In this document: positions 1 to 64,000 of the stretch, one piece after another
Numbering within the stretch: position 1 is the first letter of the stretch
How the letters are laid out: each line of letters opens with the position of its first letter
Origin: a virus
Taxonomy: Duplodnaviria > Caudoviricetes
DNA length: 64,000 bases
Strand: one strand, 5' to 3'
IMG/VR virus record: IMGVR_UViG_3300021256_000002
Span: 128,001-192,000 of that record
The notes under the pieces: generated by a model
What the model was told of the DNA's origin: nothing
The model's input: only the letters and a program-made list of their open reading frames with translations
Database searches by the model: none
Translations under genes and position numbers: made by a program

Positions 1-77
1 TTGGCAATTGGAACTTATGGACATTTACACCCAAAGCACGCACAGATACAGATTCTAATATTTATTTCTGGAATATT

Positions 78-1850
78 ATGCAAGGATTCCTTAACGAATG
101 TAATATTAGATTAGGTAACAGATCGTTCAAAATTGAATCGGATGGTGATTGGGACGATGGAGCTATTGGCTTAGTTGATAGAACAGTTACCACTGAATCA
201 TATGAACAGACTATGGAAAAAACTGTTACTTATGGAGAAGAACTTGCTCCTAAGAACATGAACCATTTCAAGATAAGAGAAGATCGAAAAGATATGACTC
301 GTGGATATATGGACCCTGAAGTAATTTATAATCCTCCAAAGAATTTCAAGAATCTTGATCAGATATCTGGACTTGAATTGCAGACCTTCAAAGGGTTCAG
401 AAAGCTTGATGATGATATCAAGATGATTTTCCATTCAGGAAGTGATTATAACTGTATTGGATACATTCGCTGTCCTGAAACAGGTATTCAGCTGACAAAG
501 AGATGGATGCCTGAAGCATCCGGTCGTATTGAAAGATATGATTACTACATCAAAGACTCGAAAGGTCATGGTGGTAAATTCGAACTTTGGTTTAATCCTG
601 ATAGACATTATGCATCTGAAGCTGCTCTTGTATTGGAAGCAAGTGCGCATGGTGAAGAAATTTCTATGCAGGATGTAAAACGAAAGATTAGGTTTGTTGA
701 AGGTGATAAGGGTACAATGAATTCGGTATATGTAATGAATGGAAAGCAATATCGAGTTCGTGTAGAAACTCTTGTTGTGAGAAATCTTCATGGTGAACCT
801 CATATCTTCTTCCAGAAGAAAGACAAACCTTCTTCATATGGTCAGATGTATAAACTCCCAGGTGGGTCAGTTGAACCTAATAAGGATTGGGCTACTCAAG
901 CATCTGCTGAATGTAATGAAGAGATACTTACTAAGATAAAGAATATTCGATATACTGGAGTAAGTTATATCAAAGAGTATCCTCCAGGTAAAACTCCATC
1001 TTGGCAGAGAGCAAGTGTTCTCTATCAGAAAGGGGTAGATTATACTGGAGCTATTACCTTTGTATTCGTTGCTGAGTATGATGGTCCATATAAAAAATAC
1101 GTACATGCTATTGACAGAGACAGTCTTGCAAAGGAAGGTAAATGGTATCCAGTAAAAGATTTCAATCATCTCTGTAATGATGAGCACAAAGGAATCATCT
1201 ACGGAGTAAAGCTGGTATCTGATGAACCTTCTGCAGATGCAATGACTGAAGGTTTTCAACCAATAGAGGAGGTATCTGTTGTGAAGAAGATAGTTGGTAA
1301 AGTTTTCGGGAAAGATAAGCAAGCTACCAAAGAACGTCAGATGAGTGCTGAACGATTGAAGCGTCGTAAAGATGTAGTCAATCATACCTTCGATTTCGTT
1401 GGTAAGTTCCTAGCTAAAACGCTCAAGAATCCTGAATTTGCTAGATGCTTTACGAAAGATGAGAGTATGCTTCGTAAATGGGAACAAGGCGGAGGCAAAT
1501 ACACCACCGTCCTGTATTGGGATAAGAAGAGATTCAAAGGTAGTGACGAGGAATGGAATAAATACTATAAAGCATTTAGACGAGAAGTATCCATGCATCG
1601 TACAGATGTAAAAGGGTTTTCAATTGGTTGTGCAAGAGGTTCAAACTCTTCTAACGGTTTGATTCAATTGACTGACCATAGTAAGTTATGGAGACCTTTG
1701 AATGAGGTATTTGCAACCAAGGAGGATTATTCTTTGATGGGTTCGTTACCAAAAAAGAAAGTCCATCGCAAGGTTGTATCTCGTCATGCGATGAATGGTA
1801 AGAATAAGGTTAAAATCGTTAGTCAGGAGCAGTATCCTGATTGGTTCTAA
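78..1850 (+). CDS. NUDIX-domain multidomain protein, possibly virion-packaged
   Basis: 590 aa ORF; degenerate Nudix box KLPGGSVEPNKDWATQASAECNEEI; hydrophobic-X-E motifs (VLEAS, MTEG, PIEE) between domains. Confidence 0.6.
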   Translation: MQGFLNECNIRLGNRSFKIESDGDWDDGAIGLVDRTVTTESYEQTMEKTVTYGEELAPKNMNHFKIREDRKDMTRGYMDPEVIYNPPKNFKNLDQISGLELQTFKGFRKLDDDIKMIFHSGSDYNCIGYIRCPETGIQLTKRWMPEASGRIERYDYYIKDSKGHGGKFELWFNPDRHYASEAALVLEASAHGEEISMQDVKRKIRFVEGDKGTMNSVYVMNGKQYRVRVETLVVRNLHGEPHIFFQKKDKPSSYGQMYKLPGGSVEPNKDWATQASAECNEEILTKIKNIRYTGVSYIKEYPPGKTPSWQRASVLYQKGVDYTGAITFVFVAEYDGPYKKYVHAIDRDSLAKEGKWYPVKDFNHLCNDEHKGIIYGVKLVSDEPSADAMTEGFQPIEEVSVVKKIVGKVFGKDKQATKERQMSAERLKRRKDVVNHTFDFVGKFLAKTLKNPEFARCFTKDESMLRKWEQGGGKYTTVLYWDKKRFKGSDEEWNKYYKAFRREVSMHRTDVKGFSIGCARGSNSSNGLIQLTDHSKLWRPLNEVFATKEDYSLMGSLPKKKVHRKVVSRHAMNGKNKVKIVSQEQYPDWF

Positions 1851-1855
1851 GAAAA

Positions 1856-1889
1856 AGAAGAAAGAGTACCTAACAGTACTCTTTCTTCT
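1856..1889 (+). terminator. Intrinsic terminator
   Basis: agaagaaagagtac/gtactctttcttct inverted repeat right after the stop codon. Confidence 0.7.
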
Positions 1890-1916
1890 GTTCATTTTAT
1901 TTTCTAAATACCAATA

Positions 1917-1928
1917 CACATCTAACTA
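1917..1928 (+). promoter_or_regulatory. Late-type promoter CACA-N6-TA
   Basis: caca-tctaac-ta upstream of the SD of 1945; same spacing as the motif before structural genes. Confidence 0.5.
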
Positions 1929-1944
1929 AATTTTAGGAGGTGAT

Positions 1945-2931
1945 TTGATGCACCCTTTAGATGCAAAATCATATTCAGATTTATTCACTAAGGATAATCT
2001 GAAAGCCGATTATATTGAATTGATGAAAACATATCATCCTGATAGATATAAAGGTAGTGATGCAAGCAAAATTTGTGCTAAGATCAATGCGCTATACGAA
2101 GAGGCTAAAGCACATGTTAATGATGATACGTGGGGCGATGAATCCAATGTCATTTATATAACACGTAAAAATGATATAAAAATGCGTGTTAAATATCTAT
2201 ATCAGGGGATCAATGAAACCGGAGAATACTACATAGGTAATACCATAGTAATATTCTCCTTCACTAAAAAGAAATTTTTTGATAATTATTTGTCATCTGT
2301 AAAGAAAATAAAGTACGCCGATGATAAGATTAAAAATTATTTTAAGCGTTTTATGCCGGAAATAATTGATAGCTTTACATCGGTAGATGATAAATACTAT
2401 ATCGTTGTTAAGAAAACAGCCGACGTATATCCACTCTGGTTGGTTAAGGATATCTTTAAACAGAAAGAGCATGCTGCTTGGTTATCAACACGATTGTTTA
2501 ATCTTTCAGCATTTTTATCAACGAGTGGTATCGTGCATAATGGTATATCCATTAGCAATATATTTGTATCATTGGAATTTCATGGAGCTTCTCTCTTAGG
2601 TGGATGGCAGTACGCTACATCAGAGGGTAGCAAAATGATTGGAACCAATAAAGAAGTATATTCGGTAATGTCGCCAAGTACTAAAGCAAATAAGCTTGCT
2701 AATTATAATACAGATACGATGGCTATAAAACACATTATATGCAGATTACTTGGTGGTAAAACATATCGAGACTTTGTAAACATCGTTGGTGAGGTATGGG
2801 CTGACTTTCTTATGCAGAGTGAAGACCAACCAATCGACGTTGTTCATAAATGGGAAGATGTACGCGATAAATCATTTAAAGAGCACAGATTTGTCAAAGT
2901 AGATATTCCCGAAAATGTTTATACAAAATAG
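1945..2931 (+). CDS. J-domain (HPD) fused to protein-kinase-like pseudokinase domain
   Basis: N-terminal YIELMKTYHPD...KINALYEEA J-domain; kinase-like GIVHNGISISNIFV and LLGGW where HRD/DFG aspartates are absent. Confidence 0.7.
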   Translation: MMHPLDAKSYSDLFTKDNLKADYIELMKTYHPDRYKGSDASKICAKINALYEEAKAHVNDDTWGDESNVIYITRKNDIKMRVKYLYQGINETGEYYIGNTIVIFSFTKKKFFDNYLSSVKKIKYADDKIKNYFKRFMPEIIDSFTSVDDKYYIVVKKTADVYPLWLVKDIFKQKEHAAWLSTRLFNLSAFLSTSGIVHNGISISNIFVSLEFHGASLLGGWQYATSEGSKMIGTNKEVYSVMSPSTKANKLANYNTDTMAIKHIICRLLGGKTYRDFVNIVGEVWADFLMQSEDQPIDVVHKWEDVRDKSFKEHRFVKVDIPENVYTK

Positions 2932-2943
2932 GAGGTAATTATT

Positions 2944-3891
2944 ATGGGCTGTGGTTCTTGGACATCATCATCGTGGGATTCTTACAAAAAATCGAAGAGC
3001 ATTGACGATAGGTCAACTGTAAGTTCGATCTATCACTCTTCTGAGTGTAAAGACACGATGAATCCGAAGGGAGTAAACGTAAGAGAATCACGGGACTCGG
3101 ATGAACATCCGAATTCCAATGCAATTATCCTCGGGCTTGATGTTACTGGCTCGATGGGATCGACCGCAGAAACTATCGCAAAAGGTGGTCTGAATGATAT
3201 CATTACCGGAATATACGATAAGGATATCTTGGAAGACCCGCAGATAATGGTCGCTGCTATTGGCGATACGTATTATGATGAAGCACCTTTGCAGGTTGGT
3301 CAGTTTGAATCTGACATCCGTGCAGCTGAAAATCTGACGGATATTTGGTTTGAAGCCGGCGGCGGCGGAAATGGTGGAGAGTCATATTTGGCTCTTTGGT
3401 ATTTCGCGGCACGCCATACAAGCATTGACTGCTTCGAAAAGCGTGGCAAGAAAGGTGTTATCTTCACAATTGGAGATGAACCTTGCTGCGCAAGATTGCC
3501 GAAAGACCATATCGAAAAGTTTTTTGGTGATAAAGTACAGGCGGATATCAAAGCAGAAGATATTCTTGCTGAGGTATCAAAAATGTATGACGTGTATCAT
3601 ATTGGATTACGTGAATACGGATTCAATAAAGACGGGTATGGATTCTATCATGATGCAGAAAGTTTTTGGCCTGATCTTTTAGGCGAACGGGCTATGCTGA
3701 TTAAGGGCGAAAAAGATGAAAATCTTGATCGTATCCCTGCTATCATCAACGCAACGCTGGAATTGCGTATGGGACGTAAGTTAGAAGACGTTACCAAAGA
3801 CATGGATTCCTCCACTGCATTGGTTGTAAGAAATGCAGTTGGTGGGCTTAGCGCCGAAAAAGTTGGAAGTGGAGAGTTAGTGGAGTTTTAA
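2944..3891 (+). CDS. von Willebrand factor A domain protein
   Basis: MIDAS-type ILGLDVTGSMG, GGGGNGGESY and FTIGDE motifs. Confidence 0.85.
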   Translation: MGCGSWTSSSWDSYKKSKSIDDRSTVSSIYHSSECKDTMNPKGVNVRESRDSDEHPNSNAIILGLDVTGSMGSTAETIAKGGLNDIITGIYDKDILEDPQIMVAAIGDTYYDEAPLQVGQFESDIRAAENLTDIWFEAGGGGNGGESYLALWYFAARHTSIDCFEKRGKKGVIFTIGDEPCCARLPKDHIEKFFGDKVQADIKAEDILAEVSKMYDVYHIGLREYGFNKDGYGFYHDAESFWPDLLGERAMLIKGEKDENLDRIPAIINATLELRMGRKLEDVTKDMDSSTALVVRNAVGGLSAEKVGSGELVEF

Positions 3892-3893
3892 TC

Positions 3894-5075
3894 ATGAATG
3901 ATACACTTAGACCGATCCAAGTCGTCATCGGAGCAAATTACGGTGACGAAGGAAAAGGCCAGACGGTGTATGATATTGCTAAGAAGTTTAGAGCCGAGGG
4001 TTTTAAGAACGATGAAATCCTCGGTATAAAGTATAATGGCGGAGCCCAAGCAGGTCATACTGCAAAAGGCTTCGTTCATCATACTCTTTCTTCTGGTGGT
4101 ACACCGACTTATCTGGCAAGAGATTTTATATTCAATCCGGTGGCGTTAAATCGAGAATGTGTTGATTATATGGTCAAACGGATGATGCCGCCTGAAAAAG
4201 TATACGTTGATCCGAAGTGCCGTGTTACAACACCAGTCGATATATTGATGAATCAAATCATCGAGACCGTACGCAATAAAGATCGGCATGGGTCATGTGG
4301 AATGGGTATACATGCAACAATTGTGCGTAGTAAAACCCTTCCTCTTTTTGCAATAGATCTCATTAGCGATTCATTTAATCGAAGCATGTTCGCAAAAGCA
4401 ATATCAATTCATTTTGATGGGTTCTGCCAAGCAATTAGAGATATTCCTGAGCAATTTCAGGATATTGATATAGAATCTGTAATGAACGATTTCTATAAAG
4501 AGGCAGATCGTTGCTTAAAAGAATATGCATCCATTAGATCCCAAAAAGAAGTAGTTCCATTCGCAAGTAGATTTATCTTTGAAGGAAGCCAAGGATTACT
4601 TCTTGATATGGATAATAAAGATAATTATCCGCACGTAACTCCATCTCATCCCGGATCCCAATATGTGATTAAGTTAATACGCACTTACTTTACTCCCTTT
4701 AAAGAATGGGGTAATATCGGTGAATCTATAACGGTGAATTATGTACTGCGTACATTTGTCACACGACATGGAGCAGGCCCTCTCCCTCATGAAGAGGATA
4801 TCAAATATATTCTTGGTAAAAATGGGGAAGGTGACAGTACAAACATCCCTAATGAATGGCAAGGAACTATGCGATATGCAAAATACCCAGAAGATTATGG
4901 CTTGTCTCAGATAAACCATGATAGACAACTCTGGTATGACGCATGGATACATCCGGAATTTAAGCCAATTATTACATGGCAAGATGTTCGTCCTACGATT
5001 GCATCAGTATCTGGGGATCTGTCAATCGATGACTATATTAATACATTCATTTCATCGTTCACTCCATTCTCTTGA
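3894..5075 (+). CDS. Adenylosuccinate synthetase (PurA)-fold protein, divergent
   Basis: GANYGDEGKG, NGGAQAGHT, FEGSQGLLLD, YPHVTPS, TRHGAGPLP motifs; aspartate-binding loop and TKLD motif altered. Confidence 0.85.
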   Translation: MNDTLRPIQVVIGANYGDEGKGQTVYDIAKKFRAEGFKNDEILGIKYNGGAQAGHTAKGFVHHTLSSGGTPTYLARDFIFNPVALNRECVDYMVKRMMPPEKVYVDPKCRVTTPVDILMNQIIETVRNKDRHGSCGMGIHATIVRSKTLPLFAIDLISDSFNRSMFAKAISIHFDGFCQAIRDIPEQFQDIDIESVMNDFYKEADRCLKEYASIRSQKEVVPFASRFIFEGSQGLLLDMDNKDNYPHVTPSHPGSQYVIKLIRTYFTPFKEWGNIGESITVNYVLRTFVTRHGAGPLPHEEDIKYILGKNGEGDSTNIPNEWQGTMRYAKYPEDYGLSQINHDRQLWYDAWIHPEFKPIITWQDVRPTIASVSGDLSIDDYINTFISSFTPFS

Positions 5076-5080
5076 TACTG

Positions 5081-5120
5081 AAAATAACAGAGCGTGAATA
5101 AAATCATGCTCTGTTATTTT
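5081..5120 (+). terminator. Intrinsic terminator closing the J/vWA/PurA-like operon
   Basis: aaaataacagagc...gctctgttatttt inverted repeat. Confidence 0.7.
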
Positions 5121-5163
5121 CTATTTATGCGTTTATATATTAATAAATAAAGGAGGAATAAAA

Positions 5164-5547
5164 ATGGGTATTAAATTTAATTTGGATGATTTTGTTAATA
5201 AAATGGGTAATGATCCGATGAGTGTTAACATGAAAGAAGTTAATGAATCACGAATTTTAGAACTCGCGGATGCTCTTCAAGGTATGATACGTGATGGTAA
5301 AAAAATAAAGTATGATCACATATCCATTATCTCTGATGCAATGGATAAAGCTGGTGACCTTTGTAATATGTATTTATTAGTGATGCAATGCACTGGTAAA
5401 CAAAACGAAATTCCTGAAGATGTTATCAATGCGATTAAGTTCATACATACATTCGATAATGATAAAATCATGTCAATACTTGATGATGAATCGAAACATA
5501 TGATAGAAACAATGAAAAAATTTGATAATTTATTTGGAAAGAATTAA
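5164..5547 (+). CDS. Hypothetical protein
   Basis: 127 aa ORF with AAGGAGG SD and its own downstream hairpin terminator (~5549-5579). Confidence 0.7.
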   Translation: MGIKFNLDDFVNKMGNDPMSVNMKEVNESRILELADALQGMIRDGKKIKYDHISIISDAMDKAGDLCNMYLLVMQCTGKQNEIPEDVINAIKFIHTFDNDKIMSILDDESKHMIETMKKFDNLFGKN

Positions 5548-5610
5548 TAATAGGAGCAGGAATATTCCTGCTCCTATTTATGATAATGATATGAATTGAT
5601 TATCTGAAAT

Positions 5611-5627
5611 TTCAAATATATAATATA
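5611..5627 (+). promoter_or_regulatory. Early-type promoter TTCAAATATATAATATA
   Basis: Matches the motif recurring about 17 times upstream of non-structural genes. Confidence 0.7.
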
Positions 5628-5665
5628 CATACGTATGTTTATACTATATTTTAGGGGGTATTGTT

Positions 5666-6430
5666 ATGAAAAAGAAAGTTGATGTACATTTTTATGGTAC
5701 TGGCAATGCGTTTAGTACCAGACCGAACACAAGTTTTGGATTCGAATTGTGTACTAATTTAAAGACTATCTTTATCTTTGAAGTTCCTATGAGTACGACT
5801 AAACAGATTATTGATCAAGGGCGCTCAATACATGGCAACTTTGATAATGATAGTATTGCTTCTATCGTTATTTGCATATCGCATCTGCATGAAGATCATG
5901 CTGGTGGGTTATCGACTCTACTAGCATGGCTTAAATATGCTAAGAAGATACCTTTGGAAGATAAGGTTACCATCATTTGCCCAAATATAGATGATATGGA
6001 AACCTATTTGGACTTAACTTTACATTTACCAAATGAACAAAATCCGGTGATTACAGAGCAGTATTATCGTACGCGCCATATGGATACTATGGTAGAAATT
6101 CAGCCAGAAGATGTTGTTCATTGTAAGGATATGAACTCGGTTGGGTTTGATGTGACGGTAACACATCCTGCTGAAAGCAATTCGACTACCCAGTTCAGAT
6201 TCTATTATACTGGCGATTGTATTGAGATGCCCGCTCATATAGTTTCCCAATTCAATAAGCATGATATCGATATTCTTATTAGTGAAATTTCTGAGTTCCC
6301 AATAGAGCCATGGAATGTTCATTGCTCATATGAGTTCTTTAAAAAGAATTTCAACCCAGATGATATTCGTAACCGAATAATATTTGTACATTACAATTTC
6401 GATTATAAGAAAGTATTAAACTTGAATTAA
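5666..6430 (+). CDS. Metallo-beta-lactamase-fold phosphodiesterase (RNase Z/Apyc1-like)
   Basis: GTGNAF, SHLHEDHAGG (HxHxDH), VVH, YTGD, VHC and FVHY metal-binding motifs; 254 aa. Confidence 0.8.
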   Translation: MKKKVDVHFYGTGNAFSTRPNTSFGFELCTNLKTIFIFEVPMSTTKQIIDQGRSIHGNFDNDSIASIVICISHLHEDHAGGLSTLLAWLKYAKKIPLEDKVTIICPNIDDMETYLDLTLHLPNEQNPVITEQYYRTRHMDTMVEIQPEDVVHCKDMNSVGFDVTVTHPAESNSTTQFRFYYTGDCIEMPAHIVSQFNKHDIDILISEISEFPIEPWNVHCSYEFFKKNFNPDDIRNRIIFVHYNFDYKKVLNLN

Positions 6431-6448
6431 TCGATTTCAAAAAGAAAA

Positions 6449-6496
6449 ACCTCCTTTCAAATATATATCATATAGATAGTACATTTGAAAGGAGGT
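6449..6496 (+). promoter_or_regulatory. SD/anti-SD hairpin enclosing an early promoter (cassette A)
   Basis: acctcctttcaaat (6449-6462) is the perfect complement of atttgaaaggaggt (6483-6496); TTCAAATATATATCATA at 6456-6472. Confidence 0.75.
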
Positions 6497-6503
6497 GCTA
6501 AAG

Positions 6504-6677
6504 ATGAACGCTGATGTGCTAAATACAACACAGATCCAGTCTTTGGTTTCGCAGTTGACTATCGCGCATGGTCCAATTGCAGCCAAAGACTGGATCTTAA
6601 CACACATACATCCTGGGGTAAAACAGGCTGACGCAATGTCGGCTATGTTCAGGACGTATAAGAAAATGGTAGCTTAA
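6504..6677 (+). CDS. 57-aa peptide, AK(D/E)WIL family copy A
   Basis: SD gaaaggagg 8 nt before ATG 6504; clearly homologous to 54952-55125 and 55262-55432. Confidence 0.8.
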   Translation: MNADVLNTTQIQSLVSQLTIAHGPIAAKDWILTHIHPGVKQADAMSAMFRTYKKMVA

Positions 6678-6694
6678 CAGCTACTGTTTTAGTT

Positions 6695-6739
6695 AAAAAG
6701 GAGTAGCCGAAGCAACGCTCCTTTTTTACTTTTTTGTTA
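6695..6739. repeat. Conserved 3' element: hairpin/terminator plus minus-strand AACA-N6-TA promoter (cassette A)
   Basis: aggagtagccgaagcaacgctccttttttacttttttgtta; near-identical copies at 55149-55188 and 55455-55494. Confidence 0.8.
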
Positions 6740-7192
6740 ATATAATTTAGTATTTAGTACAATCAAATCTTCAACCGTTATATTATTTTTTCTCACGAAT
6801 TCTCTAATCTTTGGATTACTTTGATCTAATTTTTCACCTGTGATTTCGTTAAAGTTTATAGGTGGGCGCCTACCATGTATTATATCAGAGTATATTTGCT
6901 CAGCATGAGCAGTTACCCTTTTACGATATTTATCTAATTCAATTTCTTTTTGTCTTTCGCGTTCAGCTAATTGACGTTTACTCTCTTCAGCAGCCCTTTC
7001 TCGCTCTTTCAACCTTCTATAATCATAGTAGCTTCTAATTAATGGTTCGACGAAGAGCTGTTCAAATATTACCATTACCAAATAAGCAAAACTCAGACAG
7101 AGCATAGTTGGACCATCGATATTGCCAAATAAAAGTAACGCTAATAATATTAATGCTATCCACATAACAGATACCTCCTTGAATAAAAACAA
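6737..7192 (-). CDS. Membrane-anchored hypothetical protein
   Basis: Two hydrophobic N-terminal segments followed by a coiled coil; likely start at MWIALI after an AAGGAGG SD. Confidence 0.6.
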   Translation of the reverse strand: MFLFKEVSVMWIALILLALLLFGNIDGPTMLCLSFAYLVMVIFEQLFVEPLIRSYYDYRRLKERERAAEESKRQLAERERQKEIELDKYRKRVTAHAEQIYSDIIHGRRPPINFNEITGEKLDQSNPKIREFVRKNNITVEDLIVLNTKLY

Positions 7193-7298
7193 AACATACC
7201 GAATCGGTATGTTTTTTATTAATCAGTTGACTAAGCCCTTAGGATATATTAAAAGGGTAACGATTCGTTACCCTTTTAAAGATGATACATGTTCAAGG

Positions 7299-8111
7299 TC
7301 ATTTAACGACTTTGAATTTGCTTAGTTTCGCTTTATGAATTATCTCTTCAGGCGTATCAACCTTATTCATGCTATCTGAGAACTGTAATAACCATTCCCA
7401 AATGCAGCCTTTAACTTCACCAGGATCCATCTTCATACCGATACCACGTTCAACTATATCACGAATGTTTAATTCGGCAAACATGATTATTGCTAATTGA
7501 TGTACTTCAGCATTATCCCGTTCTCCATTCGGTACTTTAGCTAACGAGTTGACCATAGTCGAAAGTTCCGTATATAAACGACCTTTCTTAACTGGGTAGC
7601 TCATTGCTTTAGAATACATCACCAGTTTATTAATCGAGCTTGCCTCTAGTTTTCTAGCGAAAACACTCATTGCTCGAATAGGATCATATTTCTTAGAAGC
7701 AAAGATCCCAGTCTTTCTAATAGATGGAATCACTTCAGTCGCAAGCCATTTCTGGAAAGTTTTCGCTGTTTCATTCTTGGCCTTCATCGCCAATCCATAG
7801 AAAATACTTTCAGGAATGTACGCATCTTCTTTCTTAATTTCAATAGGATCGTAGATATAATCGAAACTATTGAGGTATTTAAGAACACGATTCCAACGAA
7901 TAAACTGATTTGTTTTTCGATCATATTTAGTTTTGTCGCCACTTGTGGCGACAAAAACAGTTTTCTTTTCATCAGTGAATCCAAGTCCGATACAAACATC
8001 AGATAAATTCACATACACTGTACCGTCTTCAACGGTATACCCGCGTACATTAATACTGAGCTCGATATTATCAAAGCTCTCGATTGTCGTTTTTTCATCT
8101 TGAATTTTCAT
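7299..8111 (-). CDS. Bro-N / antirepressor-like DNA-binding protein
   Basis: YIPESIFYGLAMKAKNETAKTFQKWLATEVIPSIRKTG is the Bro-N C-terminal signature; early motif at 8170-8185. Confidence 0.85.
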   Translation of the reverse strand: MKIQDEKTTIESFDNIELSINVRGYTVEDGTVYVNLSDVCIGLGFTDEKKTVFVATSGDKTKYDRKTNQFIRWNRVLKYLNSFDYIYDPIEIKKEDAYIPESIFYGLAMKAKNETAKTFQKWLATEVIPSIRKTGIFASKKYDPIRAMSVFARKLEASSINKLVMYSKAMSYPVKKGRLYTELSTMVNSLAKVPNGERDNAEVHQLAIIMFAELNIRDIVERGIGMKMDPGEVKGCIWEWLLQFSDSMNKVDTPEEIIHKAKLSKFKVVK

Positions 8112-8261
8112 GTCAATTCCTCCTCTATGAATAGAAATATTCTAGCTAAGCTTTTTAACTTAGCTAGAATATAATATATACTTAACTTTTATTTTGAAAA
8201 ATTCGTATTATTAATTTAATTTTATCGTACTATTTACAACTACCCAAAAGGAGGGATTCCT

Positions 8262-8684
8262 ATGGCTAATTTATGTATTGAAGCAATTGATTTGAAACTC
8301 TGGGATGGTAAACGTCGTCCTGAGGAAGTTCAGAACAAGGATGTACGCTCTTGCACGATTTGTGAATGGGGTGATGATGTTCATAACCACATTTTCAAGT
8401 ACTTTGATAATGTATATAAGGAGCGCTATCATGTAAATGCTCCGGATGAATACGAAATGCGTGTGAGACCTAGTGATTTGGTTGACCTTGTCTTTACCAT
8501 GATGGATGCGTGGAAAGAGGATTTTACCGCAACCATCAATACCACCCGTAAATTACCAAATGATGACCACCATCGGTTGTTTGATTATCACTATAATATG
8601 ATGAGTAAGGATATTTATAATATCAAAGCTATCAAAGAAGCTGTTGATAATAAGCAGCCACTTGCAGTATTAAAAGTTGATTAA
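8262..8684 (+). CDS. Hypothetical protein
   Basis: 140 aa ORF with AAGGAGG SD. Confidence 0.65.
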   Translation: MANLCIEAIDLKLWDGKRRPEEVQNKDVRSCTICEWGDDVHNHIFKYFDNVYKERYHVNAPDEYEMRVRPSDLVDLVFTMMDAWKEDFTATINTTRKLPNDDHHRLFDYHYNMMSKDIYNIKAIKEAVDNKQPLAVLKVD

Positions 8685-8763
8685 TCTGCATTTGACCACG
8701 AGCATTATATGCTCGTGGTTTTTACCCATCTGCACAAAATAGTAAGCGATAAAAGGTTGAAAG

Positions 8764-9636
8764 TTGGTGAAATCAATGAGTGAATCTAAATATAATGAAC
8801 CATTCGACCCATCGTGGTATAATATCAGAGAACTTCCGTTGGATGAAGCTGTTAGAGTACCAATGGTCGAAATGTTCATTGATAAAGGACTTTATCCTGA
8901 GAATGCTCGGGAACTTACTGCATTGGTGATTGAAAGTAATCCATATATGATGATTCATAATGTTGAATCTTCATTGGAAAACGATGATGATATCATGCTT
9001 GAAACTTTTTTACATGCATATCAAGTTACTCATGGGAATACCGATCTCATGTTTGAAGCGTTGAGCTATGGTACACTTGATTATGCTTGCGAAGGTATAA
9101 TTGATAGACTTGCTGATACTGATACAGGTAAAGCTGTTCGTAGAGCAGCTAATACTGTAAAACATACAGTATCACCAGTTATTAGTGGATTAATTGATAC
9201 TGTGAATAATTTTGTTAAATGGGATGCTGAGAAAGATAGAGAGATGGTTATAACTGGTTCTTTCTTTTTGAAAGCTCGTTATCTCTTTAAGAAAATTCTC
9301 ATGTATTCTGTTGCAAGTTCTTTAGTATTATCTATACCTGCGCCAATTCTCCCTTTGATATTACTTAAGATTACTGGGTATATCGTTTTACCATTTTTAA
9401 AATGGAAAGAAATATTTGGTGCTGGATATAAGATGACTGCTGGTGATGGGTATATTGGCCCAGATAAAGTAAAGAATCGTGTAATTCAAGAATTGGAACT
9501 TGAACTCAAAATGACTCGGGAGAAAATCGATGATGCAAAAGCTGCTGGTGATAAGCAAGCAAAATATGCATTGATGAGAACCGAGAATAAAATTGAGTTG
9601 GAAATCACTCGAATCAAAACCCATGGTTTAGTATAA
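8764..9636 (+). CDS. Putative virion (head) protein with Glu-cleavage propeptide
   Basis: Late motif caca-aaatag-ta at 8733-8744; many hydrophobic-X-E sites (VIES, SLEN, MLET, MFEA); upstream of scaffold/capsid genes. Confidence 0.5.
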   Translation: MVKSMSESKYNEPFDPSWYNIRELPLDEAVRVPMVEMFIDKGLYPENARELTALVIESNPYMMIHNVESSLENDDDIMLETFLHAYQVTHGNTDLMFEALSYGTLDYACEGIIDRLADTDTGKAVRRAANTVKHTVSPVISGLIDTVNNFVKWDAEKDREMVITGSFFLKARYLFKKILMYSVASSLVLSIPAPILPLILLKITGYIVLPFLKWKEIFGAGYKMTAGDGYIGPDKVKNRVIQELELELKMTREKIDDAKAAGDKQAKYALMRTENKIELEITRIKTHGLV

Positions 9637-9655
9637 ATAGAAAGGAGGAACCATT

Positions 9656-10660
9656 ATGGACGATATGCTGATGCGAATGGTAATGGAAGCTGAAAATAGC
9701 CGTAAAAGAAATGCTCAACGTCAGCAAGATGATGGTCCAACTGATTATTCTGCAGATGTACCAGAACCAGACGATGATGGTACTGCCCAAAATGATGCTG
9801 GTGGAGATGAACCTATTGACTACAGTGCCGATGTGCCTGAACCTGATGATGATACATCTGGTGGTGAAGAAGGTGCTCCTCCAGAAGATCAAGGCGCTCC
9901 AGATGAAGGTCCAACTGATTACGGTGCAGATGTACCTTCTCCAGATGATGACCAAGGTGCAGGGGATGAACCACCTCCTGAACAAGCAGGTGATGATGCT
10001 CAAGCTCCAGCGCCAGATGATACTGGTGGAGGAGATGCTCCTGCAGATGATGGACCTACGGATTATGGAGCAGATGTTCCTAGTCCAGATGGAGATGATG
10101 CTCAAGGTGGTGAAGAAAGTGCTCCTCCAGCAGAAGGAGACCAAGAACAACCGCCTGCTCCAGACCAAGGTGATGGTGGACAACCTCCAGCTGATGGTCA
10201 AGATCAAGGAGGTGGAGATGCTCCTGCTGAAGGAGATGACCAAGCTCAACCGGATGATGGTTCAGATGAGTTTGGCGCTCCAGCAGAAGACCCTGCTCCT
10301 GGTGAACTAAGCGATGATGATAAAGTTGTAATCGGGTTTACTCTCGAACGTGACTTTATTCGTTTATATAAAGATATACGTACGTATATCAGAAAAATCC
10401 AAGATGCTCAAAGAGAGACTATTTTGGCTGCCGTGGTCTCTGATATTGTTATTACTAATCTTGAGAAGATTAGGGAAATGACATATCATTACATTATCTT
10501 TGAATTTGATCATGCTAGTTATGAAGAAGCGTTATTTAATTTCAATTATATCATTGAAATGGTTAGGCGAAATCTTGCAATGATTAAGACAGTTAAAGAC
10601 GCTGAAGAAAAAGCAAACAAATTGAAAGATAAGAGTTCAAAGACCTCAACATCTAAGTAA
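9656..10660 (+). CDS. Acidic repeat protein, probable prohead scaffold/core protein
   Basis: Directly upstream of the capsid gene; D/G/P/A-rich with four P(T/I)DY(S/G)ADVP(E/S)PD repeats and a helical C-terminus. Confidence 0.55.
   Translation: MDDMLMRMVMEAENSRKRNAQRQQDDGPTDYSADVPEPDDDGTAQNDAGGDEPIDYSADVPEPDDDTSGGEEGAPPEDQGAPDEGPTDYGADVPSPDDDQGAGDEPPPEQAGDDAQAPAPDDTGGGDAPADDGPTDYGADVPSPDGDDAQGGEESAPPAEGDQEQPPAPDQGDGGQPPADGQDQGGGDAPAEGDDQAQPDDGSDEFGAPAEDPAPGELSDDDKVVIGFTLERDFIRLYKDIRTYIRKIQDAQRETILAAVVSDIVITNLEKIREMTYHYIIFEFDHASYEEALFNFNYIIEMVRRNLAMIKTVKDAEEKANKLKDKSSKTSTSK
10648..10659 (+). promoter_or_regulatory. Late-type promoter AACA-N6-TA of the major capsid gene
   Basis: aaca-tctaag-ta ending 28 nt before the ATG. 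Confidence 0.6.
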
Positions 10661-10687
10661 AAACTAATTAGAAAGGATGTGTCCTGA

Positions 10688-12535
10688 ATGTCTAAATTAT
10701 ATCAGGATATTTACGATCCTCAGCTCCAGGTTACTGAGTGCGTTGGATCGTTTACTTCTGTTGATAAAGACCATGACTTTAAGGCATGTGTGAAAGACAC
10801 TTATGAGCATTTTATGCACGGCCTCAATGTTGACCCCTACAGCAATATGAAAACAATCCTCATGAATGAAGGATATTATGCCCAGTTCAAAAATATGCTG
10901 TATGGCGATGTAACTGAAGCCTCTCAGCCGACCAGTTATGGTGCCTTCGGACAGAATGCTGCAAATGGCCAGAATGACGAATATGTTGCTCTGCACGCTG
11001 ATAAATTGGAACGCCTGCTTGAGAATACCCGTCAGGTAATTCTTCAGGAATCTTCCACGGCTGGTGTGTTGGAACCGATCGTTGGCTTGACGATGCCGCT
11101 TCTGAAGAAGGAATACATTACCAACCAGTTCAAGGATATGCTCCAGGTAATGGTTGCACCGAAACCGATCATTCGTTATGCATATGAACGGCGCTTCATG
11201 AAGAATGAAAACGGGGACAAGATGTTCTTCCCGGAATGCTTCTATGACGGCTCCTATGCAGAATTCACGGATGCAACTATCGGTAAGCCCATTTCCAGCG
11301 AATGGTATCCGAAAGCAGGCGGTTCTCTGCCTCTGGTTGATCTGAATATGCTCGAAGAGAGCGGCGGTTCTCTGAAGACCCGTGACGCTCTGGGCTATGA
11401 CTTCTGCATTGACGCTGTGAAACTCGATGTTGCAAATGATACTGCAACTGAAGAAGTTATCATTGAAGGCGTTAATCTGAAACCTGACTATGCATCCCGT
11501 ACGTTCCGTCAGGAAATTCCGGTTAAATCCAAGAAGACCGGCGATGATACGGTTTACAACGTACAGATTTTCGGTATGGTTGATTTCTATACTGGTATCG
11601 TTACGGTTACGGCTGTATCTTCTGATGCTACGGTAATCACTCCGACTGGTATTCGCTTTGGCGGTCATCTGTCCAACGCAAACAACGATATCGTTGTTGA
11701 GTTCGATAAAGAACGTCACAATGAGCAGATCACCATCGCTGAGAAAGAACGCTTCAACATCGGCTTGACTCTGGAAAAGATTCAGGATGAAAAAGCGCTC
11801 ACGAACAGTGATGTGACGTCTGAACTCGTTGCTGATATGGCTGATATCTGCTCTCAGACGGCTGACTCCAATACGCAGCGCATGCTGGAAAATTCCTTCA
11901 ACAAGACGAAGGTAATTCAGACGACTCGTATCTTCCAGCCGATGGGCTATACGTTCAAGTTTGCTGATGAATACGAATTCGACCTGTCTGCTCCCAGCAC
12001 GTACATGATTCCGGAATCCCAGTGGAGATCCGACCAGCTCCGTTACTACTTCGGCCGCGTGATCAGCTATCTGAAAACCAAGCTGCATGACGAACGCGTT
12101 ATGTTCGCAATCTCTGCAAATAGCTTCGTTATCGAAATGCTGTCCGCTACGACGACTAACGGCGTTCGCTGGGTACTCGATTCTGGCTCTAACATCGGTG
12201 GTGTAAAGCTGGATTACAAGTTCGGTGTTATGACCGTTGATGGTACTCGCCTGCACATCGTTGCAACGCAGAAAGAAACCATCGAAAAGGGCTTCCGTAT
12301 TGTTGCTATTCCGCTGACGGATACTGTTATCACGTACCGTAAGTACGAATATAGCTTCAATATCGAAACGAACTATCGTAACAAGCTCACTCCGAATACG
12401 CCGAACATCATGGGCGTTCAGCGCTATGAATTCCTTGAAGTTCTGCCGTTCCAGAGCTGCTTGTTCATCAAACAGTATCGTGAAGGTAACTTCGGCTTCA
12501 TGCCGTCCGACATCTATCCGGTTAGCGGCCTGTAA
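10688..12535 (+). CDS. Major capsid protein precursor (jumbo phage type)
   Basis: 615 aa; strongest codon bias in the window; propeptide ending near LLEN/ILQES; C-terminal YRNKLTPNTPNIM resembling phiKZ/AR9-type MCPs; UUCG terminator after it. Confidence 0.8.
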   Translation: MSKLYQDIYDPQLQVTECVGSFTSVDKDHDFKACVKDTYEHFMHGLNVDPYSNMKTILMNEGYYAQFKNMLYGDVTEASQPTSYGAFGQNAANGQNDEYVALHADKLERLLENTRQVILQESSTAGVLEPIVGLTMPLLKKEYITNQFKDMLQVMVAPKPIIRYAYERRFMKNENGDKMFFPECFYDGSYAEFTDATIGKPISSEWYPKAGGSLPLVDLNMLEESGGSLKTRDALGYDFCIDAVKLDVANDTATEEVIIEGVNLKPDYASRTFRQEIPVKSKKTGDDTVYNVQIFGMVDFYTGIVTVTAVSSDATVITPTGIRFGGHLSNANNDIVVEFDKERHNEQITIAEKERFNIGLTLEKIQDEKALTNSDVTSELVADMADICSQTADSNTQRMLENSFNKTKVIQTTRIFQPMGYTFKFADEYEFDLSAPSTYMIPESQWRSDQLRYYFGRVISYLKTKLHDERVMFAISANSFVIEMLSATTTNGVRWVLDSGSNIGGVKLDYKFGVMTVDGTRLHIVATQKETIEKGFRIVAIPLTDTVITYRKYEYSFNIETNYRNKLTPNTPNIMGVQRYEFLEVLPFQSCLFIKQYREGNFGFMPSDIYPVSGL

Positions 12536-12546
12536 GATGAGATTTC

Positions 12547-12578
12547 AATCCAGTAAGCTTCGGCTTACTGGATTTTTT
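12547..12578 (+). terminator. Intrinsic terminator (UUCG loop); near-duplicate at 13531-13563
   Basis: aatccagtaagc-ttcg-gcttactggatttttt. Confidence 0.85.
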
Positions 12579-12605
12579 ATTGCTAAAATGAAAGGAATGA
12601 GATAA

Positions 12606-13520
12606 ATGTTTGACGATTATGATTTCATAACGGAAATGCTATATCAGGATATATGTGAATCTGGTAACACTCCAAAAGGTCGTAGACTGATAAATGCTAG
12701 TGCTAAACGAAACGGTGATTATTTATCACACACCGTCGGTAAAATGGTTGGAATGCAAGTAGCTAGTTATTTGACACCAAGTAAACGTGAAGAAGTTGAC
12801 AACCAAACCAAGAATTTTATAGAGCCACAAAAAAGAAAACTTAAGGTCGCTGAAAAAAATGTAAAGAATGCAGCTAAACGATTAGGGAAGGAACCCAGTT
12901 CATATTTAAGTAAACCTAAAATAGTTAAATCTGCGATTCGCCAAGCTGGACTCAGCGCATTTAGTGCAGCTGTAAAAAAATCAAGAGCAGATCGTCTTGA
13001 TGATGTGAATGAAGCAGCGGATTATTATTTCGCTACTTTGATGGAAGATCTTGGTCATCCTGTATTGGAGAAATCAACCTTCTTGAATAGACACAATGCG
13101 ACTGCATTGGTAGATAATATGACCCGTAAAGAATTCTATATCACCTTTGATGGTAAAGAGAAAAAGACTGTCCATTTCTCTAAGACCTTTATGGGTGCAA
13201 TGGATGAATTCGTGAAGCGTGAATGTTCTCAGGGTAAACCTGAAGCAGTAAATCGTTGGAGACCATTACCTGGTCATCACGAATTCAGAAACCAAGCTTG
13301 GTATGATAAGAATAAGGATAGAACTGTATATGTATGGACGTATTGGACTGCTGGTGGATTCATTGGTAGTTTGATAATTAATCCAATTATTATGCAGGTT
13401 CTCGACCCTGCAGATTATCGTGCTAAAGAAGTGGAACGTAAAGTTGATAGTAGAAGCTCATGCCAGAAGACTACTCTCAAAGCAGTTATCCACAAAGCAA
13501 ATGCTTTGTTAACTCAGTAA
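12606..13520 (+). CDS. Putative internal head protein
   Basis: Acidic leaders ending in X-X-E (ICES, VNEA, VLEK) followed by basic segments; downstream of the capsid gene. Confidence 0.45.
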   Translation: MFDDYDFITEMLYQDICESGNTPKGRRLINASAKRNGDYLSHTVGKMVGMQVASYLTPSKREEVDNQTKNFIEPQKRKLKVAEKNVKNAAKRLGKEPSSYLSKPKIVKSAIRQAGLSAFSAAVKKSRADRLDDVNEAADYYFATLMEDLGHPVLEKSTFLNRHNATALVDNMTRKEFYITFDGKEKKTVHFSKTFMGAMDEFVKRECSQGKPEAVNRWRPLPGHHEFRNQAWYDKNKDRTVYVWTYWTAGGFIGSLIINPIIMQVLDPADYRAKEVERKVDSRSSCQKTTLKAVIHKANALLTQ

Positions 13521-13530
13521 GATTGTAAGT

Positions 13531-13563
13531 AATCCAGTAAGCATTTAAGCTTACTGGATTTTT
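13531..13563 (+). terminator. Intrinsic terminator, duplicate stem of 12547-12578
   Basis: aatccagtaagc-atttaa-gcttactggattttt. Confidence 0.8.
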
Positions 13564-13661
13564 AACGTTATCGGTTATCGAAAATATCGAAAATTATGTC
13601 TCCGATAAAGAGACCGGCCAAAATGCATATCCAAAAACTCATCATAAACCACCCCTTGGTA

Positions 13662-13853
13662 TTAACTCTTTGATAAGTCAACGATCAACTCATTTGGGAT
13701 AATCGCAAATGGTTCAGTTATCTTGAATTTGCCAAGAATATCTCGTACCTGTACGGCTAAACGGATTTTCTCTTCATACCTTAAGTTACGTATATCTATG
13801 GCTTTAAGGCATAAATGTATAGCTTTTATGATATTCTTTTTTCTGATATACAT
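13662..13853 (-). CDS. Small hypothetical protein
   Basis: 63 aa, last gene of a tightly packed minus-strand cluster, SD present. Confidence 0.55.
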   Translation of the reverse strand: MYIRKKNIIKAIHLCLKAIDIRNLRYEEKIRLAVQVRDILGKFKITEPFAIIPNELIVDLSKS

Positions 13854-13856
13854 TTC

Positions 13857-14333
13857 TTACTCCTCGTCTAAATGATTCATATAATATTCACGCGCTTTAT
13901 CCATTGCATTCTGGGCGGATTCTTCTGCTTTGCGCTTTCTTTCCTCTTCTTCTTTTATCTTAGCAGCTTCCTCTGCCCGTGCAGCTTTCCTTTTAGCTTC
14001 AAACATTTTGTCAAACTCGTCTTTCCGCTCGTTTACAGTACTGAGATATGATAAATGTTCATCAAGTTCATTACTTTCAACTACACGGATTTCACTAATG
14101 AATATCACATCAGGATTATCATACATATACCTGCAAGCACCTTCGTTATAACCGAATACGTAATCATTGAAGGTCATATTCCCTAGCAGATCTAATTCAG
14201 ATGTAGATAAAGTATTAAGCTTTGCTTTAACTTTCTTAGCATCTTCTAAATGATCGCATGTAGTTATGATGAAGTATCCAGGGGCTCCTCCATCAATAAG
14301 AGTTTCGCAGCATACCGCGTATACCTTTTTCAC
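13857..14333 (-). CDS. Hypothetical protein, paralog of 14330-14806
   Basis: Shares MKKxYAVCCxTxIDGGxPGYxIITTC and DKxREYYM with its neighbour. Confidence 0.75.
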   Translation of the reverse strand: MKKVYAVCCETLIDGGAPGYFIITTCDHLEDAKKVKAKLNTLSTSELDLLGNMTFNDYVFGYNEGACRYMYDNPDVIFISEIRVVESNELDEHLSYLSTVNERKDEFDKMFEAKRKAARAEEAAKIKEEEERKRKAEESAQNAMDKAREYYMNHLDEE

Positions 14334-14806
14334 ACATCGTCCCTCCAGAACTCAAGTTCATGCATATAATACTCTCTACTTTTGTCGAGAATATGTTGAG
14401 CTTTCTTATTTCGCTCTTCTTTTATACGTTTTTCCTTTTCATCGGCTCGTCTGATTTCTTCAAGCTTTTGCTCTTTGATAGCAGCAATTTTCTCATCACG
14501 AGCTTCCTTTCTTTTGGATACATCTTTTAAATATGATATATGACTATCAATTTCACAATCTTCGACTATGCTAATTGGTGTAATAAAGAATATAGGGGAG
14601 GTCCTACCCACTATCTTATTACAGCCAAACGTATATCGATTAAGCGTAATATCTCCTAACAACATAGTTTCGGATAACGATAGTGCTTTGAGTTTATTTT
14701 CAACTTTTTTAGCACTATCTAGGCTCGTGCATGTTGTTATTATAATATATCCTGGAGTACCTCCATCTATTGTAGTTCTACAACAAACAGCATATGCCTT
14801 TTTCAT
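14330..14806 (-). CDS. Hypothetical protein, paralog of 13857-14333
   Basis: Same length (158 aa) and shared N- and C-terminal motifs. Confidence 0.75.
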   Translation of the reverse strand: MKKAYAVCCRTTIDGGTPGYIIITTCTSLDSAKKVENKLKALSLSETMLLGDITLNRYTFGCNKIVGRTSPIFFITPISIVEDCEIDSHISYLKDVSKRKEARDEKIAAIKEQKLEEIRRADEKEKRIKEERNKKAQHILDKSREYYMHELEFWRDDV

Positions 14807-14828
14807 ACTAATCCTCCATAAAATATAA

Positions 14829-15053
14829 TTACCACGTGCTCTTATTATTAAGACTTGAATATCTACGAAGATTGCTAGTCAAAGCATTCTTATTAAGCAT
14901 AGGCATTTCTAAGCTAACGATAGGAGAATAATTTTCACTTAAAAATTTCATCCCTTCTTTGAGACCCTCTGGTACACAATCAGCTAATTTTCTAGCTTTC
15001 TTAAGGGCAATCTTTCTTTTGAACATTTCATTTCTTCCTTTCCATGTATTCAT
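14829..15053 (-). CDS. Small hypothetical protein
   Basis: Likely start MFKRKIAL; N-terminus similar to 15060-15302. Confidence 0.5.
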   Translation of the reverse strand: MNTWKGRNEMFKRKIALKKARKLADCVPEGLKEGMKFLSENYSPIVSLEMPMLNKNALTSNLRRYSSLNNKSTW

Positions 15054-15059
15054 GCTGAA

Positions 15060-15302
15060 TTATTCCTTGAATCTCGGTTTACCGTATTCGTTGATTAAAT
15101 CATCCCAAGTCTTAAATACATAATTATCCTTGTTAGGTCCATGATTAGAAAAAAGATTCTTGATTCTATTTGCTTGGGGTATAGGTGTAATATCAACAAC
15201 TTCAACATGTAATGCTCTACCTACAAGCCTTTTCGCTTTAATAAGATTTATCTGCCTTTTAAACATCCAACTTCTTCCTTTCTGACCATTCATGTGATTC
15301 AT
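15060..15302 (-). CDS. Small hypothetical protein
   Basis: Likely start MFKRQINL after an aaggaag SD. Confidence 0.5.
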   Translation of the reverse strand: MNHMNGQKGRSWMFKRQINLIKAKRLVGRALHVEVVDITPIPQANRIKNLFSNHGPNKDNYVFKTWDDLINEYGKPRFKE

Positions 15303-15441
15303 TCAGCCAATAACCAAATGCTTTGTCTGGATTTTCTATAGATTTCACTGGACCTTCATAATGCTCTATATAGCTTTGAATGATGCTTTCTTCAGGTATC
15401 ATTTCGGAAGCTTTTTTAAGCATTTTATCACGTGTGTTCAT
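15259..15441 (-). CDS. Small hypothetical protein
   Basis: 60 aa ORF in the packed cluster. Confidence 0.5.
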   Translation of the reverse strand: MNTRDKMLKKASEMIPEESIIQSYIEHYEGPVKSIENPDKAFGYWLNESHEWSERKKLDV

Positions 15442-15450
15442 ATTGACAGT

Positions 15451-15735
15451 TCAACCTTTCCCACTGATCATAGAAACGATTATCTGAATATTATCAATAT
15501 ACATCACTCCGTGATGATACTGGAGCACGATATTCAATGCTGGTATAGAATTATCTTTATCAAATAACCATTTTGTTTTCTGGAATACTTCATCTGGAGT
15601 CATTTTCTTAACCTTTTCGATTGTTTCATCAGCGGTTTGCTGATCATAATCGTCGAATACAGACAATACGAAATCTCTATTCGTGTCATTGATTGTTATA
15701 GTTCGTCTAATTTTATTCATTTCTATCCCCTTCAT
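15451..15735 (-). CDS. Hypothetical protein, paralog of 15713-16054
   Basis: Shared SVxDxxDxxTA...KTxW...LxxxxQYHHG motif. Confidence 0.7.
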   Translation of the reverse strand: MKGIEMNKIRRTITINDTNRDFVLSVFDDYDQQTADETIEKVKKMTPDEVFQKTKWLFDKDNSIPALNIVLQYHHGVMYIDNIQIIVSMISGKG

Positions 15736-16054
15736 TTACACATTTAACAATCTTGCCTAAGGTAACTATAACTAGAACTTTATCAATAACTATTATACCA
15801 TGATGGTATTGAAATGCAAGATCTGGATATCCAGTCCGTTTATCAAGTTCGCTTACTTCAATCCAGTTAGTTTTCTTAACGATCTCATCTGATGAAAGAG
15901 CTTTGATCCTACACATTACTTCTTTAGCGGTTTCATCATCTACCGTATCTAGTACCGATATAGTGATAACCCTGCTTCCTTCATTGATGATATGAGATTC
16001 CTTGATATTAATTGCTGTTTTACACATTTTTATCATCCCACCTTTATGTAGCAA
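15713..16054 (-). CDS. Hypothetical protein, paralog of 15451-15735
   Basis: QYHHG motif; likely start near 16027-16036. Confidence 0.7.
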   Translation of the reverse strand: MLHKGGMIKMCKTAINIKESHIINEGSRVITISVLDTVDDETAKEVMCRIKALSSDEIVKKTNWIEVSELDKRTGYPDLAFQYHHGIIVIDKVLVIVTLGKIVKCVNEGDRNE

Positions 16055-16194
16055 GGAGCCCCTTCGCGGGTCTCTATAATACTAGCTCTTTTATATCGTT
16101 TTGGGTCATATGATTCAACGGTATCTTCTGCGTATGTTCTATTGGTCGTTATAAGCCTAATTACGCCATCTACAACTACCATATATAATATCAT
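16033..16194 (-). CDS. 53-aa hypothetical protein (absent from ORF track)
   Basis: gaaaggatg SD; MILYMVVVDGVIRLITTNRTYAEDTVESYDPKRYKRASIIETREGAPCYIKVG; stop overlaps the start region of the next gene. Confidence 0.55.
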   Translation of the reverse strand: MILYMVVVDGVIRLITTNRTYAEDTVESYDPKRYKRASIIETREGAPCYIKVG

Positions 16195-16342
16195 ATTCCC
16201 ACATCCTTTCTTTTAAATAAGAAGTTTTCCTAAAAGTTAAGAAATATGAATATATATTATATTGGTAGCCAACGAGAAAGTCATAACCAAGAGTAAGAGT
16301 TGTGAATCGCTCGATTTCTATGTTCCGAAGGAGGAATCTGCC

Positions 16343-16738
16343 ATGGCTAACAACAACGAAACCCTCGAGATCACCACCAACCAGGACATTGCTGATGTCT
16401 TGGTCAACCTTGCGTCCGACCTAGAGGAACAAGGCAACTTTGTTGCCCCTCTGCTCAAAAATGATACGGCCGGAGCTAAGTTGGTCTTAGAAAAGCCGAC
16501 ATTCACCCTGATGGAGGTTAGCGGCCTTCTGCAGGACATCGCGGATCGGCTCCGTGAACTGGGTCCAACCGAAGCATGGAAACCTCGGCTAGTAGTCGAA
16601 GGTCCTCGAGAAGGGGACAACATCATCCCGCGGTTTGCGACACTCGCATCCAAAGAGTGCGCCCATGACATTTCGGTAGATGAATATGCGAAGGAAGGGG
16701 GTGAACATTTCGAGCAGTTCACGCTCGAGCTCAAGTAA
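16343..16738 (+). CDS. Early hypothetical protein (GC-rich, acidic)
   Basis: Early motif at 16247-16261, AAGGAGG SD before ATG 16343, terminator 16740-16779. Confidence 0.7.
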   Translation: MANNNETLEITTNQDIADVLVNLASDLEEQGNFVAPLLKNDTAGAKLVLEKPTFTLMEVSGLLQDIADRLRELGPTEAWKPRLVVEGPREGDNIIPRFATLASKECAHDISVDEYAKEGGEHFEQFTLELK

Positions 16739-16807
16739 GAAAAGAAAGCAACCGGAACGGAATCCGGTTGCTTTCTTTTCTTTTATTTCTTGAAAGTATC
16801 GATACTT

Positions 16808-17122
16808 TTATCGCGTACTATCATCATCATATTCGCGGGCTTTTTGATTTGCAGTCTGACGGAATTCGCGCCGTTTTGCTTTGTTGGCTCGAATATTTGC
16901 CCTAAAACTACTTCTCATATGGGCCTGGTTTCTATCTTCTAACCATTTTTTCTTATCTGGGTCATCATACTCAGATTTTTGGGCTTGGTATCCTAATCCA
17001 CGATCGGACATACGCGTTGCGAGATTCCCCCATTTGTCAGAGGAAAAGTTTTTACCAAACTCTAATACTTCTGCTAGGGAGTTATAAATAAATAATAAAT
17101 CGATAGAGAAATTCTATACGAT
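16808..17122 (-). pseudogene. Decayed paralog of the 17231 head-protein gene (5' end broken)
   Basis: Frame extends upstream of 17011 as NSLAEVLEF (cf. NESLAEVMEM in 17231); SD aaggag followed by ATC GTA TAG instead of a start. Confidence 0.5.
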
Positions 17123-17230
17123 GTTGATAGCTCCTTATTCAAAAATTGCAGTACAAAATAATTATCGGCTTACACTACATCGCGTTTTAAACTACCAAGA
17201 CAAAATAGAAAGACTTTTACTGAAAGGAAG

Positions 17231-17608
17231 TTGAATAAAATGTACAATATCTACGATGATTTTGAGAGAGTAAATGAATCTCTAGCAGAAGTAATGGAGA
17301 TGTCTCCAGATAAATTGCAAAGAGCCGCTGATGCAGCTAGTGATAAAGCTGATGCATATGGTGAAATTGCGCATGATGCAGGTAATCGTTTTTCTAGATT
17401 AACTGATTATGGTGCACATCCGGATAGAATTCATTATCCATCTGGATTAACTGGCCATGATCTTAGAAAGATTAAGAAGAACGCCCAAGAAATTGAAACT
17501 CGCAAGAATCAGCAGCATGAGCGTTTCCTTGATGCACGCGATAAAGCATCGCGCCGCGATACTATTAAGGGATTGCGCTCTGGCAGCAAACGTTACAACT
17601 TGATTTAA
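17231..17608 (+). CDS. Putative internal head protein
   Basis: Short acidic leader ending VNES/VMEM followed by a basic helical region, like T4 internal proteins; likely ATG at 17240. Confidence 0.5.
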   Translation: MNKMYNIYDDFERVNESLAEVMEMSPDKLQRAADAASDKADAYGEIAHDAGNRFSRLTDYGAHPDRIHYPSGLTGHDLRKIKKNAQEIETRKNQQHERFLDARDKASRRDTIKGLRSGSKRYNLI

Positions 17609-17729
17609 GTTAAATAACCATAATGGATGTAGGAATCGATTAATTTCGATTCCTACATTTTGTAACGATATAAATCAATCCAGTTGACAAAATCGTAATG
17701 AAAATGATACCTGAAAGGGGTTAACGAAT

Positions 17730-19073
17730 ATGAATATTCAATTAAATAAAGCTCCACGAGAAATTGTCGCTGGACCGACTTTTGAAACCTTAGTAAATGC
17801 TTTTGATAGCATCATGACTAAAGGGAAAGAGTCTCTTGCTGGCGTTCAGCAGCTTAAATATGTTACTAGAGATATTTTCAATATTGATGCAGATATCTCT
17901 ATTCCTTTGTATGGTGAAGTTTCAGCATACAAATTTTATGGTTTTAGAGTTTTTCCAAAACCTTTCAAAGACCTTGCCGCAGATAAACCTGAATCAGGTC
18001 CTGTAGGGGTTATCAATGGTGTTCAGGTAGTACCTCAGCAAGCAGTCATTGAGCTTGACCCAAGACTTCTCAATGATTATAGTAATAAACTTACTCCTGC
18101 TGAAGTAGCAATTCTTTATCTTTATCATATGACGGAAATTGTTCCTGATAAAGAACTTGATAACCGTTTGGTCTTCTTGCATAAAGCGTACATGACTCCG
18201 GATAATATTGATTGGAGAATAGTTCATCTGTACACAGAAGACAATCCGTCTGTATATCGGTTGAATGTTCTACTCAATCTCTATCGTTCATACTGGGTAA
18301 ACTTCAAGAGAACTCCGTCAATGACTTCTATTGTTGCAAACTACTCAGATTCGATGAGTATCTATCGTAGTGCTATCAATAAGATTATCAAAGCTTATGG
18401 TACGATGGAACTCATTGACCGTAAGATGAGTGAATTTGATGCAGGTGCTCTTGGTATTGTGAAGTTGATATATGAATCTATCAACGACTTGAAGTATTCT
18501 GCATTCAGATTCCGTAAGAATTTGATGAATATGGTAAAAACAACTTCTTCTCCATATGCAAAGAAAATTCTCCTTGCTCTTTACCATAAATTCACTAATA
18601 AGGTTGATATGGTATTCGCAGAAGAATCTGCTCAGTTTGTTGGTCATCAGGTAAGTGAAGAAAAGACACCTGAAATGATTGCAATCGAAAATGCAAATAT
18701 CGACGCATATTGGAAGAAGCATATGAAAACTCTACTTGAGAACGTAGAAGTTCAATTCTTGGATAGAAACGGTATGGCTCTCAAGTGCAGTAAATTGGAA
18801 GTTGATGAACTTCGTGTTCAGGTAAACGATATCGATTCAACCGATGATAAGATTTTCCTTCTTGAGAAGGTTCATAAAAATCTTGCTATTATCGACAATG
18901 CACTCATGATGTTAAAGATGCCTGATAAGAAACATAAAGTCCGTCAGTCCGAAAGTGAATTGAAGAATCTCCGTACCGAATTGGGACTCATCAGAGAAAA
19001 GATTTTCAAAGCCCCTGTTGGTCCAACTCGATATGGTTTGTTTGTAAAGTATCCTGAAGGGTATGAAGGATAA
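17730..19073 (+). CDS. Putative virion structural protein
   Basis: Late motif gaca-aaatcg-ta at 17686-17697; co-oriented with terminase; 447 aa. Confidence 0.5.
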   Translation: MNIQLNKAPREIVAGPTFETLVNAFDSIMTKGKESLAGVQQLKYVTRDIFNIDADISIPLYGEVSAYKFYGFRVFPKPFKDLAADKPESGPVGVINGVQVVPQQAVIELDPRLLNDYSNKLTPAEVAILYLYHMTEIVPDKELDNRLVFLHKAYMTPDNIDWRIVHLYTEDNPSVYRLNVLLNLYRSYWVNFKRTPSMTSIVANYSDSMSIYRSAINKIIKAYGTMELIDRKMSEFDAGALGIVKLIYESINDLKYSAFRFRKNLMNMVKTTSSPYAKKILLALYHKFTNKVDMVFAEESAQFVGHQVSEEKTPEMIAIENANIDAYWKKHMKTLLENVEVQFLDRNGMALKCSKLEVDELRVQVNDIDSTDDKIFLLEKVHKNLAIIDNALMMLKMPDKKHKVRQSESELKNLRTELGLIREKIFKAPVGPTRYGLFVKYPEGYEG

Positions 19074-19100
19074 TAGTATATTGAGATAGGGTGGTATATA

Positions 19101-21380
19101 ATGGCTAATATCATAAGTAAGCCACGTCCTAAGCTCAAATCTGGAGTAGACGAGGATGGTACTCGATTCTTTTACGATATTACAACGAAGAATATTTCGT
19201 TCTTACAAACTTCTGCTGATTTGAAGAAGCTTGGTATACAGAATAATCAATTCTTCTTGAAGTTGTATGATCGTGAGCTTATAGGAGTCGACCCATTCTC
19301 GCCTTCTCTTTCCAATGAGCTTATTGAACGTATTAATTTTGAATGTGCAATGAACCCTTGGTTCTTCCGTAGAGAGTGTGTGCGTATCCCAACTGAAGCA
19401 GGTGGAACTGGACCTGGATCGGGTGTTTTGTTCATGCTTCATAGAGCAAATCTTGCACTCTCATGGTGTTTTGATAATTGCGTGAGTTTTTATGAAGTAA
19501 TCCCACGTCAGACTGGTAAAACCCAGTCCACACTGGCTAATTACAATTACGCTTTCTTATATGGAACAACGAACTCTCAGTTCAACTTCTGTTGTAAAAC
19601 TCAAGGTGACTCAGATGCTAACTTAGAGAAATTGAGAGTTCAAAAAGAGCGCTTGCCTATATATATGCAGCAAAGATTTCAGTTTGTATTCGATGAACGC
19701 TCTCAAGAAATGAAAGTCGTAGCTGGTAAGGATAACGTACGTACGTTATCTAATCCAATCACTCACAATGTGATTGTATCAAAACCATCTGCAACTACGA
19801 TAGCTAAAGCTGATGGTATTGGTCGTGGTAACTCTGCTCCTCTTCAGTATTACGATGAAGCAGAATTCACTCCATTCATTGGTACTATTCTCAAAGCATC
19901 TGGTCCGGCATTTGGTGAAGCTGCTGCTCATGCAGAAAAGAATGGTGGTATGTATGGACGTGTTATTACGTCTACACCAGGATTCATCGGTACAGAACCA
20001 GTTATTGCCATGAATGAATGGCGTGAACGTATGGGTATCTTTACTGAGAAGATGTATGATATGCCAAGTCATGGACCTGGTTCTTGGAGAGAATACATCA
20101 AAAAGAATTCTCAGAACGGATTCATGTATATCGAATTCTCCTATAAGCAGATTGGTAGAGATGAGAATTGGTATCAGAAGATGTGTGCTTATCTGAATCA
20201 CGATGTTGTTCAGATAAAACGTGAGCTTCTTCTTCAGAGAATTGCTAATAATACAAATTCTCCATTTGCTCCAGAAGACCTTGAAACAATCAATTCTTTC
20301 CGAGGTCATCCGATTGAAGAACATATCGTTCATCAAGATTTCTTACTTAGAGTCTATCGTCCAATTGATAAAACGATACCGTATGTAATTGGTGTTGATG
20401 TATCTACTGGTTTGAATGAAGACTACACGGTAGCAACCTTCATTGACCCATATACAGAAGTGCCTGTTGCAGTATTCAGAACTCCTCTTCTTGATGAAGT
20501 TGAAGCGGCTGAATGTCTGGCTGAATTGATTGCTAAATTTGCTCCTAAAGGATTACTTGCAATTGAAAGAAATAACATTGGTAGTTCAGTAATATCTATC
20601 TTACGTAAATCTAAGTGGAGAAAGTTTATATATAACGATCCAACTAAAATGGATAATACTCCTGATGATAAGCTTGATAGAAAAGGTCAATTGATAAAAC
20701 AGGCAGAAAATAGAAGATACTGGGGTATCTGTACGACTGGTAAATCAAGAGACCGTATGATGGCTATTCTTTTGAATAGAGCAATTCACGAAAAAGATAA
20801 ATTCGTATGCAACGAAATCATCGATGAGATGAATACACTCGTTAAGAACAGTCGTGGTACGATTGCAGCTGCTGCTGGATATCATGATGACTGCGTAATG
20901 TCATATCTGATTGGTATGTACGTTATCAAACACGGTATCAATCTTCGTAGATATGGAATCATTCAAGGTCTGAAGTATGATGAAGAAGATCAGAAACCAT
21001 TCCAAGAAGAGCCTGAAGACGATCCAGTGAAGATGTGGGAACGCTTGCCTGAAGCATATAAGAAGATATTCCCTAAGCCAAATCAAACATTGGTTCACGG
21101 CGTATCTGCTACAGCAGGTGCATTTGTTGAAAAAGAAGAAGATATCAGACCTAAAGAACCTGACCCATTATATAATCAGATTCAAGGAATACAGAAAAGA
21201 AGAGCTTTACGTAAAGCGATTATTGATAACGAAGACTTAGATAATATTGATATCAATAAAATTGAATCCGATAACGATTATATTCGAGAGATGGTTAGTA
21301 TGGCAGAAAACCGTACTCGAAGAACTGGAGTAGGAGATTATGGATTAGGATTTGATATTGCAGATTTGCTGAATAAATAA
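19101..21380 (+). CDS. terL: Terminase large subunit
   Basis: Walker A PRQTGKT, Walker B YYDE, coupling motif ITSTPG, RNase H-like GVDVSTG and HDDCVMS. Confidence 0.95.
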   Translation: MANIISKPRPKLKSGVDEDGTRFFYDITTKNISFLQTSADLKKLGIQNNQFFLKLYDRELIGVDPFSPSLSNELIERINFECAMNPWFFRRECVRIPTEAGGTGPGSGVLFMLHRANLALSWCFDNCVSFYEVIPRQTGKTQSTLANYNYAFLYGTTNSQFNFCCKTQGDSDANLEKLRVQKERLPIYMQQRFQFVFDERSQEMKVVAGKDNVRTLSNPITHNVIVSKPSATTIAKADGIGRGNSAPLQYYDEAEFTPFIGTILKASGPAFGEAAAHAEKNGGMYGRVITSTPGFIGTEPVIAMNEWRERMGIFTEKMYDMPSHGPGSWREYIKKNSQNGFMYIEFSYKQIGRDENWYQKMCAYLNHDVVQIKRELLLQRIANNTNSPFAPEDLETINSFRGHPIEEHIVHQDFLLRVYRPIDKTIPYVIGVDVSTGLNEDYTVATFIDPYTEVPVAVFRTPLLDEVEAAECLAELIAKFAPKGLLAIERNNIGSSVISILRKSKWRKFIYNDPTKMDNTPDDKLDRKGQLIKQAENRRYWGICTTGKSRDRMMAILLNRAIHEKDKFVCNEIIDEMNTLVKNSRGTIAAAAGYHDDCVMSYLIGMYVIKHGINLRRYGIIQGLKYDEEDQKPFQEEPEDDPVKMWERLPEAYKKIFPKPNQTLVHGVSATAGAFVEKEEDIRPKEPDPLYNQIQGIQKRRALRKAIIDNEDLDNIDINKIESDNDYIREMVSMAENRTRRTGVGDYGLGFDIADLLNK

Positions 21381-21418
21381 AAAGAAACAACCGAGTTGAA
21401 TCTCGGTTGTTTCTTTTC
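21380..21418. terminator. Bidirectional terminator
   Basis: aaaagaaacaaccgag/ctcggttgtttctttt between convergent genes. Confidence 0.75.
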
Positions 21419-21430
21419 TGTAGTTGGATA

Positions 21431-22822
21431 TTAGATTTCTTCCAGCTTCTTCATGATGTCTTCCTTCATCTTATCGATTTCAGCAAGTTTGTCAAGCAGT
21501 TCCTGCTTTTCTTTGACCTTTTCAAGCTTCATAGCAACCCGATCGCGGACATCCGAAATACGAGCGATGTAGCCATCCAATTCATACTGGAGTTTTTCAA
21601 GGATATTGGCATCCATACCCTTGGTAGCTTCGATGTCCCATTCTTCCATGATTTTGATACCTTCATCGATTCTGATTGGAGCGAACGGAATAGCCGGAAC
21701 GTTTGGATTCGTAAAGAGATTAACTTCCTCATCTTTATTGACTGCTTCTTCAACTTGCTCAACGGGTTTAACCTCTTCGGCATCAACATCGATTGTTTCG
21801 CCCATGATTTCTTTAGCCATCTTGTTCTTCGCCTCCATCGCTTTATCTCTGTACTCTTTGATTGTCTTGATTTCTATAAGACGGGTATTGATGTCATCGG
21901 ATGTCACATCCCTATAGTCAGGATCGCTCATTCTTGCATTCATAGCGTTTTGGTAAATGCTATCAGTTGAATATTTGGATTCGCTGTTAGTTAATTTTGC
22001 AAACTGCTCATCCAAATAAATTTTAACCATTGTTTTATAGTACATATTACTACGAGCTCTACTAAATGCAGTAGGACGGTACCCCAATATAACGGAAAGA
22101 TCATCGTCGCTCATATTTTCAAGATCAGCCTCGATGATATCTTTCCACTCACTATCAGTGATTTTATTGATGTACATCCGTTTGGATTCGACCTTCGAAG
22201 TGAAATCAAGGTCGTTTGGATCAATAAAACCGTACTGCTTAATAGTACGTAATATATACCGAAGAGCTGTCTTTTTATAGTTCGGATCACCCATCACGGA
22301 TATAATATCATCATACGTTTTTAACTCTGGATGACGTATGATGATGGATGTGATTTTTAGCCGTGCTCTATCACTATATTGGGCAAACCCAGCTGGAACT
22401 TTATTCCAATATACTTTACGACATTTGGTATTTAGTAATTTACACGCATCTTCTATACTAAGACACGCATATTTTGCAGCTACATTAATATCTCCGTTAT
22501 TCTGGAGCAAAGAATCGACCAGATACGGTAAACGTTCCTCAGGAGTTACGGATTTCATTTCTACCGTTTCGATCGGTTCTTCTTCTGGGGATTCACCCAC
22601 CTCAACGATTTTGCGATCGCTAACATAATGCAGCGGATCATAACTTGGATTAGCAACAGCACTTAACATAATTCTATTCCTCTTAACCACGGCCATTACC
22701 TGACCAACATCGCAGTGGAGTTTATTCGCAATAGACTTTTTATCATCATTGCGATTCACTCCAATCTCATATAAGATTTTCTTCTCCAGATCCCGTTTGT
22801 TCTTATTTAGCATAAGAATCAA
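21431..22822 (-). CDS. Early protein with putative HTH segments and C-terminal coiled coil
   Basis: Early motif 22870-22886; KSIANKLHCDVGQV and INVAAKYACLS resemble HTH helices. Confidence 0.45.
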   Translation of the reverse strand: MILMLNKNKRDLEKKILYEIGVNRNDDKKSIANKLHCDVGQVMAVVKRNRIMLSAVANPSYDPLHYVSDRKIVEVGESPEEEPIETVEMKSVTPEERLPYLVDSLLQNNGDINVAAKYACLSIEDACKLLNTKCRKVYWNKVPAGFAQYSDRARLKITSIIIRHPELKTYDDIISVMGDPNYKKTALRYILRTIKQYGFIDPNDLDFTSKVESKRMYINKITDSEWKDIIEADLENMSDDDLSVILGYRPTAFSRARSNMYYKTMVKIYLDEQFAKLTNSESKYSTDSIYQNAMNARMSDPDYRDVTSDDINTRLIEIKTIKEYRDKAMEAKNKMAKEIMGETIDVDAEEVKPVEQVEEAVNKDEEVNLFTNPNVPAIPFAPIRIDEGIKIMEEWDIEATKGMDANILEKLQYELDGYIARISDVRDRVAMKLEKVKEKQELLDKLAEIDKMKEDIMKKLEEI

Positions 22823-22925
22823 CCCTCTCTTTCTTTTTTACAAGAGTTATTTTAATTGACTTACCTGTATATATTATATATTTGAAATTTGATTTAATAA
22901 TTTCAAGTACAGAATCGTAAGATAT

Positions 22926-23813
22926 TTGAATAACTTAAGGAAGGTGAGTAATTTGATTGCGAATCTTGATGATAACGTAGAAGTTTTCGGTGATGAAGTA
23001 GTCAAAATGCCGATGTTGAAAGAAGTCAGTGGAGAACTCATCGTTGAATGCATAGATGAACAGTTGGCTGACCCAACTTCAACTAATATAAACTTCTTAG
23101 AAACGTTTAAAGAAAATTATGATGATGATGTAGAAGACGCTAACGGTGATGATGACGCTACTAAAGAATTGAATGACATCGCTAGAGACTTCTACACGAA
23201 TGTGCTTGATAAAATCAATAAAAAGTATCAACTTGGTTTAGATGAAGATGAGGTATATTCTACTGGAGGAGATACTCTTAGGAATATAACCGATGGTCTA
23301 TACCAGTTCTTCTTGGTTGATTATCAAGATAACATAACTAATTATATTTCCAAAATGATAATCATAATGAAAGACGCACTCGCCGAGTCTATTCAGAAAG
23401 AAAAGAAAAATAAGAATGATGTTGTAACAGATGTGATGACGAGGAAGATTAAAAATGCCTCGTATGGTATAATTCTTGCTAATATTAACGCTGCCATCAA
23501 TCTTGTAAAAGATATGGAGATGGATACTGCTGATTTCGTCAATATGTATGACGAAGAGTATTTCCCTGTAGCAATTCTTAAGTATTGCATTAAGAATAAT
23601 CTGGTTAATGGGGACTTTGTTCCAGCATTCCTTCAGCCATTCTATATGAGAATCCAAGATGATGCGTATGATGAAATCATGCTGACGATTCAGCAGAAAA
23701 TTTTTGAAGAATATAAACGGGAATTTGGTATAAAGGATTCCATTGATATTACGGCTGAAGATATTTATACTGAAACCGACCTTGAAAACGATGAGGTCGA
23801 TGAACCCGTTTAA
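22926..23813 (+). CDS. Acidic hypothetical late protein
   Basis: Late motif taca-gaatcg-ta at 22908-22919; likely TTG start near 22953. Confidence 0.6.
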   Translation: MNNLRKVSNLIANLDDNVEVFGDEVVKMPMLKEVSGELIVECIDEQLADPTSTNINFLETFKENYDDDVEDANGDDDATKELNDIARDFYTNVLDKINKKYQLGLDEDEVYSTGGDTLRNITDGLYQFFLVDYQDNITNYISKMIIIMKDALAESIQKEKKNKNDVVTDVMTRKIKNASYGIILANINAAINLVKDMEMDTADFVNMYDEEYFPVAILKYCIKNNLVNGDFVPAFLQPFYMRIQDDAYDEIMLTIQQKIFEEYKREFGIKDSIDITAEDIYTETDLENDEVDEPV

Positions 23814-23835
23814 TTATATTGGAGGTATATCTATT

Positions 23836-24909
23836 ATGAATGAAAAAGTAACTCCGGTACATGATGAAGATTGTTTGGACATTGAAACACTCAACTTTTC
23901 AACTGAATCAATGAACACGCTGAATGAAGATGACCAAGACTTCATCAAATTGAATAAAGCCGTTGCATTGGCTAGAAGTATCAATGCATTGGATATGAAA
24001 ATTGTATATAGCTGCAGGTTGATTAGAGAGTTTTTCCCTGAAGCTGATATTGAAACCATCAAATTGATTTGCTCTCGAATTGATGATATCGAAGCAAAAG
24101 CAGTGGATGAACTCAATATGGGTTTCATTGATTCTATTCTCACTGTAGGAGACAAGAAGTATGATATGGCTCTTCCTTCTGCAATGAATAGAAAGTTCGG
24201 CGCCAAACTCAAGGAACTTAGTAAGATAGATTATTATCGTACAATCATTGGATGCCTTAAAGGGGTATCTGATGACTTGGATTCTGCTGCTAAGAAGAAA
24301 GATGAGTTTGTAGCTGCTTTTGAGAAGGAAGTTGATGAAAAGCATAAAGAAATCATCGCTTCTCCTGATAAAATAGAAGAATACACAACTTCTTATTTCA
24401 AGAAGAAATTGGAAAATCCTGAAACTGATGAAGCTACTAAGAGGAATATCGAGGAAACGCTCAAATGGATGAATTACGCATATAACCTCGAGCCGATTAT
24501 CAATACGGTACGTGGTATTCTTCAGGAGAAAGGAACAACTTCTTCTATTATATATGGATACAAACATCGTGCTAGTGGTATCTTTAAAGCTGCTATGCAG
24601 GCGTGTGAAAAACATCAGATAACTTTCCCTGTGAATACCTTGATTGGTATTGAGAGTTATCTGCTTGGAGAAGAGTACAAGAGCACTGACCATCTATTCG
24701 CTTACTTGATTGCTTGGTATATTAAATATCGTAGCTCAGGTATGAATAAGTATGAGAAGGTATTCATTACTCAACTGCTTTCTATCGTCAGTGAGATTTC
24801 TCAGCATAAGAAAGATCCTGATGATAAGAATCCTACTAAGGAAATCAAGGAGAAGTTCTCTCCGTTCTTGAAGCAGCTTATCGACCTTGTGTTAGATAAT
24901 TGCAATTAA
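23836..24909 (+). CDS. Hypothetical late protein
   Basis: GGAGG SD before ATG 23836 within ORF 23743-24909. Confidence 0.6.
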   Translation: MNEKVTPVHDEDCLDIETLNFSTESMNTLNEDDQDFIKLNKAVALARSINALDMKIVYSCRLIREFFPEADIETIKLICSRIDDIEAKAVDELNMGFIDSILTVGDKKYDMALPSAMNRKFGAKLKELSKIDYYRTIIGCLKGVSDDLDSAAKKKDEFVAAFEKEVDEKHKEIIASPDKIEEYTTSYFKKKLENPETDEATKRNIEETLKWMNYAYNLEPIINTVRGILQEKGTTSSIIYGYKHRASGIFKAAMQACEKHQITFPVNTLIGIESYLLGEEYKSTDHLFAYLIAWYIKYRSSGMNKYEKVFITQLLSIVSEISQHKKDPDDKNPTKEIKEKFSPFLKQLIDLVLDNCN

Positions 24910-24969
24910 CAACACGGTAACCAGATGTATTTCTGGTTACCGTTTATTACTATACAAAGGATGATAAAT

Positions 24970-25704
24970 ATGGGTGATTTTAAGAAAAACGAAAAGAATG
25001 AAATAATCTTCCAAGGGAAGTACATGGAAATGTATATACCGCAGTTTTACTTTGATAAAAACGTCGCCCAATCAATCGGTGACCATTTTAAAACTCTCGG
25101 TATTTTGAACTTCAGAACCTTTACAGATATTGATGGTAAAGGACCTTCTAAGTTAAGAACTTTTACAATCTCTACTATTATATATACATATCCATCTGGT
25201 GGGTATACTGAAGAAACTCTTGACCTTGTTGGTAAAGGTAAAGAGAAATACTATGTACTGAAATTCTATAACGGTGATAAGTTATGCGATTCAGAACAGA
25301 TTGCTTCATTGGATAACTTCAGAGCATTTTTGGACATCTTACTTGGTGGTAAGTTACCGGGTACAATCCCATATGATGTAGTGATTGATTTGTTCAATAA
25401 TAACTTCGCGTTGAATGGTATAGACTTCCCTGTACCTGATAACGTAAAAGAAATAATCATTTCTAAGATATACCGGTATAAGAAAGACCCGTCTGTAGCA
25501 TTTGGTGTAGTATATGGAAAGAATCCGAATATCTCACCATATGACTATATCACGATGAACCCACGTGCAATAACTCGTATGGATTCAACTTATGCTGGTT
25601 TAACATTTGAAGATTTCGATGGTTCTGTTATAAGTGGTTTGCTTACAACTAAGCAGAAGCGTAAAGAAGTAGCAAGTCCTATGGAGCCAGTAATGAAAGC
25701 ATGA
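24970..25704 (+). CDS. Probable RNA polymerase beta' extreme C-terminal fragment (virion RNAP)
   Basis: LNGIDFPVPDNVKEIIISKIYR resembles beta' GVxINDKHIEVIVRQMLR; STYAGLTFED resembles region H SFxSAASFxE; late motif aaca-acacgg-ta at 24908-24919. Confidence 0.5.
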   Translation: MGDFKKNEKNEIIFQGKYMEMYIPQFYFDKNVAQSIGDHFKTLGILNFRTFTDIDGKGPSKLRTFTISTIIYTYPSGGYTEETLDLVGKGKEKYYVLKFYNGDKLCDSEQIASLDNFRAFLDILLGGKLPGTIPYDVVIDLFNNNFALNGIDFPVPDNVKEIIISKIYRYKKDPSVAFGVVYGKNPNISPYDYITMNPRAITRMDSTYAGLTFEDFDGSVISGLLTTKQKRKEVASPMEPVMKA

Positions 25705-25773
25705 AAAAAAAAAGAGACGATGGAATATCAATCCATCGTCTTTTCACTTCGTCGAATTTCTTTTACCAAGTGT

Positions 25774-26019
25774 TTACGCTTTCTTCTGAAGTAACGTGTA
25801 AGACGGTAAGTCAAACAGCACTAAGATAGACTTGCCAATTTTGCGAATTTCCACGCCACTGTAACCCTTTGCAATTAGAGCATTCGACTTCTTTTCAGCT
25901 CTGGCTAAGGTCTTAACAGAGGTAGCATATCGTCTAATCGTTACGAGCCATTTTTCGTTTCCCATGTCATTCACTCCCATTCTGATCAAACTTACAATCT
26001 TTTTAAAGGTCCCCCACAT
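25774..26019 (-). CDS. Small basic early protein
   Basis: Early motif 26038-26053; likely start MGNEKW after a GGGAG SD. Confidence 0.5.
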   Translation of the reverse strand: MWGTFKKIVSLIRMGVNDMGNEKWLVTIRRYATSVKTLARAEKKSNALIAKGYSGVEIRKIGKSILVLFDLPSYTLLQKKA

Positions 26020-26133
26020 TTATGATTGCTACCTTACTATATTATATATTCAAAAATTATTTTTAAAAATCCTAAATCGTGAGCAGATAACATAAAACAC
26101 GATAGTAAAATACAAAATGAAAGGAGAATCATT

Positions 26134-28470
26134 ATGCCTAGAAGTGGACAAATCATTCCTCCTTGGATCCACCCCAGTATCTATGTCGTGATAAATGATA
26201 ACACGCAGTATACTGATTATGCAGCTGGCCCTGATGAAGGTCCGGTATATATGTGCGTATTTGTGGGTCCTAAGGGACGTAATGACCTTTTGAAATTCAA
26301 TAATTGGAGCAAGTTCTGCGATGAATATGGTAAACCGAACTTCAAGAAGTTTGGCCAGTCCATGTATACGCCGTATGTTGGTCTTGCTAAGAACTATTGC
26401 TCAGCATGGTGCTTGCGTCTTGTGGCTGAAAATGCTACGTACGCAAATGTTGTCATGGCTGTTGGATACAAAGTCGAAGCTGGTAGGTTGATCCTCAAGG
26501 TCGCTAACTATTCCCGTACCAATATCACGAATCTGGATGATCTGGATGTCTTTGCACGGTCCATCGAAACGGCTACGCCGGATGCTGATGGATTCAAATG
26601 GCTCCCGATTCTGTCCGTATGGGTTCTTGGTAAAGGCTCTTACGGTAACGACTTCCGTGTTCGTCTGCGTCATGATAAACAGGCAGACAAAGAAAATTCC
26701 TATAAGAATTACAACTTTGATGTCATCTCCACTGAAAATGGCACTGCAACGGTTGAAATCTTCAACGTGACCTTCGACTATGAAGGTGTTGATCCTTTGA
26801 CTAAGGTAACCAATTTCATTGAGGATGCTGTCAATGATACTGACCAGAAAGGTTCTAGCATCGTAGGGTGTAAGTTCTATTCTGATCAGTATGAAACGCT
26901 GTATGAAGCCTTCTGCAAGGCATATAAAGACAGCGTAAATCCGCCAGTAGTAACGGTTCCGGTTGATCGTCTCCCGGCTATCACGCTGCCGTCTACTGAG
27001 AAACTTTACCATCTGACCAAGGATGATGGGTCTCACCAGGCTGGTTTCATGTATGTATACAATGCAACCGATGGTGTATTTGACACGTCTTCCTTCAGTG
27101 TTCAGGAAATTGGTAATGGCACTAACCTGCCGGCTGTTGCTTCGGCATCCAAGTCCTTGATCTACAAGTTCGTTGTAGACTATACGGATACTGATGGCAC
27201 TAACTATCCGGCTGGCTCTGCAGTTATCACTACGGACAATGCAACTTGGACTACTGCTCCGGAAATCATTGACGTAGAAAAGCTGCCTTCCACTACGATG
27301 TATACGGCTGGTACCGTATATGAGCTGACGGCTTCTGATGGCGGTTTCGTTGCAGGTGACCTTGTTATCTACGACGCTACTACCAATGGCTTCGTTCTCT
27401 ACGTAGTAGAAGAAACTGAAGATCCGGAAGTACCTTGGACTATCTCTACTTGGGATATGTTTGGTTATGACCGGATTAATAAGACGACTAACGAATTCAT
27501 CGAATTCGCAGATGGTCTTGAAACTGTTGCAATCCTCGATATCGAAGGTACTCCTTTGATGAGCGGTGACGATGGTGACTTCGCTGATTCTGTTGATACT
27601 GCTACTCGTGATGCTGCTATCGAAGAAGCATTCATGAAGGCATTCGATGGCTCGGTCGATAAGAAAATCAAATCCACCAGACGTGCTCCGGCAGATTTGA
27701 TGTTTGACTTTGGCTCTAGCCTCCAGGTCAAGAATGCAATGGTTGGCCTTGCTCTTGAACGTATGGACGCTCAGCTGTATCTTGATACTGGTCTGGTTAA
27801 CACGGTATACGACCTCTATGACATGGGTCTTGCTATGTACGATATCAATCACTACTTGGTATCGAAGCAGGCTCAGATGTTCAAGGTCGCTGACCCTGTA
27901 ACCGGTAAGAATATTCCTGTAACGTTCTGCTTGTGGCTTGCATCCGCATTCCCCAACCACTATCGTGTGTATGGTAACCATACTCCGTTGGCTGGTGAAT
28001 CCTATGCAACGATTTCTGGCTACGTTAAGAATTCCATTCGTCCGATTATCGATGCAGATGACCATGATATCAAAGAGAAGCTTCTCACTGAATATCAGCT
28101 CAACTACATTGAGTGCTTGGATGAAGATACGTACATTCGTGGTACTCAGACGACTTCTCAGCACGAAAGCACTGATCTCTCTGAGGAAAACAACGTACGT
28201 GTTCTCATGGAAATCAAACGTAAGATTGAACGTCTTACCTACACTCGTCAGTTCCACTGGAGTGAGCAGGAAGACCTGCGTCTCTTCGAAGAGAGCTGCA
28301 ACGAGATTTTCTCCAGTTATCGTGGAACTAAGTGCCGTGAGTTGACGGTACGTGTTGATTCCAACGATTGGGAAAAGACTCGCTACATCGTTCACGTATA
28401 TCTCGAAGTTGTCTTCCGGACCTTCCAGAAGAGAGCTATTGTCGAGATTGATGTGAATCCGCGCGTCTAA
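26134..28470 (+). CDS. Contractile tail sheath protein
   Basis: N-terminal HPSIYVVIND...YGKP...GQ and C-terminal LSEENNVRV...VYLEVVFRTF sheath motifs; late motif aaca-cgatag-ta at 26096-26107; strong codon bias. Confidence 0.9.
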   Translation: MPRSGQIIPPWIHPSIYVVINDNTQYTDYAAGPDEGPVYMCVFVGPKGRNDLLKFNNWSKFCDEYGKPNFKKFGQSMYTPYVGLAKNYCSAWCLRLVAENATYANVVMAVGYKVEAGRLILKVANYSRTNITNLDDLDVFARSIETATPDADGFKWLPILSVWVLGKGSYGNDFRVRLRHDKQADKENSYKNYNFDVISTENGTATVEIFNVTFDYEGVDPLTKVTNFIEDAVNDTDQKGSSIVGCKFYSDQYETLYEAFCKAYKDSVNPPVVTVPVDRLPAITLPSTEKLYHLTKDDGSHQAGFMYVYNATDGVFDTSSFSVQEIGNGTNLPAVASASKSLIYKFVVDYTDTDGTNYPAGSAVITTDNATWTTAPEIIDVEKLPSTTMYTAGTVYELTASDGGFVAGDLVIYDATTNGFVLYVVEETEDPEVPWTISTWDMFGYDRINKTTNEFIEFADGLETVAILDIEGTPLMSGDDGDFADSVDTATRDAAIEEAFMKAFDGSVDKKIKSTRRAPADLMFDFGSSLQVKNAMVGLALERMDAQLYLDTGLVNTVYDLYDMGLAMYDINHYLVSKQAQMFKVADPVTGKNIPVTFCLWLASAFPNHYRVYGNHTPLAGESYATISGYVKNSIRPIIDADDHDIKEKLLTEYQLNYIECLDEDTYIRGTQTTSQHESTDLSEENNVRVLMEIKRKIERLTYTRQFHWSEQEDLRLFEESCNEIFSSYRGTKCRELTVRVDSNDWEKTRYIVHVYLEVVFRTFQKRAIVEIDVNPRV

Positions 28471-28498
28471 TGCTTACTAAGAGAAGAGGTGAGAAAAC

Positions 28499-29332
28499 AT
28501 GCGTTCTGTACAGAGTAATATCAAACGTAATACCAAAGACTTTGGTGAGCTTGGTCTGTTCCTTACAGGTATTGACGTCTCGCTGAAGAATATTGACCAG
28601 TTTGACCCTTTTCGAAAGGGGTTCGCCCGTCTGTTCATCCTTCGCCTTCCTCGGTTCATGGAGTTAATGGACGCGGCAGCCGCAAAAAGATTTAAGCACC
28701 TGCTTGAATTCGGCTTCACGAGCATCAGCGGCATTTCTAACCCCACTCTGGAAACTGAGTCTCTGACTGGTGGTTATACGGGTGGTTCTTTCGAAATTCC
28801 CTCTATTGCGAAGGATAATACGAACGAAATCACCATTCAGCTCTACGAATTCTCTGGTCTTCCGATTCGTGAATTCTTGGATACTTGGATTACTGGTATC
28901 AGCGATAAGCTGGTAGGTATCGGTCACTATCATGGTATGATTAGTGAAGATTGCCAGTACAAGGCATCCAATCACGTTATGGAAGCAGTGTATGTCGTAA
29001 CTGACCCGACTGGTCGTCCGGATTGCATCGAGTATTCCTGCTTGCTGTCTAACATGATGCCGAAGACTATTCCCATTGACCATGTGAATTATTCTTCTGG
29101 TGACCATGGTGCAGCGCAGATCGATATTCCGTTCACTTGCAATAAGTATGAATCTCCCCAGATCAACGAAATTGCAAAGACGCTGTTAACCAAGTATGTA
29201 ATCCTCACGGATAGCCTTGGCTTCCACAGCGGTTGGACGACGAATCAGATCAATAACATGCCTAATTATCAGTTCAGCAGCCAGTACAACATGACTGACT
29301 ACGGAGCTCTTGATGGCATGACTCGGAGCTGA
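28499..29332 (+). CDS. Tail tube protein
   Basis: Directly after the sheath; T4 gp19-like ITIQLYE...FLDTW...DPTG...MPK pattern. Confidence 0.8.
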   Translation: MRSVQSNIKRNTKDFGELGLFLTGIDVSLKNIDQFDPFRKGFARLFILRLPRFMELMDAAAAKRFKHLLEFGFTSISGISNPTLETESLTGGYTGGSFEIPSIAKDNTNEITIQLYEFSGLPIREFLDTWITGISDKLVGIGHYHGMISEDCQYKASNHVMEAVYVVTDPTGRPDCIEYSCLLSNMMPKTIPIDHVNYSSGDHGAAQIDIPFTCNKYESPQINEIAKTLLTKYVILTDSLGFHSGWTTNQINNMPNYQFSSQYNMTDYGALDGMTRS

Positions 29333-29430
29333 TGAAATCCATTTGATTTAGATGTATAGGAAGAGAAATCTTCCTATACATTTTATCTCTGTCATGTGAC
29401 AAATTCATAATCATTTCTAATAGAAAGGAA

Positions 29431-30696
29431 GTGAAGATAGTGGCTGAATTGTTTGATCGTGGAGCGTATATTACCGATAATGCAGTACTGATGAAAGATC
29501 GCTTGAATAAGCAGTATTCATCATTCTTGCAGTCACGCCCCACCATGTGCACGTATTATCACGTCAATCCAGTATTTTCTACTACAGATACAGGTACTCG
29601 TGATGTTGAAGGCTTGATAGATGATAACTCGCCTATTCGGTATAACAAGATAGAGAATTTCCCTATATATGGAATAGATAATATTCAAGCCGACTTAAGT
29701 GATAGCGATGCTGGTCTGGATACGTCGTATGATGGAAATGCGATTATCTTACCTAATACCATTCATCCAGTCCCAGATGATTATTTCACAATACACTATC
29801 TTGGTAAAGAGTATCTCTTCAGAGTCAATCATTGTACCTATGATAGATTGAAGAGTAATAACTATTACAGTATTTCGTTCCATCTTGAATATGCTGATAA
29901 AGCAGGATTTGAGAGAATGGAAAAACTGTGTATTGAGCATTATCAATGTATTTTTGATAATATTGGTACGAAAGATAAATGTATAGTTCGCACGTCGGAT
30001 TATAACGTACTTGAACGGGTAAATGCTATTCTTACTTCATTAAAGGAAAAATATGCTGAAAGGTATATTGATAAGAAGTATAACGCTGCAATGTATTTTG
30101 CAAATAGCTACTGCTATATGTATGATTCGATGTTGAATAAATTCATCAATAGTAGTAAAATATATGAACCAATAATTGGCTCGTTGAAGTTCTATCTGTT
30201 ATATGAAGAATTCCGTCCATATACTGGAATGGATTATGAGGATTCTATCTATGATAGAGTGATGAAGAAAGATTTCAGTGACCCAAGTGATATCAATAGA
30301 TTCTACTGGCCAGAACCTGCAATAAATACTGAATCGATATTCGACTACCATCGAGATACCCGAGTGAAGTATTTGAGCTATTACAACGTAGAGATTGGAC
30401 CATTTGGGAATAAGCTTCTTCCGTATTTTTCTAATGATTTCTTGAATGCAATTAAGCTCAAAAATATCAATCTTTTAGATAATTTATTTGAGAAACTTGT
30501 GTATACGTATGTAACACAACCAAGCGCTAATTGCCTGAAATTCCTAGACGATTTGGAAAAAGTTAAGATAAGATACAACTTCCATACGTATATATGGACC
30601 CCATTAGCCATGTATTCTTTGAGACAAGTACTCAAAGATATCAAGGTTGATCTGACTGCACTGGATGAAACTCTGGTGCACCAAAATAATTATTAA
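29431..30696 (+). CDS. Virion structural protein (possible neck/head-closure)
   Basis: Late motif gaca-aattca-ta at 29398-29409; TYY...YNKIENFPIYG...ILPNTIHPVPDDYF typical of phiKZ-like structural proteins. Confidence 0.55.
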   Translation: MKIVAELFDRGAYITDNAVLMKDRLNKQYSSFLQSRPTMCTYYHVNPVFSTTDTGTRDVEGLIDDNSPIRYNKIENFPIYGIDNIQADLSDSDAGLDTSYDGNAIILPNTIHPVPDDYFTIHYLGKEYLFRVNHCTYDRLKSNNYYSISFHLEYADKAGFERMEKLCIEHYQCIFDNIGTKDKCIVRTSDYNVLERVNAILTSLKEKYAERYIDKKYNAAMYFANSYCYMYDSMLNKFINSSKIYEPIIGSLKFYLLYEEFRPYTGMDYEDSIYDRVMKKDFSDPSDINRFYWPEPAINTESIFDYHRDTRVKYLSYYNVEIGPFGNKLLPYFSNDFLNAIKLKNINLLDNLFEKLVYTYVTQPSANCLKFLDDLEKVKIRYNFHTYIWTPLAMYSLRQVLKDIKVDLTALDETLVHQNNY

Positions 30697-30718
30697 TGAA
30701 AGATAGGTGAATTTCATC

Positions 30719-31327
30719 ATGTTTAATGATTATGGTGTAAACGATATCTTCCAGAACATTCATGCTTCGGATGCAATGGAAGGATATGCAAATATGGCTG
30801 TTGATCAGATTGATAACAGTTTCTTCCGTGATATGTATATGGAAACAATGGAAGCCGTCCTTACGGGTAACGATTACATCGAAGACAATGGGCCGGAACC
30901 GCATCCTGCAACTGAAGCAATGGAAGACCTTGCTGACATGGATGACATGTTTGAAGGCTGTGCTAAGGAATGCGGTAGTAATTGCAGTACCGAGTGCGGT
31001 GGTGGCTCTTGTGAATCTAATGTTGGTGATGAATATATGTATGGTAAAGGTTCCAATGCTGGAGACCATGCATATCTGCGTTCTTTGAACACCATCACTG
31101 GTACTGACCCAACTGATGCCGGCACCTTCTTCAATCTCAAAGATCAGAAGCCGTCTGTTGAATCCGCTGAAGCTAGTCGTGAGATGCAGGATTTGATTTC
31201 TACGTTACCAGACACTGAAGTAACTGTAGATGAAGGGTATTATCCCGACACGTATTCTGAGGATAATGGGGTGAATGAAAGTGCCGAACTTGGATTGGAC
31301 GATCTCGGTCTCGACCCTCTCCTCTGA
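30719..31327 (+). CDS. Very acidic protein dense in X-X-E sites (putative prohead core component)
   Basis: AMEG, TMEA, AMED, MFEG, SVES, VNES; short Cys-rich CAKECGSNCSTEC segment. Confidence 0.5.
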   Translation: MFNDYGVNDIFQNIHASDAMEGYANMAVDQIDNSFFRDMYMETMEAVLTGNDYIEDNGPEPHPATEAMEDLADMDDMFEGCAKECGSNCSTECGGGSCESNVGDEYMYGKGSNAGDHAYLRSLNTITGTDPTDAGTFFNLKDQKPSVESAEASREMQDLISTLPDTEVTVDEGYYPDTYSEDNGVNESAELGLDDLGLDPLL

Positions 31328-31355
31328 TATGAGAAAACCTTTGGGGGTAGACGGA

Positions 31356-31835
31356 ATGAATAAAGTAGTACAGCGTAAAAAAATTATCATCCCGTACAGT
31401 GGGTATATCCATGCTCTCGGCGTTCATGGGCCGGTGGAAATTCCGTACATGGAAACATTGGAAAACATCGCCAAGATGCTCATGAGACGTATTCCGGTAT
31501 ATGAGATTACCTCTGGCGGAAATAAAGTTAAACTCACAACTACGAATTATAAGAAGAATAATGGAGGAGATGGCGACGACGTCAAGAAGACGTATGAACC
31601 TGTCAACGCAAAGAAGAAATCTTCTACTATTTGCGTATCTGATAAGGATCTTGAAGAAAAGTCGCTTTCTGCTATTCTTCGTAATTCAACTAAGAAGCTT
31701 TCGAAGTCTAAGGATTACTATGACAATGGTAAGCATGACAAGAAGAAGAGCAAGCACAAAGGCGGCTCTGAAAGCCCCGTGTATATCGGTGCTGTTGGCT
31801 CTTCGGTCGATAGCGACTTGGTAGAGACGAAATGA
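31356..31835 (+). CDS. Basic hypothetical protein
   Basis: SD ggggg before ATG 31356; Lys-rich C-terminus. Confidence 0.55.
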   Translation: MNKVVQRKKIIIPYSGYIHALGVHGPVEIPYMETLENIAKMLMRRIPVYEITSGGNKVKLTTTNYKKNNGGDGDDVKKTYEPVNAKKKSSTICVSDKDLEEKSLSAILRNSTKKLSKSKDYYDNGKHDKKKSKHKGGSESPVYIGAVGSSVDSDLVETK

Positions 31836-31961
31836 TAGAATGAGTCTAGGATTTAACCTAGACTCATTCTTATCTATTTTTCAATTCACATTTTAAATAT
31901 ATAATATATACGTAGAGAAAATAAAATATTTCTAGTTTAACACTTTTAGGAGGTATGTGTT

Positions 31962-32204
31962 ATGGATGTCGAAGAAGCAAAAGCTAATGTGTTTTCAATT
32001 TTAGCGGTAATGGTTTTAGCCGGTATGTTGGCTCCTATTTTCCTAAATGGAGGTGATAATATCAAAAGTGATGAGGCTGATATCAAAGCAGTTGAAATCG
32101 ACGATGTACGTCAATACAAATTCACCGATAAAGAAAATAATGTCGAATACGTTATAACCGACAAGCCAGACGGTGTTTCTGTTAAGCGTAAAAATATTAA
32201 CTAA
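31962..32204 (+). CDS. Small membrane-anchored early protein, paralog of 32219
   Basis: Early motif 31892-31908; TM helix then IKAVEIDDVRQYKFTDKENNVEYVITDKPDGV. Confidence 0.7.
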   Translation: MDVEEAKANVFSILAVMVLAGMLAPIFLNGGDNIKSDEADIKAVEIDDVRQYKFTDKENNVEYVITDKPDGVSVKRKNIN

Positions 32205-32218
32205 GGAGGTAAAGTAGT

Positions 32219-32497
32219 ATGAAGCTATCAGAAATACTTAATAATTCTGAGAAATGTATGAACGTGATGTGTCTTATGGTAGTAATTGCTTTTGCTATAA
32301 CTTTAGCTATATGGGGAGCATGTAGGGGAATTGTTATAGTACTCGATTCCGTTTATGGTAATAACCCACCCAATATTAAAGCATTGGAAGTTGATGATGT
32401 TCGTCAGTATAAATTTACTGATACTGAAAACAACGTTGAGTATATTATAACGGATAAACCCGACGGCGTTACTACTAGCCGTAAAAATATTGAATAA
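32219..32497 (+). CDS. Small membrane-anchored protein, paralog of 31962
   Basis: TM helix then IKALEVDDVRQYKFTDTENNVEYIITDKPDGV. Confidence 0.7.
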   Translation: MKLSEILNNSEKCMNVMCLMVVIAFAITLAIWGACRGIVIVLDSVYGNNPPNIKALEVDDVRQYKFTDTENNVEYIITDKPDGVTTSRKNIE

Positions 32498-32510
32498 GGA
32501 GGCTTGATTA

Positions 32511-32765
32511 ATGCATCATGCCGTGTTAATGTATCATATCCCGCGATTGTTGGGAAAAACGGTACCAATGTGTTGCAAAATAAAAGGAAAGAAAGGTAAA
32601 AAGCCGCTTGATTTAAATTCAAATAAGTTTTTGTTTAATATGGTTATTACGTTAATGATATCCATGATTTTTAGTGTGTTTATACAGAATCTTATTATAT
32701 GTATAGACTGTGTAAGGGGGATACTGGAATGGCTGGACAAGCTACTACAAAAAGATTCACATTAA
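32511..32765 (+). CDS. Small membrane protein
   Basis: AAGGAGG SD; one hydrophobic helix. Confidence 0.45.
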   Translation: MHHAVLMYHIPRLLGKTVPMCCKIKGKKGKKPLDLNSNKFLFNMVITLMISMIFSVFIQNLIICIDCVRGILEWLDKLLQKDSH

Positions 32766-32944
32766 CCTGTGTGTGGAAAAATGGCACTACGAGTCAGATG
32801 AGTGAAGCGTTGGAAACTGAAGCCGAAGCTATCGACCTTCTTATTCATGATCAAGATGAGACTGCCGAGCCCGATGATTTGCAGCCATTTCGTTGGAACT
32901 CGTTTTCGCCTAGCGTCGATTACTACATGATAACGAAAAGCTGA
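32729..32944 (+). CDS. Small acidic hypothetical protein
   Basis: aaggggg SD before ATG 32729; followed by bidirectional terminator ~32950-32989. Confidence 0.5.
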   Translation: MAGQATTKRFTLTCVWKNGTTSQMSEALETEAEAIDLLIHDQDETAEPDDLQPFRWNSFSPSVDYYMITKS

Positions 32945-32992
32945 TGGTAAAAAGAAGAAACGGAATTACTATGTTCCGTTTCTTCTTTTATG

Positions 32993-35128
32993 TTAAACTT
33001 TGGATGCTTTGGCTTTAGCCATCATTTCAGCCATCCACTTCTTAGCTTCTTTATCTCTCTTGCGTTTCTTTTTACGAGCTTTCTGCTCTTTATAATAACG
33101 TTTGGAGTCCATATAAATACTCTCTTTGAAGTGTAAATCGTATTCGGATTTCTTGTACTTCCGATACGTATACGGACTCGTAATCTGCTTATTCATATAT
33201 TCAAACGAGATGGAAAGTGCCAGAGATGGGTTATAAATCAACGCATCTGTTACACGGAGAATCTGATAGTTCTCACATGTATCTGGGTCTTTCCAATTCG
33301 GTTCAAGCAAAATATCGTCGGCTTTACGAACAAGCCCTTTGATAAGCAACGAGCAATGAACAACGTCAACGTCGATACCAGACTCAATAGTCAAGTCGCA
33401 CATCTTATTGAGGATTTCATCAATCGTCGTACAACCAAGATGAGGAACTCTATCAAGCAATTTGACAATGTTCTTCAACGGAGTAGACATCTCGTTGTTA
33501 TGGATGTTTACTTTAGCAATTGGATTACCAAAGTCAATGTTAGATAACTTAATAGCCAAATAATCATCTTTCTTTTTCAGTAACTGAGCGATATCACCAT
33601 ACAGGAAGATATCATGATTACCTTTATCTGTAATAGGAATCATTGTACCAGTAGAACGATTTCCAATATAGAAACGCTCCATGCTATAGTTAAAGTCACT
33701 ATCGGTACTTACTTCATCAAGTACAAAGTAATCATCTGTACTGATGAGAAGTTCCCATTTATCGAAATCTTCATCCGAATCCGGATTGAGAAGAATTGTA
33801 CTCGAATCCAATATAAAGAACTTATAGAAGCTCTCATCGAACTCAATCAAATCAGAATGAGTTGAATTCATGTGTTTTGTAGAAAGTATCTTCTGCTGAA
33901 TAGGATTGTTAATCTTTGTAGCAGCGAACTTCCCGATATGGAAATTTGGATTGCAGTTAGTGTAATACAAATCGCCATAACATACATGACAGATTCCATC
34001 ATGTGCACAACACGTAATCGGGTCTCTCATAAGAACAGTCTGACCAATCAGATGATCATCTGTCCGATAATCGATAATGTGATAAGACCCATCCTCCAAC
34101 ACTATATAACGGTTATTGGCTCTCTTAAGATGCTCTTTATCCGCAATATAGTATTTGATTGGTCTACTAGAATGACAGTCATCTACAGTCTGAGACATTC
34201 TGTATGAAGAAGACAACTGCATTGTCTTGTATGCAAAGTGACCAGAACGACCCATTACCGTTTTATTCATAATCAACGGTTTACAACCAGCCTGACCATC
34301 AATATAGAAGTTAGATACGGAATCCAAACCTCTATGAATGTAGCTGGAGTTAATTGGGATAGGAATAACGTTTCCTTCTACGTCTGGCTTCAGACCACCA
34401 TTGATAGCGAACTGAGATAACTGACCAAGGTTCAAACCTTTACCACTTGCGATAAATGGTTTAAGAAGATTATTATCATCTTCCGTTATAATCTTAACCA
34501 TGGTCTTCAAATCGTTAGATAAGATATCTTCGATTTCTTTTGGCTGAATACCTTCAGCTAATCTACGTTCAGTTAATTCCTTGAATTTAGGATAACGCTC
34601 ACGTAAATCAGAGAAAGCTTCGATATCCATGGTCGTTCCCATAACTTCAGCGAAGTCATAATTGATTCTCGTAAGCAGGAAAATCATATCATCACGAGCT
34701 GCGCTGATATCTTCCATACGGAATTCTTTACGATATGGAATGACGATTTTGTTATTCACATATTCATCACTGTACTTCTGACAGAATTTATATCCGTCGA
34801 AAATATGAGAATCGTTTACATGATCTGGTATCTCCAAATACAAGAACGGATACCAATACATAAGGTTGATAATGAAATGACGAACTTCCATAGTCTTAAT
34901 AGGCTCACGTTCATCATTCTTAAAACGAAACTTTAACGGGTGTTTACGAACACGTTCCTGTTCAAACCCTTGCTTCATGTAATCATAAAGCTCACATAAA
35001 ATATGCTTGTAAGTTTTCTTATCGCTGAGAATTTCTCTAACGATGAAAATAGTTGAGTTTAGGCGTTCGTCGAATGCAGGGTAATCAATATCACCGAGCA
35101 ATTCATCTTCTCTAGATAAATCGAACAT
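32993..35128 (-). CDS. RNA polymerase beta' C-terminal subunit (probably non-virion RNAP)
   Basis: Bridge helix MGRSGHFAYK, Zn site DDC...RDPITCCAHDGICHVCYG, trigger loop QKILSTKH; early motif at 35201-35216. Confidence 0.9.
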   Translation of the reverse strand: MFDLSREDELLGDIDYPAFDERLNSTIFIVREILSDKKTYKHILCELYDYMKQGFEQERVRKHPLKFRFKNDEREPIKTMEVRHFIINLMYWYPFLYLEIPDHVNDSHIFDGYKFCQKYSDEYVNNKIVIPYRKEFRMEDISAARDDMIFLLTRINYDFAEVMGTTMDIEAFSDLRERYPKFKELTERRLAEGIQPKEIEDILSNDLKTMVKIITEDDNNLLKPFIASGKGLNLGQLSQFAINGGLKPDVEGNVIPIPINSSYIHRGLDSVSNFYIDGQAGCKPLIMNKTVMGRSGHFAYKTMQLSSSYRMSQTVDDCHSSRPIKYYIADKEHLKRANNRYIVLEDGSYHIIDYRTDDHLIGQTVLMRDPITCCAHDGICHVCYGDLYYTNCNPNFHIGKFAATKINNPIQQKILSTKHMNSTHSDLIEFDESFYKFFILDSSTILLNPDSDEDFDKWELLISTDDYFVLDEVSTDSDFNYSMERFYIGNRSTGTMIPITDKGNHDIFLYGDIAQLLKKKDDYLAIKLSNIDFGNPIAKVNIHNNEMSTPLKNIVKLLDRVPHLGCTTIDEILNKMCDLTIESGIDVDVVHCSLLIKGLVRKADDILLEPNWKDPDTCENYQILRVTDALIYNPSLALSISFEYMNKQITSPYTYRKYKKSEYDLHFKESIYMDSKRYYKEQKARKKKRKRDKEAKKWMAEMMAKAKASKV

Positions 35129-35248
35129 GCTTTATACCTCCTATAACTACATATAAAAATTTGTACTTTAATTACTAGAATTTCATTACCGTACTAGACC
35201 ATAATATATAGATGAAATTCGTGTTTAAAAATTGAGGGGTGTAATATA

Positions 35249-35764
35249 ATGAGTAAAAATATCGTAGTTGTTACTAACGAAGAGGGAATCATGGACCGCA
35301 TATTCAAACCGTTATATGCGAAATATCCAACCGACCTTACTCCTATTAAAAATGTTACTACCGATACTTCATCACTTGGATTCTGGGCTAAATGGATTGA
35401 AGATGGTTCTAATGGGCCAACTGTTATGGGATGTCCAATTAAAGATAATCCAGGTTACCAAATTATCAAAATTCCGTTTGCTGGGTTTGCTTATATGGTA
35501 GCATATAATAGAAAGTATCAGCTTGATAATCAAAACCTGATAATTTCTATTAAGGAAAAGATTCCAACTCAGACGTATTCGATGGAGTTATATCATCTAT
35601 ATATCAATAGCCGGGTTAAGGTTGGTATTTCCATGTTTGATGAATACTTCAATATGACAGAAGGTAATTCTCTGTTAGGATTGCTATTTGACCCTGTGAT
35701 GGAAATGATTGCAAATGACCAAATTCCTATGGTTAGTCCAGACATCAAGAATCTGTTGTCTTGA
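35249..35764 (+). CDS. Hypothetical protein
   Basis: 171 aa ORF with GAGGGG SD. Confidence 0.6.
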   Translation: MSKNIVVVTNEEGIMDRIFKPLYAKYPTDLTPIKNVTTDTSSLGFWAKWIEDGSNGPTVMGCPIKDNPGYQIIKIPFAGFAYMVAYNRKYQLDNQNLIISIKEKIPTQTYSMELYHLYINSRVKVGISMFDEYFNMTEGNSLLGLLFDPVMEMIANDQIPMVSPDIKNLLS

Positions 35765-35799
35765 CAGGTATTTAAAACCATGATAAGGAAGGTGCTAAA

Positions 35800-37413
35800 A
35801 TGGCTAGAACTTTATATGACCTCCTTGGAGATTTCTCATACACAGAATCAAGCTTTATTAAAGTAGGAGATATAAAACATCATAACGCGATTACTCTCTT
35901 AGCAATTGATCCGGTTAATATGGATAACTTGGTTGAGATATATCCAACCACAAACATTCTGAATGTATTCCTGTACAAAGATTCGAAAACTCCGATTGAC
36001 TTGCTCAATCCGGATTGTCATTTGTCTGAAGCAGACCATGACCTCCTTACCAAATCACCTTTGGCTGGTGGTGCAGTTTGCTTAGACCAGAATGGATGGA
36101 TTCCTCTGGAATTCATGGATAAGAAATTCATTGCGATGTTCGTAGAGTTTGCTACATACGAACAGATGCTCGCTGAATGTACATATAACCCCCAGACTGA
36201 TTATGGCAGATTGGTCATGGTATTCGATATTCGGGGTGAAAAACCTGAAACGTTTACCGATGATACTCCTATATGGGGTGTATATCGTTTGGTGGGAGAT
36301 CCTCATAGCAAGTCTGGATGGGTTCGTTGCTTTACCGAAGGCTATGATACACGTCGTATCACATGGGATGAAGTTGCTGGTGATTTGTTCAAATCAACCG
36401 TAGCTGAAATTGACCAGATGGTTCCGATGCGTCATGAGCATACAGATTTACGAGCACTTGATGCATTATCTATTGATGAAGATGGTAGACTTTGCTATCA
36501 AGGTAAACGAGTAATGTATCGCGAAGATTACAATACTCTCTTGATGGATGTAAAAGAAGACCAACTCGATAGATTACGTGATGGTGATAGTGGTTCAATT
36601 GTATATGCTGAACATGCAGTTATACCACCATCTAAAGCACAGTACGTTGACACGAGTGAATTGGATACGATAGACCATTTCTATGAGAACCGTGCTGATA
36701 TAAACGAGATTCTCTTGATGGATACTAACAAGTTTACTACATTCACTCGATTTGCTTATAATTGTTTCAATCTTGAAATCGTACCAGTATTCGACTTCTC
36801 TAACGCAGAGTCGATGACTGAATCGTTCAAGAACTGTACGAGACTTGACAACTTCTATGAAGTTACTGCTGATAAACTCGTATCCATGCTTGGTACATGG
36901 GAGAATTGCAAATCGTTAAAATTCATTGGTGATATTACCAATAGCGAATTGCTTGAAAATATTACCAATGTATTCAGGAACTGTAAATCGTTAGTATTTA
37001 TTCCTCAGATGAACTTCTATGGCGTTAAATATTTTGAATCGTTTGCTGAAGGATGCGAAACTATCACGATGTTTGATAACTTAATCAATCCGGTGAACTT
37101 CACGAACGCATTTAGAGGATGTGCGAACATAACGAGTATCGGCACTATAAACTTCTCGAGATGCAAATCTCTTGATGGTTGCTTCGAAGGATGCTCCAAT
37201 TTGGAAATGGTGAATATCGTTCCTAATACATTAACGAAATCTATTTCGTTTGAAGGTACTGCACTTAAAATCAGTAATGCAGTTGATATCATCGACGGAT
37301 TACCGTCAGTACCGGTAGAAAGAACTATCAATTTGCGTAATACTCCAGCTTCTGGTGTATCTGTAACATATCAAGATATTGCTAGAGATAAAGGTTGGAC
37401 TATCGTCGTATAA
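35800..37413 (+). CDS. Fibre/receptor-binding-like protein with BspA-type (DUF285-like) leucine-rich repeats
   Basis: Repeats FxNCxxLxxI; N-terminal module shared with 37456 and 39992; late motif gaca-ggtatt-ta at 35763-35774. Confidence 0.65.
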   Translation: MARTLYDLLGDFSYTESSFIKVGDIKHHNAITLLAIDPVNMDNLVEIYPTTNILNVFLYKDSKTPIDLLNPDCHLSEADHDLLTKSPLAGGAVCLDQNGWIPLEFMDKKFIAMFVEFATYEQMLAECTYNPQTDYGRLVMVFDIRGEKPETFTDDTPIWGVYRLVGDPHSKSGWVRCFTEGYDTRRITWDEVAGDLFKSTVAEIDQMVPMRHEHTDLRALDALSIDEDGRLCYQGKRVMYREDYNTLLMDVKEDQLDRLRDGDSGSIVYAEHAVIPPSKAQYVDTSELDTIDHFYENRADINEILLMDTNKFTTFTRFAYNCFNLEIVPVFDFSNAESMTESFKNCTRLDNFYEVTADKLVSMLGTWENCKSLKFIGDITNSELLENITNVFRNCKSLVFIPQMNFYGVKYFESFAEGCETITMFDNLINPVNFTNAFRGCANITSIGTINFSRCKSLDGCFEGCSNLEMVNIVPNTLTKSISFEGTALKISNAVDIIDGLPSVPVERTINLRNTPASGVSVTYQDIARDKGWTIVV

Positions 37414-37455
37414 AAGAATAAAGAGTATAGGCAGAAATTGCCTATACTCTTATAT

Positions 37456-39864
37456 TTATGCGTTAGGAACTACTACAAAGCGACCTTCGGATTCAGTTAC
37501 CTGATAACCTTCACCAATCCATTCATCATTCGGTCTAGCGCTGAACGAACCACCAGTAATGGTAAGCGTTACAGTATGCTTAGTACCGATAATAAAGATT
37601 GGAATACCAGTAGGTGCGTCGAACGTACCGCCAGTAATGGTGCAAGTAACATCACCGTAGCGAGCGTTCAAATTGATTACGGCTTCAGCCATACCAGCAG
37701 TGCCGTCTCCACCTTCACCAGTATCACCGTTACCAAGAACGCTAAGTTTACCACCGTTGATTTCAATAACGCCATCGTTCGCAGCAATAGCACCAGCACC
37801 ACCACGAATAATACCATCATTAACAACCAACTTACCTTTATGCGGATGGTAAATTGCATAGTCAACAGTAGAAGTCAACGTACCACCATTCACTGTCGTA
37901 ACAGCATCAGCGTTAGTCAACGAACCGTTACCAGACAAGCAATACCAGCCAGCAGTGAGTTCACCAGAGTTGACGGTGATTTGAGCATCACTAAATCCGC
38001 ATACACCAAACTGACCCTTGTTTACGGGATCGTCTTCGATAACAGCGGAGATACCACCACCATCAAAGGTGAGAGAGCCACCTTCGCTAACCTGAATAAC
38101 ACCGCTTGCATGAGTTCTATCATACGGAGTGGTATTAACAACTTTAGCGGTACCAGTAATAGTCAAACTACCGTTTTCTACTGCGATACCAGAGTTGCTA
38201 CCACCATCAGAGGTAATATCGTTATCCATCTGAATCGCTATATCGTGCTTATCAATTACGATAGGAGTACCTACGCTATTGAGTGCTGCACTAACAGTGA
38301 GAGTATCACCAGGCAGCATCGTAGCTATAGCATCGCTAAGGTCTTCCGGGTTCTCGATGATATAGTCAACAGGAGTGTGCACACCATATTCAAGTTTCCA
38401 ACCTTTATTCGTAACGATAGCACGTTGGTCAGCGGAAAGCAGACTAGCTGATTCTACATCCAAGATATTCAACGTCGGAGCATCACTCGGATCCCCAGTG
38501 TACGGAACAAGACCGTCGAATAAGCTAAGGAGCGAATCAACGTCCAGATTCGTACCCTGAACCGAAAGAGAGACAGACAGAGTCTCAGGAACGACTCTCA
38601 GATACGACAGCTCGATACACTCATTGAACATCCCAGCTACAGCACTGGCAGTTGCAATCGAGGAGAAATCGATAGGAGTATCAATTTTCTCCAGAGAGCT
38701 ATCGCCATTGAACATGGATTTCATGGAAGTTACTCCGTGCGTAGTACCGAACGGATATACACGAACCATATTCGGACAACCGCTATACATACCGATTGCA
38801 GACGTTGCCTGTACCATACTGATTTCAGGACCAAACTTCAGAAGAGAGCATCCACTGAATGCGTAGTCGAAAATATGGCATCTTATAGTATTCATATAAG
38901 GCACCTGTTCCAACTTAGAGCATTCCTGAACGAATCCACCAATGTCATTTGCATACGCAAAGTTATACTGCGGAATCTCTTCCAGATTATAATCCTGGTA
39001 GAACATACGACGGAAAGATGTGGTGCTATTGGTACGAACCTTAGGACCAACTTTCAAGGTGCTATTCTGAGCATACTTCTGATAGCAGGACGCACCTGCA
39101 TTAGGAATATTCTCATTATACCACCAAAGCTGACCTGTGACGGCTTTCAACCATAAATCACCATCAAGAATTTCCTCATCTTTGTAATAATCCCCAAACA
39201 GCCAATGTGAAACGTCTTTACGAAGAGCGACCTCTTCACCTTTGTAAGCAAAATGCTTACCATCAGGAAGTGCTGTAATGTCATTCAATACAGACAGATT
39301 GCCGTCATGAGAATGCATTTTAGCAACCATATCATCAATATCTTCCGGAGAAGACTGAGGCAAGATATGTTTAAGAGCTTCCCAAGTGAGTTCAAGGTCT
39401 AAAGCTTCATGCTCGCAGACTTTTTCCCAACCTTTATCAAGGCTGGTGTAGTCTGCATCACTCGTTCTCTTATAAATAGCCCAACCCGAATCAACTGTCG
39501 GATCGGCACTTGCATCTAATACGAAACAAATAGAGCCGGGATTGACGTTATCAGCAGCGAGCATTGCTGGAATATCAGCAAATTCGATTTTGATATAAGT
39601 CATCCCATCTGGCATATTGTCAAGAGAAACGTATCCGTTTTCATCTAACAAACAGAGACCAAGTGGTTCACCAGCTTTTGCCAGTGCAAGCTTGTTCTTA
39701 GCAGTTAAATGCTCGTTGGAGCTTACGTGATCCCATACAGTGACACCAGATCTACCTTCTATCTCAACCTGTTGAGCAACAGTTTTGGGAAGCATGGTAA
39801 TAATCTCATGGTTCTCGGGATTACGATAAACGAAACCAACAAGCCTTTCTACCGTAATAGCCAT
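37456..39864 (-). CDS. Fibre/receptor-binding-like protein: shared N-module, BspA-type LRRs, C-terminal beta-helix
   Basis: MFxxCxxL repeats then (I/V)xGGxx beta-helix repeats; late motif on minus strand at 39895-39906. Confidence 0.7.
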   Translation of the reverse strand: MAITVERLVGFVYRNPENHEIITMLPKTVAQQVEIEGRSGVTVWDHVSSNEHLTAKNKLALAKAGEPLGLCLLDENGYVSLDNMPDGMTYIKIEFADIPAMLAADNVNPGSICFVLDASADPTVDSGWAIYKRTSDADYTSLDKGWEKVCEHEALDLELTWEALKHILPQSSPEDIDDMVAKMHSHDGNLSVLNDITALPDGKHFAYKGEEVALRKDVSHWLFGDYYKDEEILDGDLWLKAVTGQLWWYNENIPNAGASCYQKYAQNSTLKVGPKVRTNSTTSFRRMFYQDYNLEEIPQYNFAYANDIGGFVQECSKLEQVPYMNTIRCHIFDYAFSGCSLLKFGPEISMVQATSAIGMYSGCPNMVRVYPFGTTHGVTSMKSMFNGDSSLEKIDTPIDFSSIATASAVAGMFNECIELSYLRVVPETLSVSLSVQGTNLDVDSLLSLFDGLVPYTGDPSDAPTLNILDVESASLLSADQRAIVTNKGWKLEYGVHTPVDYIIENPEDLSDAIATMLPGDTLTVSAALNSVGTPIVIDKHDIAIQMDNDITSDGGSNSGIAVENGSLTITGTAKVVNTTPYDRTHASGVIQVSEGGSLTFDGGGISAVIEDDPVNKGQFGVCGFSDAQITVNSGELTAGWYCLSGNGSLTNADAVTTVNGGTLTSTVDYAIYHPHKGKLVVNDGIIRGGAGAIAANDGVIEINGGKLSVLGNGDTGEGGDGTAGMAEAVINLNARYGDVTCTITGGTFDAPTGIPIFIIGTKHTVTLTITGGSFSARPNDEWIGEGYQVTESEGRFVVVPNA

Positions 39865-39991
39865 TTGGAATTCACCTTCTTTCTATTAGTATTTTATTCA
39901 TCTGTCAAAATATCAGTGTGCGCGTACTTAACACAACAAGGAAGTAATCCAAAGGTGAATAACCAATTAAAATAGAAAGGAATGATAAGCA

Positions 39992-40765
39992 ATGCCTATC
40001 AATACTCAGAAATTGATTACTTTGACTCGGGTAAATGCTGACAAGTCCGTTACTGCATACTATCCGAAAACAGTCTCCAGCCAGGTTTACCTGACGGATA
40101 CGCTCACCGTTAAGGATCACGTTGACAATACCAACATCCATCTGTCCGCTGCTGAACGTTTGATGTTCACGAACATGAACCAGGCTAACGGCCTCGTACA
40201 GCTGGATTCCAATGGTTTTGTGCCGACTGCAAATATCAACCCGGCCGTTCTGGCTATCACGACTGAATTCGCTGATATCGCTGCTATGCTCGCAAGCACT
40301 GGTGTTGAACCGGGCCAGCTGGTATGGGTAAATGATGCTTCTGGTGATACGACGGTTACCTCCGGTTGGGCTATCTATCGTAAACGTGTTGGCGTAGGTA
40401 TCGACTACACGGATCTGGCTGGTTGGACGAAGGTTGCTGAATCTGAAGGCCTGGACGTTGTTGTTCAGTGGGCTAACATTCAGGGCAAACCGACCTCTGC
40501 CGTTGCAGATATCGATGACGCTGTTACGAAGAAGCATGAACACACCGACCTGACGGCTCTGAACAAGCTGACGGATGCTGGTAATGGCCTGCTCTATGAC
40601 GGCGCTGCCGTTGCTATGCAGAGCGAAGTTTCCCATCTGGCTCTGGCTACGGAAGCCAATGTTGATACCGTTGCAGCTGGCATGGCTGAAAACGACGTTA
40701 TCTTCGTTGTTACGAATGATAACTTCACGATGCCGACGACGGTTCCGACTCAGCCGACGACCTGA
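39992..40765 (+). CDS. Fibre-associated protein made mainly of the shared N-module
   Basis: PKT..LDxNG..EFADIxAML..DASGDxTVxSGWAIY..GWxKV..DIDDxV..HxH shared with 37456; late motif aaca-aggaag-ta at 39935-39946; strong codon bias. Confidence 0.65.
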   Translation: MPINTQKLITLTRVNADKSVTAYYPKTVSSQVYLTDTLTVKDHVDNTNIHLSAAERLMFTNMNQANGLVQLDSNGFVPTANINPAVLAITTEFADIAAMLASTGVEPGQLVWVNDASGDTTVTSGWAIYRKRVGVGIDYTDLAGWTKVAESEGLDVVVQWANIQGKPTSAVADIDDAVTKKHEHTDLTALNKLTDAGNGLLYDGAAVAMQSEVSHLALATEANVDTVAAGMAENDVIFVVTNDNFTMPTTVPTQPTT

Positions 40766-40831
40766 TTGGTTGAATCTGATTATTGCTCATAAAAGAAAGA
40801 TAGAGGTTAATTCCTCTATCTTTCTTCTGTT

Positions 40832-41914
40832 TCAATAATCCATTTGAACTACACCAGGTTCTAAGGTTTTCATCATCTTCTCAGTGAACCATTTCGGCGC
40901 TACTCGTATTACTTCAAATATCGTAGTTATATTATCTGGGAATGAACGATTCCCATATATTTTCTTACCATTACGAGAAATAACTTGGAATACCAAGACA
41001 TTCTTTTCTCGTGTATATGCACTTATAAAGCTTGGTCTTGGTAATACAATCTCATCGAGTATCATATCAATAAGTGCTGAGCATACCCATTCAGATTCTT
41101 TCAATACAGTTATATTACCCAAGTCATACGTATTATATCTGTTTTTTCCACCATACTCTTTATTTATATCATGATTCATTCTAAACTTAGTAATACCTTG
41201 CTTATTACAAAGCTCGATGAATTTTTCAATATCTTCAATTCCCATTACGGAACTGATTAAATTTAATAATACGGTATAATAGCTTGTATACGGATGATAT
41301 TCATTTATCGTTAATGGATTCTTTAGATGCTTATTTAAAGTTAGATACGTGCTATATTCATAATAATAATCCATATCGATGCCAGTGAATTCTTTTTCAA
41401 TTTCCTTTCGATTCTCTTCTATCCACCAAACGGTATGAAGTTCATTAGCGATTTCCATCCTCAGGTTATCATCTAACACAACATCTTTACCATTCATAGC
41501 ATCGTCGGCTTTCTCGAAGATAATTTCTGGCTGAGTTTTCTCTTCTTTATTCTGAGTTAATAACTTAATATTTTGCTCACAATGAGAAAGCTCATGGAAT
41601 ACAACTCCTACAATTAATCCAAGAGCTTTCTCCTCATCTAACCCACCAAGTCCATTTCGCATTCGACAGCTATTGATTTCTTTGAGAGAATCTATATTGA
41701 TAAAGATAACTCCTCCAGGAATACTCGAACCCATAACAGTTCGATTGATTCCTATATCAATATCTCTTTCTAAACTAAATTTCAAATACTTAGCTTTTAT
41801 AGTAGGATTTATTCTACCATTAGCAAAATTGTATGCGTGTCTTGCAACCATTTTTGTATATTCATAAATCAGGTCTTTAGTGACCAACTTAGTAACATTC
41901 GATTTTTTTCCCAA
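40832..41914 (-). CDS. Putative zinc metallopeptidase-like protein
   Basis: FHELSHCEQ (HExxH) and downstream EIANE; overlaps the end of the primase gene. Confidence 0.5.
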   Translation of the reverse strand: MGKKSNVTKLVTKDLIYEYTKMVARHAYNFANGRINPTIKAKYLKFSLERDIDIGINRTVMGSSIPGGVIFINIDSLKEINSCRMRNGLGGLDEEKALGLIVGVVFHELSHCEQNIKLLTQNKEEKTQPEIIFEKADDAMNGKDVVLDDNLRMEIANELHTVWWIEENRKEIEKEFTGIDMDYYYEYSTYLTLNKHLKNPLTINEYHPYTSYYTVLLNLISSVMGIEDIEKFIELCNKQGITKFRMNHDINKEYGGKNRYNTYDLGNITVLKESEWVCSALIDMILDEIVLPRPSFISAYTREKNVLVFQVISRNGKKIYGNRSFPDNITTIFEVIRVAPKWFTEKMMKTLEPGVVQMDY

Positions 41915-42920
41915 ATTTCAGCACGGCCTTTCTAAGTTTTATTCTTTCGGGTTTTATTCCAAAATCTTTCTCACCTTCCATATCGTTATAATATAAATTA
42001 ATACTATTGAACCAAAAGTCGAAGCTCTCTAAAGACTTCGCATACCAATACGGACTCTTATCAGAATCCGAGAATATATTTACGTTTAAATTCGTTAAAA
42101 ATCCTTTCTTTAAGAAATACTTTAAGACTCTAACATATCCAGAGCCACATACTGCAACATAGATATTATTATCTGTATTAGCCTTATTTACATGGAAGAA
42201 CACTCCATGTAAATCGAACGTTCCTTCACAGATATTCAAGTTAAGTTCATCTGTTAATGGGTCAGCTGGCATTGGTATACTATAGAATGTTTGACCGTCA
42301 GTAAACGCATTTGATACATGATACTTGATATACTTTAATGGATGATTCCCAGTAATATCTCTTAACGTAATCATAGATTTATCTGACGATAAGAACCCTA
42401 TATAATCTGTATCCAATACTTTGATATTCCAGTTACCAGTTGGACTCAATGCATTCAACATCAAGAAATCACTCATTGATGTTATTACTCGCATATATTC
42501 GAGACTAGAACATGTGTACGGTATACCCATTCTATTTTGCATATATTCAACTTTTCTTTCTGCATATGGGTCATTTTCCCGTATCTTAGGAACTTGAATT
42601 CTTTGATATTCTTTATAACTGATAAACTTTTTAGTACCACCTTTTCCAACTGAATTAGTTCTGTTGTAATGAGATAGTTCAGAATACATATTGATATCAG
42701 TTATACCCAGATCTCTTAAAAAGGAATACGTTGCGATACCGGATGCTTCACAAACCCAGCAATGGAATATTACTGGTTGACCTGGACGAAGCCATACGGT
42801 ACAATGAGGTTTTGTATTTTTATCTGAATCTCCACATATCGGACATCGAACCCATACATACTCTTTGTATGGTTTTGCATATGGAGTTGCTAATAAAGCC
42901 TCCTTTAATTTATCTAACAT
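41889..42920 (-). CDS. DNA primase (DnaG/T4 gp61-like)
   Basis: Zn finger CPICGD...HCWVC; TOPRIM ICEGTFD and FSDSD; early motif 42937-42953. Confidence 0.9.
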   Translation of the reverse strand: MLDKLKEALLATPYAKPYKEYVWVRCPICGDSDKNTKPHCTVWLRPGQPVIFHCWVCEASGIATYSFLRDLGITDINMYSELSHYNRTNSVGKGGTKKFISYKEYQRIQVPKIRENDPYAERKVEYMQNRMGIPYTCSSLEYMRVITSMSDFLMLNALSPTGNWNIKVLDTDYIGFLSSDKSMITLRDITGNHPLKYIKYHVSNAFTDGQTFYSIPMPADPLTDELNLNICEGTFDLHGVFFHVNKANTDNNIYVAVCGSGYVRVLKYFLKKGFLTNLNVNIFSDSDKSPYWYAKSLESFDFWFNSINLYYNDMEGEKDFGIKPERIKLRKAVLKFGKKIECY

Positions 42921-42995
42921 ATTACATCACCAATCTTATAATATATATTTAAAATCTGTATTGGGATTTTTATATCCCAATACAGATTTGTATTT

Positions 42996-44540
42996 TCAGA
43001 TTTGATTTTCAAGCATCAGCATTTCCTGTTTGAGTTCAGTGTAATCAATATCTAAGATTTCACCGAATAAATCAGGAAGCTCGTAATCAACAATAGCGAA
43101 CTGAGTATTTGCAATATCAGCAATTGGCTCAGACAACAAGTCGCTACGACCCATATCATCCAATGCAGGATACTTTTCTTTCTTCAGGTTCTTGTAGATA
43201 TCAGAATGTTCGATATCCTCAACGAATTTACCATTCTGAACTGTCCTATTCGTCAAATATCCTTCTACGTTAGAAGAGATAATAATAGGAAGCCATTTAA
43301 ACCCAAGCATACGAAGTTTCTTCTTCATCATAATCATGAGCTTCATGTATCTAGTCAAACCAGCACTGTTAGAAAGGTCAGTGAATCCTCCAAAGTATTT
43401 AGCGTACCAATTGAACACAAGTTTACGATTGATACGTTCAACACGATGATGCTTGATGTAATATTCGACTTCTTTTTTCGGAATCTTGATATGAAGCTTC
43501 CGTTTCAAAGTCTTGATGGTATGTTTTGCGTTGATTTCAGAGAGGATAATCAAACTCTCATCAATCTTCGTGGTATTCATCTCCAACTTATCCAGATAGG
43601 ATAAACCATCACTATCCTTATCTTCGTTAATCTCTTGGAGAGTAATACCGAAATTCTTCACACATCTGTAAGTCAATTGAGTCTTCAAGATTACAGAGTT
43701 GAATGAAATGATATTCTGACTGAAGTTATATTTGAAGATATTATCTACAATCAGATTCTTGTTAAGCAATTCTTCGGTATAAGCTTCAGCATCAACTGAG
43801 TTAGCTTCATACTTATCCCAAATAACACGGTTTTTCATCTCGTTATATTTTACTTTGGTGCTAATTGAATTATACATTTTAGCATATAAACATACGTTCT
43901 CGGCTACTTCGGTAACCACGAATAACGGTCTGAAATACAGGTCTAATTTCTTAACTTCACCTTTACCTTTCGCTGTGCTAATATAATGCATTACCAAAGG
44001 AATAAGGAACTTTATGAATGTACTGATTAGAATCAGAATCTTTGCATGTTCATTAGTAAATTCTAATGATTCAGAATAATTCTTATCGGGGTCTTTGTTC
44101 TGAGACAAATCAATCCGATAGTTATCCTCTACAAAGTGAACTATCTTTGCATACATCGTCGGAGTGACGAAATGCTTGTAGATAAAGTCAATCATCGTTT
44201 CTCTATTAGGAACGAATTTATTATTATCAATAAAGCATTTACATGCTAGATAGTTAAGAATCAATTCACCGTCATCATAGAACTTGATGAAGTAATTGAT
44301 GTAATGTGTGATAAGCTCGAATTTCTTCACATAAGAATCCTTGAATAAGACGTAGAACATGTTTCTATCTTCAATCTCTACCCCATGAATAAGTTTATCA
44401 AATGGGATAATTACCGTCTTATCCTTATACGTGACAACATTGTCACTTGGCTCAGGACGCCATTCATCTACGGGAATAACTCCTGCTTTTACTGCTAATA
44501 CGTCTACTGGTTTTGGATTACTCAATTTTATTCCTCCCAC
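42996..44540 (-). CDS. Probable non-virion RNAP promoter-specificity (sigma-like) subunit, phiKZ gp68/AR9 gp226 type
   Basis: 514 aa helical protein with early motif 44572-44587; LEFTNEHAKILILISTFIKFLIPLVMHY and DKDSDGLSYLDKLE resemble segments I recall from the gp68 family. Confidence 0.5.
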   Translation of the reverse strand: MGGIKLSNPKPVDVLAVKAGVIPVDEWRPEPSDNVVTYKDKTVIIPFDKLIHGVEIEDRNMFYVLFKDSYVKKFELITHYINYFIKFYDDGELILNYLACKCFIDNNKFVPNRETMIDFIYKHFVTPTMYAKIVHFVEDNYRIDLSQNKDPDKNYSESLEFTNEHAKILILISTFIKFLIPLVMHYISTAKGKGEVKKLDLYFRPLFVVTEVAENVCLYAKMYNSISTKVKYNEMKNRVIWDKYEANSVDAEAYTEELLNKNLIVDNIFKYNFSQNIISFNSVILKTQLTYRCVKNFGITLQEINEDKDSDGLSYLDKLEMNTTKIDESLIILSEINAKHTIKTLKRKLHIKIPKKEVEYYIKHHRVERINRKLVFNWYAKYFGGFTDLSNSAGLTRYMKLMIMMKKKLRMLGFKWLPIIISSNVEGYLTNRTVQNGKFVEDIEHSDIYKNLKKEKYPALDDMGRSDLLSEPIADIANTQFAIVDYELPDLFGEILDIDYTELKQEMLMLENQI

Positions 44541-44588
44541 TAAGTTTAAAATTGTTTTTCTGTACGATAAGATAATATATATTTCAAA

Positions 44589-45392
44589 TTATCTTTTCTT
44601 AATCCGTGGAGTTGTTTTTACGTGCTTGACCGTCTTAGTTGTACCTACAAATGGAACGGTTTTAACCATCTTAGTAGCAGCTCGTTTGACCTCTTTTGTT
44701 GCTGCTTGAACTGGTTTAACTACGTTCCGCTTAATCTCCTTTTCTAGACGTTTGATAATCGAACGTGAAGCTTCGGACCTCTTTTCCATAGCTTCATCTG
44801 ATGTTAATACCACTCCCGTGTTAAAGCTAGAGATATCACTTGCTCTCCGTAACGCATTTGACTTTCGTAAGTGGTAATCGTTAAGATGCAAGAAATACAG
44901 AGCAAAGAATATCGCATAATCATACCCGATAGCTAAATCAGGATTATTCTTCTTAGGTTTCTCTTGGAGAACCTTATCTGGAAATTTTTGCAATAACGAT
45001 GGGATAAGTAATTTGTAATGATTGTACGCATATGCATACGTAAAGGTAAACCCTGGGGAATTTGAGAACAGGCGAATTTCGTAGTTCTTCAAGTCGCTTT
45101 CCTGTCGGGTTATCTTTTCTTCTTTACGGTCTTTAATATCAAACTCAATCACTACATCGTATATCACTTCAGAATCAGTCAAAGATTCTATATTGAAATG
45201 ATATAACCATAAATCCTTATTCTTATCTACAAACACTGAATAAGGAAGAGTGTCATGCGAACGCATGTATTCATTAAATTTCTGAATAAGACCATTCTTA
45301 GCCATGATGGTCTTATATTTCTCACTCCTTCCTACGATAGATGGATCACGCATGAAATTTTCAAGAGTTCGTCGAACTTCTTTCTTCATCAT
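44589..45392 (-). CDS. Hypothetical protein with basic C-terminal tail
   Basis: 267 aa ORF with AAAGGGGG SD. Confidence 0.6.
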   Translation of the reverse strand: MMKKEVRRTLENFMRDPSIVGRSEKYKTIMAKNGLIQKFNEYMRSHDTLPYSVFVDKNKDLWLYHFNIESLTDSEVIYDVVIEFDIKDRKEEKITRQESDLKNYEIRLFSNSPGFTFTYAYAYNHYKLLIPSLLQKFPDKVLQEKPKKNNPDLAIGYDYAIFFALYFLHLNDYHLRKSNALRRASDISSFNTGVVLTSDEAMEKRSEASRSIIKRLEKEIKRNVVKPVQAATKEVKRAATKMVKTVPFVGTTKTVKHVKTTPRIKKR

Positions 45393-45509
45393 GCTAATTC
45401 CCCCTTTAATTTATAAAAACTTAGGGACATATAATTCTCTTGTTGTGCATACTTTTTATTTTAATACAAGAATTAAAACCCCATCACCTCTTTGGTGATG
45501 GGGTCCATT

Positions 45510-47429
45510 TTACTTATTAGCATTCTTAGCTGCAACGCGCTTAACCTGAGATGCAATGTACTGATTAGCACTCATCAGAGTACCTACCAGAGAGATAGAA
45601 CCTTTAATGATTTCAATATCCGTTTTGATGGAATTGATAACATCACGGTTGTATTCTTCCGTTGTAAGGTCAAAGCACATTTCATCTTCAAGAGACTTGT
45701 TGATGACTGACTTAACATAATCAATCGTCGTATCCGGGTTCTTATTCTTATGAATCGTCAGGATTACTCGACAGAAAGTCTCCCAAAGAGCATTGCTAAT
45801 CTTCTTCTCAAACGGGTCTTCCAGCTTCGGCTGGATTTCTTTGAGAGCTTTGAAGATAGCCAGGTTATTACCGTAGTAATATCCATGCTTAACTGCAGAA
45901 GAGCAAGCCTTGATAGCGTCGTCAACCGAATCATTCTGCATAGAACGTTCAAGTTCAGACTTACCACCAATCTTGATAGTTGCAGACTTACAGGACAGAT
46001 GCTGGATACGTTCAAGAGCATACATGTACTCTTTATGAACATAACGAGAGTTCTCTACCTGAGCATACTCCTTATTCAGCATATCCTGAGCATCATGGAG
46101 ATGAACATCCAGCATAGGTTGGTCTTTGTTGCTGAAACCACTGAACTCGATTTCTTTCATACCAAGTGTAATGTTATCGCAACGACCAATGAAGCCCATG
46201 AACATCTCCATAGCTTCTTTGTAGATTTCTTCAGGCTGTTTTTCCAGTTCAATAGCCTTAATTTTGTCGAATTCTTCAGGGCTAAGACCTTTGGAAATAG
46301 CTTCCTGCTTAGCGCGTTCAACACGCATCTCTTCAGACTTCTGCTGACGAAGAGCATTCATGTAAGAATTCACAGCATTCATGAATTCTTCAGCCGTAAC
46401 AAGGTTGATGATAGTCGAACCAAGATACGGAGTAAGGTCATCGTAGATGTAATGGTCTACTGGACGAATGAACGGTGCTTTTGCAAATACCAGTGGGTAC
46501 GGCGGAGCACCAGCCTGACCTTTCTGTTTGTAGAATTCACGGAATTTGATTACATCGGCACGAATGCGGTCACCGATGAAGTTATCGTAGTATGGAGCGA
46601 TGACAACCACACGGCTCTGGTCATCAATCGTATTGAGGAATTGCATGAACATCTGAATCATTTGCCAATGCTTATCTTCGAGAGTGAAGTCGAAGAGAAG
46701 AATGATCGGATGTTCGATAACAGCCGTATTGTTATCGGTATTCACATAAGTCTTGTCAAGGAACGAACCACGAATGTGATACGTATCATCCTTAATCTGA
46801 ATACCGGATTCGGTTGTTTCGGAGAACTCTTTGCCGATATGGACATCTTTACCGCATTTCTCATAGATATCGATGATGTGTTTGGTATATTCTTCATCAC
46901 CATTAGTTGCGATATAAGATACTTTCTTGACGATATCAAGATAGTTATCGTCAGTTACCGGTATTTTCAAGGCTTCGATTTCCATGATAAGCTTATCAAT
47001 AAAGCCCTGAGTTTTGCTAACGAAGTCTTTCGGACGGAGTTCTTTAGACAACCCGCTGGAATCAATGATGTCCATGAAGTTCTTAGCTGCCATAATGGTA
47101 GTTGTAGAACCGTCACCGACTTTCATGACCATCTGATGACTCATCGTCTGAATCAAATCCATTACAGCATTTGCCGACGGTTCATCAAAATGAATGTGGC
47201 TCAGTGCAGTATAACCATCTTTGGTCATATGATATTCACCGAGGCGTTCAATGATTGTACCTGAACCATACGGGCCAGCTGTACGACTAAGAGCGTTATA
47301 AATCTTATTGAAAATTTGGAGCATAAGGGTCTTAAACTGATGCTCTTCGATAACGTTCCAAGGATGTTCATCCGGAACGTTTCTTTTCATATTCAGTTCT
47401 AATACACCTGTAGTGTTACTCATGATCAT
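45510..47429 (-). CDS. GroEL-like phage chaperonin
   Basis: RTAGPYG, TKDGYT, VGDGSTTT (GDGTTT), DDAIKA motifs; late motif gaca-gtactc-ta at 47456-47467 (minus). Confidence 0.92.
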   Translation of the reverse strand: MIMSNTTGVLELNMKRNVPDEHPWNVIEEHQFKTLMLQIFNKIYNALSRTAGPYGSGTIIERLGEYHMTKDGYTALSHIHFDEPSANAVMDLIQTMSHQMVMKVGDGSTTTIMAAKNFMDIIDSSGLSKELRPKDFVSKTQGFIDKLIMEIEALKIPVTDDNYLDIVKKVSYIATNGDEEYTKHIIDIYEKCGKDVHIGKEFSETTESGIQIKDDTYHIRGSFLDKTYVNTDNNTAVIEHPIILLFDFTLEDKHWQMIQMFMQFLNTIDDQSRVVVIAPYYDNFIGDRIRADVIKFREFYKQKGQAGAPPYPLVFAKAPFIRPVDHYIYDDLTPYLGSTIINLVTAEEFMNAVNSYMNALRQQKSEEMRVERAKQEAISKGLSPEEFDKIKAIELEKQPEEIYKEAMEMFMGFIGRCDNITLGMKEIEFSGFSNKDQPMLDVHLHDAQDMLNKEYAQVENSRYVHKEYMYALERIQHLSCKSATIKIGGKSELERSMQNDSVDDAIKACSSAVKHGYYYGNNLAIFKALKEIQPKLEDPFEKKISNALWETFCRVILTIHKNKNPDTTIDYVKSVINKSLEDEMCFDLTTEEYNRDVINSIKTDIEIIKGSISLVGTLMSANQYIASQVKRVAAKNANK

Positions 47430-47465
47430 ATACCTCCAATAAATTTATTTACAACTAGAGTACTG

Positions 47466-48158
47466 TCAACCGAAAAATATATCTTTAGTTGGTTTTTTAA
47501 CAACTGGGAACGAACCAACGTTGTCATGTTTACTCAATTCATACTTAAGCTCATCGTTCTCAAGATTGAATGGATAAGCTGCTACACCAAAGTATATATG
47601 GTTATGGTTTCCTCCATCTATGATAGTTTTAACCCTATCAATATCCCAATCATATACGAGATTTACATCTCCAATATCATCCAAGCAATCAACAAAGTTT
47701 TCACTAACGACATACTGGATATTGTTATTAGATTCTAGGATATCTTGTAAGTCAGCGTGTTGTCTTACATCATAATATGGATTCCATATATAAATCTTAT
47801 CAATACAATATGACCTAGAGTACGTCTTTAGAGTCTTATATTGATACAACTCAGGTGATTCGATATACAATTGCTTGAATTTCTTCTTCATTTTAGTATA
47901 GAACTTATCATAATCGAATTCTTTCTTAGCTAACCATTCTAAAGGATTCTTAATCTTTCGATGTAATGTAGCAAAAGAAAGAGCATCATCGTTTGCCATT
48001 GTATCAATTAAAGAGAAATCTAAGAAATCTTTAAAGTTTTCACGGTATTTAGTTTTGATTGATTTTATGATAAACGGGTCTGGTGATTTCAATACGTTAT
48101 CATATACAAACACAACATTTGCCGTTTCAACTTGTAATTTTTTATACATCTCCATCAT
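47466..48158 (-). CDS. Hypothetical protein, possibly degenerate HAD fold
   Basis: GAGGG SD before ATG 48158; VVFVYDNVL resembles HAD motif I without the first Asp. Confidence 0.45.
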   Translation of the reverse strand: MMEMYKKLQVETANVVFVYDNVLKSPDPFIIKSIKTKYRENFKDFLDFSLIDTMANDDALSFATLHRKIKNPLEWLAKKEFDYDKFYTKMKKKFKQLYIESPELYQYKTLKTYSRSYCIDKIYIWNPYYDVRQHADLQDILESNNNIQYVVSENFVDCLDDIGDVNLVYDWDIDRVKTIIDGGNHNHIYFGVAAYPFNLENDELKYELSKHDNVGSFPVVKKPTKDIFFG

Positions 48159-48220
48159 AAGTATACCCTCATAACAAAATAAAAGACGAGAGGAATGATT
48201 TCCTCTCGTCCACACTCGTC

Positions 48221-49060
48221 TTAGTTTATCCCAGGGATAGAATCCATCGAATCTGATGTCATCAGTGATGCAAGATCCTGCATACTGGATGGACTAGAAG
48301 ATACCGTGTTACTAGCCAAATCCGGCTGAGACGGTGTACTGCTCTTCCACGCATCTGCGCTGAAGTTACCTCCACCATTGTAGTTGTTGCCTCCCTGCTG
48401 ACCATTGTTAACAGGAACGCCAAGTTTACCAGCGATAGAACGGATAATATGGAAGTTATCGTTCTGACGGAATCTCTCGAAATAACGTTCGAAATGAGCG
48501 TTTGCGCCGATAAGTGCTGCGGCAGCATGTTCAAAGAACTCAGCCAGTACATATGCGCCATAACGATAATCCTCTAACGCATCAGATTCGCCTGTTTCCG
48601 GGTCATATTTGGTAATCGTAATCTTCGGACGGAACTTGAATACGCGACGTTCCATCGCACGTTTCTTCTCATCAAATCCTTTGAAGATTGCGATATACGG
48701 TTCAACTTTACCAGATTCCAATACACCATTGGAAATGCAGAACATTGTGTTCTGACCAGTCTGGATACCAGTAAAGCTGGCTTCAGCCGCTTCGGTCTTC
48801 GGTACAAATTTGTTACGAAGAACCCAAGCTAAATAGAGGCAATCCTCTTTAGAGATTACACAACTAACTCGGTTGTTGTAATCGTACATAGATTTCGGAC
48901 CTCTCTGGTCAGGCGGTTTGATTGGGTACAAAGCGATACTTACAAACGTATTGAAGTACCCAATCTGAGCCATAGACTCAGGCCCATAAAGGTCAATACC
49001 TCTGCTGTTTACGGGTCGGTCACTATTACCATTACCAACCATATTCGGATTAAAAGCCAT
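48221..49060 (-). CDS. Putative single-stranded DNA-binding protein
   Basis: Beta-rich core plus G/N-rich linker and acidic tail; strong SD and codon bias; located in the replication cluster. Confidence 0.35.
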   Translation of the reverse strand: MAFNPNMVGNGNSDRPVNSRGIDLYGPESMAQIGYFNTFVSIALYPIKPPDQRGPKSMYDYNNRVSCVISKEDCLYLAWVLRNKFVPKTEAAEASFTGIQTGQNTMFCISNGVLESGKVEPYIAIFKGFDEKKRAMERRVFKFRPKITITKYDPETGESDALEDYRYGAYVLAEFFEHAAAALIGANAHFERYFERFRQNDNFHIIRSIAGKLGVPVNNGQQGGNNYNGGGNFSADAWKSSTPSQPDLASNTVSSSPSSMQDLASLMTSDSMDSIPGIN

Positions 49061-49091
49061 GTTAATTCCTCCTTATTCTAATAACATAATG

Positions 49092-49532
49092 TTACTTGGC
49101 TTTTGAAATGTTAACTGTCGTAACTACATACTCAACAGATACCGTTGGTTCTGATAAGAAGAATGCTTCGTATAACCAATCTGGTGCTGTCGTTGTATAT
49201 TCACGACGCTGACCAATGACTTCGCATACTTCAGATTCAGGCGATTCTGCTTCGTAATAATTTACAACACCTTTTGTAGTTACGAGTTCTTGACCTCTAA
49301 TAGTTACATAAAAATTCTTTCCATGTTCGCTTGTACGACATTTGGACATTGATTCTGTCATATTGAAGTTAGATACTTTATAAGTCCTACCGGTTGCTAA
49401 TACAGTCAACCCAATCAGAAGACAGCAAATCCCTACAACAACACCAAATGTCATTTTGATATGCTTGGGTTCAGAACGTAATTTAAACCCAGCTACCATG
49501 ATAAATAAACATACCAAACAGCAAACAATCAT
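49092..49532 (-). CDS. Membrane protein
   Basis: Two N-terminal TM helices; early motif 49609-49624. Confidence 0.6.
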   Translation of the reverse strand: MIVCCLVCLFIMVAGFKLRSEPKHIKMTFGVVVGICCLLIGLTVLATGRTYKVSNFNMTESMSKCRTSEHGKNFYVTIRGQELVTTKGVVNYYEAESPESEVCEVIGQRREYTTTAPDWLYEAFFLSEPTVSVEYVVTTVNISKAK

Positions 49533-49688
49533 TTTATAAATTCCCCCTTATACCATATGAAATTATCTAAATAAACTTCTACATCAATTTCACCTCTTTT
49601 CTCATGACTATAATATATACTTGACTTGTGTTTTGACAAATCAAGACGGTATGAAAGCGGCTACCATATGGTAGCCGCATATAAAGCG

Positions 49689-50219
49689 TTAATTCAAAAC
49701 ATCACTAATTAACCTTTTATTGTAATCATCTGTATTACGTAATAAAATTCTTATTGCAGCATTAAACATATTTCCTATAAAATCAATGTCTTTAAAGTCT
49801 TTAGTTTTCATTATTGATTTAATATTGATTAGTAAACTGTGCAAGCGCTTTTTATCGATTATCCCACCGTCCTTAACTGTAAACGGTGAATTAATAACCA
49901 ACTCAAATACAATAAGCTTTACTACGTTTAAGGTAATCATTTTACCTTTAGTCAATAAGGTATTAACCTTTTCAGGTGCATTTAATCCCATTGCAAGATA
50001 CCCATAATAATCCATCATCAAGAGAACGTACTTAGCCACGGCATCTTTTACAATCCCATCTATCAGGAAATACTCTCCATCGTTCAATCTAGTTAGTTTG
50101 ATATCACCCGATATCATGGGTATTATCGAATCAAATTGAATCTCATACCCAATTCGATATTGGGGTTTGTAGAAATTACTATATACACCTTTTTCAATTT
50201 CTTCTTCCGTGAATCCCAT
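49689..50219 (-). CDS. Hypothetical protein
   Basis: 176 aa, GAGGTG SD. Confidence 0.6.
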   Translation of the reverse strand: MGFTEEEIEKGVYSNFYKPQYRIGYEIQFDSIIPMISGDIKLTRLNDGEYFLIDGIVKDAVAKYVLLMMDYYGYLAMGLNAPEKVNTLLTKGKMITLNVVKLIVFELVINSPFTVKDGGIIDKKRLHSLLINIKSIMKTKDFKDIDFIGNMFNAAIRILLRNTDDYNKRLISDVLN

Positions 50220-50230
50220 AATATATCACC

Positions 50231-51271
50231 TCATACATTTGTTTTGTCAAATATCCTAAAGAATTCAATGACCGCTTCGTAGAATGATAATCTTTCACTA
50301 TCGGATATGTTTGACTTTGTTTTAGCTGAAAGAGTATGCCTAGTCATGCTATATAATTGAATTGCATATCCATCTGATACAGAAAGGTCTTTTCCCATAA
50401 TGATATTTTTCAAACCAATTTTCTTAAATGTATGAGTAAGTTTTTCTTCTGGTGGGATACCATGAGTAACATATCGTACATAAAGTTCAATACCAAGACA
50501 ACGGATGATACAATCCTGAATGATATTCAATCTGTGAATTGTTACTTCACTACTAATGATTTCAATATCATGATTGAATCTAATAGGTAATACAGATTCA
50601 AGTGATTCGCAGAATGTTGTTGGCATTGCAAGATATGAGAAATCTACTCTAGGTAAACTCGCTAAGTATGGATTGAAGAACATTGAGATTGCTTGATTCT
50701 CAGATAATTTCAATTCTCCTATAATGTTCTGATCGTTGATAATATACCCTTCCAATCGTCTTTTATCAGATGATTTTATTTTAATAAATACCTTGGTAAA
50801 TTTATTCGTTTCAGGAAAATCAGCTTTAAGGTTTGCTGGATAGCACAAATCACCACAAACCGACCATAATCTGCCTAGTGCGAATTCAGCGATATCTACA
50901 TACCCCATGTTTTCAGCATACACAGCCTCGTCTGATTTTATAGGGTTATAGATATTGATTTGCTTACATAAGTTCATATCTTTATCGAACTGGTGCTCAC
51001 ACATCATCTTACATTCTGGGCAAGTGTAGATACGGATATTGATGAAATCCGTATTTGATGTATAAATCGTCCTTAGTTTAGTCCCACATTTAGGGCAATT
51101 TAAAAGGTCATCCTTTGTTTCTTTATCTAGTAAAGTATCCTCAGTCGCATTATCCTCAGGATTAGATAAAGTATTAACTGGATGGTCTGGTGTTGGAACT
51201 GGGTCTGACTTTTTACTACCAAATAAAAATGAAATAGTATCTTTTAAAGCTTCGCCAAGTGTAATACCCAT
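50231..51271 (-). CDS. Zn-ribbon-containing hypothetical protein
   Basis: CPKC...CPEC; late motif on minus strand at 51364-51375. Confidence 0.55.
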   Translation of the reverse strand: MGITLGEALKDTISFLFGSKKSDPVPTPDHPVNTLSNPEDNATEDTLLDKETKDDLLNCPKCGTKLRTIYTSNTDFINIRIYTCPECKMMCEHQFDKDMNLCKQINIYNPIKSDEAVYAENMGYVDIAEFALGRLWSVCGDLCYPANLKADFPETNKFTKVFIKIKSSDKRRLEGYIINDQNIIGELKLSENQAISMFFNPYLASLPRVDFSYLAMPTTFCESLESVLPIRFNHDIEIISSEVTIHRLNIIQDCIIRCLGIELYVRYVTHGIPPEEKLTHTFKKIGLKNIIMGKDLSVSDGYAIQLYSMTRHTLSAKTKSNISDSERLSFYEAVIEFFRIFDKTNV

Positions 51272-51436
51272 TATATATCACCTCAGTTGTAAAAAAAGAA
51301 TCCGTGTCTATATAGACACGGATTTGTTCAAAAAAGCAGCAAATAAATCAACAAGTAGTGAATTACTATTATGTTAGTCGCATTAAAAGAAAATACCATG
51401 GATTGAACCACGGTATTTTCTTTTTGAGTGTTCATC

Positions 51437-52597
51437 TTACTGACGATAAGAACCCATGATGGAATCAAGGTCAAACTCAACTTTCTGAGTCTTCTTCACC
51501 TTGTTACCATCGTACTTCTCAAGGATTTCATCCATGGAAGACAACTTCGTTGTTTCAGGGCGTTTTACAATAGCAGCATCCGCTTTCTTAATACGGTCAC
51601 GGATTTCGTTGATACGATTTTCTGGAGCGCTCATACCGCTGAGAATAATACTCAGACGGTTGCCCTCACTATCGTCTTCATTTACAGCGAAATGACGGAA
51701 ATCTTCTGTCGGTTCACCAAACGTCTGACGAATCTTCGGAAGGTTCTCATCGAAGTACTGATGAAGTCCCGGCTCTAAGCAGCTAATGAAGCCCATGTAT
51801 TTCACCACATGATTGCGATCAGGCTTCACGCAGCAATTCTCTTTGTTGATGTGATCGATGATAACATCTTCCAGAGTACCATCAACAGGAACTGAGCCTT
51901 CATGGAAATCCTGAATCGTGTCGATGAAAATCATACCCGGAGTCGTGATGATTTTACGAGTATCATTTTCGTCTATCATGCTGTACTTAGAAGAGAACGA
52001 ATAGTCTCCGCGAATCACACGAAGAGCTTCAACCACTTCATTATTCACAGTTTCGTTTACTTCAACCATCGAGCCTTTAACACGGTTGTTGTCAAAGAGC
52101 ATATAACGACGATCTGGACGAAGTTCAATCAACTGCTCCAGATAGTCTTTCGTGTTACGCTGTGCCCCGATGGATTCGCCGATAGACGGAAGTACGCCGA
52201 TATTGATGAACATCTTCTTCTCATCATCACGTTCAATTTTGGAATTGTATACGTGGTCGAGAATATCAGCCAGCATCGGTGCCGTACCAGAACCAGTACC
52301 ACCACCAGTAGAAGTGATGATACAAATCAAATCGTTGTTTTCAACGACGTTCTTCAAGAACTTTTCCTGAAGAACACTTTCGATATTCCGCTGCAAGTAA
52401 TCATTTGCAAGGTCACGATTTTTCCCAGCACCACTGGTCGTACCAAATACGATTGCAGGGAACTTGTCATCATTTACAGCATCAATGTCACGCTGTGAAG
52501 AATTCATAATCACTGCCGGAAACTGAGCGGTTTTGTTTGCCAATACAGCAATCTGGGAACCACAACTCCCAATACCAATAACACCAACTTTTATCAT
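51437..52597 (-). CDS. Tubulin/FtsZ-family GTPase (PhuZ/TubZ-like)
   Basis: GIGSCG, GAGKN, GGGTGSG tubulin signature, IDEND T7 loop; true start 52597 (SD aaaggaggg; late motif gaca-acccag-ta at 52643-52654). Confidence 0.9.
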   Translation of the reverse strand: MIKVGVIGIGSCGSQIAVLANKTAQFPAVIMNSSQRDIDAVNDDKFPAIVFGTTSGAGKNRDLANDYLQRNIESVLQEKFLKNVVENNDLICIITSTGGGTGSGTAPMLADILDHVYNSKIERDDEKKMFINIGVLPSIGESIGAQRNTKDYLEQLIELRPDRRYMLFDNNRVKGSMVEVNETVNNEVVEALRVIRGDYSFSSKYSMIDENDTRKIITTPGMIFIDTIQDFHEGSVPVDGTLEDVIIDHINKENCCVKPDRNHVVKYMGFISCLEPGLHQYFDENLPKIRQTFGEPTEDFRHFAVNEDDSEGNRLSIILSGMSAPENRINEIRDRIKKADAAIVKRPETTKLSSMDEILEKYDGNKVKKTQKVEFDLDSIMGSYRQ

Positions 52598-52661
52598 TCG
52601 GACTTTCCCTCCTTTATTTCTGTTGAAATTGTTAAAGTGTCCTACTGGGTTGTCCCAAACA

Positions 52662-52976
52662 TTAGTGTCGTACATATGCTGATTCTCCTTCCATATACCA
52701 TATAACTTCCCGTCGTATTGTTTTATTCGACTTAGAAAGACGAAATTTGCGCGGATTACCTTTGATATATTCCTTACCATGTTCAATAGATTCCGTAATC
52801 GATTTCAGATGATCATATATAGGTTCTGCAATCGACTTACCGTTAGAATCTAAAATGTGTTTAGCACTTAGTAACCATGAAATATGCCTACCACGCATAG
52901 TAAGACGACACCATACGTTATTATGATGGCGTCTCATAATTGAAACAGATTTTTTCATTTGGATTTTTCTTAACAT
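52662..52976 (-). CDS. Small basic hypothetical protein
   Basis: AGGAGG SD before ATG 52976; 104 aa. Confidence 0.55.
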   Translation of the reverse strand: MLRKIQMKKSVSIMRRHHNNVWCRLTMRGRHISWLLSAKHILDSNGKSIAEPIYDHLKSITESIEHGKEYIKGNPRKFRLSKSNKTIRREVIWYMEGESAYVRH

Positions 52977-53046
52977 AATTTTCCTCCTATTAATTTCTAA
53001 TACTAGATAACAATAATGTAATCCATCTAGATGAAATGACTGTAGT

Positions 53047-53142
53047 CTAGCTGGAAGAATTTAGAGAGAAGCCTAGTGTTTCTTCTCGGAATTCTGCGCG
53101 TGGTGCAATGGCCGCACCACGCGTGTTGTTTGCCCTTTGCAT
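53047..53142 (-). other. Structured early leader with a 31-codon uORF (possible small RNA)
   Basis: Early motif 53172-53187, SD gaaaggaggtg, ORF MQRANNTRGAAIAPRAEFREETLGFSLNSSS containing a 10-bp GC stem (53097-53123). Confidence 0.4.
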
Positions 53143-53249
53143 ACCAGATTCACCTCCTTTCATACTCTAAGATAATATATATTTGAAATCAATATTGAGA
53201 TTTTCTATTATCCGTGACAAAATCCTAACATAAGAAAGGGTGGTTTTAA

Positions 53250-54845
53250 ATGAAGCTTATTCTTTTAGATACAGAAAAATTCTGTCGATTGAATATGCTG
53301 AAAGAAGTAACCAATCCAATTGTACTTGATAGAGGATATACTCCTACATCAGATGGGCTTCTTTCAACATATATTTTTGGCACTTCAACCAAAGATAGAA
53401 AATCTACTTTTGCATATATTGATCTTCATTGCCATGTATTCCATCCGGTAATATATAAGTATATTCGTAGAATGGATAATCGTGTTGAAGGGATAATTGC
53501 TGGTAGAATACGTGTACGTATCGACTCAAAGACTGGGTATTTGATAACTGATGAAGAAGGTAGTACAGGAATTGATTTCCTATACAATAACTGGAACAAA
53601 ATCAAATGGCCTAAGAATGAATCGAAGATGAGATCCGATACGATTGACCTTCTTGCAGCGTATACGAGAAATGAAATTTTCATGAGTAAGCAAATCGTAT
53701 GTCCTGCATTCTATCGAGATGTAAATCTTCAGTCTTCTAAATCTGGTAGACCATCTATTCATAAAATCAACCGTCCGTATTCAAAGCTCATCCAGCTTGC
53801 TGGTACTTTGGATAATGGTGATTTTGCATTCAATTTGAACTATACTAAGTTCATGATACAGAAAACTACGATAGAGATATACGACTACTTCAAGAATCGT
53901 ATAGAGAAAAAACGTGGTTTGATAAAGCAGAATCTTCTGGGTAAGTCAACTGACTACGGTGCTCGTTTGGTAATTACCAATGAAGAGTTCATCTACAATT
54001 CAGTTGAAGAAATGCCGACATCATTCTACAAAACAGGCGTACCTGTTTCGTATTGTATGGCAATGGCAGCACCATTCTTCACTGGATGGATTCAGAATTT
54101 CTTCATTAGGGAATTTGAAGATTACCAATACAAATATCCGGGTTATGATGTAGAAAATAAAAAACCTATATACGTAGAACTTGAAGATCCTAGGATACAA
54201 TTCTCTGATGAGGTTGTACATGAGATGATGGAAGAATACTTACACTCATATGAGCACAGATTCGATCCAATATATCTCAAAACCAAAGATAAGAGATTTC
54301 CTAAGATAACTTTCCGTTTCAAAGGATACAGTGTAGCGGATTCTGAATTCGATCCTCATGACCCAGAGAAATTGTTGAGTCAGCGACCATTTACTTTAAC
54401 TGACTTAATGTACTTAGCTGCTGTTAATATATGTGAAGATAAACACATATATATCACTCGCTATCCGATGTCTGACCATTTAGGTATCTTCCCTTGCGGT
54501 ATAGCGGTATTATCAACTACGGTAACAGAAAAAATGATGATAGACGGAAAAGAATATCCGTTCTACCCAAAAGTTGAAGTTGGAAAAAGCTCTGCAAATG
54601 CATTTAAAGAAGTCTTAACTCTGTCTAATTGTTACTTAAAAGCACTCGGCGGCGACTATGATGGCGACCAAATCACTGGTAAAATAGTATTCTCACAAGA
54701 GGCTAATGCAGAGGCTGAAAGAATCATGCGGTCGTTTACGAATGTACTCGGAATTGATGGTGGTTGCATCAGAAAGACTGAGATTGAAGGCATTCAGACG
54801 TTATACTGCATGAGTCGTTGGAAAAATCCAAACGAAAAATTTTAA
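53250..54845 (+). CDS. RNA polymerase beta' N-terminal catalytic subunit (probably virion RNAP)
   Basis: GLLSTYIFG, KQNLLGKSTDYGARLVI, TRYP and catalytic GGDYDGDQ; late motif gaca-aaatcc-ta at 53216-53227. Confidence 0.92.
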   Translation: MKLILLDTEKFCRLNMLKEVTNPIVLDRGYTPTSDGLLSTYIFGTSTKDRKSTFAYIDLHCHVFHPVIYKYIRRMDNRVEGIIAGRIRVRIDSKTGYLITDEEGSTGIDFLYNNWNKIKWPKNESKMRSDTIDLLAAYTRNEIFMSKQIVCPAFYRDVNLQSSKSGRPSIHKINRPYSKLIQLAGTLDNGDFAFNLNYTKFMIQKTTIEIYDYFKNRIEKKRGLIKQNLLGKSTDYGARLVITNEEFIYNSVEEMPTSFYKTGVPVSYCMAMAAPFFTGWIQNFFIREFEDYQYKYPGYDVENKKPIYVELEDPRIQFSDEVVHEMMEEYLHSYEHRFDPIYLKTKDKRFPKITFRFKGYSVADSEFDPHDPEKLLSQRPFTLTDLMYLAAVNICEDKHIYITRYPMSDHLGIFPCGIAVLSTTVTEKMMIDGKEYPFYPKVEVGKSSANAFKEVLTLSNCYLKALGGDYDGDQITGKIVFSQEANAEAERIMRSFTNVLGIDGGCIRKTEIEGIQTLYCMSRWKNPNEKF

Positions 54846-54853
54846 AATAATAA

Positions 54854-54885
54854 GGTATGATTGCATATGCAATCATACCGTTTTT
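54854..54885 (+). terminator. Intrinsic terminator
   Basis: ggtatgattgc-atat-gcaatcatacc followed by gttttt. Confidence 0.75.
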
Positions 54886-54894
54886 ACTCAGTTA

Positions 54895-54944
54895 ATCCTC
54901 CTTTCAAATATATATTATATCTGTATCATACAAGAAAGGAGGAT
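54895..54944 (+). promoter_or_regulatory. SD/anti-SD hairpin enclosing an early promoter (cassette B)
   Basis: atcctcctttc (54895-54905) pairs with gaaaggaggat (54934-54944); TTCAAATATATATTATA at 54903-54919. Confidence 0.75.
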
Positions 54945-54951
54945 GGTTCAA

Positions 54952-55125
54952 ATGAGTGCTGATATTCTCAGCATTTCTCAGATCCAGGATTTGGTATCTG
55001 AGTTGACCTTTGCTAAAGGTCCAATCGCCGCTAAAGATTGGATTTTGACGCATATCCAGAATGGATATAAGCAGTCTGTTGCAATGGCGACCCTGATGTC
55101 AACTTGGATCGCCTTAACTTCATAG
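54952..55125 (+). CDS. 57-aa peptide, AK(D/E)WIL family copy B
   Basis: GPIAAKDWILTHI identical to copy A; ATG 54952 at normal SD spacing. Confidence 0.8.
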   Translation: MSADILSISQIQDLVSELTFAKGPIAAKDWILTHIQNGYKQSVAMATLMSTWIALTS

Positions 55126-55148
55126 CCAATTATGAAGTTAAACCTAAG

Positions 55149-55188
55149 AGGAGTAGCCGAAGCAACGCTCCTCTTTACTTTTTTGTTA
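55149..55188. repeat. Conserved 3' element (cassette B)
   Basis: aggagtagccgaagcaacgctcctctttacttttttgtta. Confidence 0.8.
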
Positions 55189-55207
55189 ATATATTGAAAA
55201 ATTAAAC

Positions 55208-55253
55208 CCTCCTTTCAAGTATATATTATATCTATATCATACAAGAAAGGAGG
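55208..55253 (+). promoter_or_regulatory. SD/anti-SD hairpin enclosing an early promoter (cassette C)
   Basis: cctcctttc (55208-55216) pairs with gaaaggagg (55245-55253); TTCAAGTATATATTATA at 55214-55230. Confidence 0.7.
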
Positions 55254-55261
55254 TGAGTCCA

Positions 55262-55432
55262 ATGAGTAGTTGCCTTAGTGCAGTAAATTGTAGGGAATTC
55301 GTATTTGCTCTTATCCAGCAATATGGTCATAGAGCAAAGGAATGGATTCTTGATAACATTCCTCCAGGATACTATCAAGCATTAGCCCTGCATGATTATG
55401 CTGACTACTATTGGTATACTATGGGTAAATAA
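55262..55432 (+). CDS. 56-aa peptide, AK(D/E)WIL family copy C (absent from ORF track)
   Basis: MSSCLSAVNCREFVFALIQQYGHRAKEWILDNIPPGYYQALALHDYADYYWYTMGK; same cassette architecture as A and B. Confidence 0.75.
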   Translation: MSSCLSAVNCREFVFALIQQYGHRAKEWILDNIPPGYYQALALHDYADYYWYTMGK

Positions 55433-55454
55433 CTCGTTGGTATAACCATGGAAG

Positions 55455-55494
55455 AGGAGTAGCCGAAGCAACGCTCCTCTTTACTTTTTTGTTA
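55455..55494. repeat. Conserved 3' element (cassette C)
   Basis: aggagtagccgaagcaacgctcctctttacttttttgtta, identical to copy B. Confidence 0.8.
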
Positions 55495-55544
55495 GTGTAG
55501 ATAATTAAGTAAATGAAATCATATACTAAAGGAGATGTTTAATC

Positions 55545-55766
55545 ATGGATAAACCGATTTGTGAATGCTGTAATACTGACAAATTCATCGTTCAGCGTCG
55601 TGGTGGTGGATATAGATGTGAGCGATGCAAAACCATATGGAACGAAAGAGGTGCACTTATAGGTCCTCAAAGTACTAAAGCGTGTCGTCAACCTTCTGGA
55701 TTAGATTATATCATAAGTGAGTATTCGTATCAAAGTACCGTGTCATATGGCACAAAGTTAGCTTAA
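55545..55766 (+). CDS. Small Zn-ribbon protein
   Basis: CECC...CERC; AAGGAG SD. Confidence 0.55.
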   Translation: MDKPICECCNTDKFIVQRRGGGYRCERCKTIWNERGALIGPQSTKACRQPSGLDYIISEYSYQSTVSYGTKLA

Positions 55767-55892
55767 TAATAAAGAGAGAATAGAGAATGAATCTCTATTC
55801 TCTCTAATATTCCAAAATAAATTTCAAATATATAATATATACAGGTAAGCCAATTAAACTAAAGTGTTTTAAAGAAGAAAGGACTGGTTTTT

Positions 55893-56186
55893 ATGCTAAC
55901 TGCAAAAGAAGCATTTGAAAAACTTAAAGAGGTGCGTAAGCTTGAAAAGGAAAAAGGCGAAAAACGAATCGCTGAAATGGTTCAGGCCGAAGTTAAAAAT
56001 GTTGAAAAAGACATTGAAGGGGCAATTGCAATGTCTCGGCCGAATCTCACGTACACGTTCGTTGAACGCAACCGTACGATTCAAATGCGAGTCGTTCTCT
56101 TGTTAGAAGAGTTTGGCTATAGCGTAGATTTCGTTAAAGATTCATCCTCTATTACCATTGGATGGACTGATATGGTCGAACTGTAA
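55893..56186 (+). CDS. Early hypothetical protein
   Basis: Early motif 55823-55839; terminator ~56201-56235. Confidence 0.65.
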   Translation: MLTAKEAFEKLKEVRKLEKEKGEKRIAEMVQAEVKNVEKDIEGAIAMSRPNLTYTFVERNRTIQMRVVLLLEEFGYSVDFVKDSSSITIGWTDMVEL

Positions 56187-56249
56187 TCCATAGCGCAAAC
56201 AAAAGAAACGAGAGTTATTCGCTCTCGTTTCTTTTCTTCTTATGACGTA

Positions 56250-56552
56250 TCAATTTCTTTTGCTCTTGATATTTTCTATCGTAGAATAATACTTAGTGGG
56301 TAATGGGAACATTGTAATCAAGACAACTCCTCTGAACAGAAAGACCTGATGGTTGTAGATTCGGATGTTGTTTGCTTTCCGATATTTAAGATAAATTCCA
56401 TCTATATATCTGCATAATGAGCCAGATAACTCTGCATGGGTAATCCCATACATAAAAGCTTTTTCAGCCAATCTTTCAGAAGAACGCTTATTGATCCCTG
56501 CCCTAGATTTAATACGTCGTTTTGCATGCCGTGTTACAATCAAATCAACCAC
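56250..56552 (-). CDS. Small basic protein, possible BECR/RelE-like RNase fold
   Basis: IVTRHAKRRIKSR N-terminus and beta-rich C-terminus ending LITMF; late motif on minus strand at 56580-56591. Confidence 0.35.
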   Translation of the reverse strand: MVDLIVTRHAKRRIKSRAGINKRSSERLAEKAFMYGITHAELSGSLCRYIDGIYLKYRKANNIRIYNHQVFLFRGVVLITMFPLPTKYYSTIENIKSKRN

Positions 56553-56650
56553 CTTCTTATTTGATTTTATATATTAATTTACTTTCTTGTGATAGAAATT
56601 ATAACATAGAAATTGTAACGAAGAATTTATCTTCGTTACAATTCTCTTTA

Positions 56651-57427
56651 TCAAACAAAAACACAACTCAGACGGGTAAGCCCACTCTCTTTCTGGGACC
56701 AAGCGTTAAGGAGTTCAGCACGTTCAGCTGAAGCATTTTCCCATCTATTGACGAATAACTGCATATCAGCAAGTGCAGTAGGAGTCCCATCTTCGAATTT
56801 CAGAGTTTCATATAAGAATTGCTGTAAATCAAGTAAAGCTAACTTCGAGAAAGCTTTTCTATATTTACGAGGAATATCGAATGCCTCCGCTGAATATGAA
56901 ATCTCTAAAGTCAAAATTACTCTATCACGATAATAGTACCCAGTACTCAATCTGAATCTATTTGGTTCGATGAATTCAGTTATTACTGGAGGTTCAATTA
57001 CAGATGCTAAGTTAGCAGCGCCTTGTGCAACTGCCAACGCCTGATATGATTCAATTGTTTCGTATGTGGATGACAAAGCTTGATACCTCATATCATTATA
57101 CGGGTCAAGACTTTGAATACCTACAATGAATCTATCAGATTCTGGAGGGAATATCGGAGGGATTTCATATATATCCGATTGATCTCCTTGAAAAGCATCT
57201 CTATCATGAGGAACACGAATTTGATTCAAATCCACAGGAATTTTCATTTCTTTTGGAAAGTACGTTGAGAATGTTGGAATAGTTGAAGTCTTGATAACTT
57301 CATCATATATCTGTTCCATACTATAAGGAGTTGGTAAACGATGAAAACCAGTTTTAGTACGAAGTTGCTTCATCAGACTGGTTTTATCGTTAAACATAAA
57401 ACCGCCATCATGTGCCATGTTTACCAC
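56651..57427 (-). CDS. Putative head-completion/neck protein
   Basis: Coupled to the prohead protease gene; ~255 aa. Confidence 0.4.
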   Translation of the reverse strand: MVNMAHDGGFMFNDKTSLMKQLRTKTGFHRLPTPYSMEQIYDEVIKTSTIPTFSTYFPKEMKIPVDLNQIRVPHDRDAFQGDQSDIYEIPPIFPPESDRFIVGIQSLDPYNDMRYQALSSTYETIESYQALAVAQGAANLASVIEPPVITEFIEPNRFRLSTGYYYRDRVILTLEISYSAEAFDIPRKYRKAFSKLALLDLQQFLYETLKFEDGTPTALADMQLFVNRWENASAERAELLNAWSQKESGLTRLSCVFV

Positions 57428-58338
57428 CTACCAAGCAAGTTCTTTACCTCTTCTTGAACAAAGGATTCCAAAGAAACAACGAAAGTTCTATTTCCACCAT
57501 GCTCATCAGGTTTCTCACCAAGAATAATATTCTTACGAGAAGAATCAAGATATGCAGATTCATACCCAACTTCGAAATGGTCGATAATCTCCTTCACATT
57601 ATGAGATTCTTCCATCAAGTAATTTACCAACTCGGCTTCGGAAGATTCCATATTGATAGCCCAGCTGAGGTTTACATCTTCCTCAGAGGTATTACCGAAA
57701 GATTCAAGTGTCGGCATCGCACATTCATACGTACCAGTACCCTGAATCAGAGTCGGAGTTTCTCCAGTTGCGTATGCAGCTTTATGAGAAGGAAGAATTA
57801 CACGGTCTTCAGTTACGATATGACACTTAGAACGAATCTCAACTCGTTTAGCATCAATCTTCGTAAGAGGTGCAAGTGCTCTCAAAGAGAATGCTGCAGT
57901 ACAACCCTGAAGAATATGTTTCGTGAACTGCTTACCATACAAATCATCATTGAGTGTTTCGATAGTACCATAGAGAGAATTCCCTTTGAACCAACGGTCA
58001 ACGATACGATGGCAGCAAACCTTCGGGTCAATCGATACAACACGAACAGGATCTTTGGTAACTGGATGTCCAGCTTCACCAAACAAATCCCCTCGCTTAA
58101 TCAATTCTGTAATATGAGGAGCATTCCAGCTTTCCATCATCGGAGCAAGAAGGTACTTACGATTGTTACGATTGAACACATTGAAGTCCTGTAAACAAGC
58201 TTCGAATCGTACGTAGAATAAATCAGGTGACTTCTCTACGTGAATGATTTTAGGCTTAACAGGTTCCATCGTTTGTTCTATAATAACCGAAGCTACAACT
58301 TCTTTTGCATCCGTAAACGGTTTTACAATTGGAGTCAT
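57421..58338 (-). CDS. Prohead core protease (T4 gp21-like)
   Basis: NRNNRKY, GEAGHP (His), AFSLRA (Ser), EDRVILPS (Asp); late motif gaca-ctaccc-ta at 58368-58379 (minus). Confidence 0.88.
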   Translation of the reverse strand: MTPIVKPFTDAKEVVASVIIEQTMEPVKPKIIHVEKSPDLFYVRFEACLQDFNVFNRNNRKYLLAPMMESWNAPHITELIKRGDLFGEAGHPVTKDPVRVVSIDPKVCCHRIVDRWFKGNSLYGTIETLNDDLYGKQFTKHILQGCTAAFSLRALAPLTKIDAKRVEIRSKCHIVTEDRVILPSHKAAYATGETPTLIQGTGTYECAMPTLESFGNTSEEDVNLSWAINMESSEAELVNYLMEESHNVKEIIDHFEVGYESAYLDSSRKNIILGEKPDEHGGNRTFVVSLESFVQEEVKNLLGRW

Positions 58339-58411
58339 ATTATTTCACCTACTTCTTTACATATTATTAGGGTAGTGTCCCGATGAATCAAATTCAAGGA
58401 GGTATAAAGAG

Positions 58412-58735
58412 ATGGAGCTTGATAAGTTATTTGAAGAGCAATTGATTGATGACTACAATCACTTTTTGAATATCAAAAAGTACGTGGAAACAGTTAAAAC
58501 TTTAAAAAATCCACGTCAACGAGGTGATTGTAAAGTACTTATTACCCTTACATTTAAAGCGATACGAGCTAGGGCTATTCAATATGGTTATATAAAAACT
58601 GGCATGGGGATTAAATTAACGGATGAAGAATACAAAAAGATTGAAGAAATCGTTAATTATGAAATTCCTCATAAAGGGGTCACTATTGCTATGTATGATG
58701 ATGACGATAAGTTTCATTCTTTTTCAATTTCATAA
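58412..58735 (+). CDS. Hypothetical protein
   Basis: 107 aa, AAGGAGG SD. Confidence 0.6.
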   Translation: MELDKLFEEQLIDDYNHFLNIKKYVETVKTLKNPRQRGDCKVLITLTFKAIRARAIQYGYIKTGMGIKLTDEEYKKIEEIVNYEIPHKGVTIAMYDDDDKFHSFSIS

Positions 58736-58753
58736 TTAGGAGGGTTTATACTT

Positions 58754-59449
58754 ATGAAGGTTAAACTGATTGATTACACGCAAAATGCTGAAGCTCTGGT
58801 AGCAACTGGAGCTAGAGTATGTTATTCTGCAACAGAGGTCGATAAGTTATTCGACGATATAAAGGATAACAAAGAAACTCAGCAGAAAATGATAAAGAAA
58901 GTGATTGAATCTAATCACATGAGTTGTTTAGAGCATATCTATTTCACTTTCGTAATTGGTGACGTATCTCGAATCATGTCCCATCAGTTTGTGCGCCATC
59001 GGTTGATGAGTCCTCATGAAAGAAGCCAAAGATATGTTAACCTTAACAAAATCAATGATGGCGAAAATTACTGCGTTATTCCAGATACAATCCTTGTAAA
59101 TTCAGATGCTTTATGCACATTTCTCGATGCAGTTGAAGAAGCAAAGTTTGCTTATGATAAAATGATAGAAGCTGGTATTCCTGAAGAAGACGCTCGATAT
59201 GTTCTTCCTGGTGCTACAAAAACAGCACTGATTGCTTCCTTCAATGGCCGTAGTCTTATTCATTTCCTGAGACTCAGATGTTGCAATCGCGCGATGACAG
59301 AAACACGCAAAGTTGCAATCGAAATGCTCAAGCAAGTTCGTGAAGTTTGCCCTACTATTTTCAACCAAGTCGGTCCTGGGTGTTATATGGACGGTAAATG
59401 CCCTGAAGGTAAAATGAGCTGCGGTAAGCCCGTTCTTGAAATATGGTAA
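58754..59449 (+). CDS. thyX: Flavin-dependent thymidylate synthase
   Basis: HMSCLEH, SHQFVRHR-x7-SQRY, EDARYVLP, FLRLR. Confidence 0.96.
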   Translation: MKVKLIDYTQNAEALVATGARVCYSATEVDKLFDDIKDNKETQQKMIKKVIESNHMSCLEHIYFTFVIGDVSRIMSHQFVRHRLMSPHERSQRYVNLNKINDGENYCVIPDTILVNSDALCTFLDAVEEAKFAYDKMIEAGIPEEDARYVLPGATKTALIASFNGRSLIHFLRLRCCNRAMTETRKVAIEMLKQVREVCPTIFNQVGPGCYMDGKCPEGKMSCGKPVLEIW

Positions 59450-59499
59450 TCGGATTAAATTAATAGGATAGGTAGTTGATTCTACCTATCCTATTTTAG

Positions 59500-60147
59500 T
59501 TAGTATCTCGGATGATACGGTACGATATTCTTCCATTCAACGTAATTATCATTACGAAGATGGAGATATGTCTGACCGTTCTTCAATGCGATATACAAAT
59601 TCTCATCGTATGGTATTCCCATAGGTTCTTTCAATTCAGGAGCCATTACGTATATCATATGTTGAGTAACCGAAGCTTTCTCCTTATCTGCTTTAGATAA
59701 GAAATTGTATGTGTTAGATACAAACTTGCGATTAATTTGTTCCTGATACTTCACATCAGATAAGAAGATTATCTGACGGCTATCATCGGGTAAATTTGTA
59801 ATCAACCCTCCATATGGGCTGTAGTGCTTGAAATACCTCAAGAATACATTCCTGAATACAATTGGTTCATCTCGTTCAGAATGAACCACTTCTTCTGTCA
59901 AAATACTATGACGGCTGATAACAAACATCTGATACTTGGAGTTATCATGCTGCTTTGGGAAAGATTTCAGTACATACATCAAATCTATCTTTCCTTTCAA
60001 CGTACCAGGTATATTCGTATCACCATACTCATATTTAGCGATTGGTTTATTGACAGGAGTATCTCTAATATTAAACATAGTCGTAGGAGTTAAACTTGAA
60101 AACTTCCTACAATACTCGATATAACTTGGAGGCATTTGTATTGGCAT
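59500..60147 (-). CDS. Hypothetical late protein
   Basis: Late motif gaca-gcattt-ta at 60163-60174 (minus); AAGGTG SD. Confidence 0.55.
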   Translation of the reverse strand: MPIQMPPSYIEYCRKFSSLTPTTMFNIRDTPVNKPIAKYEYGDTNIPGTLKGKIDLMYVLKSFPKQHDNSKYQMFVISRHSILTEEVVHSERDEPIVFRNVFLRYFKHYSPYGGLITNLPDDSRQIIFLSDVKYQEQINRKFVSNTYNFLSKADKEKASVTQHMIYVMAPELKEPMGIPYDENLYIALKNGQTYLHLRNDNYVEWKNIVPYHPRY

Positions 60148-60216
60148 AATATCACCTTCTTTTAAAATGCTGTCAAAATTCCATATACCCTACATATCAG
60201 GGTATATGGAATCAAT

Positions 60217-60390
60217 TTACATAATACTGTACATTATACAGATCGTATCGACTATCACTAAAAAAGTAAACACTGCAAAGAAGATTAACATAACTACCAT
60301 TAGAGCTGAAAGCATAAATTTATCTACGTTATCTTGATTTGCTATGTACCATCTTTTAAATTTAGTAAAGTTACGATTTAGAAAGTCCAT
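60217..60390 (-). CDS. 57-aa membrane peptide (absent from ORF track)
   Basis: AAGGAG SD; MDFLNRNFTKFKRWYIANQDNVDKFMLSALMVVMLIFFAVFTFLVIVDTICIMYSIM. Confidence 0.5.
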   Translation of the reverse strand: MDFLNRNFTKFKRWYIANQDNVDKFMLSALMVVMLIFFAVFTFLVIVDTICIMYSIM

Positions 60391-60498
60391 TACGTGCTCC
60401 TTCTTTCTTATACTAACATTATTACATTCACAACAATGTTGCTTTCAATATACCAAAATACATTATAGATATATATTATATACACGTATAGAAAGGAG

Positions 60499-60951
60499 AT
60501 GGTTCATGTGACCAAAAAACAGAAACTGCCGATTGCAGTGAAATTCGAATTAGAGAATGGTGAAGATATCAATTTTCAATTCGAAGCCTTTGAAGAATTT
60601 AGGATTTGCGAAAATTCTAGCGTTCATTGGTATTCTAAATATGAAAATGATATCAAATTAGCTTTCGGAGGTGCTTATTTTAGAATAAAGAATAAATATA
60701 ACTATACGTTAGAAAATATGTATCATACTCCAGATGATACTACGACAGCATTTGATAGATTAATACAACACAAGGATATCATACAAATAGTGTTGTACTA
60801 TCCAGATAAAAAAATCAACTTTTCTCCTTGGATAGATGACGACGAAAGATGTTCATCGAATCAAGATCAAAGTAGTATGATTGATAAAGAATCTGGAGAT
60901 TTACTGATACTAATCAAAAGTTCAGTAATACCTAGTTCATTGGAGGGATAA
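60499..60951 (+). CDS. Early hypothetical protein
   Basis: Early motif 60466-60480; AAGGAG SD. Confidence 0.6.
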   Translation: MVHVTKKQKLPIAVKFELENGEDINFQFEAFEEFRICENSSVHWYSKYENDIKLAFGGAYFRIKNKYNYTLENMYHTPDDTTTAFDRLIQHKDIIQIVLYYPDKKINFSPWIDDDERCSSNQDQSSMIDKESGDLLILIKSSVIPSSLEG

Positions 60952-60954
60952 TCA

Positions 60955-62544
60955 ATGTTTTACATTTTCGGAGATAACTACATTAACGCATATGAAGATG
61001 AAAATTACATTATACCTGAAATGCAAGAAGTGCTATTCGAGGCAATCAGTGTATCTCAAGTTAAAGAAGGGGAGATATACTTAGCTAATAGCTTCCCATT
61101 TTACGAAAAAGACAGAAATGGGTTAACTCTAGCTAAACAACGCCCAATACTAATCTTACGCGATGCTAAAGGTAAGCTTCGTGCATTCTATATCGGTACT
61201 GTTCATGACGGTATGACTAAGCATAAGTCCCCATTCAATTATGAACTAACTGAATGGAAAGCCTGTGGACTGCATAGATTATCATATTTTTCTGGACTTA
61301 AACGTCGGGATATTGATGAAGTTGGATTAGTACATTTTATCGGTAACGTACCGTCAAGTACTTTAACGAATATTAGGCGAGTTGTTGAGTATGCTGACCG
61401 TCATTGGGACGAAGATCCGTTCGCCATCATGGAATGGATGAAATCAAACAAGATCCAAGATACTGAACATTCTAGTGGAAATAACAACCTGAACAAGTTG
61501 CAATCAGTAAATGACGTTAAGCGTAGTTTGCGTGCTAATTGCGTTGATATAGCAACAATCGTGCACCAAGCGGCTAAGATTCAAGGTTATGAGCATATAA
61601 TAGCACATACTCAATATATCAAATCATCTGATTGGTTTGGACCAGGACATTTCTATTGTTGCTTTTCATCCAAGCAAGGTAAATGGCATATATTCCATTT
61701 TATCCCAGAAGATAAAAATGGTATTACAATCAATTACGATGAAAAGCATACCACCAAGCCTCATGATATGCAATACACAATCAATAGATATATTAAGGAA
61801 TGGTTAGACCCTCATTTTCATAGCATATATAGTGATAGAAAATCATCAACCGAAATAATTGATGATAATAAATTATTGTATTGGGATATGCTAGTAAATA
61901 AGAAAGAACCTCAACTTGTGCTTGTACGCTCATTTCAATTTATTTCAGCAGTTGTTAAACTAAATGAAGTCTTGTCTAAATATGACTGGGCTCAAGTTGT
62001 CAATGGTAAAAAATTACCAGACGGTAAATGGGACGAGAAGAATTATCGTACTCTAAACCCAAGGACATTCGAATTACTTCGTGCAGGGTGTTGCTGGGAT
62101 TATGTCCTTTATGAGCAAGAATGGTTCAAAAAGTATTTCCCATTCATAAAAACCCATTTGTATTATGCAGAGGGTGGTATTAATGGGCACGCCTATCAAA
62201 CTCATACATGGATAAGTTTTGAAATTCCATACGATCCTTGCGTATATGTGTTCGAAGCATCCTTTAAAAAGCATACTGGAATACATAAGTTTACCAAGAA
62301 TTCTGAATCTGGTTTTAGTGCTGTGAAAGACTCCGTCGTACATTGGTTTATGAACATATTCCCGAATCCCAATTATACTGGAGTTGTATATGAAGTAACT
62401 AAACCAGTTCGTAAAGACATGAATACTGAAGAGTTTATGGCTCATTGTATTCGGAATGGTAAGATTGTGTATAAGAAAGGTGATTACCTTGAAAAGTTTA
62501 TTCAACCTTTCATAGATAACAATTATAAGTTTACAGAGTCTTGA
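60955..62544 (+). CDS. PemK/MazF-like domain fused to two papain/transglutaminase-like Cys-His domains
   Basis: GEIYLANSFPF...KQRPILIL; ANCVD...GHFYC; GCCWDYV...THTW...YVFE; acidic leader ending LFEA. Confidence 0.55.
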   Translation: MFYIFGDNYINAYEDENYIIPEMQEVLFEAISVSQVKEGEIYLANSFPFYEKDRNGLTLAKQRPILILRDAKGKLRAFYIGTVHDGMTKHKSPFNYELTEWKACGLHRLSYFSGLKRRDIDEVGLVHFIGNVPSSTLTNIRRVVEYADRHWDEDPFAIMEWMKSNKIQDTEHSSGNNNLNKLQSVNDVKRSLRANCVDIATIVHQAAKIQGYEHIIAHTQYIKSSDWFGPGHFYCCFSSKQGKWHIFHFIPEDKNGITINYDEKHTTKPHDMQYTINRYIKEWLDPHFHSIYSDRKSSTEIIDDNKLLYWDMLVNKKEPQLVLVRSFQFISAVVKLNEVLSKYDWAQVVNGKKLPDGKWDEKNYRTLNPRTFELLRAGCCWDYVLYEQEWFKKYFPFIKTHLYYAEGGINGHAYQTHTWISFEIPYDPCVYVFEASFKKHTGIHKFTKNSESGFSAVKDSVVHWFMNIFPNPNYTGVVYEVTKPVRKDMNTEEFMAHCIRNGKIVYKKGDYLEKFIQPFIDNNYKFTES

Positions 62545-62632
62545 TATTCTAAACTTCATTTCGAATATATATTATAAGAAAGTGAATAACAAATGGTTAT
62601 TCGTAATTTAATTCATTTAAGGAGGTATAAGC

Positions 62633-63850
62633 ATGGAATTGTTTGAAAAAGGAATTCCTAACAACCTCAGTCGCCAGTCACTGAAAAAGGCTGGTAAATC
62701 GAAAAAGAAAATCGAAAAGGTACTTGCTGCAAATTTGCCGATGCTGGTAGATTTCTACTTTGGCAAGTATCAGAAAGGAGATGTTCGTGCTAAGTATGAA
62801 GGTACGATTCTCCAGTTGCTTGGTTCACACGATTACTTCGTTGAACCGTTAGCAAGGCTGGTTAAGAAACTGGCTAAGCATAAGGAACTCGATGAGCTCC
62901 CGGCTGGTTTGTCTACGGTTCTGATGGATAACTTGGATGCTGTGCGTTCAATGTATCAGAAACAGAAGGCTAAGCTTTGCAGTAACGATAAGGTGAAGAT
63001 TGATGATGTTACGGCAGCACGTCTTGACACGATGACTCGCTTGAGCGAACGTCTGATTCAGGAAACGACTGAAATCTGTAAGGTTATCAATACCAAAATC
63101 GTGAAGAAACTTGTGAAGGAACTTGGTATCGAACGCAAATATGCTGAGGAATTGGCATGCTGCTATGTGCCGAGTGAATATCTCAATACCAAAAACATTC
63201 GTCGGTATGTATATCGGCTGAATCTTACTCTGTATTCCGTACAGGGCGTTGGTGTTGTGAATTCCGCATCGGATGATGCTGATAGCAAGTGGACTAACAC
63301 GATTGGGGCAAACCTGAGCGATCCTGAAACCATCAAGAAGATTTATGAAATCTTCTTCAAGGGGATTAACCGTAAGACGTTTATCTCTTTGCTGATTGGT
63401 ATCATGCTCGAACGCCGTGGCGGCAAGCTTGAACATTTCAAGGATCCGCAGCGTTGGCTTTACAATGACATCAGCACTCTTGTGTTGAATGTTCTTGAGG
63501 GCACTGACTTCATCAATATCGAAAAAGAGAAGTTGTCTAAGAAGAAGGCCAAGAAAGTTCTGCCTATTAACAAGAAGGAACTCAAAGCGTTCATGAAGAT
63601 TTATTCCGATGAAAAGGCACGTGATGCTATGCGGAATAATGATTCTCCGCGTCGTGTATCCTTCACTTCGTTGAGTGAAGAAGACTATCCGAAGATTCGG
63701 AAAGCATTCCGTTCATCCACGAAGGATTACTTCAACGACTTGTTTGATGATGCACCGCAGCAGAATCAGAACCACAACAGACCCAACAATCAGAAGGGTC
63801 AGAACAACAATAACCGACAGAACCAGAATAACAATCGTCGGGATAAGTAA
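62633..63850 (+). CDS. Abundant early basic protein with N/Q/R low-complexity tail
   Basis: Early motif 62560-62576, AAGGAGG SD, strong codon bias, tail QQNQNHNRPNNQKGQNNNNRQNQNNNRRDK; terminator ~63871-63905. Confidence 0.7.
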   Translation: MELFEKGIPNNLSRQSLKKAGKSKKKIEKVLAANLPMLVDFYFGKYQKGDVRAKYEGTILQLLGSHDYFVEPLARLVKKLAKHKELDELPAGLSTVLMDNLDAVRSMYQKQKAKLCSNDKVKIDDVTAARLDTMTRLSERLIQETTEICKVINTKIVKKLVKELGIERKYAEELACCYVPSEYLNTKNIRRYVYRLNLTLYSVQGVGVVNSASDDADSKWTNTIGANLSDPETIKKIYEIFFKGINRKTFISLLIGIMLERRGGKLEHFKDPQRWLYNDISTLVLNVLEGTDFINIEKEKLSKKKAKKVLPINKKELKAFMKIYSDEKARDAMRNNDSPRRVSFTSLSEEDYPKIRKAFRSSTKDYFNDLFDDAPQQNQNHNRPNNQKGQNNNNRQNQNNNRRDK

Positions 63851-64000
63851 GTCATAAGAGTTGATATTGTGGGCCCAGTTGGAATTGATACTGGGTCCTT
63901 TTTTTATTCAAAAGGAGTATCTAGTTATGATTACAATATACAATGAAATACCAGGTCGTAAAAGTTGGTCTGTAGTTGAAACGTACAAGAATAAGTACGT

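Follow-up and report, generated by a model that had tools for sequence, protein, structure and literature searches.

A three-gene module shared by phages and bacteria encodes a PurA-superfamily ligase, a vWA protein and a J-domain pseudokinase

A gut phage with a complete genome of 253 kb carries three adjacent genes, encoding a J-domain protein with a kinase-like domain (gene 1), a vWA protein (gene 2) and a ligase of the PurA superfamily (gene 3). By family cut-offs, the ligase is neither PurA nor PurZ. We propose that the module is a GTP-dependent nucleotide ligase that uses a nucleophile other than aspartate and acts in a complex with the vWA protein, the J-domain recruiting DnaK, and we give this reading a probability of about one half. 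The genes were analyzed in a window of 64,000 nucleotides (positions 128,001 to 192,000 of IMG/VR record IMGVR_UViG_3300021256_000002). A literature search found no description of the three-gene module or its function, PADLOC had no match to the triad, and a megablast comparison of the region with a phage collection gave no match.

The three genes form a translationally coupled unit that is bracketed by two hairpins (Table 1). An earlier note on this DNA had described them as tightly spaced and followed by a terminator, and both points stand: all three are on the plus strand and lie 12 and 2 nt apart, and the hairpin past gene 3 is terminator-like. The upstream hairpin scores as terminator-like on both strands and is likely a transcription-unit boundary. 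Gene 1 could start at TTG 1945 or at ATG 1948, 7-8 nt past AGGAGG, and the ATG is the more likely start. Two features that the note had placed upstream fared less well. The supposed late-type promoter was not recovered, since positions 1890-1944 contain no recurring motif and a sigma-70 scan stays at background level. What had been called a NUDIX gene is a sub-threshold Nudix-like stretch (19.5 bits, cut-off 21.1) inside a larger protein of at least 590 aa. This stretch is parted from the triad by the hairpin, its PDB matches are weak and generic, and it has no profile match to NrtR-type regulators and one weak pairwise match (E 3.5e-4). A functional link between it and the triad is therefore not supported.

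Table 1. Coordinates of the module and its flanking signals in the window
Feature	Start	End	Strand	Description
Upstream hairpin	1856	1889	.	Palindromic, 14-15 bp stem, directly past the stop of the upstream gene
Gene 1	1945	2931	+	J-domain and pseudokinase, 328 aa
Gene 2	2944	3891	+	vWA fold with MIDAS motif, 315 aa
Gene 3	3894	5075	+	PurA-superfamily ligase, 393 aa
Terminator-like hairpin	5080	5121	+	18 pairs, 5 nt past the stop of gene 3

The triad is widespread. The earlier note had made its reading depend on co-conservation of the three genes, and they do occur together, in the same order in bacteria and phages: kinase-like, vWA and PurA-like genes follow one another in 66 of 80 bacterial loci and in 63 of 85 viral loci, many of the latter coming from a few related lineages. 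Phages that carry the triad also include Mycobacterium cluster C, Vibrio and Rhizobium phages, and the module moves between phages and bacteria. Homologues of gene 2 number more than 7,600 and are found on at least 410 viral contigs and in at least 587 bacterial species. Judged from these neighborhoods, the core of the module appears to be the vWA protein and the PurA-superfamily ligase, usually with an adaptor encoded upstream. The adaptor is a pseudokinase that has a J-domain at its N-terminus; in roughly one case out of four it has a zinc ribbon instead. Databases also contain vWA/PurA-like and kinase/vWA fusions, which we considered as evidence for a complex and rejected. Their junctions retain an internal start Met and have linkers rich in Arg and Pro, as is usual when GC-rich DNA is read through, and the fusions look like read-through or frameshift artefacts.

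Gene 3 has the PurA fold, as had been claimed for it: it matches Pfam PF00709 (3.5e-26) and PDB chains of PurA. Its scores fall far below the cut-offs of the PurA equivalogs NF002223 (75.3 versus 402) and TIGR00184 (60.8 versus 395.6 bits) and of the PurZ family NF038379 (25.6 bits, cut-off 300), and no PurZ structure is among its PDB sequence matches. Annotation resources give it purine-synthesis names. Its PHROG family is labelled PurZ-type, the ESM Atlas offers only 'putative adenylosuccinate synthase' clusters, without a model, and RefSeq lists the members of the module as two hypothetical proteins and an 'adenylosuccinate synthetase, purine biosynthesis'. This last label is almost certainly wrong for the gene 3 homologues. 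The note's contention that gene 3 is not an enzyme of purine synthesis is borne out by the score below the equivalog cut-offs, by a rebuilt aspartate loop and by the presence of a separate, true purA elsewhere in all five of five module-bearing bacterial genomes.

The pocket of gene 3 was read from an alignment of 142 distinct family members to E. coli PurA (EC 6.3.4.4; PDB 1ADE, 1KJX), and its activation site is intact. The P-loop GDEGKG is G17-D18-E19-G20-K21-G22 in gene 3, and H55 corresponds to PurA His41. In E. coli numbering, G12, D13, G15, K16 and G17 are kept in 140 of 142 members and E14 in 138 of 142; H41 (141/142), Q224 (142/142) and T239 (139/142) are kept as well. Gene 3 retains the catalytic Asp13, Lys16 and His41 of PurA together with Asp333 and Ser414, which read guanine in PurA, and so has all the residues with which PurA binds GTP and transfers the gamma-phosphate. 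Gln224 and Thr239, two contacts to the nucleotide, are retained as well; across the family, the guanine-specifying Asp333 is D in 106 and N in 34 of the 142. Two homologues have inteins directly past the catalytic His, a placement that indicates strong conservation of the site.

In contrast, the remainder of the pocket differs from that of PurA. Asn38 is replaced by Q (139/142), Thr129 by C (128/142) and Val273 by H (142/142), and Arg143 is not conserved in the family. Among the PurA contacts to the 5'-phosphate of IMP (Asn38, Thr129, Thr239 and Arg143 of the other subunit), gene 3 keeps Thr239 only. The aspartate loop is rebuilt: PurA Thr300, Thr301, Arg303 and Arg305 correspond to W, Q, T and a gap in gene 3, the change of T301 to Q and the gap at R305 being found in all 142 members. 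The new loop has the consensus (W/F/Y)-Q-G-x-hydrophobic. A single Arg, at E. coli position 306, is kept in the loop and is invariant, and for this reason some carboxylate binding may be possible. Gene 3 further differs from PurA in its shorter C-terminal domain (393 versus 432 aa), in always travelling with a vWA gene and in coexisting with a true purA.

The PurZ of Z-genome phages (2-aminodeoxyadenylosuccinate synthase) is likewise a phage-borne member of the PurA superfamily with altered substrate use. Aspartate is, however, a substrate of PurZ, so that the absence of the aspartate loop from the gene 3 family argues against PurZ chemistry. The partner genes differ too. Z-genome phages pair PurZ with the dATP/dADP hydrolase DatZ, the MazG-like MazZ and the polymerase DpoZ, whereas the partners here are the vWA protein and the pseudokinase.

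Gene 1 is an HPD J-domain fused to a kinase-like domain without catalytic aspartates, as had been noticed from the letters, and motifs, an AF2 model and Foldseek agree on this. The HPD motif (H31-P32-D33) lies within MKTYHPDRY and is flanked in the model by J-domain helices at 16-30 and 40-57; the model, which comprises the J-domain and the kinase fold, has a pLDDT of 92.9. Its best Foldseek matches are a DnaJB1-PKA chimera and the pseudokinases VRK3 and ROP2. Against the DnaJ family PF00226, gene 1 scores 20.0 bits, under the Pfam gathering score of 27.8, and one bacterial homologue scores above it, at 35.9 bits. In the kinase-like domain, HNG stands at the HRD site and GGW at the DFG site, so that both aspartates are missing. 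The bilobal fold is present, and the beta3 lysine (K157) is kept in at least 90% of sequences. The pattern HN...GGWW recurs in 83 of 117 family members. Judged by these motifs, the missing aspartates are a family trait and not decay, and the kinase is predicted to be catalytically dead throughout the family.

The J-domain makes a link to chaperones plausible. HPD is present in 81 of the 117 members, and in 30 (26%) a zinc ribbon replaces the J-domain. No Hsp70 gene was found in the genome of the source phage, and we take host DnaK as the partner of the J-domain for that reason. Other phages encode J-domain proteins; for example, Rki of phage RB43 binds DnaK. Gene 1 resembles such proteins in having a phage-encoded HPD that presumably engages host DnaK. 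It is unlike them in that its J-domain is fused to a pseudokinase and belongs to a module of three genes that bacteria have as well.

Gene 2 is a vWA protein with an intact MIDAS motif, and in this too the first reading of the sequence proved sound, the metal site itself being predicted from the motif. Its structure model (pLDDT 83.6) matches the vWA folds of integrin I-like domains, vWF A, Ku80, Sec23/24 and Rpn10 with a probability of 1.00. Neither Pfam nor NCBIfam has a family that matches gene 2, and NCBIfam has none for gene 1. The MIDAS motif consists of D66-V-T68-G-S70 and T175-I-G-D178-E; the Thr in place of the first Ser of DxSxS is a known variant. DxTGS and TxGDE are invariant in 26 sequences of the family. 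Both termini are conserved across phyla, with MGxG at the N-terminus and a hydrophobic-x-Phe tail (...LVEF) at the C-terminus.

Two known systems place a vWA protein in comparable company. In the pairs of MoxR AAA+ and vWA proteins (CbbQ-CbbO, NorQ-NorD and RavA-ViaA), a MIDAS vWA stands beside a chaperone-linked component, as it does here, and it is this comparison that led us to consider the vWA protein as an adaptor. The vWA adaptors of MoxR systems bind client proteins. Unlike those pairs, the module has no AAA+ ATPase, its J-domain implies an Hsp70, and it includes a nucleotide ligase. No MoxR ATPase gene lies beside the vWA gene in the window, and one was seen in a single bacterial locus, downstream. 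The TerY-P triad (TerY vWA, PP2C and a Ser/Thr kinase) is likewise a compact operon in which the genes for a vWA protein and a kinase-fold protein are adjacent. In the present module, however, the position of the phosphatase is filled by the PurA-like enzyme, and the kinase lacks its catalytic aspartates. The TerY-type analogy drawn in the earlier note is not supported: neither PP2C nor an active Ser/Thr kinase is a conserved neighbor in 165 loci, the kinase is predicted to be dead family-wide, and neither PADLOC nor TerY gave a match.

Based on these features, we postulate the following course of events. Gene 3 would use GTP to phosphorylate the oxo group of a purine-type nucleotide, and a nucleophile other than free aspartate would then displace the phosphate, so that the product would not be adenylosuccinate. 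The vWA protein, by analogy with the MoxR-vWA pairs, may bind the ligase or its target through the MIDAS metal site. The J-domain would recruit host DnaK, and the complex would thereby be assembled or remodelled. The dead kinase domain might serve as a scaffold or as a sensor of a ligand.

The genes that surround the module in other phages and in bacteria suggest when such a complex might act. An NrtR-like Nudix-wHTH regulator adjoins the triad in 22 of 80 bacterial loci, PARG and NAMPT adjoin it in Lachnospiraceae and Clostridium loci, and NUDIX genes are its neighbors on plasmids of Allorhizobium and Rhodococcus in RefSeq. Rhizobium phage TM30 has a PRTase-like gene and a cytidylyltransferase gene upstream of the module, and a Vibrio phage has NADAR and TROVE genes near it. 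In Mycobacterium phage Pleione, a polynucleotide kinase gene lies upstream. RNA-repair genes occur within 8 kb of the module in 16 of 42 phage lineages, a raw count; these neighbors are RNA ligase, RlaP, PNK-HD, a TROVE-like vWA, Thg1, PhoH-PIN and a calcineurin-like phosphoesterase. We infer from such neighbors a role in conflict or stress. NrtR-like, PARG, NAMPT and NADAR genes on the one hand, and RNA ligase, RlaP, PNK-HD, Thg1 and TROVE genes on the other, suggest that the module acts when NAD+/ADP-ribose or RNA is attacked in phage-host conflict. The source phage has none of the NAD/ADP-ribose-type companions seen elsewhere, nor did its complete genome yield RNA-repair companions. The module thus stands alone there, with host DnaK, and the NAD/ADP-ribose and RNA-repair neighbors in other phages may reflect mere clustering of accessory genes.

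The same neighbors could place gene 3 in the economy of NAD+ and ADP-ribose. In that case, it would activate an oxygen of ADP-ribose or of an NAD precursor with GTP and couple an amine (nicotinamide or ammonia), rebuilding NAD+ or adenylates after NADase-type defences have acted, with the vWA protein and the pseudokinase as regulators. The regulator, PARG, NAMPT, plasmid NUDIX, TM30 and NADAR neighbors all fit. NrtR also controls the nrtX-nrtY operons, whose function is unknown (Rodionov 2008) and which are only candidate equivalents of the module. Nevertheless, we consider this explanation unlikely. No match to NAMPT/NAPRTase or NMNAT was found in the complete genome of the source phage, and the Nudix stretch upstream is generic and sub-threshold. 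The retained Asp13, Gln224 and Thr239 suit a 6-oxopurine mononucleotide better than ADP-ribose, and it is not obvious why a salvage enzyme would need a vWA protein and a pseudokinase with a J-domain.

Somewhat less likely, in our judgment, is a modification directed at proteins, in which the MIDAS vWA holds a target, DnaK remodels it and gene 3 ligates a nucleotide to an amine of the target or of the vWA protein itself. The aromatic and hydrophobic residues that replace the aspartate pocket are in keeping with this, as are the status of the vWA gene as an obligate neighbor, its conserved termini and the binding of clients by MoxR-vWA adaptors. However, a protein nucleophile is known for no PurA-family enzyme, and the conserved vWA termini are equally well explained as docking motifs. 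In its most specific form, which we regard as highly improbable, gene 3 would join a GTP-activated purine nucleotide to a protein amine with no free metabolite released. The candidate amine is the N-terminal glycine of the vWA partner (from its invariant MG), the alternative being a target captured by the vWA protein and remodelled by DnaK. Bacterial copies would be switched on by an ADP-ribose-type sensor, and the modification would be common to large phages and bacteria.

The RNA-repair neighbors raise the alternative that the module is an accessory of repair, which together with RNA ligase, RlaP, PNK and Thg1 would repair tRNA or other damaged RNA, and which might for instance convert a purine nucleotide at the damaged end or provide one there. 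The 16 phage lineages, Pleione and the TROVE gene of the Vibrio phage favor it. We find it quite improbable, however, given that these companions are absent from the complete source phage, that no RNA-repair context was seen in the 80 bacterial loci and that accessory genes of large phages cluster in any case. Lastly, an ordinary purine gene, either a PurA with which the phage raises AMP synthesis or a PurZ for 2-aminoadenine (Z) DNA, has very slight odds despite the PF00709 match and the PHROG and RefSeq names, given the scores far under both cut-offs, the separate purA of module-bearing bacteria, the lack of a PurZ structure among the PDB matches and the loss of Thr300, Thr301, Arg303 and Arg305 when PurA and PurZ both use aspartate.

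Our preferred reading, a nucleotide ligase that has exchanged its nucleophile, has consequences for the PurA superfamily. Gene 3 seems, from its residues, to have kept the GTP-driven activation chemistry of PurA and to have acquired a new nucleophile pocket. A comparable re-tooling of PurA, that of PurZ, gave rise to a whole new nucleotide pathway. The source phage, in which the module has neither NAD-salvage nor RNA-repair companions, is a clean test case. If the modification of a protein proved true, it would be a previously unknown one that large phages and bacteria have in common. If the product of gene 3 were identified, thousands of genes would gain a functional assignment, and either a new nucleotide or a way of employing Hsp70 and vWA adaptors that is new to the conflict between phages and their hosts could come to light.

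The genes for the J-domain pseudokinase (gene 1), the vWA protein (gene 2) and the PurA-like ligase (gene 3) are conserved together in bacteria and phages. When the vWA alignment was searched against one genome per species, at least 587 species matched, and in 66 of the 80 loci retained a kinase-like, a vWA and a PurA-like gene follow one another in identical order and on one strand. Nearly every one of these 80 loci has at least the vWA gene followed by the PurA-like gene, and the loci come from Bacillota, Pseudomonadota, Cyanobacteriota/Melainabacteria, Acidobacteriota, Planctomycetota and Bdellovibrionota. The viral set (80 loci retained from 410 contig matches, plus 5 phage or viral-contig loci from GenBank) contains the full triad in 63 of its 85 loci. 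The earlier note had staked its proposal on co-conservation of the three genes, and this is what we found, in the same order.

The arrangement has some variants. Mycobacterium cluster C phages have the order kinase, vWA, small ORF, PurA-like, and Vibrio and Rhizobium phages have vWA and PurA-like genes with a Met/Gly-rich protein in the pseudokinase's place. This protein (~240-300 aa, encoded 5' of the vWA gene; L001:3060-3773, L002:2756-3547 and loci L132, L140 and L157) accompanies the pseudokinase-free loci of a Vibrio phage, a Rhizobium phage and three viral contigs, and one copy has an N-terminal zinc-ribbon match. Two tandem vWA paralogues lie between pseudokinase and ligase in loci L049, L066, L068, L073 and L074, from some Oscillospiraceae, Ruminococcaceae and Lachnospiraceae-type bacteria. 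Apparent vWA/ligase and kinase/vWA fusions in databases were checked and look like artefacts. The ligase phylogeny (FastTree, rooted on E. coli PurA) needs ~10 switches between virus and bacterium, and the window protein and that of a 504-kb viral contig are nested in a Lachnospiraceae/Clostridia clade. The switches and this placement suggest repeated exchange of the module between viruses and bacteria, and a Bacillota host for the phage.

The short gaps between the genes (12 nt between genes 1 and 2, 2 nt between genes 2 and 3), a Shine-Dalgarno sequence for each gene and the flanking hairpins (see table) argue for a compact, translationally coupled unit, and the proposed three-gene operon ending in a putative terminator was borne out. 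The Shine-Dalgarno sequences are AGGAGG ahead of the ATG at 1948, TAGGAGG overlapping the stop codon of gene 1, and GGAG 9 nt 5' of the start of gene 3. The late-type promoter claimed for this operon was not supported: sigma-70 scores were at background level, and no word in 1890-1944 recurred meaningfully. The supposed NUDIX gene upstream proved to be a sub-threshold, generic Nudix-like stretch, its Nudix box partly degenerate (AECNEE), within a larger protein. On the 3' side, a 127-aa ORF without a family separates the triad from a gene for a metallo-beta-lactamase-fold protein, which reaches 24.8 bits with Pfam Lactamase_B_2, short of the cut-off of 27.

Features of the triad and other genes in the window
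Feature	Position (nt)	Strand	Remark
Upstream ORF	3-1850		extends past window start, at least 615 aa
Hairpin	1856-1889		3' of upstream gene's stop
Gene 1 ORF	1945-2931	+	J-domain and predicted dead kinase
Gene 2 ORF	2944-3891	+	vWA
Gene 3 ORF	3894-5075	+	PurA-like
Terminator-like hairpin	5080-5121	+	18 pairs, 3' of gene 3
Metallo-beta-lactamase-fold gene	5666-6430		254 aa, PHROG 'metal-dependent hydrolase'
GroEL-like chaperonin gene	45510-47429	-	PHROG 5725, 3.4e-70

The gene 1 product is a J-domain joined to a protein-kinase fold, because its AF2 model (30 homologues as input; pLDDT 92.9, confident) matches a DnaJB1-PKA fusion protein best in Foldseek; next come PLK1, PAK1, YabT and two pseudokinases, VRK3 and ROP2. 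The protein has HPD at residues 31-33, matches Pfam DnaJ weakly (20 bits vs a gathering score of 27.8) and matches a PHROG 'kinase' family over most of its length. As the earlier note had read from the motifs, the catalytic-loop and DFG aspartates are both missing, with HNG and GGW at these sites. HN...GGWW is the consensus, found in 83 of 117 distinct family members, and a beta3-type lysine is conserved across the family; loss of the aspartates is a family trait, with no decay in the phage of the window. HPD is present in 81 of the 117 members, and in 30 (L029, L052, L060, L076 and 26 more) a CxxC...CxxC zinc ribbon stands in place of the J-domain. This swap, in about a quarter of the family, suggests that the adaptor head of the pseudokinase is interchangeable.

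The gene 2 protein matched no family in Pfam or NCBIfam; it matches PHROG 2971, which has no function label, and has more than 7,600 relatives in a large protein database. Its AF2 model (pLDDT 83.6) matches integrin I-like, vWF A, Ku80, Sec23/24 and Rpn10 vWA domains with probability 1.00. The alignment shows no variation in D66-x-T68-G-S70 or T175-x-G-D178-E, so that, at the level of motifs, the MIDAS site that had been proposed is there. Both termini are conserved across phyla and disordered in the model: the N-terminus is a near-universal MG(x)G (MGxGx[WFY] or MGxxRW), and the C-terminus is hydrophobic-hydrophobic-x-Phe, with Phe last in 89 of 147 proteins (LVEF in the window protein).

Within the PurA superfamily, the gene 3 enzyme represents a new branch. 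We aligned 142 distinct module-linked homologues to E. coli PurA and read the pocket from the alignment, assigning residue roles that we take, from the 1ADE literature, to be those of E. coli PurA. The P-loop is kept (G12, D13, G15, K16 and G17 in 140, E14 in 138), as are the catalytic acid H41 (141), the nucleotide contacts E221 and Q224 (142), the IMP phosphate contact T239 (139), the segment T271-R272-x-G274 (T 141, R 137, G 142) and the guanine-reading D333 (D 106, N 34); S414, also guanine-reading, is mostly kept. N38 is changed to Q (139), T128 to S (141), T129 to C (128) and V273 to H (142), and R143 is not conserved. Where PurA has the aspartate loop G298-A-T300-T301-G-R303-R-R305-R, the family has N-x-[W/F/Y]-Q-G-x-hydrophobic-(gap)-R. 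The kept P-loop and catalytic residues and the rebuilt loop indicate that the phosphotransfer machinery is intact and the nucleophile pocket different. Two homologues (P0129 and P0130, one from Paenibacillus) have inteins at the same site, directly 3' of the catalytic His (GGAQAGH, then C...), which typically marks a position under strong constraint.

We postulate, with a probability of about one half, that the module is a GTP-using ligase with a non-aspartate nucleophile, a vWA partner, DnaK recruited by a J-domain, and a dead kinase as scaffold or sensor. The ligase would use GTP to phosphorylate a purine-type nucleotide at an oxo group, and the phosphate would then be displaced by a nucleophile that is not free aspartate. 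The vWA protein would be an obligate partner whose MIDAS binds the ligase or a target; the J-domain would bring in host DnaK; the dead kinase would act as a scaffold or ligand sensor; and the adaptor could be a J-domain, a zinc ribbon or the Met-rich protein. The re-tooling of PurA into PurZ is comparable in kind, although the module ligase additionally lacks the aspartate site. MoxR-vWA pairs have a similar vWA and chaperone logic, but the module has Hsp70/J where they have an AAA+ ATPase. The analogy to TerY-type vWA/kinase modules fails: the module does not have the defining features of TerY-P, and no PADLOC model matched it. The literature searchable here yielded no paper describing the module.

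Neighbouring genes suggest two contexts, NAD/ADP-ribose stress and RNA damage. Rebuilding of NAD+ by the module, to which the first context points, is unlikely. The commonest extra neighbour in bacteria is an NrtR-type regulator (Nudix and NrtR winged helix; 22 of 80 loci, mostly divergent upstream), microbial PARG and NAMPT adjoin the triad in some Bacillota loci, and on plasmids of Allorhizobium and Rhodococcus it is flanked by NUDIX genes. In a Lachnospiraceae MAG (L006:6375-9480), a microbial-type PARG comes after the triad, and next a 755-aa protein in which a HemN-like radical-SAM domain is fused to a Nudix and NrtR winged-helix module. For Streptomyces, Kineococcus, Frankia, Proteus mirabilis and Hahella chejuensis, Rodionov et al. 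2008 (PMC2330246) list NrtR-controlled divergons, 'nrtR<#>nrtX-nrtY', to which they assign no function; these have the same divergent arrangement as the NrtR-like gene and the triad, and nrtX-nrtY may be module genes. Protein modification is a slightly weaker candidate; the vWA termini look like docking or reaction motifs. A role as an RNA-repair accessory is improbable. Genes that recur near the module in phages encode RNA ligase, RlaP, PNK-HD, a TROVE-like DUF2828-vWA protein, Thg1, PhoH-PIN, a calcineurin-like phosphoesterase and an ATP-dependent ligase, and 16 of 42 lineages (delimited at 60% ligase identity) have one or more of them no further than 8 kb away; since accessory genes of large phages cluster regardless, this is a lead only. 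That gene 3 is an ordinary PurA or PurZ is very improbable: it matches Pfam PF00709 (3.5e-26, residues 10-312) and, in the PDB, PurA chains exclusively (1e-12 or weaker), but it scores 75 bits against the NCBI PurA equivalog (cut-off 402) and 25.6 against PurZ (cut-off 300), and five bacterial genomes with the module have a separate true purA (448-599 bits, vs 48-141 for the module copy), which, with the rebuilt aspartate loop, agrees with the earlier note's view that the ligase lies outside purine biosynthesis. RefSeq names the ligase 'adenylosuccinate synthetase', with the GO term purine nucleotide biosynthesis and two hypothetical partners, on Allorhizobium ampelinum pAtS4e (L168) and Rhodococcus opacus pLPS8 (L169); the name is probably a widely propagated mis-annotation.

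The phage genome is complete (253,296 bp, with direct terminal repeats), and its products include split beta subunits of a multisubunit RNA polymerase, a major head protein, terminase, tail sheath and the GroEL-like chaperonin. NAMPT, NMNAT, RNA ligase, RlaP, DUF2828 and AAA_33 kinase are absent from it and the upstream Nudix-like stretch is generic, so the triad is truly self-contained here, as had been proposed. The genome also encodes no Hsp70 or second J-domain, and any Hsp70 partner of gene 1 must therefore be host DnaK. With a GroEL-like chaperonin of its own but no Hsp70, the phage probably supplies one chaperone system and borrows another through gene 1.

Follow-up and report, generated by a model that had tools for sequence, protein, structure and literature searches.

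Three small gene cassettes (A, B and C) of a giant phage carry an AR9-type early promoter nested in an inverted repeat, with an SD as the downstream arm and an anti-SD as the upstream arm. The inverted-repeat structure of these cassettes is real and non-random. Its best and most economical reading is a T4 e/soc-type, isoform-specific translational lock around the early promoter, and we give this reading about an even chance of being correct. It builds on the repeats, their uniqueness and stability, the match to AR9 promoters and a contrast in predicted RNA folding, from which we infer the start sites, a read-through RNA and an effect on translation.

The window, that is, the whole stretch of 64,000 nt analysed here, comprises bases 128,001-192,000 of a 253,296-bp IMG/VR phage record that is recorded with direct terminal repeats. 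It encodes split multisubunit RNA-polymerase (RNAP) subunits, the large terminase, the tail sheath, the major head protein and a GroEL-like protein. Among cultured phages, it is closest to the AR9/PBS1 group and to other Firmicute jumbo phages (Goe21, BpSp, Listeria LPJP1 and Staphylococcus S6), and the beta'-N subunit shares only ∼32-36% amino-acid identity with them. On the basis of its sequence, the phage is an uncultured giant phage distantly related to AR9/PBS1. GC content was 35-42%; no tRNA was found in the window, and Rfam gave nothing at the gathering threshold anywhere in it.

All three cassettes lie on the plus strand and share one layout: CCTCCTTTC (the anti-SD), the abutting promoter core AAATATATAT(T/C)AT (AAG... 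in C), a 15-nt spacer and the SD GAAAGGAGG, followed by 8-9 nt to an ATG, an ORF of 56-57 codons, an identical 22-nt hairpin and a T-run. The preliminary description had placed an anti-SD against the upstream edge of the promoter, pairing with the SD through stems of 14, 11 and 9 bp, and this arrangement was confirmed in A (6449-6496), B (54895-54944) and C (55208-55253), the three lengths being those of perfect stems that include the flanking bases. In A, the 5' arm (6449-6462) extends 4 nt into the promoter core and is a perfect 14-bp complement of the 3' arm (6483-6496), which contains the SD at 6487-6495. In B, the 5' arm (54895-54905) is an 11-bp perfect complement of the 3' arm (54934-54944; SD at 54934-54942), and in C the 9-bp 5' arm (55208-55216) is the perfect complement of a 3' arm that is the SD itself (55245-55253). 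The ORFs follow at 6504-6677 (A, 57 aa), 54952-55125 (B, 57 aa) and 55262-55432 (C, 56 aa), and the 3' modules at 6696-6740, 55146-55190 and 55452-55496, with the 22-nt hairpin at 6700-6721, 55150-55171 and 55456-55477, respectively, and a T-run in each. The 22-mer has only these three copies genome-wide.

Analysis of sequence occurrence indicated that the repeat is far from expectation. Shuffled sequence predicts 0.34-0.44 occurrences of CCTCCTTTC and its complement in the window; there were eight, and six of them made up the three arm pairs (A 6450-6458/6487-6495, B 54897-54905/54934-54942 and C 55208-55216/55245-55253), with a gap of 28 nt between the paired 9-mers in A, B and C alike. The exact paired pattern had three sites only in the 253,296-bp genome, all of them cassettes. 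The plus-strand RNA of A, B and C was predicted to fold with -22.7, -19.5 and -17.7 kcal/mol (z -6.7, -3.6 and -4.2) and the minus-strand RNA with -26.9, -20.5 and -21.8 kcal/mol (z -8.6, -4.6 and -4.4), and none of 200 shuffles folded as well as the cassette hairpins. When the 60 early-promoter cores of the genome were ranked by the maximal length of a perfect inverted repeat enclosing the promoter, the cassettes came first, second and fourth; the bracketing repeats of other early cores were at most 10 bp and AT-rich, the GC-rich ones being confined to the cassettes. When 279 SD-plus-start sites across the genome were scored for how far upstream sequence is predicted to bury the SD, the cassettes were among the six highest; the rest of these top sites were doubtful gene calls or SDs directly adjoined by a terminator hairpin. 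A plus-strand intrinsic terminator was ruled out, there being no T-run after the stem.

The SD sequence itself was also surveyed on both strands. Of the 16 copies of GAAAGGAGG in the genome, 13 lie ahead of a start codon. No start codon follows the three minus-strand copies at the cassettes, except for a TTG frame of 29 codons that occurs in A and is conserved in neither B nor C. This frame, antisense to the upstream gene, is the only minus-strand start in A; the nearest one in B is 20 nt off, inside a terminator stem, and C has none. An SD for a divergent gene was rejected as a candidate: A, B and C have no shared minus-strand ORF 5-12 nt past the minus-strand SD.

The ORFs of the three cassettes are paralogous, with amino-acid identities of 56% (A/B) and 31% (A/C, C being the distant paralogue). 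A comparison of the cassettes segment by segment revealed very uneven conservation. The 20-nt upstream flank was ∼50% identical and the CDS 63% (A/B), 43% (A/C) and 38% (B/C), whereas CCTCC, TTTC and the SD were 100% identical in all cassette pairs, with fixed spacing, and the 3' hairpin was identical at 22/22 positions in all of them. Identity in the promoter core was 85-92%, and that in the core-to-SD spacer was 40-47% for A versus B/C and 14/15 for B versus C. The 5' block as a whole had 40/46 to 44/46 nt identical between copies, B/C being the pair with 44/46. The A-versus-B/C pattern points to constraint, as judged from sequence, on exactly the two arms plus the promoter. On the other hand, the identity of 44/46 between B and C in the 5' block, compared with 38% in the CDS, points to gene conversion or recombination homogenising the modules. 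The conservation argument is thereby weakened, since gene conversion could spread the anti-SD together with the promoter even if pairing were not selected. The preliminary description had stressed that the flanking bases differ between copies and yet stay complementary; this is true, but it amounts to only one extra pair in A, two in B and none in C, and is not significant alone.

A metagenome scan yielded one near-identical cassette A (strain L011, from a different metagenome) and one chance match. Between the two strains ORF A had a dS of 0.25 and a dN/dS of 0.13, and the latter value indicates purifying selection on the ORF A peptide. The region running from the upstream stop codon through the hairpin (6431-6496, 66 nt) had changed at one position, C to T at 6483, which converts an A-C mismatch of the plus strand (a G-U pair in the minus strand) into a Watson-Crick pair and lengthens the stem; the 5' arm of A was unchanged. 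Other non-coding stretches were ∼93% identical between the strains, the contrast with 6431-6496 being only borderline. No diverged relatives were found, and exact-pattern scans of IMG/VR and GTDB with the 5' and 3' modules gave zero matches.

In AR9, early promoters mapped by dRNA-seq and primer extension have the form AAATATATATTAT-(6N)-G+1 and are active without new protein synthesis, hence assigned to the injected virion RNAP, and late promoters have the form AACA-(6N)-TA/G (PMC5312081). In the genome studied here, 57 non-cassette sites with at most one mismatch to the 13-mer gave the consensus ATTTnnCAAnnnnnATTTC, the 13-mer and then AnnnnnG. This is the rule known from AR9: the 13-mer is identical, and a G follows at the seventh position past it. 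The late motif, too, precedes capsid, sheath and other structural genes in this genome. By homology to AR9, the +1 positions of the cassettes would be 6478 in A (promoter 6459-6478, core 6459-6471), 54925 in B (54906-54925, core 54906-54918) and 55236 in C (55217-55236, core 55217-55229). All three predicted starts are located in the hairpin loops downstream of the anti-SD, 16-22 nt past the end of its arm and 8-9 nt before the SD. The leaders of own-promoter RNAs would then be 26-27 nt long, matching the shortest AR9 leaders.

It should be noted that these promoters are not typical in every respect. The core of B is a perfect 13-mer and reaches the maximum on the matrix of this genome; those of A and C have one mismatch each (T11C, unique among the sites, and A3G, respectively). 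The predicted +1 base is A, not G, in all three cassettes, and the upstream ATTTnnCAA element is absent at its normal spacing, a similar stretch lying ∼6-8 nt further upstream in A and C. The AR9 virion RNAP has been reported to be intolerant of at least one single promoter deviation (PMC5312081), and given such sensitivity the core deviations, the A at +1 and the displaced upstream element count against the lock. The claim that the other early promoters of the window lack an anti-SD could be extended to the whole genome, in which no other early promoter has such an arrangement.

The neighbourhood of the cassettes bears on which RNAs could reach them from upstream. Cassette A follows a metallo-beta-lactamase-fold gene (5666-6430) with its own early promoter at 5614, and the terminator scan detected no terminator between this gene and the cassette. 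Read-through into A, itself early, is likely. Upstream of B lies a gene (53250-54845) homologous to AR9 g145, annotated as a virion-RNAP subunit (beta'-N); it has a GACA-N6-TA motif and no early core upstream, and as a homologue of this subunit gene it is probably late. Terminator-like hairpins precede both B and C: one at 54854-54879, flagged by the scan on both strands, separates the beta'-N gene from B, and the terminator of B itself stands before C. The preliminary description had assumed a timing reversed relative to T4. This is plausible for B and C, which have the probably late virion-RNAP gene upstream, provided that the terminators leak; it does not hold for A, whose upstream gene is early. 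At A, the lock would thus separate two early RNA isoforms rather than two time classes.

Folding predictions agree with a lock that depends on where the RNA starts. In partition-function folding, the mean unpaired probability of the SD was 0.00 in A, B and C for RNAs starting 60 or 150 nt upstream, and 0.61 (A), 0.77 (B) and 0.66 (C) for own-promoter RNAs. All nine SD bases pair in each cassette hairpin, and the stems span the whole GGAGG core. Together with the predicted +1 in the loop, this contrast agrees with the original proposal that a transcript from the cassette's own promoter would lack the anti-SD and read-through RNA would sequester the SD. The appeal to T4 e and soc is likewise borne out in geometry: an anti-SD arm upstream of the promoter core and a predicted start in the loop reproduce what is known for T4 e, soc, 49 and I-TevI (PMC3014915), and hairpins of such strength are in the range of those with ∼100-fold effects for T4 e (PMC3014915) and for the sigma-B isoforms of B. 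subtilis (bioRxiv 10.1101/2021.03.06.434181).

We propose that each inverted repeat acts in cis as a lock that depends on the RNA isoform carrying the gene. A plus-strand RNA started upstream would contain both arms, and its SD, once transcribed, would fold onto the anti-SD, which resembles the 16S tail and lies 28 nt behind, with the consequence that 30S subunits would be excluded. Such locked RNAs could come from read-through of the early metallo-beta-lactamase-fold gene into A, from leakage past the terminator after the probably late virion-RNAP gene into B and from leakage past the terminator of B into C. The cassette's own early promoter, located in the loop and presumably read by the injected virion RNAP, would produce an RNA that starts 8-9 nt before the SD, lacks the anti-SD and could be translated. 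Since only the own-promoter RNA would lack the anti-SD, synthesis of the peptide would be tied to the firing of that promoter. The lock is favoured over a terminator or an operator in that it needs the SD as an arm, which a terminator or operator would use by coincidence. Besides the promoter deviations described above, several points argue against the lock. With terminators in front of B and C, read-through may be small there. Real covariation is minimal (one or two flank pairs and one loop change), the copies being paralogues and the one additional sequence coming from a near-identical strain. In addition, the conserved A-rich/T-rich run beside hairpins A and C would be superfluous for a lock.

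This run is relevant to the second part of the preliminary description, in which the same hairpin was proposed to terminate an antisense RNA. The minus-strand T-rich runs on which it relied are present in A (6438-6448, 10 T in 11 nt) and C (55197-55207, 8 in 11, interrupted), and B has none. The idea is credible for A, where a near-continuous hairpin of 21 pairs (17 pairs plus four around a 5-nt loop) is followed by the T-rich run as a candidate terminator tail; C, with a weaker hairpin, makes a weaker case, and at B the idea fails, a separate bidirectional terminator being present there 18 nt farther along. The outer loops of the cassette hairpins measure 20-28 nt, and the terminator scan flagged none of the three. 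An AACA-N6-TA motif is present on the minus strand in all three 3' modules (6727-6738, 55176-55187 and 55482-55493), in the extended form AACA-N4-AGTA that also stands before structural genes. The extended form was enriched genome-wide (23 versus 10±3). The loose motif RACA-N6-TR was depleted in the window (97 versus 168±13), which suggests selection against spurious copies. In AR9, some genes have been observed to have a late antisense promoter opposite them (PMC5312081). In addition, an early minus-strand operon (8111-6737) converges on cassette A, and hairpin-plus-T terminators are enriched in this genome.

On the basis of these data, selection might act on the repeat chiefly through the minus strand, where it would serve as a terminator or a protective 3' hairpin, ending a late antisense RNA that would start at AACA-N6-TA and cross the ORF and the SD and, at A, also halting convergent transcripts of the minus-strand genes at 6737-8111 just past the SD. 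We regard this as unlikely, albeit an alternative to be taken seriously, and it could coexist with the lock. Minus-strand folds equal or exceed plus-strand folds in stability, and three extra pairs of A need a G-U that is possible only in minus-strand RNA and is Watson-Crick in L011; the run adjacent to A is unchanged between the strains. The runs at A and C, the bidirectional terminator near B, the antisense late motif with its AR9 precedent and the enrichment of hairpin-plus-T terminators fit as well. However, B keeps the repeat without a T-run, the outer loops are large and escape the scan, and a terminator has no need for an SD as an arm. Furthermore, the antisense RNA of A would encounter a hairpin plus TTTTT in its 5'-most part, so that little of it may reach the repeat, and the A-rich run may instead be left over, in a shifted position, from the usual upstream promoter element. 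As a terminator or 3' bookend, the repeat is thus credible at A, possible at C and not general; at A this role is likely an add-on to the lock, and perhaps also at C.

Alternatively, the 5' block could be a PeSL-like module (early promoter, stem-loop and SD) that attenuates or insulates upstream transcription and provides homology for the shuffling of ORFans, burial of the SD being a by-product. Its orphan genes do lie between near-identical 5' and 3' modules with diverged CDSs, and T4-type PeSLs are promoter/stem-loop/SD units that flank ORFans, terminate upstream transcription and recombine (PMC2839356, PMC4122927). Module behaviour of the PeSL kind is indeed visible in the conservation pattern of the sequences. 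As the main explanation we nevertheless find it improbable: the plus strand lacks a T-run after the hairpin, B and C already have proper terminators in front of them, the SD is not part of PeSL stems, and the three copies come from one genome, with no indel or mini-circle evidence. It is very unlikely that the anti-SD is a functionless relic, such as the SD left behind by a divergent gene since lost from a once-bidirectional palindromic promoter, spread by gene conversion. The core of the promoter is close to a palindrome, the left half of the cassette resembles ordinary promoter-plus-SD units in reverse (e.g. G000 246230/246248), the IMG/VR matches to the architecture are mostly divergent gene pairs, and concerted evolution is evident. 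Yet no minus-strand ORF is common to the three copies, CCTCC is intact between A and B/C even though the adjacent flank and the spacer are randomised, and the stem of A has been lengthened rather than decayed. Least probable of all, in our opinion, is action of the repeat at the DNA or protein level, as half-sites for a dimeric regulator clamping the promoter or as an RNase III-type site in long RNAs. Perfect inverted 9-mers bracket the promoter at a fixed distance in all copies, and the minus-strand helix of A reaches ∼21 bp; but half-sites 37 bp apart centre to centre (∼3.5 helical turns) would face opposite sides of the DNA, the half-site is no more than the complement of the host SD, no candidate regulator is known, and the plus-strand stems are short for RNase III.

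The translational lock could also be part of a larger design, although we consider this speculative and rather doubtful. The promoter-in-hairpin at the 5' end and, at the 3' end, the hairpin and its late promoter in antisense orientation might be the halves of one 'early-only' cassette that uses the two RNAPs as a clock. The virion RNAP, firing inside the lock, would give a translatable mRNA; later, the non-virion RNAP would produce a hairpin-bookended antisense RNA ending at the repeat, late sense read-through would be translationally dead, and the conserved ends would let orphan genes swap.

With regard to the encoded peptides, no homologues were found in IMG/VR, and among 5.8 billion proteins only variants at ≥90% identity were detected. 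The AlphaFold model of ORF B had a mean pLDDT of 92 and comprised three helices. The ORF products had no Pfam match above cutoff and no significant fold neighbour in the Atlas, PDB or BFVD. The suggestion that they are toxic or serve host takeover is unsupported: they are orphan three-helix proteins of 56-57 aa without a family, fold or homologue match, and the findings point neither towards toxicity nor away from it. Minus-strand ORFs across the cassettes (6437-6607, 54904-55053 and 55232-55378) use different frames of the repeat, have unrelated sequences and are most likely spurious.

Several known systems share features with the proposed lock. In T4, the genes e, soc, 49 and I-TevI have hairpins that sequester the SD, a proximal promoter located within the hairpin or at its 5' arm, and ∼100-fold effects (PMC3014915). 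The two cases have in common that the SD is (here, would be) buried in upstream-started RNAs, that proximal transcripts without the 5' arm are (here, would be) translated and that small or accessory phage genes are concerned. They differ in that the proximal promoter of T4 is late and read by the host RNAP with gp55, its locked form being early/middle read-through, whereas the cassettes have an AR9-type early proximal promoter, presumably read by the injected multisubunit virion RNAP, and their locked RNAs would be late (B and C) or co-early (A). Moreover, the 5' arm of the cassettes is a full 9-nt mimic of the 3' tail of 16S, and the evidence here comes from sequence and folding. In the sigma-B regulon of B. 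subtilis, internal promoters free the RBS from long-range structure, with effects of up to 100-fold (bioRxiv 10.1101/2021.03.06.434181). There, as proposed here, promoter choice sets translation in a Firmicute setting with strong SDs, the long isoform being repressed and the short one translated; that system, however, is cellular and based on a sigma factor, and its structures are extended and varied rather than a compact, repeated anti-SD/SD hairpin. T4-type PeSLs resemble the cassettes as early promoter/stem-loop/SD units that flank orphan early genes and are conserved far above the gene; in cassette organisation and concerted evolution, no other known system comes closer. On the other hand, their stems are terminator-like (G-run/C-run), exclude the SD and sit inside a sigma-70 promoter or immediately upstream of it, and PeSLs number dozens per genome with demonstrated recombination, in contrast with three copies and no mobility evidence here. 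Intrinsic and bidirectional terminators share the GC-containing hairpin followed by a minus-strand T-run at A and C; they differ from the cassettes, whose outer loops of 20-28 nt hold the promoter, whose plus strand has no T-run and whose copy B lacks one altogether. AR9 itself shares the early 13-mer and its spacing to +1, the late AACA-N6-TA/G motif and late antisense promoters; a CTCC...early core...GGAG arrangement was not found in its genome.

The logic is already known from T4, and what is new is the setting of an AR9-type polymerase. Post-transcriptional control in jumbo phages with two RNAPs of their own is almost unexplored, and the work on AR9 maps promoters only. If the lock is true, translation of some early orphan genes would be tied to the promoter, and hence the polymerase, behind the RNA, and a T4 principle would operate in a very different transcription system. 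The 46-nt promoter nested in an anti-SD/SD hairpin would then also be a compact, portable part. The three orphan early proteins would likewise be marked as unusually insulated and worth functional study. If the lock is false, the region would still illustrate clearly how regulatory modules evolve in concert while the orphan genes between them diverge.

Within the limits of these sequence comparisons, the device is private to this phage lineage. An IMG/VR-wide scan for an anti-SD, an AR9-type core and an SD identified four sites, namely three divergent gene pairs and a lone 9-bp repeat on an unrelated contig of 45% GC. The pattern CCTCC-N18-48-GGAGG had one match, which looks coding, in four to five related genomes (∼1 Mb in total); in the present genome it had eight, namely the three cassettes, four in a repeated leader element and one that is coding.

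The neighbouring cassettes B (54895-54944) and C (55208-55253), in each of which an early promoter lies inside an anti-SD/SD hairpin upstream of a small ORF, share almost identical regulatory blocks despite coding regions that are only 38% identical. Their 5' blocks match at 44 of 46 nt (54895-54944 versus 55207-55254), and the 3' hairpin is fully identical between the two modules (55146-55190 and 55452-55496). Such near-identity on either side of diverged coding regions argues that gene conversion has occurred, or that the two cassettes have exchanged modules. In some database gene calls the TAG stop of cassette B (55123-55125) is read through, giving 81-aa products that extend across the terminator; these calls are probably artefacts, produced by alternative-code settings in the gene caller. 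Translation table 11 leaves the long ORFs of the window intact. For cassette A, a metagenome sequence from another strain (L011, 985-990) begins the ORF with GTG in place of ATG and has one change in the interval that separates this codon from the SD. Neither arm of the hairpin differs in this strain.

Other arrangements of RNA structure around ribosome-binding sites were observed outside the window, in the whole genome of the same phage (G000). For two genes, at G000 31612(-) and 40397(-), the terminator hairpin of the gene upstream contains the SD in its 3' arm, which is another coupling of RNA structure to ribosome access by this phage. Another early promoter, at G000 74225-74290 (+), lies between the arms of an AT-rich inverted repeat of 10 bp, TTTCAATATC/GATATTGAAA. 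Because this repeat spans the first four bases of the gene's GAAAGGAGG, it is a weak, partial analogue of the proposed cassette lock, that is, burial of the SD by the upstream anti-SD arm. A 9-bp repeat, AAATCCTCC/GGAGGATTT, also surrounds an AT-rich core-like 13-mer in an unrelated contig of 45% GC (IMGVR_UViG_3300031555_010530, 57-112), just upstream of a gene whose product may be resolvase-like at the N-terminus. It was a single match among 2.9 million contigs and is likely due to chance.

The genome also contains a second class of early promoters, with CCTAAAAGTT upstream in place of the usual ATTTnnCAA element and TTGGTAG at the start region. These promoters are followed by a conserved leader of ~100 nt, present in about six copies (16210-16345 (+) in the window; G000 16445(-), 101260(-), 110270(+), 236596(-) and 16029(-)), which carries a CCTCC...GGGAGG hairpin of its own. 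A tRNA was ruled out, and the window copy had no match in Rfam.

With regard to late promoters, the motif RACA-N6-TR was strongly depleted across the whole window (97 occurrences versus 168+-13 in shuffles), and the extended form AACA-N4-AGTA was enriched genome-wide (23 versus 10+-3). Taken together, these values suggest selection against spurious late promoters.

Finally, several early promoters have perfect hairpins of 11-16 bp directly at the predicted +1 (window 8137-8172 (-); G000 50304(+), 71138(+) and 115204(-)), which could act as 5'-terminal stabilisers or attenuators. The stems at window 8137-8172 and G000 50304 are nearly alike.

Follow-up and report, generated by a model that had tools for sequence, protein, structure and literature searches.

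Three small genes of a gut phage are each followed by the same short hairpin, and the question raised by this locus is which of the two DNA strands the hairpin serves. We analysed a 64,000-nt stretch (hereafter the window) that corresponds to bases 128001-192000 of an IMG/VR virus contig, which is 253,296 bp long and carries direct terminal repeats. The source is an uncultured giant gut phage, an AR9-like jumbo phage. Its RNA-polymerase beta' gene (53250-54845) shows about 35% identity to its counterparts in Goe21, BpSp, AR9 and PBS1, which are Bacillus jumbo phages, and DNA runs from sheep gut and bovine gut yielded phage contigs that were 0-3% different from the window. A gene for a distant homologue of gp226, the late-promoter specificity subunit of AR9 (window 43047-44144, minus strand), overlooked by a faster genome search, was found by tblastn of AR9 gp226 (23% identity over 357 residues, E=5e-9). 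Under the standard code, the coding density is 87%, with TAA, TGA and TAG used as stop codons 184, 92 and 24 times, respectively; intergenic sequence accounts for 12.6% of the genome, as judged from a rough gene set.

The hairpin core (GGAGTAGCCGAAGCAACGCTCC, 22 nt) is present in three exact copies with 0 mismatches, all on the plus strand and designated A, B and C (see the table). The whole 253,296-bp genome contains no others, and shuffled sequences are expected to contain 0. Each hairpin lies 22-27 nt 3' of the stop codon of a paralogous early gene encoding about 57 amino acids. On the plus strand the stem-loop is followed by UCUUUACUUUUUU in copies B and C and by UUUUUUACUUUUUU in copy A, a U tract broken by AC. 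On the minus strand the same bases read GGAGCGUUGC-UUCG-GCUACUCC, forming a core stem of 4 bp, an internal loop (4x2) and a GC helix of 2 bp under the C(UUCG)G closure, and the tails are CUCCUUUUUAAC, CUCCUCUUAGG and CUCCUCUUCCA for copies A, B and C, respectively. The original prediction had described this tetraloop, internal loop and set of tails exactly. It had also stated that the minus strand has no U tract in copies B and C and that no convergent gene is found there, and both the tails and a check of the open reading frames (ORFs) agree. For copy A, a 5-U tract on the minus strand had been claimed and is indeed present; a convergent ORF (6737-7192, minus strand) ends beside this copy, with its stop codon at 6737-6739. 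The sequence of a C(UUCG)G loop is present on the minus strand, on a helix of only 2 bp and in a transcript that is predicted. GCGAAGC is a very stable DNA mini-hairpin, and we considered the plus-strand sequence GCCGAAGC as a structure of that type, but rejected it on account of a misfit in register.

Table. Positions in the window of the three cassettes and of the RNA-library contigs over cassettes B and C.
Feature	Position	Strand	Remarks
Copy A hairpin	6695-6726	both	Core 6700-6721; lower stem lengthened by A5/T5-6
Copy A U-rich tail, TTTTTTACTTTTTT	6722-6735	+	
Copy A late-promoter-like motif	6727-6738	-	Predicted +1 at 6727; overlaps stop codon 6737-6739 of ORF 6737-7192
Copy A 5' element	6450-6495	+	Anti-SD/SD inverted repeat around early promoter 6459-6471
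Small early gene A, 57 aa	6504-6677	+	
Copy B hairpin	55146-55175	both	Core 55150-55171; lower stem AAGA/TCTT
Copy B U-rich tail, TCTTTACTTTTTT	55172-55184	+	
Copy B late-promoter-like motif	55176-55187	-	Predicted +1 at 55176
Copy B 5' element	54897-54942	+	Perfect early-promoter match 54906-54918
Small early gene B, 57 aa	54952-55125	+	Covered by RNA-library contigs
Copy C hairpin	55451-55481	both	Core 55456-55477; extra G.U pair at base, plus strand
Copy C late-promoter-like motif	55482-55493	-	Predicted +1 at 55482
Copy C 5' element	55208-55253	+	Early promoter 55217-55229
Small early gene C, 56 aa	55262-55432	+	Covered by RNA-library contig
RNA-library contig X18	54946-55240		Depth 4.9; no differences from window
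RNA-library contig X19	54941-55173		Depth 12.4; no differences from window
RNA-library contig X19	55272-55439		Depth 3.2; no differences from window

The three small ORFs are paralogues, the other two being 56% and 31% identical to A, and each has a strong Shine-Dalgarno (SD) sequence. Upstream of each lies an early promoter of the AR9 type read by the virion polymerase (AAATATATATTAT), with a perfect match in B and one mismatch in A and C; 50 intergenic sites in the genome match this promoter with one mismatch or fewer. Each early promoter lies in the loop of an anti-SD/SD inverted repeat of 9-13 bp. The encoded protein family comprises 11 proteins among 1.8 billion representatives. We found no Pfam or PHROG family match for the small proteins; a structural model gave a 3-helix bundle (pLDDT 92.6), and a structure search with this model returned no informative match. 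Inspection of the sequences indicated that the proteins are not basic. A public gene call (P0001, window 54952-55197) reads the TAG stop of gene B as Q and continues for 24 more codons, across the hairpin. Since the standard code suits this genome well, the read-through looks like a choice of the gene caller rather than recoding, and a TAG sense codon is not needed with TAG as one of the stops.

The original prediction holds in part. Its central claim, that the hairpin is meant for the antisense rather than the sense strand, is not supported by the folding results. The RNAfold energies for copies A, B and C were -14.4, -13.6 and -15.5 kcal/mol on the plus strand, versus -13.5, -12.9 and -12.6 kcal/mol on the minus strand with the UUCG bonus included, so that the plus fold is more stable by 0.7-2.9 kcal/mol. 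The plus fold is equal or better because it gains U.G pairs that form on the plus strand only (U5.G18, and a further G.U pair in copy C). The surrounding cassettes lean the same way. RNAalifold found 70 consensus pairs on the plus strand (-41.4 kcal/mol) and 45 on the minus strand (-33.4 kcal/mol), and the structure z scores of the small coding sequences A, B and C were -6.4, -5.0 and -2.6 on the plus strand versus -5.2, -4.6 and -0.7 on the minus strand. In cassette C the antisense strand has hardly any structure (z -0.7 to -1.0), and three neighbouring genes used as controls had z scores near 0. The coding RNA of the small early genes is exceptionally structured, always more so on the sense strand, which may reflect very stable mRNAs or a second role at the RNA level.

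The plus strand also carries the features of an intrinsic terminator: in all three copies, a stable stem-loop (-13.6 to -15.5 kcal/mol) lies 3' of a stop codon and is followed by a U-rich tract. A simple terminator scanner missed the hairpin because of its internal loop. The usual terminators of this phage have perfect stems of 11-16 bp, unlike the conserved hairpin. Only two other strong cUUCGg-capped hairpins occur in the genome (window 12547-12574, plus strand, and G000:C1:246265-246290, minus strand), and in both the UUCG is on the strand with the U tract and the upstream gene, a point in favour of the minus strand at the conserved hairpin. Both are classical terminators that have the stem ends ATCCAG...CTGGAT in common and C(UUCG)G on the transcribed strand, and the one at 246265-246290 is followed by an early promoter, in a layout resembling the PeSL cassettes of T4-like phages. 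In genes A and B, a second hairpin covers the stop codon (window 6669-6684 and 55119-55142, plus strand), just upstream of the conserved one; its sequence differs between the copies, and RNAalifold retains it with compensatory changes.

RNA-library material covers cassettes B and C. It comes from metatranscriptomic libraries of the two samples with the best phage presence, in the form of unstranded contigs in which DNA carry-over is possible. One contig (X18) spans the hairpin and tail of copy B by more than 31 nt on either side and, if it derives from RNA, termination there is leaky. This agrees with the setting of a 73-aa ORF with a CxxC...CxxC zinc-ribbon-like pattern and a Shine-Dalgarno sequence (55545-55766, plus strand), which lies directly 3' of cassette C: a motif scan recognised neither an early nor a late promoter of its own, so its transcription would rely on polymerase passing the C hairpin. 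The end of contig X19 at 55173 is not read here as a transcript 3' end: a DNA contig of another run ends at 55177, and the 43-nt exact repeat between B and C would break the assembly graph at an assumed word length of 31 letters. None of the RNA-library contigs lies over the polymerase gene or gene 55545-55766, and we did not count this as evidence.

We then considered the minus strand. The late promoters of AR9 have the form AACA-N6-T(A/G), with the final base as +1, and AR9 has late antisense promoters and transcripts (Lavysh et al. 2017, PMC5312081). Beside all three hairpins, the minus-strand motif AACAAAAAAGTA has the AACA-N6-T(A/G) form, and the sequence there (tAACAAAAAAGTAa) matches perfectly AACA-N4-AGTA, a tighter local form that we derived from gene-upstream sites of this genome. 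The genome contains 23 copies of AACA-N4-AGTA, 17 of which are intergenic (P=2e-11); leaving out the three hairpin sites, 14 out of 20 are intergenic (P=5e-9). The wider form AACA-N4-[AT]GTA has 14 sites located 12-105 nt upstream of a start codon on the same strand. AACA-N4-AGTA is thus a real promoter-like motif in this genome, and with the gp226-like subunit encoded as well, the late transcription start that had been proposed beside the hairpin is better founded than we expected and, as a prediction from sequence, credible. With the last A taken as +1, as in AR9 (PMC5312081), the predicted start lies one base before the stem; the extended stem then begins at +2, and the GGAG core follows at +6/+7. 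Farther along the minus strand, the 5' element of copy A forms a hairpin of -27.8 kcal/mol followed by UUUUUCUUUUUG, and that of copy C forms a hairpin followed by GUUUAAUUUUUC. These elements look like terminators for an antisense unit, which, with a hairpin and U tract at this end, would be complete at about 250 nt.

Searches for homologues of the cassette yielded one usable sequence. Scans guided by the protein sequences, over IMG/VR, JGI metagenomes and GTDB genomes, returned only L007, a near-identical relative of copy A; the phage collection gave no DNA or protein match to the cassette, and an Rfam search gave no credible family for the hairpin or cassette RNA. Two exact matches to an 18-mer of the hairpin (L004 and L005) were rejected as unrelated coding stretches, and a degenerate hairpin-plus-promoter pattern gave 24 chance matches, 0 of them homologous.

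Alignment of A, L007, B and C revealed a sharply bounded invariant block of about 45 nt that runs from the stem base to GTTA, whereas the spacers between stop codon and stem and the sequence past GTTA are unalignable. Within the block, the sequences differ at two places only: the first T run has one indel, and one lower-stem pair is changed in a compensatory way, A-U in copy A versus G-C in copies B and C, the sole covariation in the block. TAC and GTTA are invariant in all 4 sequences, as is the T6 run. The unpaired hairpin bases are identical in the three paralogues and L007, as the original prediction had noted for the paralogues, and neutral drift is excluded for them because the adjoining spacers are saturated. 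The sequence-specific recognition that had been read into this invariance does not follow from it: judging from three paralogues, constraints from both strands, recognition by a factor, or recombination between repeated cassette ends may be the cause, and the first and last explain it just as well as recognition does.

The tail carries the argument for two strands. The TAC interruption and GTTA are useless or harmful to a terminator and correspond to the GTA and tAACA of the promoter, which points to a promoter constraint. Conversely, T6 occupies the N region of the promoter, which differs in every other late promoter and is fixed here, pointing to a terminator constraint. Together the two requirements explain all 15 fixed bases, and it is mainly on this ground that we prefer a two-strand module to either single-strand reading. 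In this reading, about whose truth we are evenly divided, the 45-nt block encodes a leaky early-gene terminator on the plus strand and a late promoter with a 5'-terminal hairpin on the minus strand. On the plus strand, the virion RNA polymerase would produce a small, highly structured early mRNA ending in the hairpin and U-rich tail, which would act as a leaky intrinsic terminator, a protective 3' hairpin, or both. The tail's complement, TAC-T6-GTT, would on the minus strand provide the non-virion polymerase with an AR9-type late promoter, AACA-N4-AGTA. The first 30 nt of the resulting late antisense RNA would form the complementary hairpin, capped by C(UUCG)G, and its stem from +2 would shield the 5' end against 5'-dependent RNases. 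The RNA would then traverse the small gene and its ribosome-binding site and end at the 5' element, at the minus-strand hairpin with its U tract. In copy A, the same hairpin with U5 could also serve as the terminator of the convergent gene 6737-7192.

Several observations speak against this two-strand module: the antisense RNA of copy A would meet a hairpin and U5 within 35 nt; the plus-strand terminator would have to be inefficient, judging by the contig that bridges copy B and the promoterless gene 55545-55766; the hairpin departs from the perfect-stem terminators usual in this phage; the strongest antisense late RNA mapped in AR9 does not open with a hairpin; and the RNA evidence consists of unstranded contigs. 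The paralogy of the copies and a T insertion in one relative, described next, also count against it. One competitor keeps the sense strand only. The hairpin would be a terminator or 3' stabiliser (bidirectional in A), and the AACA-N4-AGTA on the minus strand would be an inherited coincidence yielding little or no RNA. The position after stop codons, the U-rich tail in all copies, the equal or better plus fold and the plus-biased structure of the cassette all suit this account, as does a relative (X4, depth about 4) in which a T inserted in the T run gives AACA-N7-TA, altering the promoter spacing and not the function of the tail. Moreover, the copies are paralogous, so that the three motifs are not independent and could have arisen once and been carried along. 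However, an 8-base motif is expected by chance at a given place with a probability of about 1e-3, and here it is exact in three cassettes with saturated flanks; a terminator has no need of the invariant TAC interruption and GTTA; and the UUCG lies on the opposite strand, unlike in the two other UUCG terminators of the genome. We regard the sense-only account as rather unlikely, though it is the strongest of the competitors. The opposite account, that of the original prediction, makes the antisense RNA the reason for the hairpin, as a 5' stabiliser or protein site at +2, with plus-strand termination incidental; it appears quite improbable. It draws on the C(UUCG)G of the minus strand, a +1 one base before the stem, the lack of a minus-strand U tract in B and C, the plus-strand read-through that is seen or required, and an imperfect stem that is atypical among the terminators of this phage. 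Yet the minus fold is never the more stable one, the wobble pairs that lengthen the stem form on the plus strand only, the invariant T6 run has no role in the promoter, and the antisense strand of cassette C has next to no structure.

Invariance could also result mainly from concerted evolution, with the terminator and early-promoter blocks serving as recombination "handles" that shuffle small ORFs, as proposed for PeSLs (PMC2839356, PMC4122927). Between B and C, the 3' block is exact over 43 nt and the 5' block is 88% identical, around ORFs that are only 31% identical, and relatives in which gene B is missing (P0002), a chimera occurs (P0006) or the sequence diverges after the C promoter (X3 and X4) fit such shuffling. 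Nevertheless, the block ends sharply at the stem base and at AACA+1 in every pair, where conversion tracts would be expected to be ragged; copy A, 48 kb away, keeps the core, and the compensatory change in the lower stem points to selection on pairing. Concerted evolution is in any case compatible with regulatory functions, and as the main cause of the invariance we consider it unlikely. Finally, the original prediction raised the idea of a feedback loop in which the cognate small protein binds the hairpin. All that speaks for such autoregulation is that the unpaired bases are invariant and that each gene has one hairpin of its own. The proteins are 31-56% identical while the hairpins are identical, and proteins that are not basic, are modelled as a 3-helix bundle with no structural match and gave no Pfam or PHROG match lend it no support; we judge it very improbable. 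A fuller form of the preferred two-strand module would have the 45-nt block act as a switch, with an early terminator on one strand and, on the other, a late promoter and a cUUCGg 5' stabiliser for a long-lived antisense RNA that shuts the gene off, its unpaired bases being read by a phage factor and the whole being copied as a portable cassette end. We put this fuller form forward as a speculative and rather doubtful extension. If both halves work, the block would be a very compact early-to-late switch within a portable gene cassette, carried by a giant phage that encodes two RNA polymerases: the stopping point of the early enzyme would also be the point from which the late enzyme sets off the other way. 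A defined set of late promoter, terminator and hairpin would then be available for AR9-like phages. If the terminator half alone works, the finding is an ordinary one.

Several known systems resemble parts of this element. Stem-loops at the very 5' end stabilise the E. coli ompA leader, the B. subtilis aprE leader and transcripts of phage SP82, and a stable hairpin a few nucleotides from the 5' end blocks 5'-end-dependent decay. The hairpin described here would likewise lie a few nucleotides from a 5' end (stem at +2 from the predicted +1), although that end is only predicted and the RNA is a putative antisense transcript. Temperate phages make short antisense RNAs whose start lies past the 3' end of the target gene, such as lambda oop, which acts against cII, and P22 sar; they take part in lysis-lysogeny decisions and are made by the host polymerase. 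They share with the cassettes a promoter that lies 3' of a gene and fires back into it, whereas here the decision would be an early-to-late switch, made with a phage polymerase and repeated as a cassette. As in intrinsic and bidirectional terminators, a stem-loop and U-rich tract follow the stop codon, and in copy A, which lies between convergent genes, A and U tracts flank the hairpin on either side. By contrast, an internal loop divides the short stem here into parts of 4-9 bp and 2 bp, an AC breaks up the U tract, and there are signs of read-through.

As read here, the element would combine traits of intrinsic terminators, of the late antisense promoters of AR9 and of PeSL-like cassettes. 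AR9 operons and polymerases stop at predicted hairpin terminators (PMC5312081). With the late promoters and antisense RNAs of AR9 (PMC5312081), our sites share the AACA-N6-TA geometry, a gp226-like gene in the genome and a predicted late promoter that points antisense into an earlier-expressed gene. They differ in their local consensus, AGTA versus (A/T)TTA in AR9, and in that the promoter lies within the U tract of an opposite-strand terminator and the hairpin begins at +2. In T4-like phages, PeSLs are cassettes that combine a terminator with an early promoter (Arbiol 2010, PMC2839356; Comeau 2014, PMC4122927). Here too, repeated modules of stem-loop and early promoter flank small, fast-changing ORFs, and relatives appear to differ by gain, loss or chimeras. 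The junction from B to C contains the repeated composite of a terminator (55146-55175) and then an early promoter (55217-55229), and the B and C cassette blocks are 96% and 88% identical around their divergent ORFs. Unlike the PeSLs of T4-like phages with a sigma-70-type early promoter, however, the present cassettes belong to an AR9-like phage and have a promoter of the virion-polymerase type, which sits inside an anti-SD/SD hairpin, and they carry an added, predicted antisense late promoter.

Comparison with relatives at the level of proteins or contigs suggests that cassettes have been lost and that recombination has occurred at the repeated regulatory blocks. In the relative that encodes P0002, the polymerase-gene terminator and a B-type promoter are joined directly to a C-type ORF, with the joint in the promoter block. 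Because P0002 runs straight into the C-type ORF, gene B is absent from that relative. P0006 is a chimera of the B and C types, and, on contig evidence, relatives X3 and X4 leave the window sequence right after the C promoter.

The strongest antisense late RNA mapped in AR9 starts at 75478 on the minus strand (L034, AR9 74600-76200) and lies opposite a 61-aa ORF, g090, which adjoins the 3' end of an RNA-polymerase subunit gene. Its 5' start is an unpaired CCUCC box, without a 5'-terminal hairpin. The g125/g126 pair of AR9, which has the most abundant antisense RNA, was considered as an analogue and rejected, these being virion and sheath genes. In the present genome, two other late promoters with no gene behind them open with a stable hairpin at +2/+3 (genome 41720, minus strand, and window 53020, plus strand), which favours the antisense side of the conserved hairpin. 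The former belongs to a gene-less unit outside the window (G000:C1, about 41480-41731, minus strand), located between two plus-strand genes. This unit has the promoter sequence AACAATTATGTA, a hairpin of -11 kcal/mol at +2 and, about 190 nt on, a terminator-like hairpin with a U tract; judged by this layout, it is probably a late small RNA.

Follow-up and report, generated by a model that had tools for sequence, protein, structure and literature searches.

Three copies of a cassette of about 290 bp, all with one shared layout, were identified in an uncultured AR9-like giant phage with a genome of 253,296 bp. All three lie within the window, the 64-kb stretch of DNA that was analysed. From 5' to 3', each cassette consists of an anti-SD arm, an early promoter of the AR9 type, an SD sequence, an ORF of 56-57 aa and two 3' hairpins, the first over the stop codon and the second conserved and followed by a U-rich tail. 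We lean, by a small measure, towards the interpretation that each copy is a movable early-gene unit, complete in itself, that belongs to an AR9-like lineage of jumbo phages and would be insulated from upstream transcription and shut off late in infection by an antisense RNA.

Cassette anatomy, cargo and movement

Alignment of copies A, B and C confirmed the common architecture that had been proposed in the first-pass annotation of this DNA (Table 1). The annotation had also described the 3' element as far more conserved than the peptides. This was correct in that a 43-nt block is identical between B (55146-55188) and C (55452-55494), while the three ORFs share only 31-56% protein identity with one another; the 3' element is not exceptional, however, since the block formed by the anti-SD arm, promoter and SD is equally conserved and both are close to invariant between the copies. 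The 22-nt core of hairpin 2, GGAGTAGCCGAAGCAACGCTCC, had three matches in the window and none in 100 shuffled sequences. The association of this element with the small ORFs held for the whole genome, where a search that allowed up to three mismatches returned exactly three matches, all of them in the cassettes. Other than in the source record, the core was absent from IMG/VR, and it was absent from 185,579 prokaryote genomes. The 21 IMG/VR matches to a 16-nt inner core were discarded as chance matches, since all were in coding DNA without a stem.

Table 1. Positions of the cassettes, their elements and the neighbouring genes in the window.
Feature	Position	Strand	Remarks
Cassette A	6449-6739		
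Anti-SD arm (A), 14 nt	6449..6462	+	Perfect complement of 6483-6496; overlaps first promoter bases; dominant stem in read-through RNA (RNAfold)
Early promoter (A), AAATATATATCAT	6459..6471	+	One T>C from consensus; predicted +1 ~6478
SD arm (A), GGAGG inside	6483..6496	+	Complement to anti-SD arm
ORF A, 57 aa	6504..6677	+	AKEW-family three-helix protein (predicted); family alignment; dN/dS 0.12-0.13 vs orthologs
Hairpin 1 (A), around stop codon	6663..6690	+	RNAfold
Hairpin 2 (A), invariant 14-nt loop	6695..6726	+	Core 6700-6721
Late-promoter-like AACAAAAAAGTA (A)	6727..6738	-	Putative +1 at 6727; plus strand is U-rich tail of putative terminator
Late gene upstream of B	53250..54845	+	Virion RNAP beta' N-terminal homolog; 36% identity, Goe21/AR9 rpoC-like
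GACA-type late promoter of RNAP beta' homolog	+1 at 53227	+	
Bidirectional terminator of RNAP gene	54854..54879	both	11-bp palindromic stem, T-rich both sides
Cassette B	54895-55188		
Anti-SD arm (B), ATCCTCCTTTC	54895..54905	+	11-nt complement of 54934-54944
Early promoter (B), AAATATATATTAT	54906..54918	+	Predicted +1 ~54925
SD arm (B), GAAAGGAGGAT	54934..54944	+	
ORF B, 57 aa	54952..55125	+	AF2 model, pLDDT 92.5
Hairpin 1 (B), around stop codon	55114..55141	+	RNAfold
Hairpin 2 (B)	55146..55175	+	Core 55150-55171
Late-promoter-like AACAAAAAAGTA (B)	55176..55187	-	Putative +1 at 55176
Cassette C	55208-55494		
Anti-SD arm (C), CCTCCTTTC	55208..55216	+	
Early promoter (C), AAGTATATATTAT	55217..55229	+	Predicted +1 ~55236
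SD arm (C)	55245..55253	+	
ORF C, 56 aa	55262..55432	+	dN/dS 0.05 vs L007
Hairpin 2 (C)	55451..55482	+	Core 55456-55477
Late-promoter-like AACAAAAAAGTA (C)	55482..55493	-	Putative +1 at 55482
73-aa Zn-ribbon-like gene	55545..55766	+	SD present, no recognisable promoter

Judging from their dN/dS ratios of 0.05-0.13, which indicate purifying selection, the cassette ORFs are real genes. The AF2 model was a soluble three-helix bundle (pLDDT 92.5) without a hydrophobic segment. The AKEW family to which the proteins belong had 12 representatives among 1.8 billion proteins, and a profile search of IMG/VR with the family yielded no further relatives. Comparison of the peptides with Pfam and PHROGs gave nothing significant, Foldseek searches of PDB and BFVD returned only generic small helical proteins and none at E ≤ 0.001, and a feature search of the ESM Atlas gave no usable match.

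Cargo has been swapped, lost or relocated between conserved flanks in close relatives. In L016 the cargo of B is replaced by an ORF without DNA similarity, between flanks that are 94% identical; L007 carries a single cassette where the source phage has a pair; in L015 and L049 the cassette lies upstream of the RNAP gene in divergent orientation; and in L046 it is placed before the sheath gene. The L015 cargo is frameshifted and nonsense-bearing, with intact flanks. Neither this mobility nor a role for the anti-SD arm had formed part of the first-pass interpretation. The gene order that places the 73-aa Zn-ribbon-like gene after the cassette is the same in L013, L007 and L016. That gene has no promoter of its own that could be recognised and is probably expressed from transcripts that run through the C element, which implies that termination there is leaky. 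Among isolate phages, neither megablast nor a tblastn search with the peptide returned a match, and their RNAP beta' proteins were at most 36% identical to that of the source phage.

The early promoter and the stem that surrounds it

The early consensus of the AR9 virion RNA polymerase is AAATATATATTAT-(6N)-+1, with the start falling 6-7 nt past the motif (PMC5312081). The cassette motif equals this consensus and, for that reason, early expression of the peptide, as claimed in the first-pass annotation, is likely. When the AR9 rule was applied, the predicted +1 was placed between the anti-SD and SD arms. About 50 such early-promoter sites were found across the genome, and only the three in the cassettes have CCTCC upstream; among 79 promoter-like sites, the longest complements bridging a promoter were those of the cassettes. 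The T>C variant in the promoter of copy A is present in all A orthologs. The AR9 virion polymerase has been reported to be sensitive to one-base consensus changes of this kind (PMC5312081), and the deviation counts against the best explanation.

In every relative found, the anti-SD/SD stem flanks the early promoter and carries compensating changes. The extensions of its arms vary yet remain complementary, with AAAU/AUUU in A, AU/AU in B, CCUGUA/UACAGG in L013 and AACCC/GGGUU in L045. RNAfold analysis predicted that the read-through RNA of every variant (at least 13 variants) forms the stem, over 9-21 bp, and that the SD is left open in RNA that begins at the early start (-1 to -7 kcal/mol). 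Since the anti-SD arm lies upstream of the predicted early start, masking of the SD is predicted in read-through RNA only; because the stem brackets the promoter, the ribosome-binding site should be free only in transcripts that start at the promoter of the cassette itself.

Contigs that were 100% identical over B and C were obtained from two runs of one animal-gut metatranscriptome study. They cover 54941-55173 (depth 12.4) and 54946-55240 over B and 55272-55439 over C, but are unstranded and uninformative on strand and transcript ends, may reflect DNA carry-over, and include one end that coincides with the 43-nt repeat, where the assembly graph must break. Joints in run X3 that lead directly from the promoter of B into the element of C hinted at other cargos.

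The 3' element, its opposite-strand motif and competing explanations

The two-hairpin module, with the stop codon within hairpin 1, was present in all variants as folded by RNAfold, and hairpin 2 with its U-run folded at -13.6 to -15.5 kcal/mol. Both sides of hairpin 2 have changed at four outer pairs, and 95.5% of cells remained paired, a level reached by none of 500 shuffles. A compensatory double change separates L015 (GGAG/CTCC) from L049 (GGGG/CCCC), and L045 and L048 likewise show covariation of the stem around a fixed loop. The 14-nt loop, UAGCCGAAGCAACG, is invariant on its covarying stem not only in the lineage of this phage but also in unrelated contigs, where it is located 3' of unrelated small ORFs and lacks the U-run and the AACA tail; the hairpin is therefore expected to have a function other than that of a promoter. 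The possibility, raised in the first-pass annotation, that the 3' element might be a generic one was thus borne out for the hairpin loop, which follows unrelated genes without the AACA tail, and not for the tail itself.

The U-tract after hairpin 2 is interrupted by A(C), a simple terminator scan did not call the element, and Rfam contained no family for it. The glutamine riboswitch (RF01739) was rejected as a candidate: copy C scored 15 bits (E = 2) against a threshold of 35, copies A and B did not match, and the 5' strand of P1 is not conserved in L007. A resemblance of 30.6 bits, also below threshold, was seen only at the unrelated locus L019.

On the minus strand, the tail of hairpin 2 reads AACA-N6-TA in all three cassettes, and the antisense starts that had been predicted at 6727, 55176 and 55482 agree with the +1 positions set by this motif. 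The statement that the same motif precedes late genes was accurate for capsid and sheath. The dominant late promoter of this phage is GACA-N6-TA, with 31 of its 63 genome matches located 15-60 nt before gene starts (14-fold enrichment). The AACA form belongs to a minority class, AACA-N3-W-AGTA-A, that could differ from the GACA class in timing or strength. It is found before two structural genes, one for the major head protein (TSS at 10659) and one for the tail sheath (TSS at 26107). The cassette tails match the extended AGTAA form of these two promoters. Genome-wide, 11 occurrences of AACAN4AGTA were expected and 23 were counted, of which 18 were intergenic.

Among 539 loosely defined terminator-like sites, nine carried an antisense AACA-N6-TA, three of which were the cassettes. 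Across relatives with saturated synonymous sites, the motif is kept in nine of 11 distinct cassette tails, compared to about 1% of the other terminator-like sites; since a single ancestor may have given rise to all 11 tails, the nine do not count as independent events. It persists in L045, which has a different spacer, and in L046, which has an unrelated hairpin. In two of the 11 tails the spacing is off by one base in the T-run (N7 in the second cassette of L016 and N5 in the first of L020). The 40-nt element was still 39/40 identical with dS values of up to about 1.0, and the conserved block stops exactly at TGTT(A). Avoidance of AACA-N6-TA across the genome was dropped as a functional argument, as an AACA-N5-TA control was equally depleted.

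According to the interpretation that we favour, the virion RNA polymerase would start early transcription at the promoter within the loop of the anti-SD/SD hairpin. The resulting mRNA would lack the 5' arm, its ribosome-binding site would be free and a soluble three-helix protein of 48-61 aa would be made. Transcripts that begin upstream, namely read-through from the late virion-RNAP gene into B, from B into C and from the promoter-variant gene before A, would carry both arms and fold the SD away, so that translation would occur only from the cassette's own promoter, whatever the site. At the 3' end, the variable hairpin 1, the invariant-loop hairpin 2 and the U-rich tail may attenuate or stabilise the sense RNA. 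We infer that the tail acts on the other strand as a late promoter of the capsid/sheath class for the non-virion polymerase, and an antisense RNA of about 280-330 nt made late in infection would probably reinforce the shut-off. The conserved flanks would serve as recombination substrates through which cargo is duplicated, deleted, swapped and relocated. This antisense switch is unproven but plausible, and the sequence evidence makes it moderately probable.

The cassettes might instead be ordinary early genes that have been duplicated, with a conserved promoter, an intrinsic terminator and no antisense RNA. In that case AACA-N6-TA would arise incidentally because GTT follows a U-tract, it would have been passed down from a single ancestor, and the flanks would be conserved through promoter and terminator function together with gene conversion or recombination between copies. 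Flank recombination is evident, the folding energy of the hairpin with its U-run is in keeping with a terminator, and the varying length of the T-run, which breaks the spacing in two tails, the dominance of GACA over AACA and the unspecific depletion of the motif all fit this explanation. It accounts poorly for the rarity of the motif at other terminator-like sites compared to cassette tails, its survival beside another spacer or another hairpin, the reach of the match into the AGTAA form and the exact end of the conserved block. Moreover, the U-tract is broken directly after the stem by an A in every variant, and an A at this position is unfavourable for intrinsic termination and required for a TA start. 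We regard the ordinary-gene explanation as possible but rather doubtful. Slightly less doubtful, though still only tentative, is an extension of the favoured interpretation in which two dual-use hairpins form a symmetric, context-independent timing device that gives any cargo an early-only window. The left hairpin would hold the early promoter in its loop, keep the SD of foreign transcripts masked and, in the opposite orientation, terminate the antisense RNA; the right one would end or stabilise the early mRNA and provide the opposite-strand late promoter in its tail, with the invariant loop as the handle for a putative trans-acting factor.

Such a factor (a binding protein, nuclease or recombinase) could also be the main point of the element, with hairpin 2 mainly its sequence-specific target, in RNA or in single-stranded DNA, that controls stability, processing, downstream read-through or cassette movement, and with the promoter-like tail secondary. 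An invariant loop on a covarying stem, seen even in contigs without a U-run, the constant placing of the stop codon in hairpin 1 and the read-through needed by the gene after C would all be consistent with this; no candidate factor or Rfam family was found, however, the riboswitch resemblance was below threshold, and L046 combines cassette and tail with a different hairpin. We consider this reading unlikely. Far less probable is the type I toxin-antitoxin-like module suggested in the first-pass annotation, in which a persisting early peptide would be harmful and the late antisense RNA would be its antitoxin. Type I systems with 3'-overlapping antisense RNAs include txpA/RatA and bsrG/SR4 of B. 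subtilis, and the topology is similar, in that a small ORF and a promoter that converges on it from the 3' end share a terminator region; the putative antisense RNA of the cassettes differs in spanning the whole mRNA and in being timed by a second polymerase. The same hairpin also follows toxin-like-looking hydrophobic peptides of 29-45 aa in unrelated contigs. The group-3 contigs, which share the hairpin, had no protein similarity to the source phage and no Pfam match. The peptides of the window, by contrast, are modelled as soluble, helical proteins of no known family and are therefore unlike type I membrane toxins; they are under purifying selection as ordinary proteins are, and toxin searches by Pfam, PHROG and structure gave no match apart from CbtA at E = 0.11. 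One relative (L015) tolerates dead cargo between its intact flanks, and it is not obvious why a lytic phage would require addiction.

Known systems and biological meaning

PeSLs (promoter-early stem-loops) are mobile regulatory cassettes of T4-like phages (Arbiol et al. 2010, PMC2839356; Comeau et al. 2014, PMC4122927). The cassettes described here resemble them in that an early promoter and a putative stem-loop terminator form conserved flanks around small non-essential ORFs, with differing cargo, and in that the flanks are where close relatives (L016, L007, L015/L049 and L046) differ by insertion, deletion or replacement. They differ in that the phage is AR9-like, the promoter has the AR9-type consensus read by the phage's virion multisubunit RNAP instead of by host sigma-70, the promoter is enclosed by an anti-SD/SD hairpin, a late-promoter motif is present on the opposite strand of the terminator tail and the cargo comes from one protein family. 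In T4, a hairpin masks the translation start of gene e (lysozyme) and I-TevI in transcripts that begin upstream, and a promoter in or beside the 5' arm gives rise to arm-less, translated transcripts (PMC3014915). Long transcripts of the cassettes are likewise predicted by RNAfold to pair their SD with an arm further upstream. The order in time is the opposite: the internal promoter of T4 is the late one, and transcripts that read through early are silent, whereas that of the cassettes is the early one, and silence is predicted for read-through that is late or comes from upstream.

Seven antisense late promoters have been mapped in Bacillus phage AR9, and their RNAs appear mostly late in infection (Lavysh et al. 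2017, PMC5312081). One is located 82 nt past the 3' end of g142, the strongest antisense RNAs target the late virion genes g125 and g126, and no repeated cassette or targeting of early genes has been described for these promoters (PMC5312081). The g125/g126 case was rejected as homologous, as these are late genes of the sheath region; g145 of AR9 is annotated as a virion RNAP subunit. The late consensus of AR9, AACA-N6-TA/G with +1 at the last base, is matched by the cassette tails, although the source phage shares only about 36% identity with AR9 in RNAP beta' and has mostly GACA-type late promoters.

Jumbo phages with two polymerases are studied for a timing of gene expression that is independent of host factors. 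To our knowledge, almost nothing is known of post-transcriptional timing or of the gain and loss of small early genes in these phages. The favoured interpretation predicts three plus-strand and three minus-strand start sites, and it would point to the diversifying family of small early proteins as likely host-takeover or counter-defence factors. The invariant hairpin loop, which is common to unrelated small-peptide loci of the same habitats, is an unexplained lead. If the interpretation is true, modular shuffling in the style of PeSLs occurs outside the T4-like phages, and the cassette would be a compact, portable means of enforcing early-only expression, in which translational insulation by a promoter within a hairpin is combined with a late antisense promoter.

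Phage genome and cassette genes

The phage genome was found to be 253,296 bp in length, with terminal repeats and a G+C content of 38%; the window comprises bases 128001-192000. No close isolate was found at the DNA level, and the RNAP beta'-like protein was at most 36% identical to its counterparts in the Bacillus phages Goe21, AR9 and PBS1. Approximately 50 sites of the AR9 early consensus type, AAATATATATTAT-(6N)-+1 (PMC5312081), were present in the genome, mostly immediately 5' of ribosome-binding sites; AR9-like signals are used by this phage despite its distant RNAP beta'. A second promoter-like family, TTTCAAATATATAATATA (commonly seen as AAATTTCAAATATATAATATATACAGGTAAG), corresponded to the early consensus with one T>A change and was located 5' of a 97-aa gene at 55893 and of the gene preceding cassette A; it may represent a separate temporal class. 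Near-identical structured leaders, ATTGGTAGATGAAG...TTCATTCGCTAAGATAGCTT, were observed behind several early promoters that had an upstream CCTAAAAGT box in common.

The first-pass annotation had described three cassettes with one layout, and alignment confirmed that observation. The 3' element has a 22-nt core, which occurred exactly three times when the whole genome was searched at up to three mismatches; there were three matches in the window and none in 100 shuffles. A 43-nt block was identical between cassettes B and C. The cassette ORFs are genes of one family (protein identity 56% for A/B and 31% for A/C), with dN/dS values of 0.05-0.13 against orthologs in metagenome contigs and synonymous divergence of up to ~1.0. 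When 1.84 billion representative proteins were searched with a family profile, only 12 members (40-86 aa) were recovered. AlphaFold2 modelling from a ten-sequence alignment gave a confident three-helix bundle (pLDDT 92.5) for which there was no significant structural match in the PDB or BFVD, and the protein belonged to no family in Pfam or PHROG.

Coordinates of features in the window, the phage genome and contigs of relatives
Feature	Location	Strand	Remark
Cassette A	window 6449-6739
Cassette B	window 54895-55188
Cassette C	window 55208-55494
Fourth bracketed early promoter	genome G000:C1:74212-74300		outside window
73-aa gene	window 55545-55766		two CxxC pairs
TTTCAAATATATAATATA-family sites	window 5608-5630, 55818-55840	+
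TTTCAAATATATAATATA-family sites	genome 150868, 232296, 159910, 105019, 43467		opposite-strand reading in genome scan
Early promoters with structured leaders	genome 110273, 236593, 101257, 16442; window 16251	+, -, -, -; +
GACA-type late promoters (examples)	window 53216-53227, 35763-35774, 29398-29409	+
Family-ORF pseudogene	L015 3640-3725	-	215,922-bp jumbo-phage contig; compared with L049 1160-1303
HNH/NUMOD4 endonuclease gene	L007 529-1468		in virion RNAP beta' gene
Two group I introns	L016 2545-2801, 2858-3135		Rfam 83.9 and 81.2 bits

Hairpin-enclosed promoters and cassette exchange

Among the early promoters of the genome, only those of the cassettes had CCTCC directly upstream. This anti-SD arm was complementary to the SD region 3' of the predicted start over 14 nt in A, 11 nt in B and 9 nt in C. 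When 79 promoter-like sites were compared, complements bridging the promoter were longest in the cassettes. In RNA entering from upstream, the anti-SD/SD stem dominated the predicted fold of every variant examined; in RNA beginning at the predicted +1, the SD was left open. The two arms changed together across variants. In A and its orthologs the stem was lengthened via AAAU/AUUU (to at least 16 bp in the related locus L004), the arms of L013 and L048 were CCUGUA with UACAGG or UAUAGG, and those of L045 were AACCC paired to GGGUU. The gene 5' of B, which encodes a homolog of the virion-RNAP beta' N-terminus, had a GACA-type late promoter, cassette C was positioned behind B, and no terminator was found between cassette A and its upstream gene. 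The simplest reading of the sequences and predicted folds is translational insulation, whereby translation of each cassette would be confined to transcripts from its own early promoter. The same logic is seen in T4 gene e and in I-TevI (PMC3014915), with early and late exchanged.

A fourth early promoter was also flanked by complements of its own SD region (10-nt arms TTTCAATATC/GATATTGAAA, plus CACGTGGTT/AACCACGTG), so masking by a promoter-containing hairpin may operate elsewhere in the phage.

In relatives, the cassettes varied in content and position. On either flank, loci L016 and L020 matched the window at 94% identity. The ORF of their first cassette was nonetheless dissimilar to B at the DNA level, with 20% identity as protein, and sat between a near-unchanged promoter block and an identical terminator. 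In the single cassette of L007, a promoter block resembling that of B preceded the C cargo. The cassette was upstream of the RNAP gene and divergent from it in L015 and L049, and in L046 it lay directly 5' of the sheath gene with its AACA-type promoter. The L015 cargo was dead, with 7 nt deleted and a nonsense mutation (TGG>TAG); promoter, SD and terminator element were intact. PeSL (promoter-early stem-loop) cassettes of T4-like phages behave in this way (PMC2839356); in the present case it is the phage's own polymerase that reads the promoters. The best support in this analysis is for two features left uninterpreted by the first-pass annotation, namely insulation by a promoter-containing hairpin and shuffling of the PeSL type.

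Two relatives differed from the window genome at one site towards the 3' end of the virion RNAP beta' gene (window ~54644-54666): L007 carried the HNH/NUMOD4 gene and L016 the two group I introns, both of which the window genome lacks.

The 3' hairpins and the conserved core

In all variants a variable hairpin enclosed or abutted the stop codon and was followed by hairpin 2, with the invariant loop UAGCCGAAGCAACG. The hairpin-2 stem covaried, with four outer pairs altered on both sides and 95.5% of cells paired, a value that no shuffle reached. The close relatives L015 and L049 had GGAG/CTCC and GGGG/CCCC, respectively, in this stem, a compensatory difference, and in L045 and L048 the inner stem was altered and the loop kept. 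The U-rich tail after the hairpin makes the element terminator-like; the U-run was broken by an A, and a simple terminator scanner made no call. In the window and in L007, L013 and L016, cassette C is succeeded by the 73-aa gene. Since this gene has an SD and no recognisable promoter, termination is probably partial, and the gene is probably expressed by read-through of the cassette element.

Seven contigs (L010, L011, L012, L014, L018, L019 and L022), recovered from the same sample types and having no proteins in common with the phage, also contained the exact core. There it came after hydrophobic peptides of 29-45 aa, its outer stem covaried, and it began a conserved ~130-nt non-coding stretch with a TATCCCTTG...CAAGGGATA hairpin. 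Because the core recurs in these contigs with neither U-run nor AACA tail, the invariant loop probably has a sequence-specific role of its own. Against the glutamine-riboswitch model, whose threshold is 35 bits, one locus (L019 1457-1508) reached 30.6 bits, with a compensatory P1 change; the window copies bore no convincing resemblance to it, and a glutamine riboswitch was rejected for them.

Late promoters and the antisense reading of the tail

The main late motif was GACA-N6-TA, with 31 of 63 genome matches located 15-60 nt 5' of gene starts (14-fold enriched); its fuller form, GACA-N5-(G/T)TA-A, lay ~25-35 nt before start codons, the AR9 motif being AACA. A second, smaller class, AACA-N3-W-AGTA-A, preceded the major head protein and tail sheath genes; AACAN4AGTA was observed 23 times (11 expected), and 18 of these sites were intergenic. 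On the minus strand the cassette tails read AACAAAAAAGTAAA, which is of this second class.

Antisense AACA-N6-TA was present in nine of 539 loosely defined hairpin-plus-T sites, three of the nine being the cassettes. The first-pass annotation had held that its reading would fail if the element were mostly a generic terminator after unrelated genes, lacking this motif. The core does recur in unrelated contigs after small peptide ORFs, but TA-N6-TGTT was kept in nine of 11 distinct cassette tails, a count whose weight is limited by their shared ancestry. It was retained with a different spacer in L045, with altered runs in L013, L048, L015 and L049, and in L046 even though the hairpin was unrelated and lacked the conserved loop. 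The two exceptional tails had a one-base difference in the T-run, and the first cassette of L020 retained an A at the +1 position. Among A-lineage copies the 40-nt element was 39/40 identical at a synonymous divergence of ~1.0, and the conserved block stopped at TGTT(A). In AR9, seven antisense late promoters have been mapped, one of them 82 nt past the 3' end of its target. On the basis of tail-motif conservation and the AR9 precedent, we lean modestly towards the tail being a functional antisense late promoter, with the caveat that the AACA class is a minority in this phage. Metatranscriptome contigs from two animal-gut runs covered B and C at 100% identity, B most deeply, with strand and ends not resolvable.

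Overall, the first-pass interpretation found partial support: the proposed early-sense/late-antisense layout is plausible and backed by conservation. The accompanying analogy to type I toxin-antitoxin systems was not supported, since the cassette protein is soluble and a poor fit to a type I toxin. Every ingredient of the cassettes has a precedent, in PeSL cassettes, T4 gene e or the AR9 antisense promoters; the novelty lies in the combination of such features in a two-polymerase jumbo phage.
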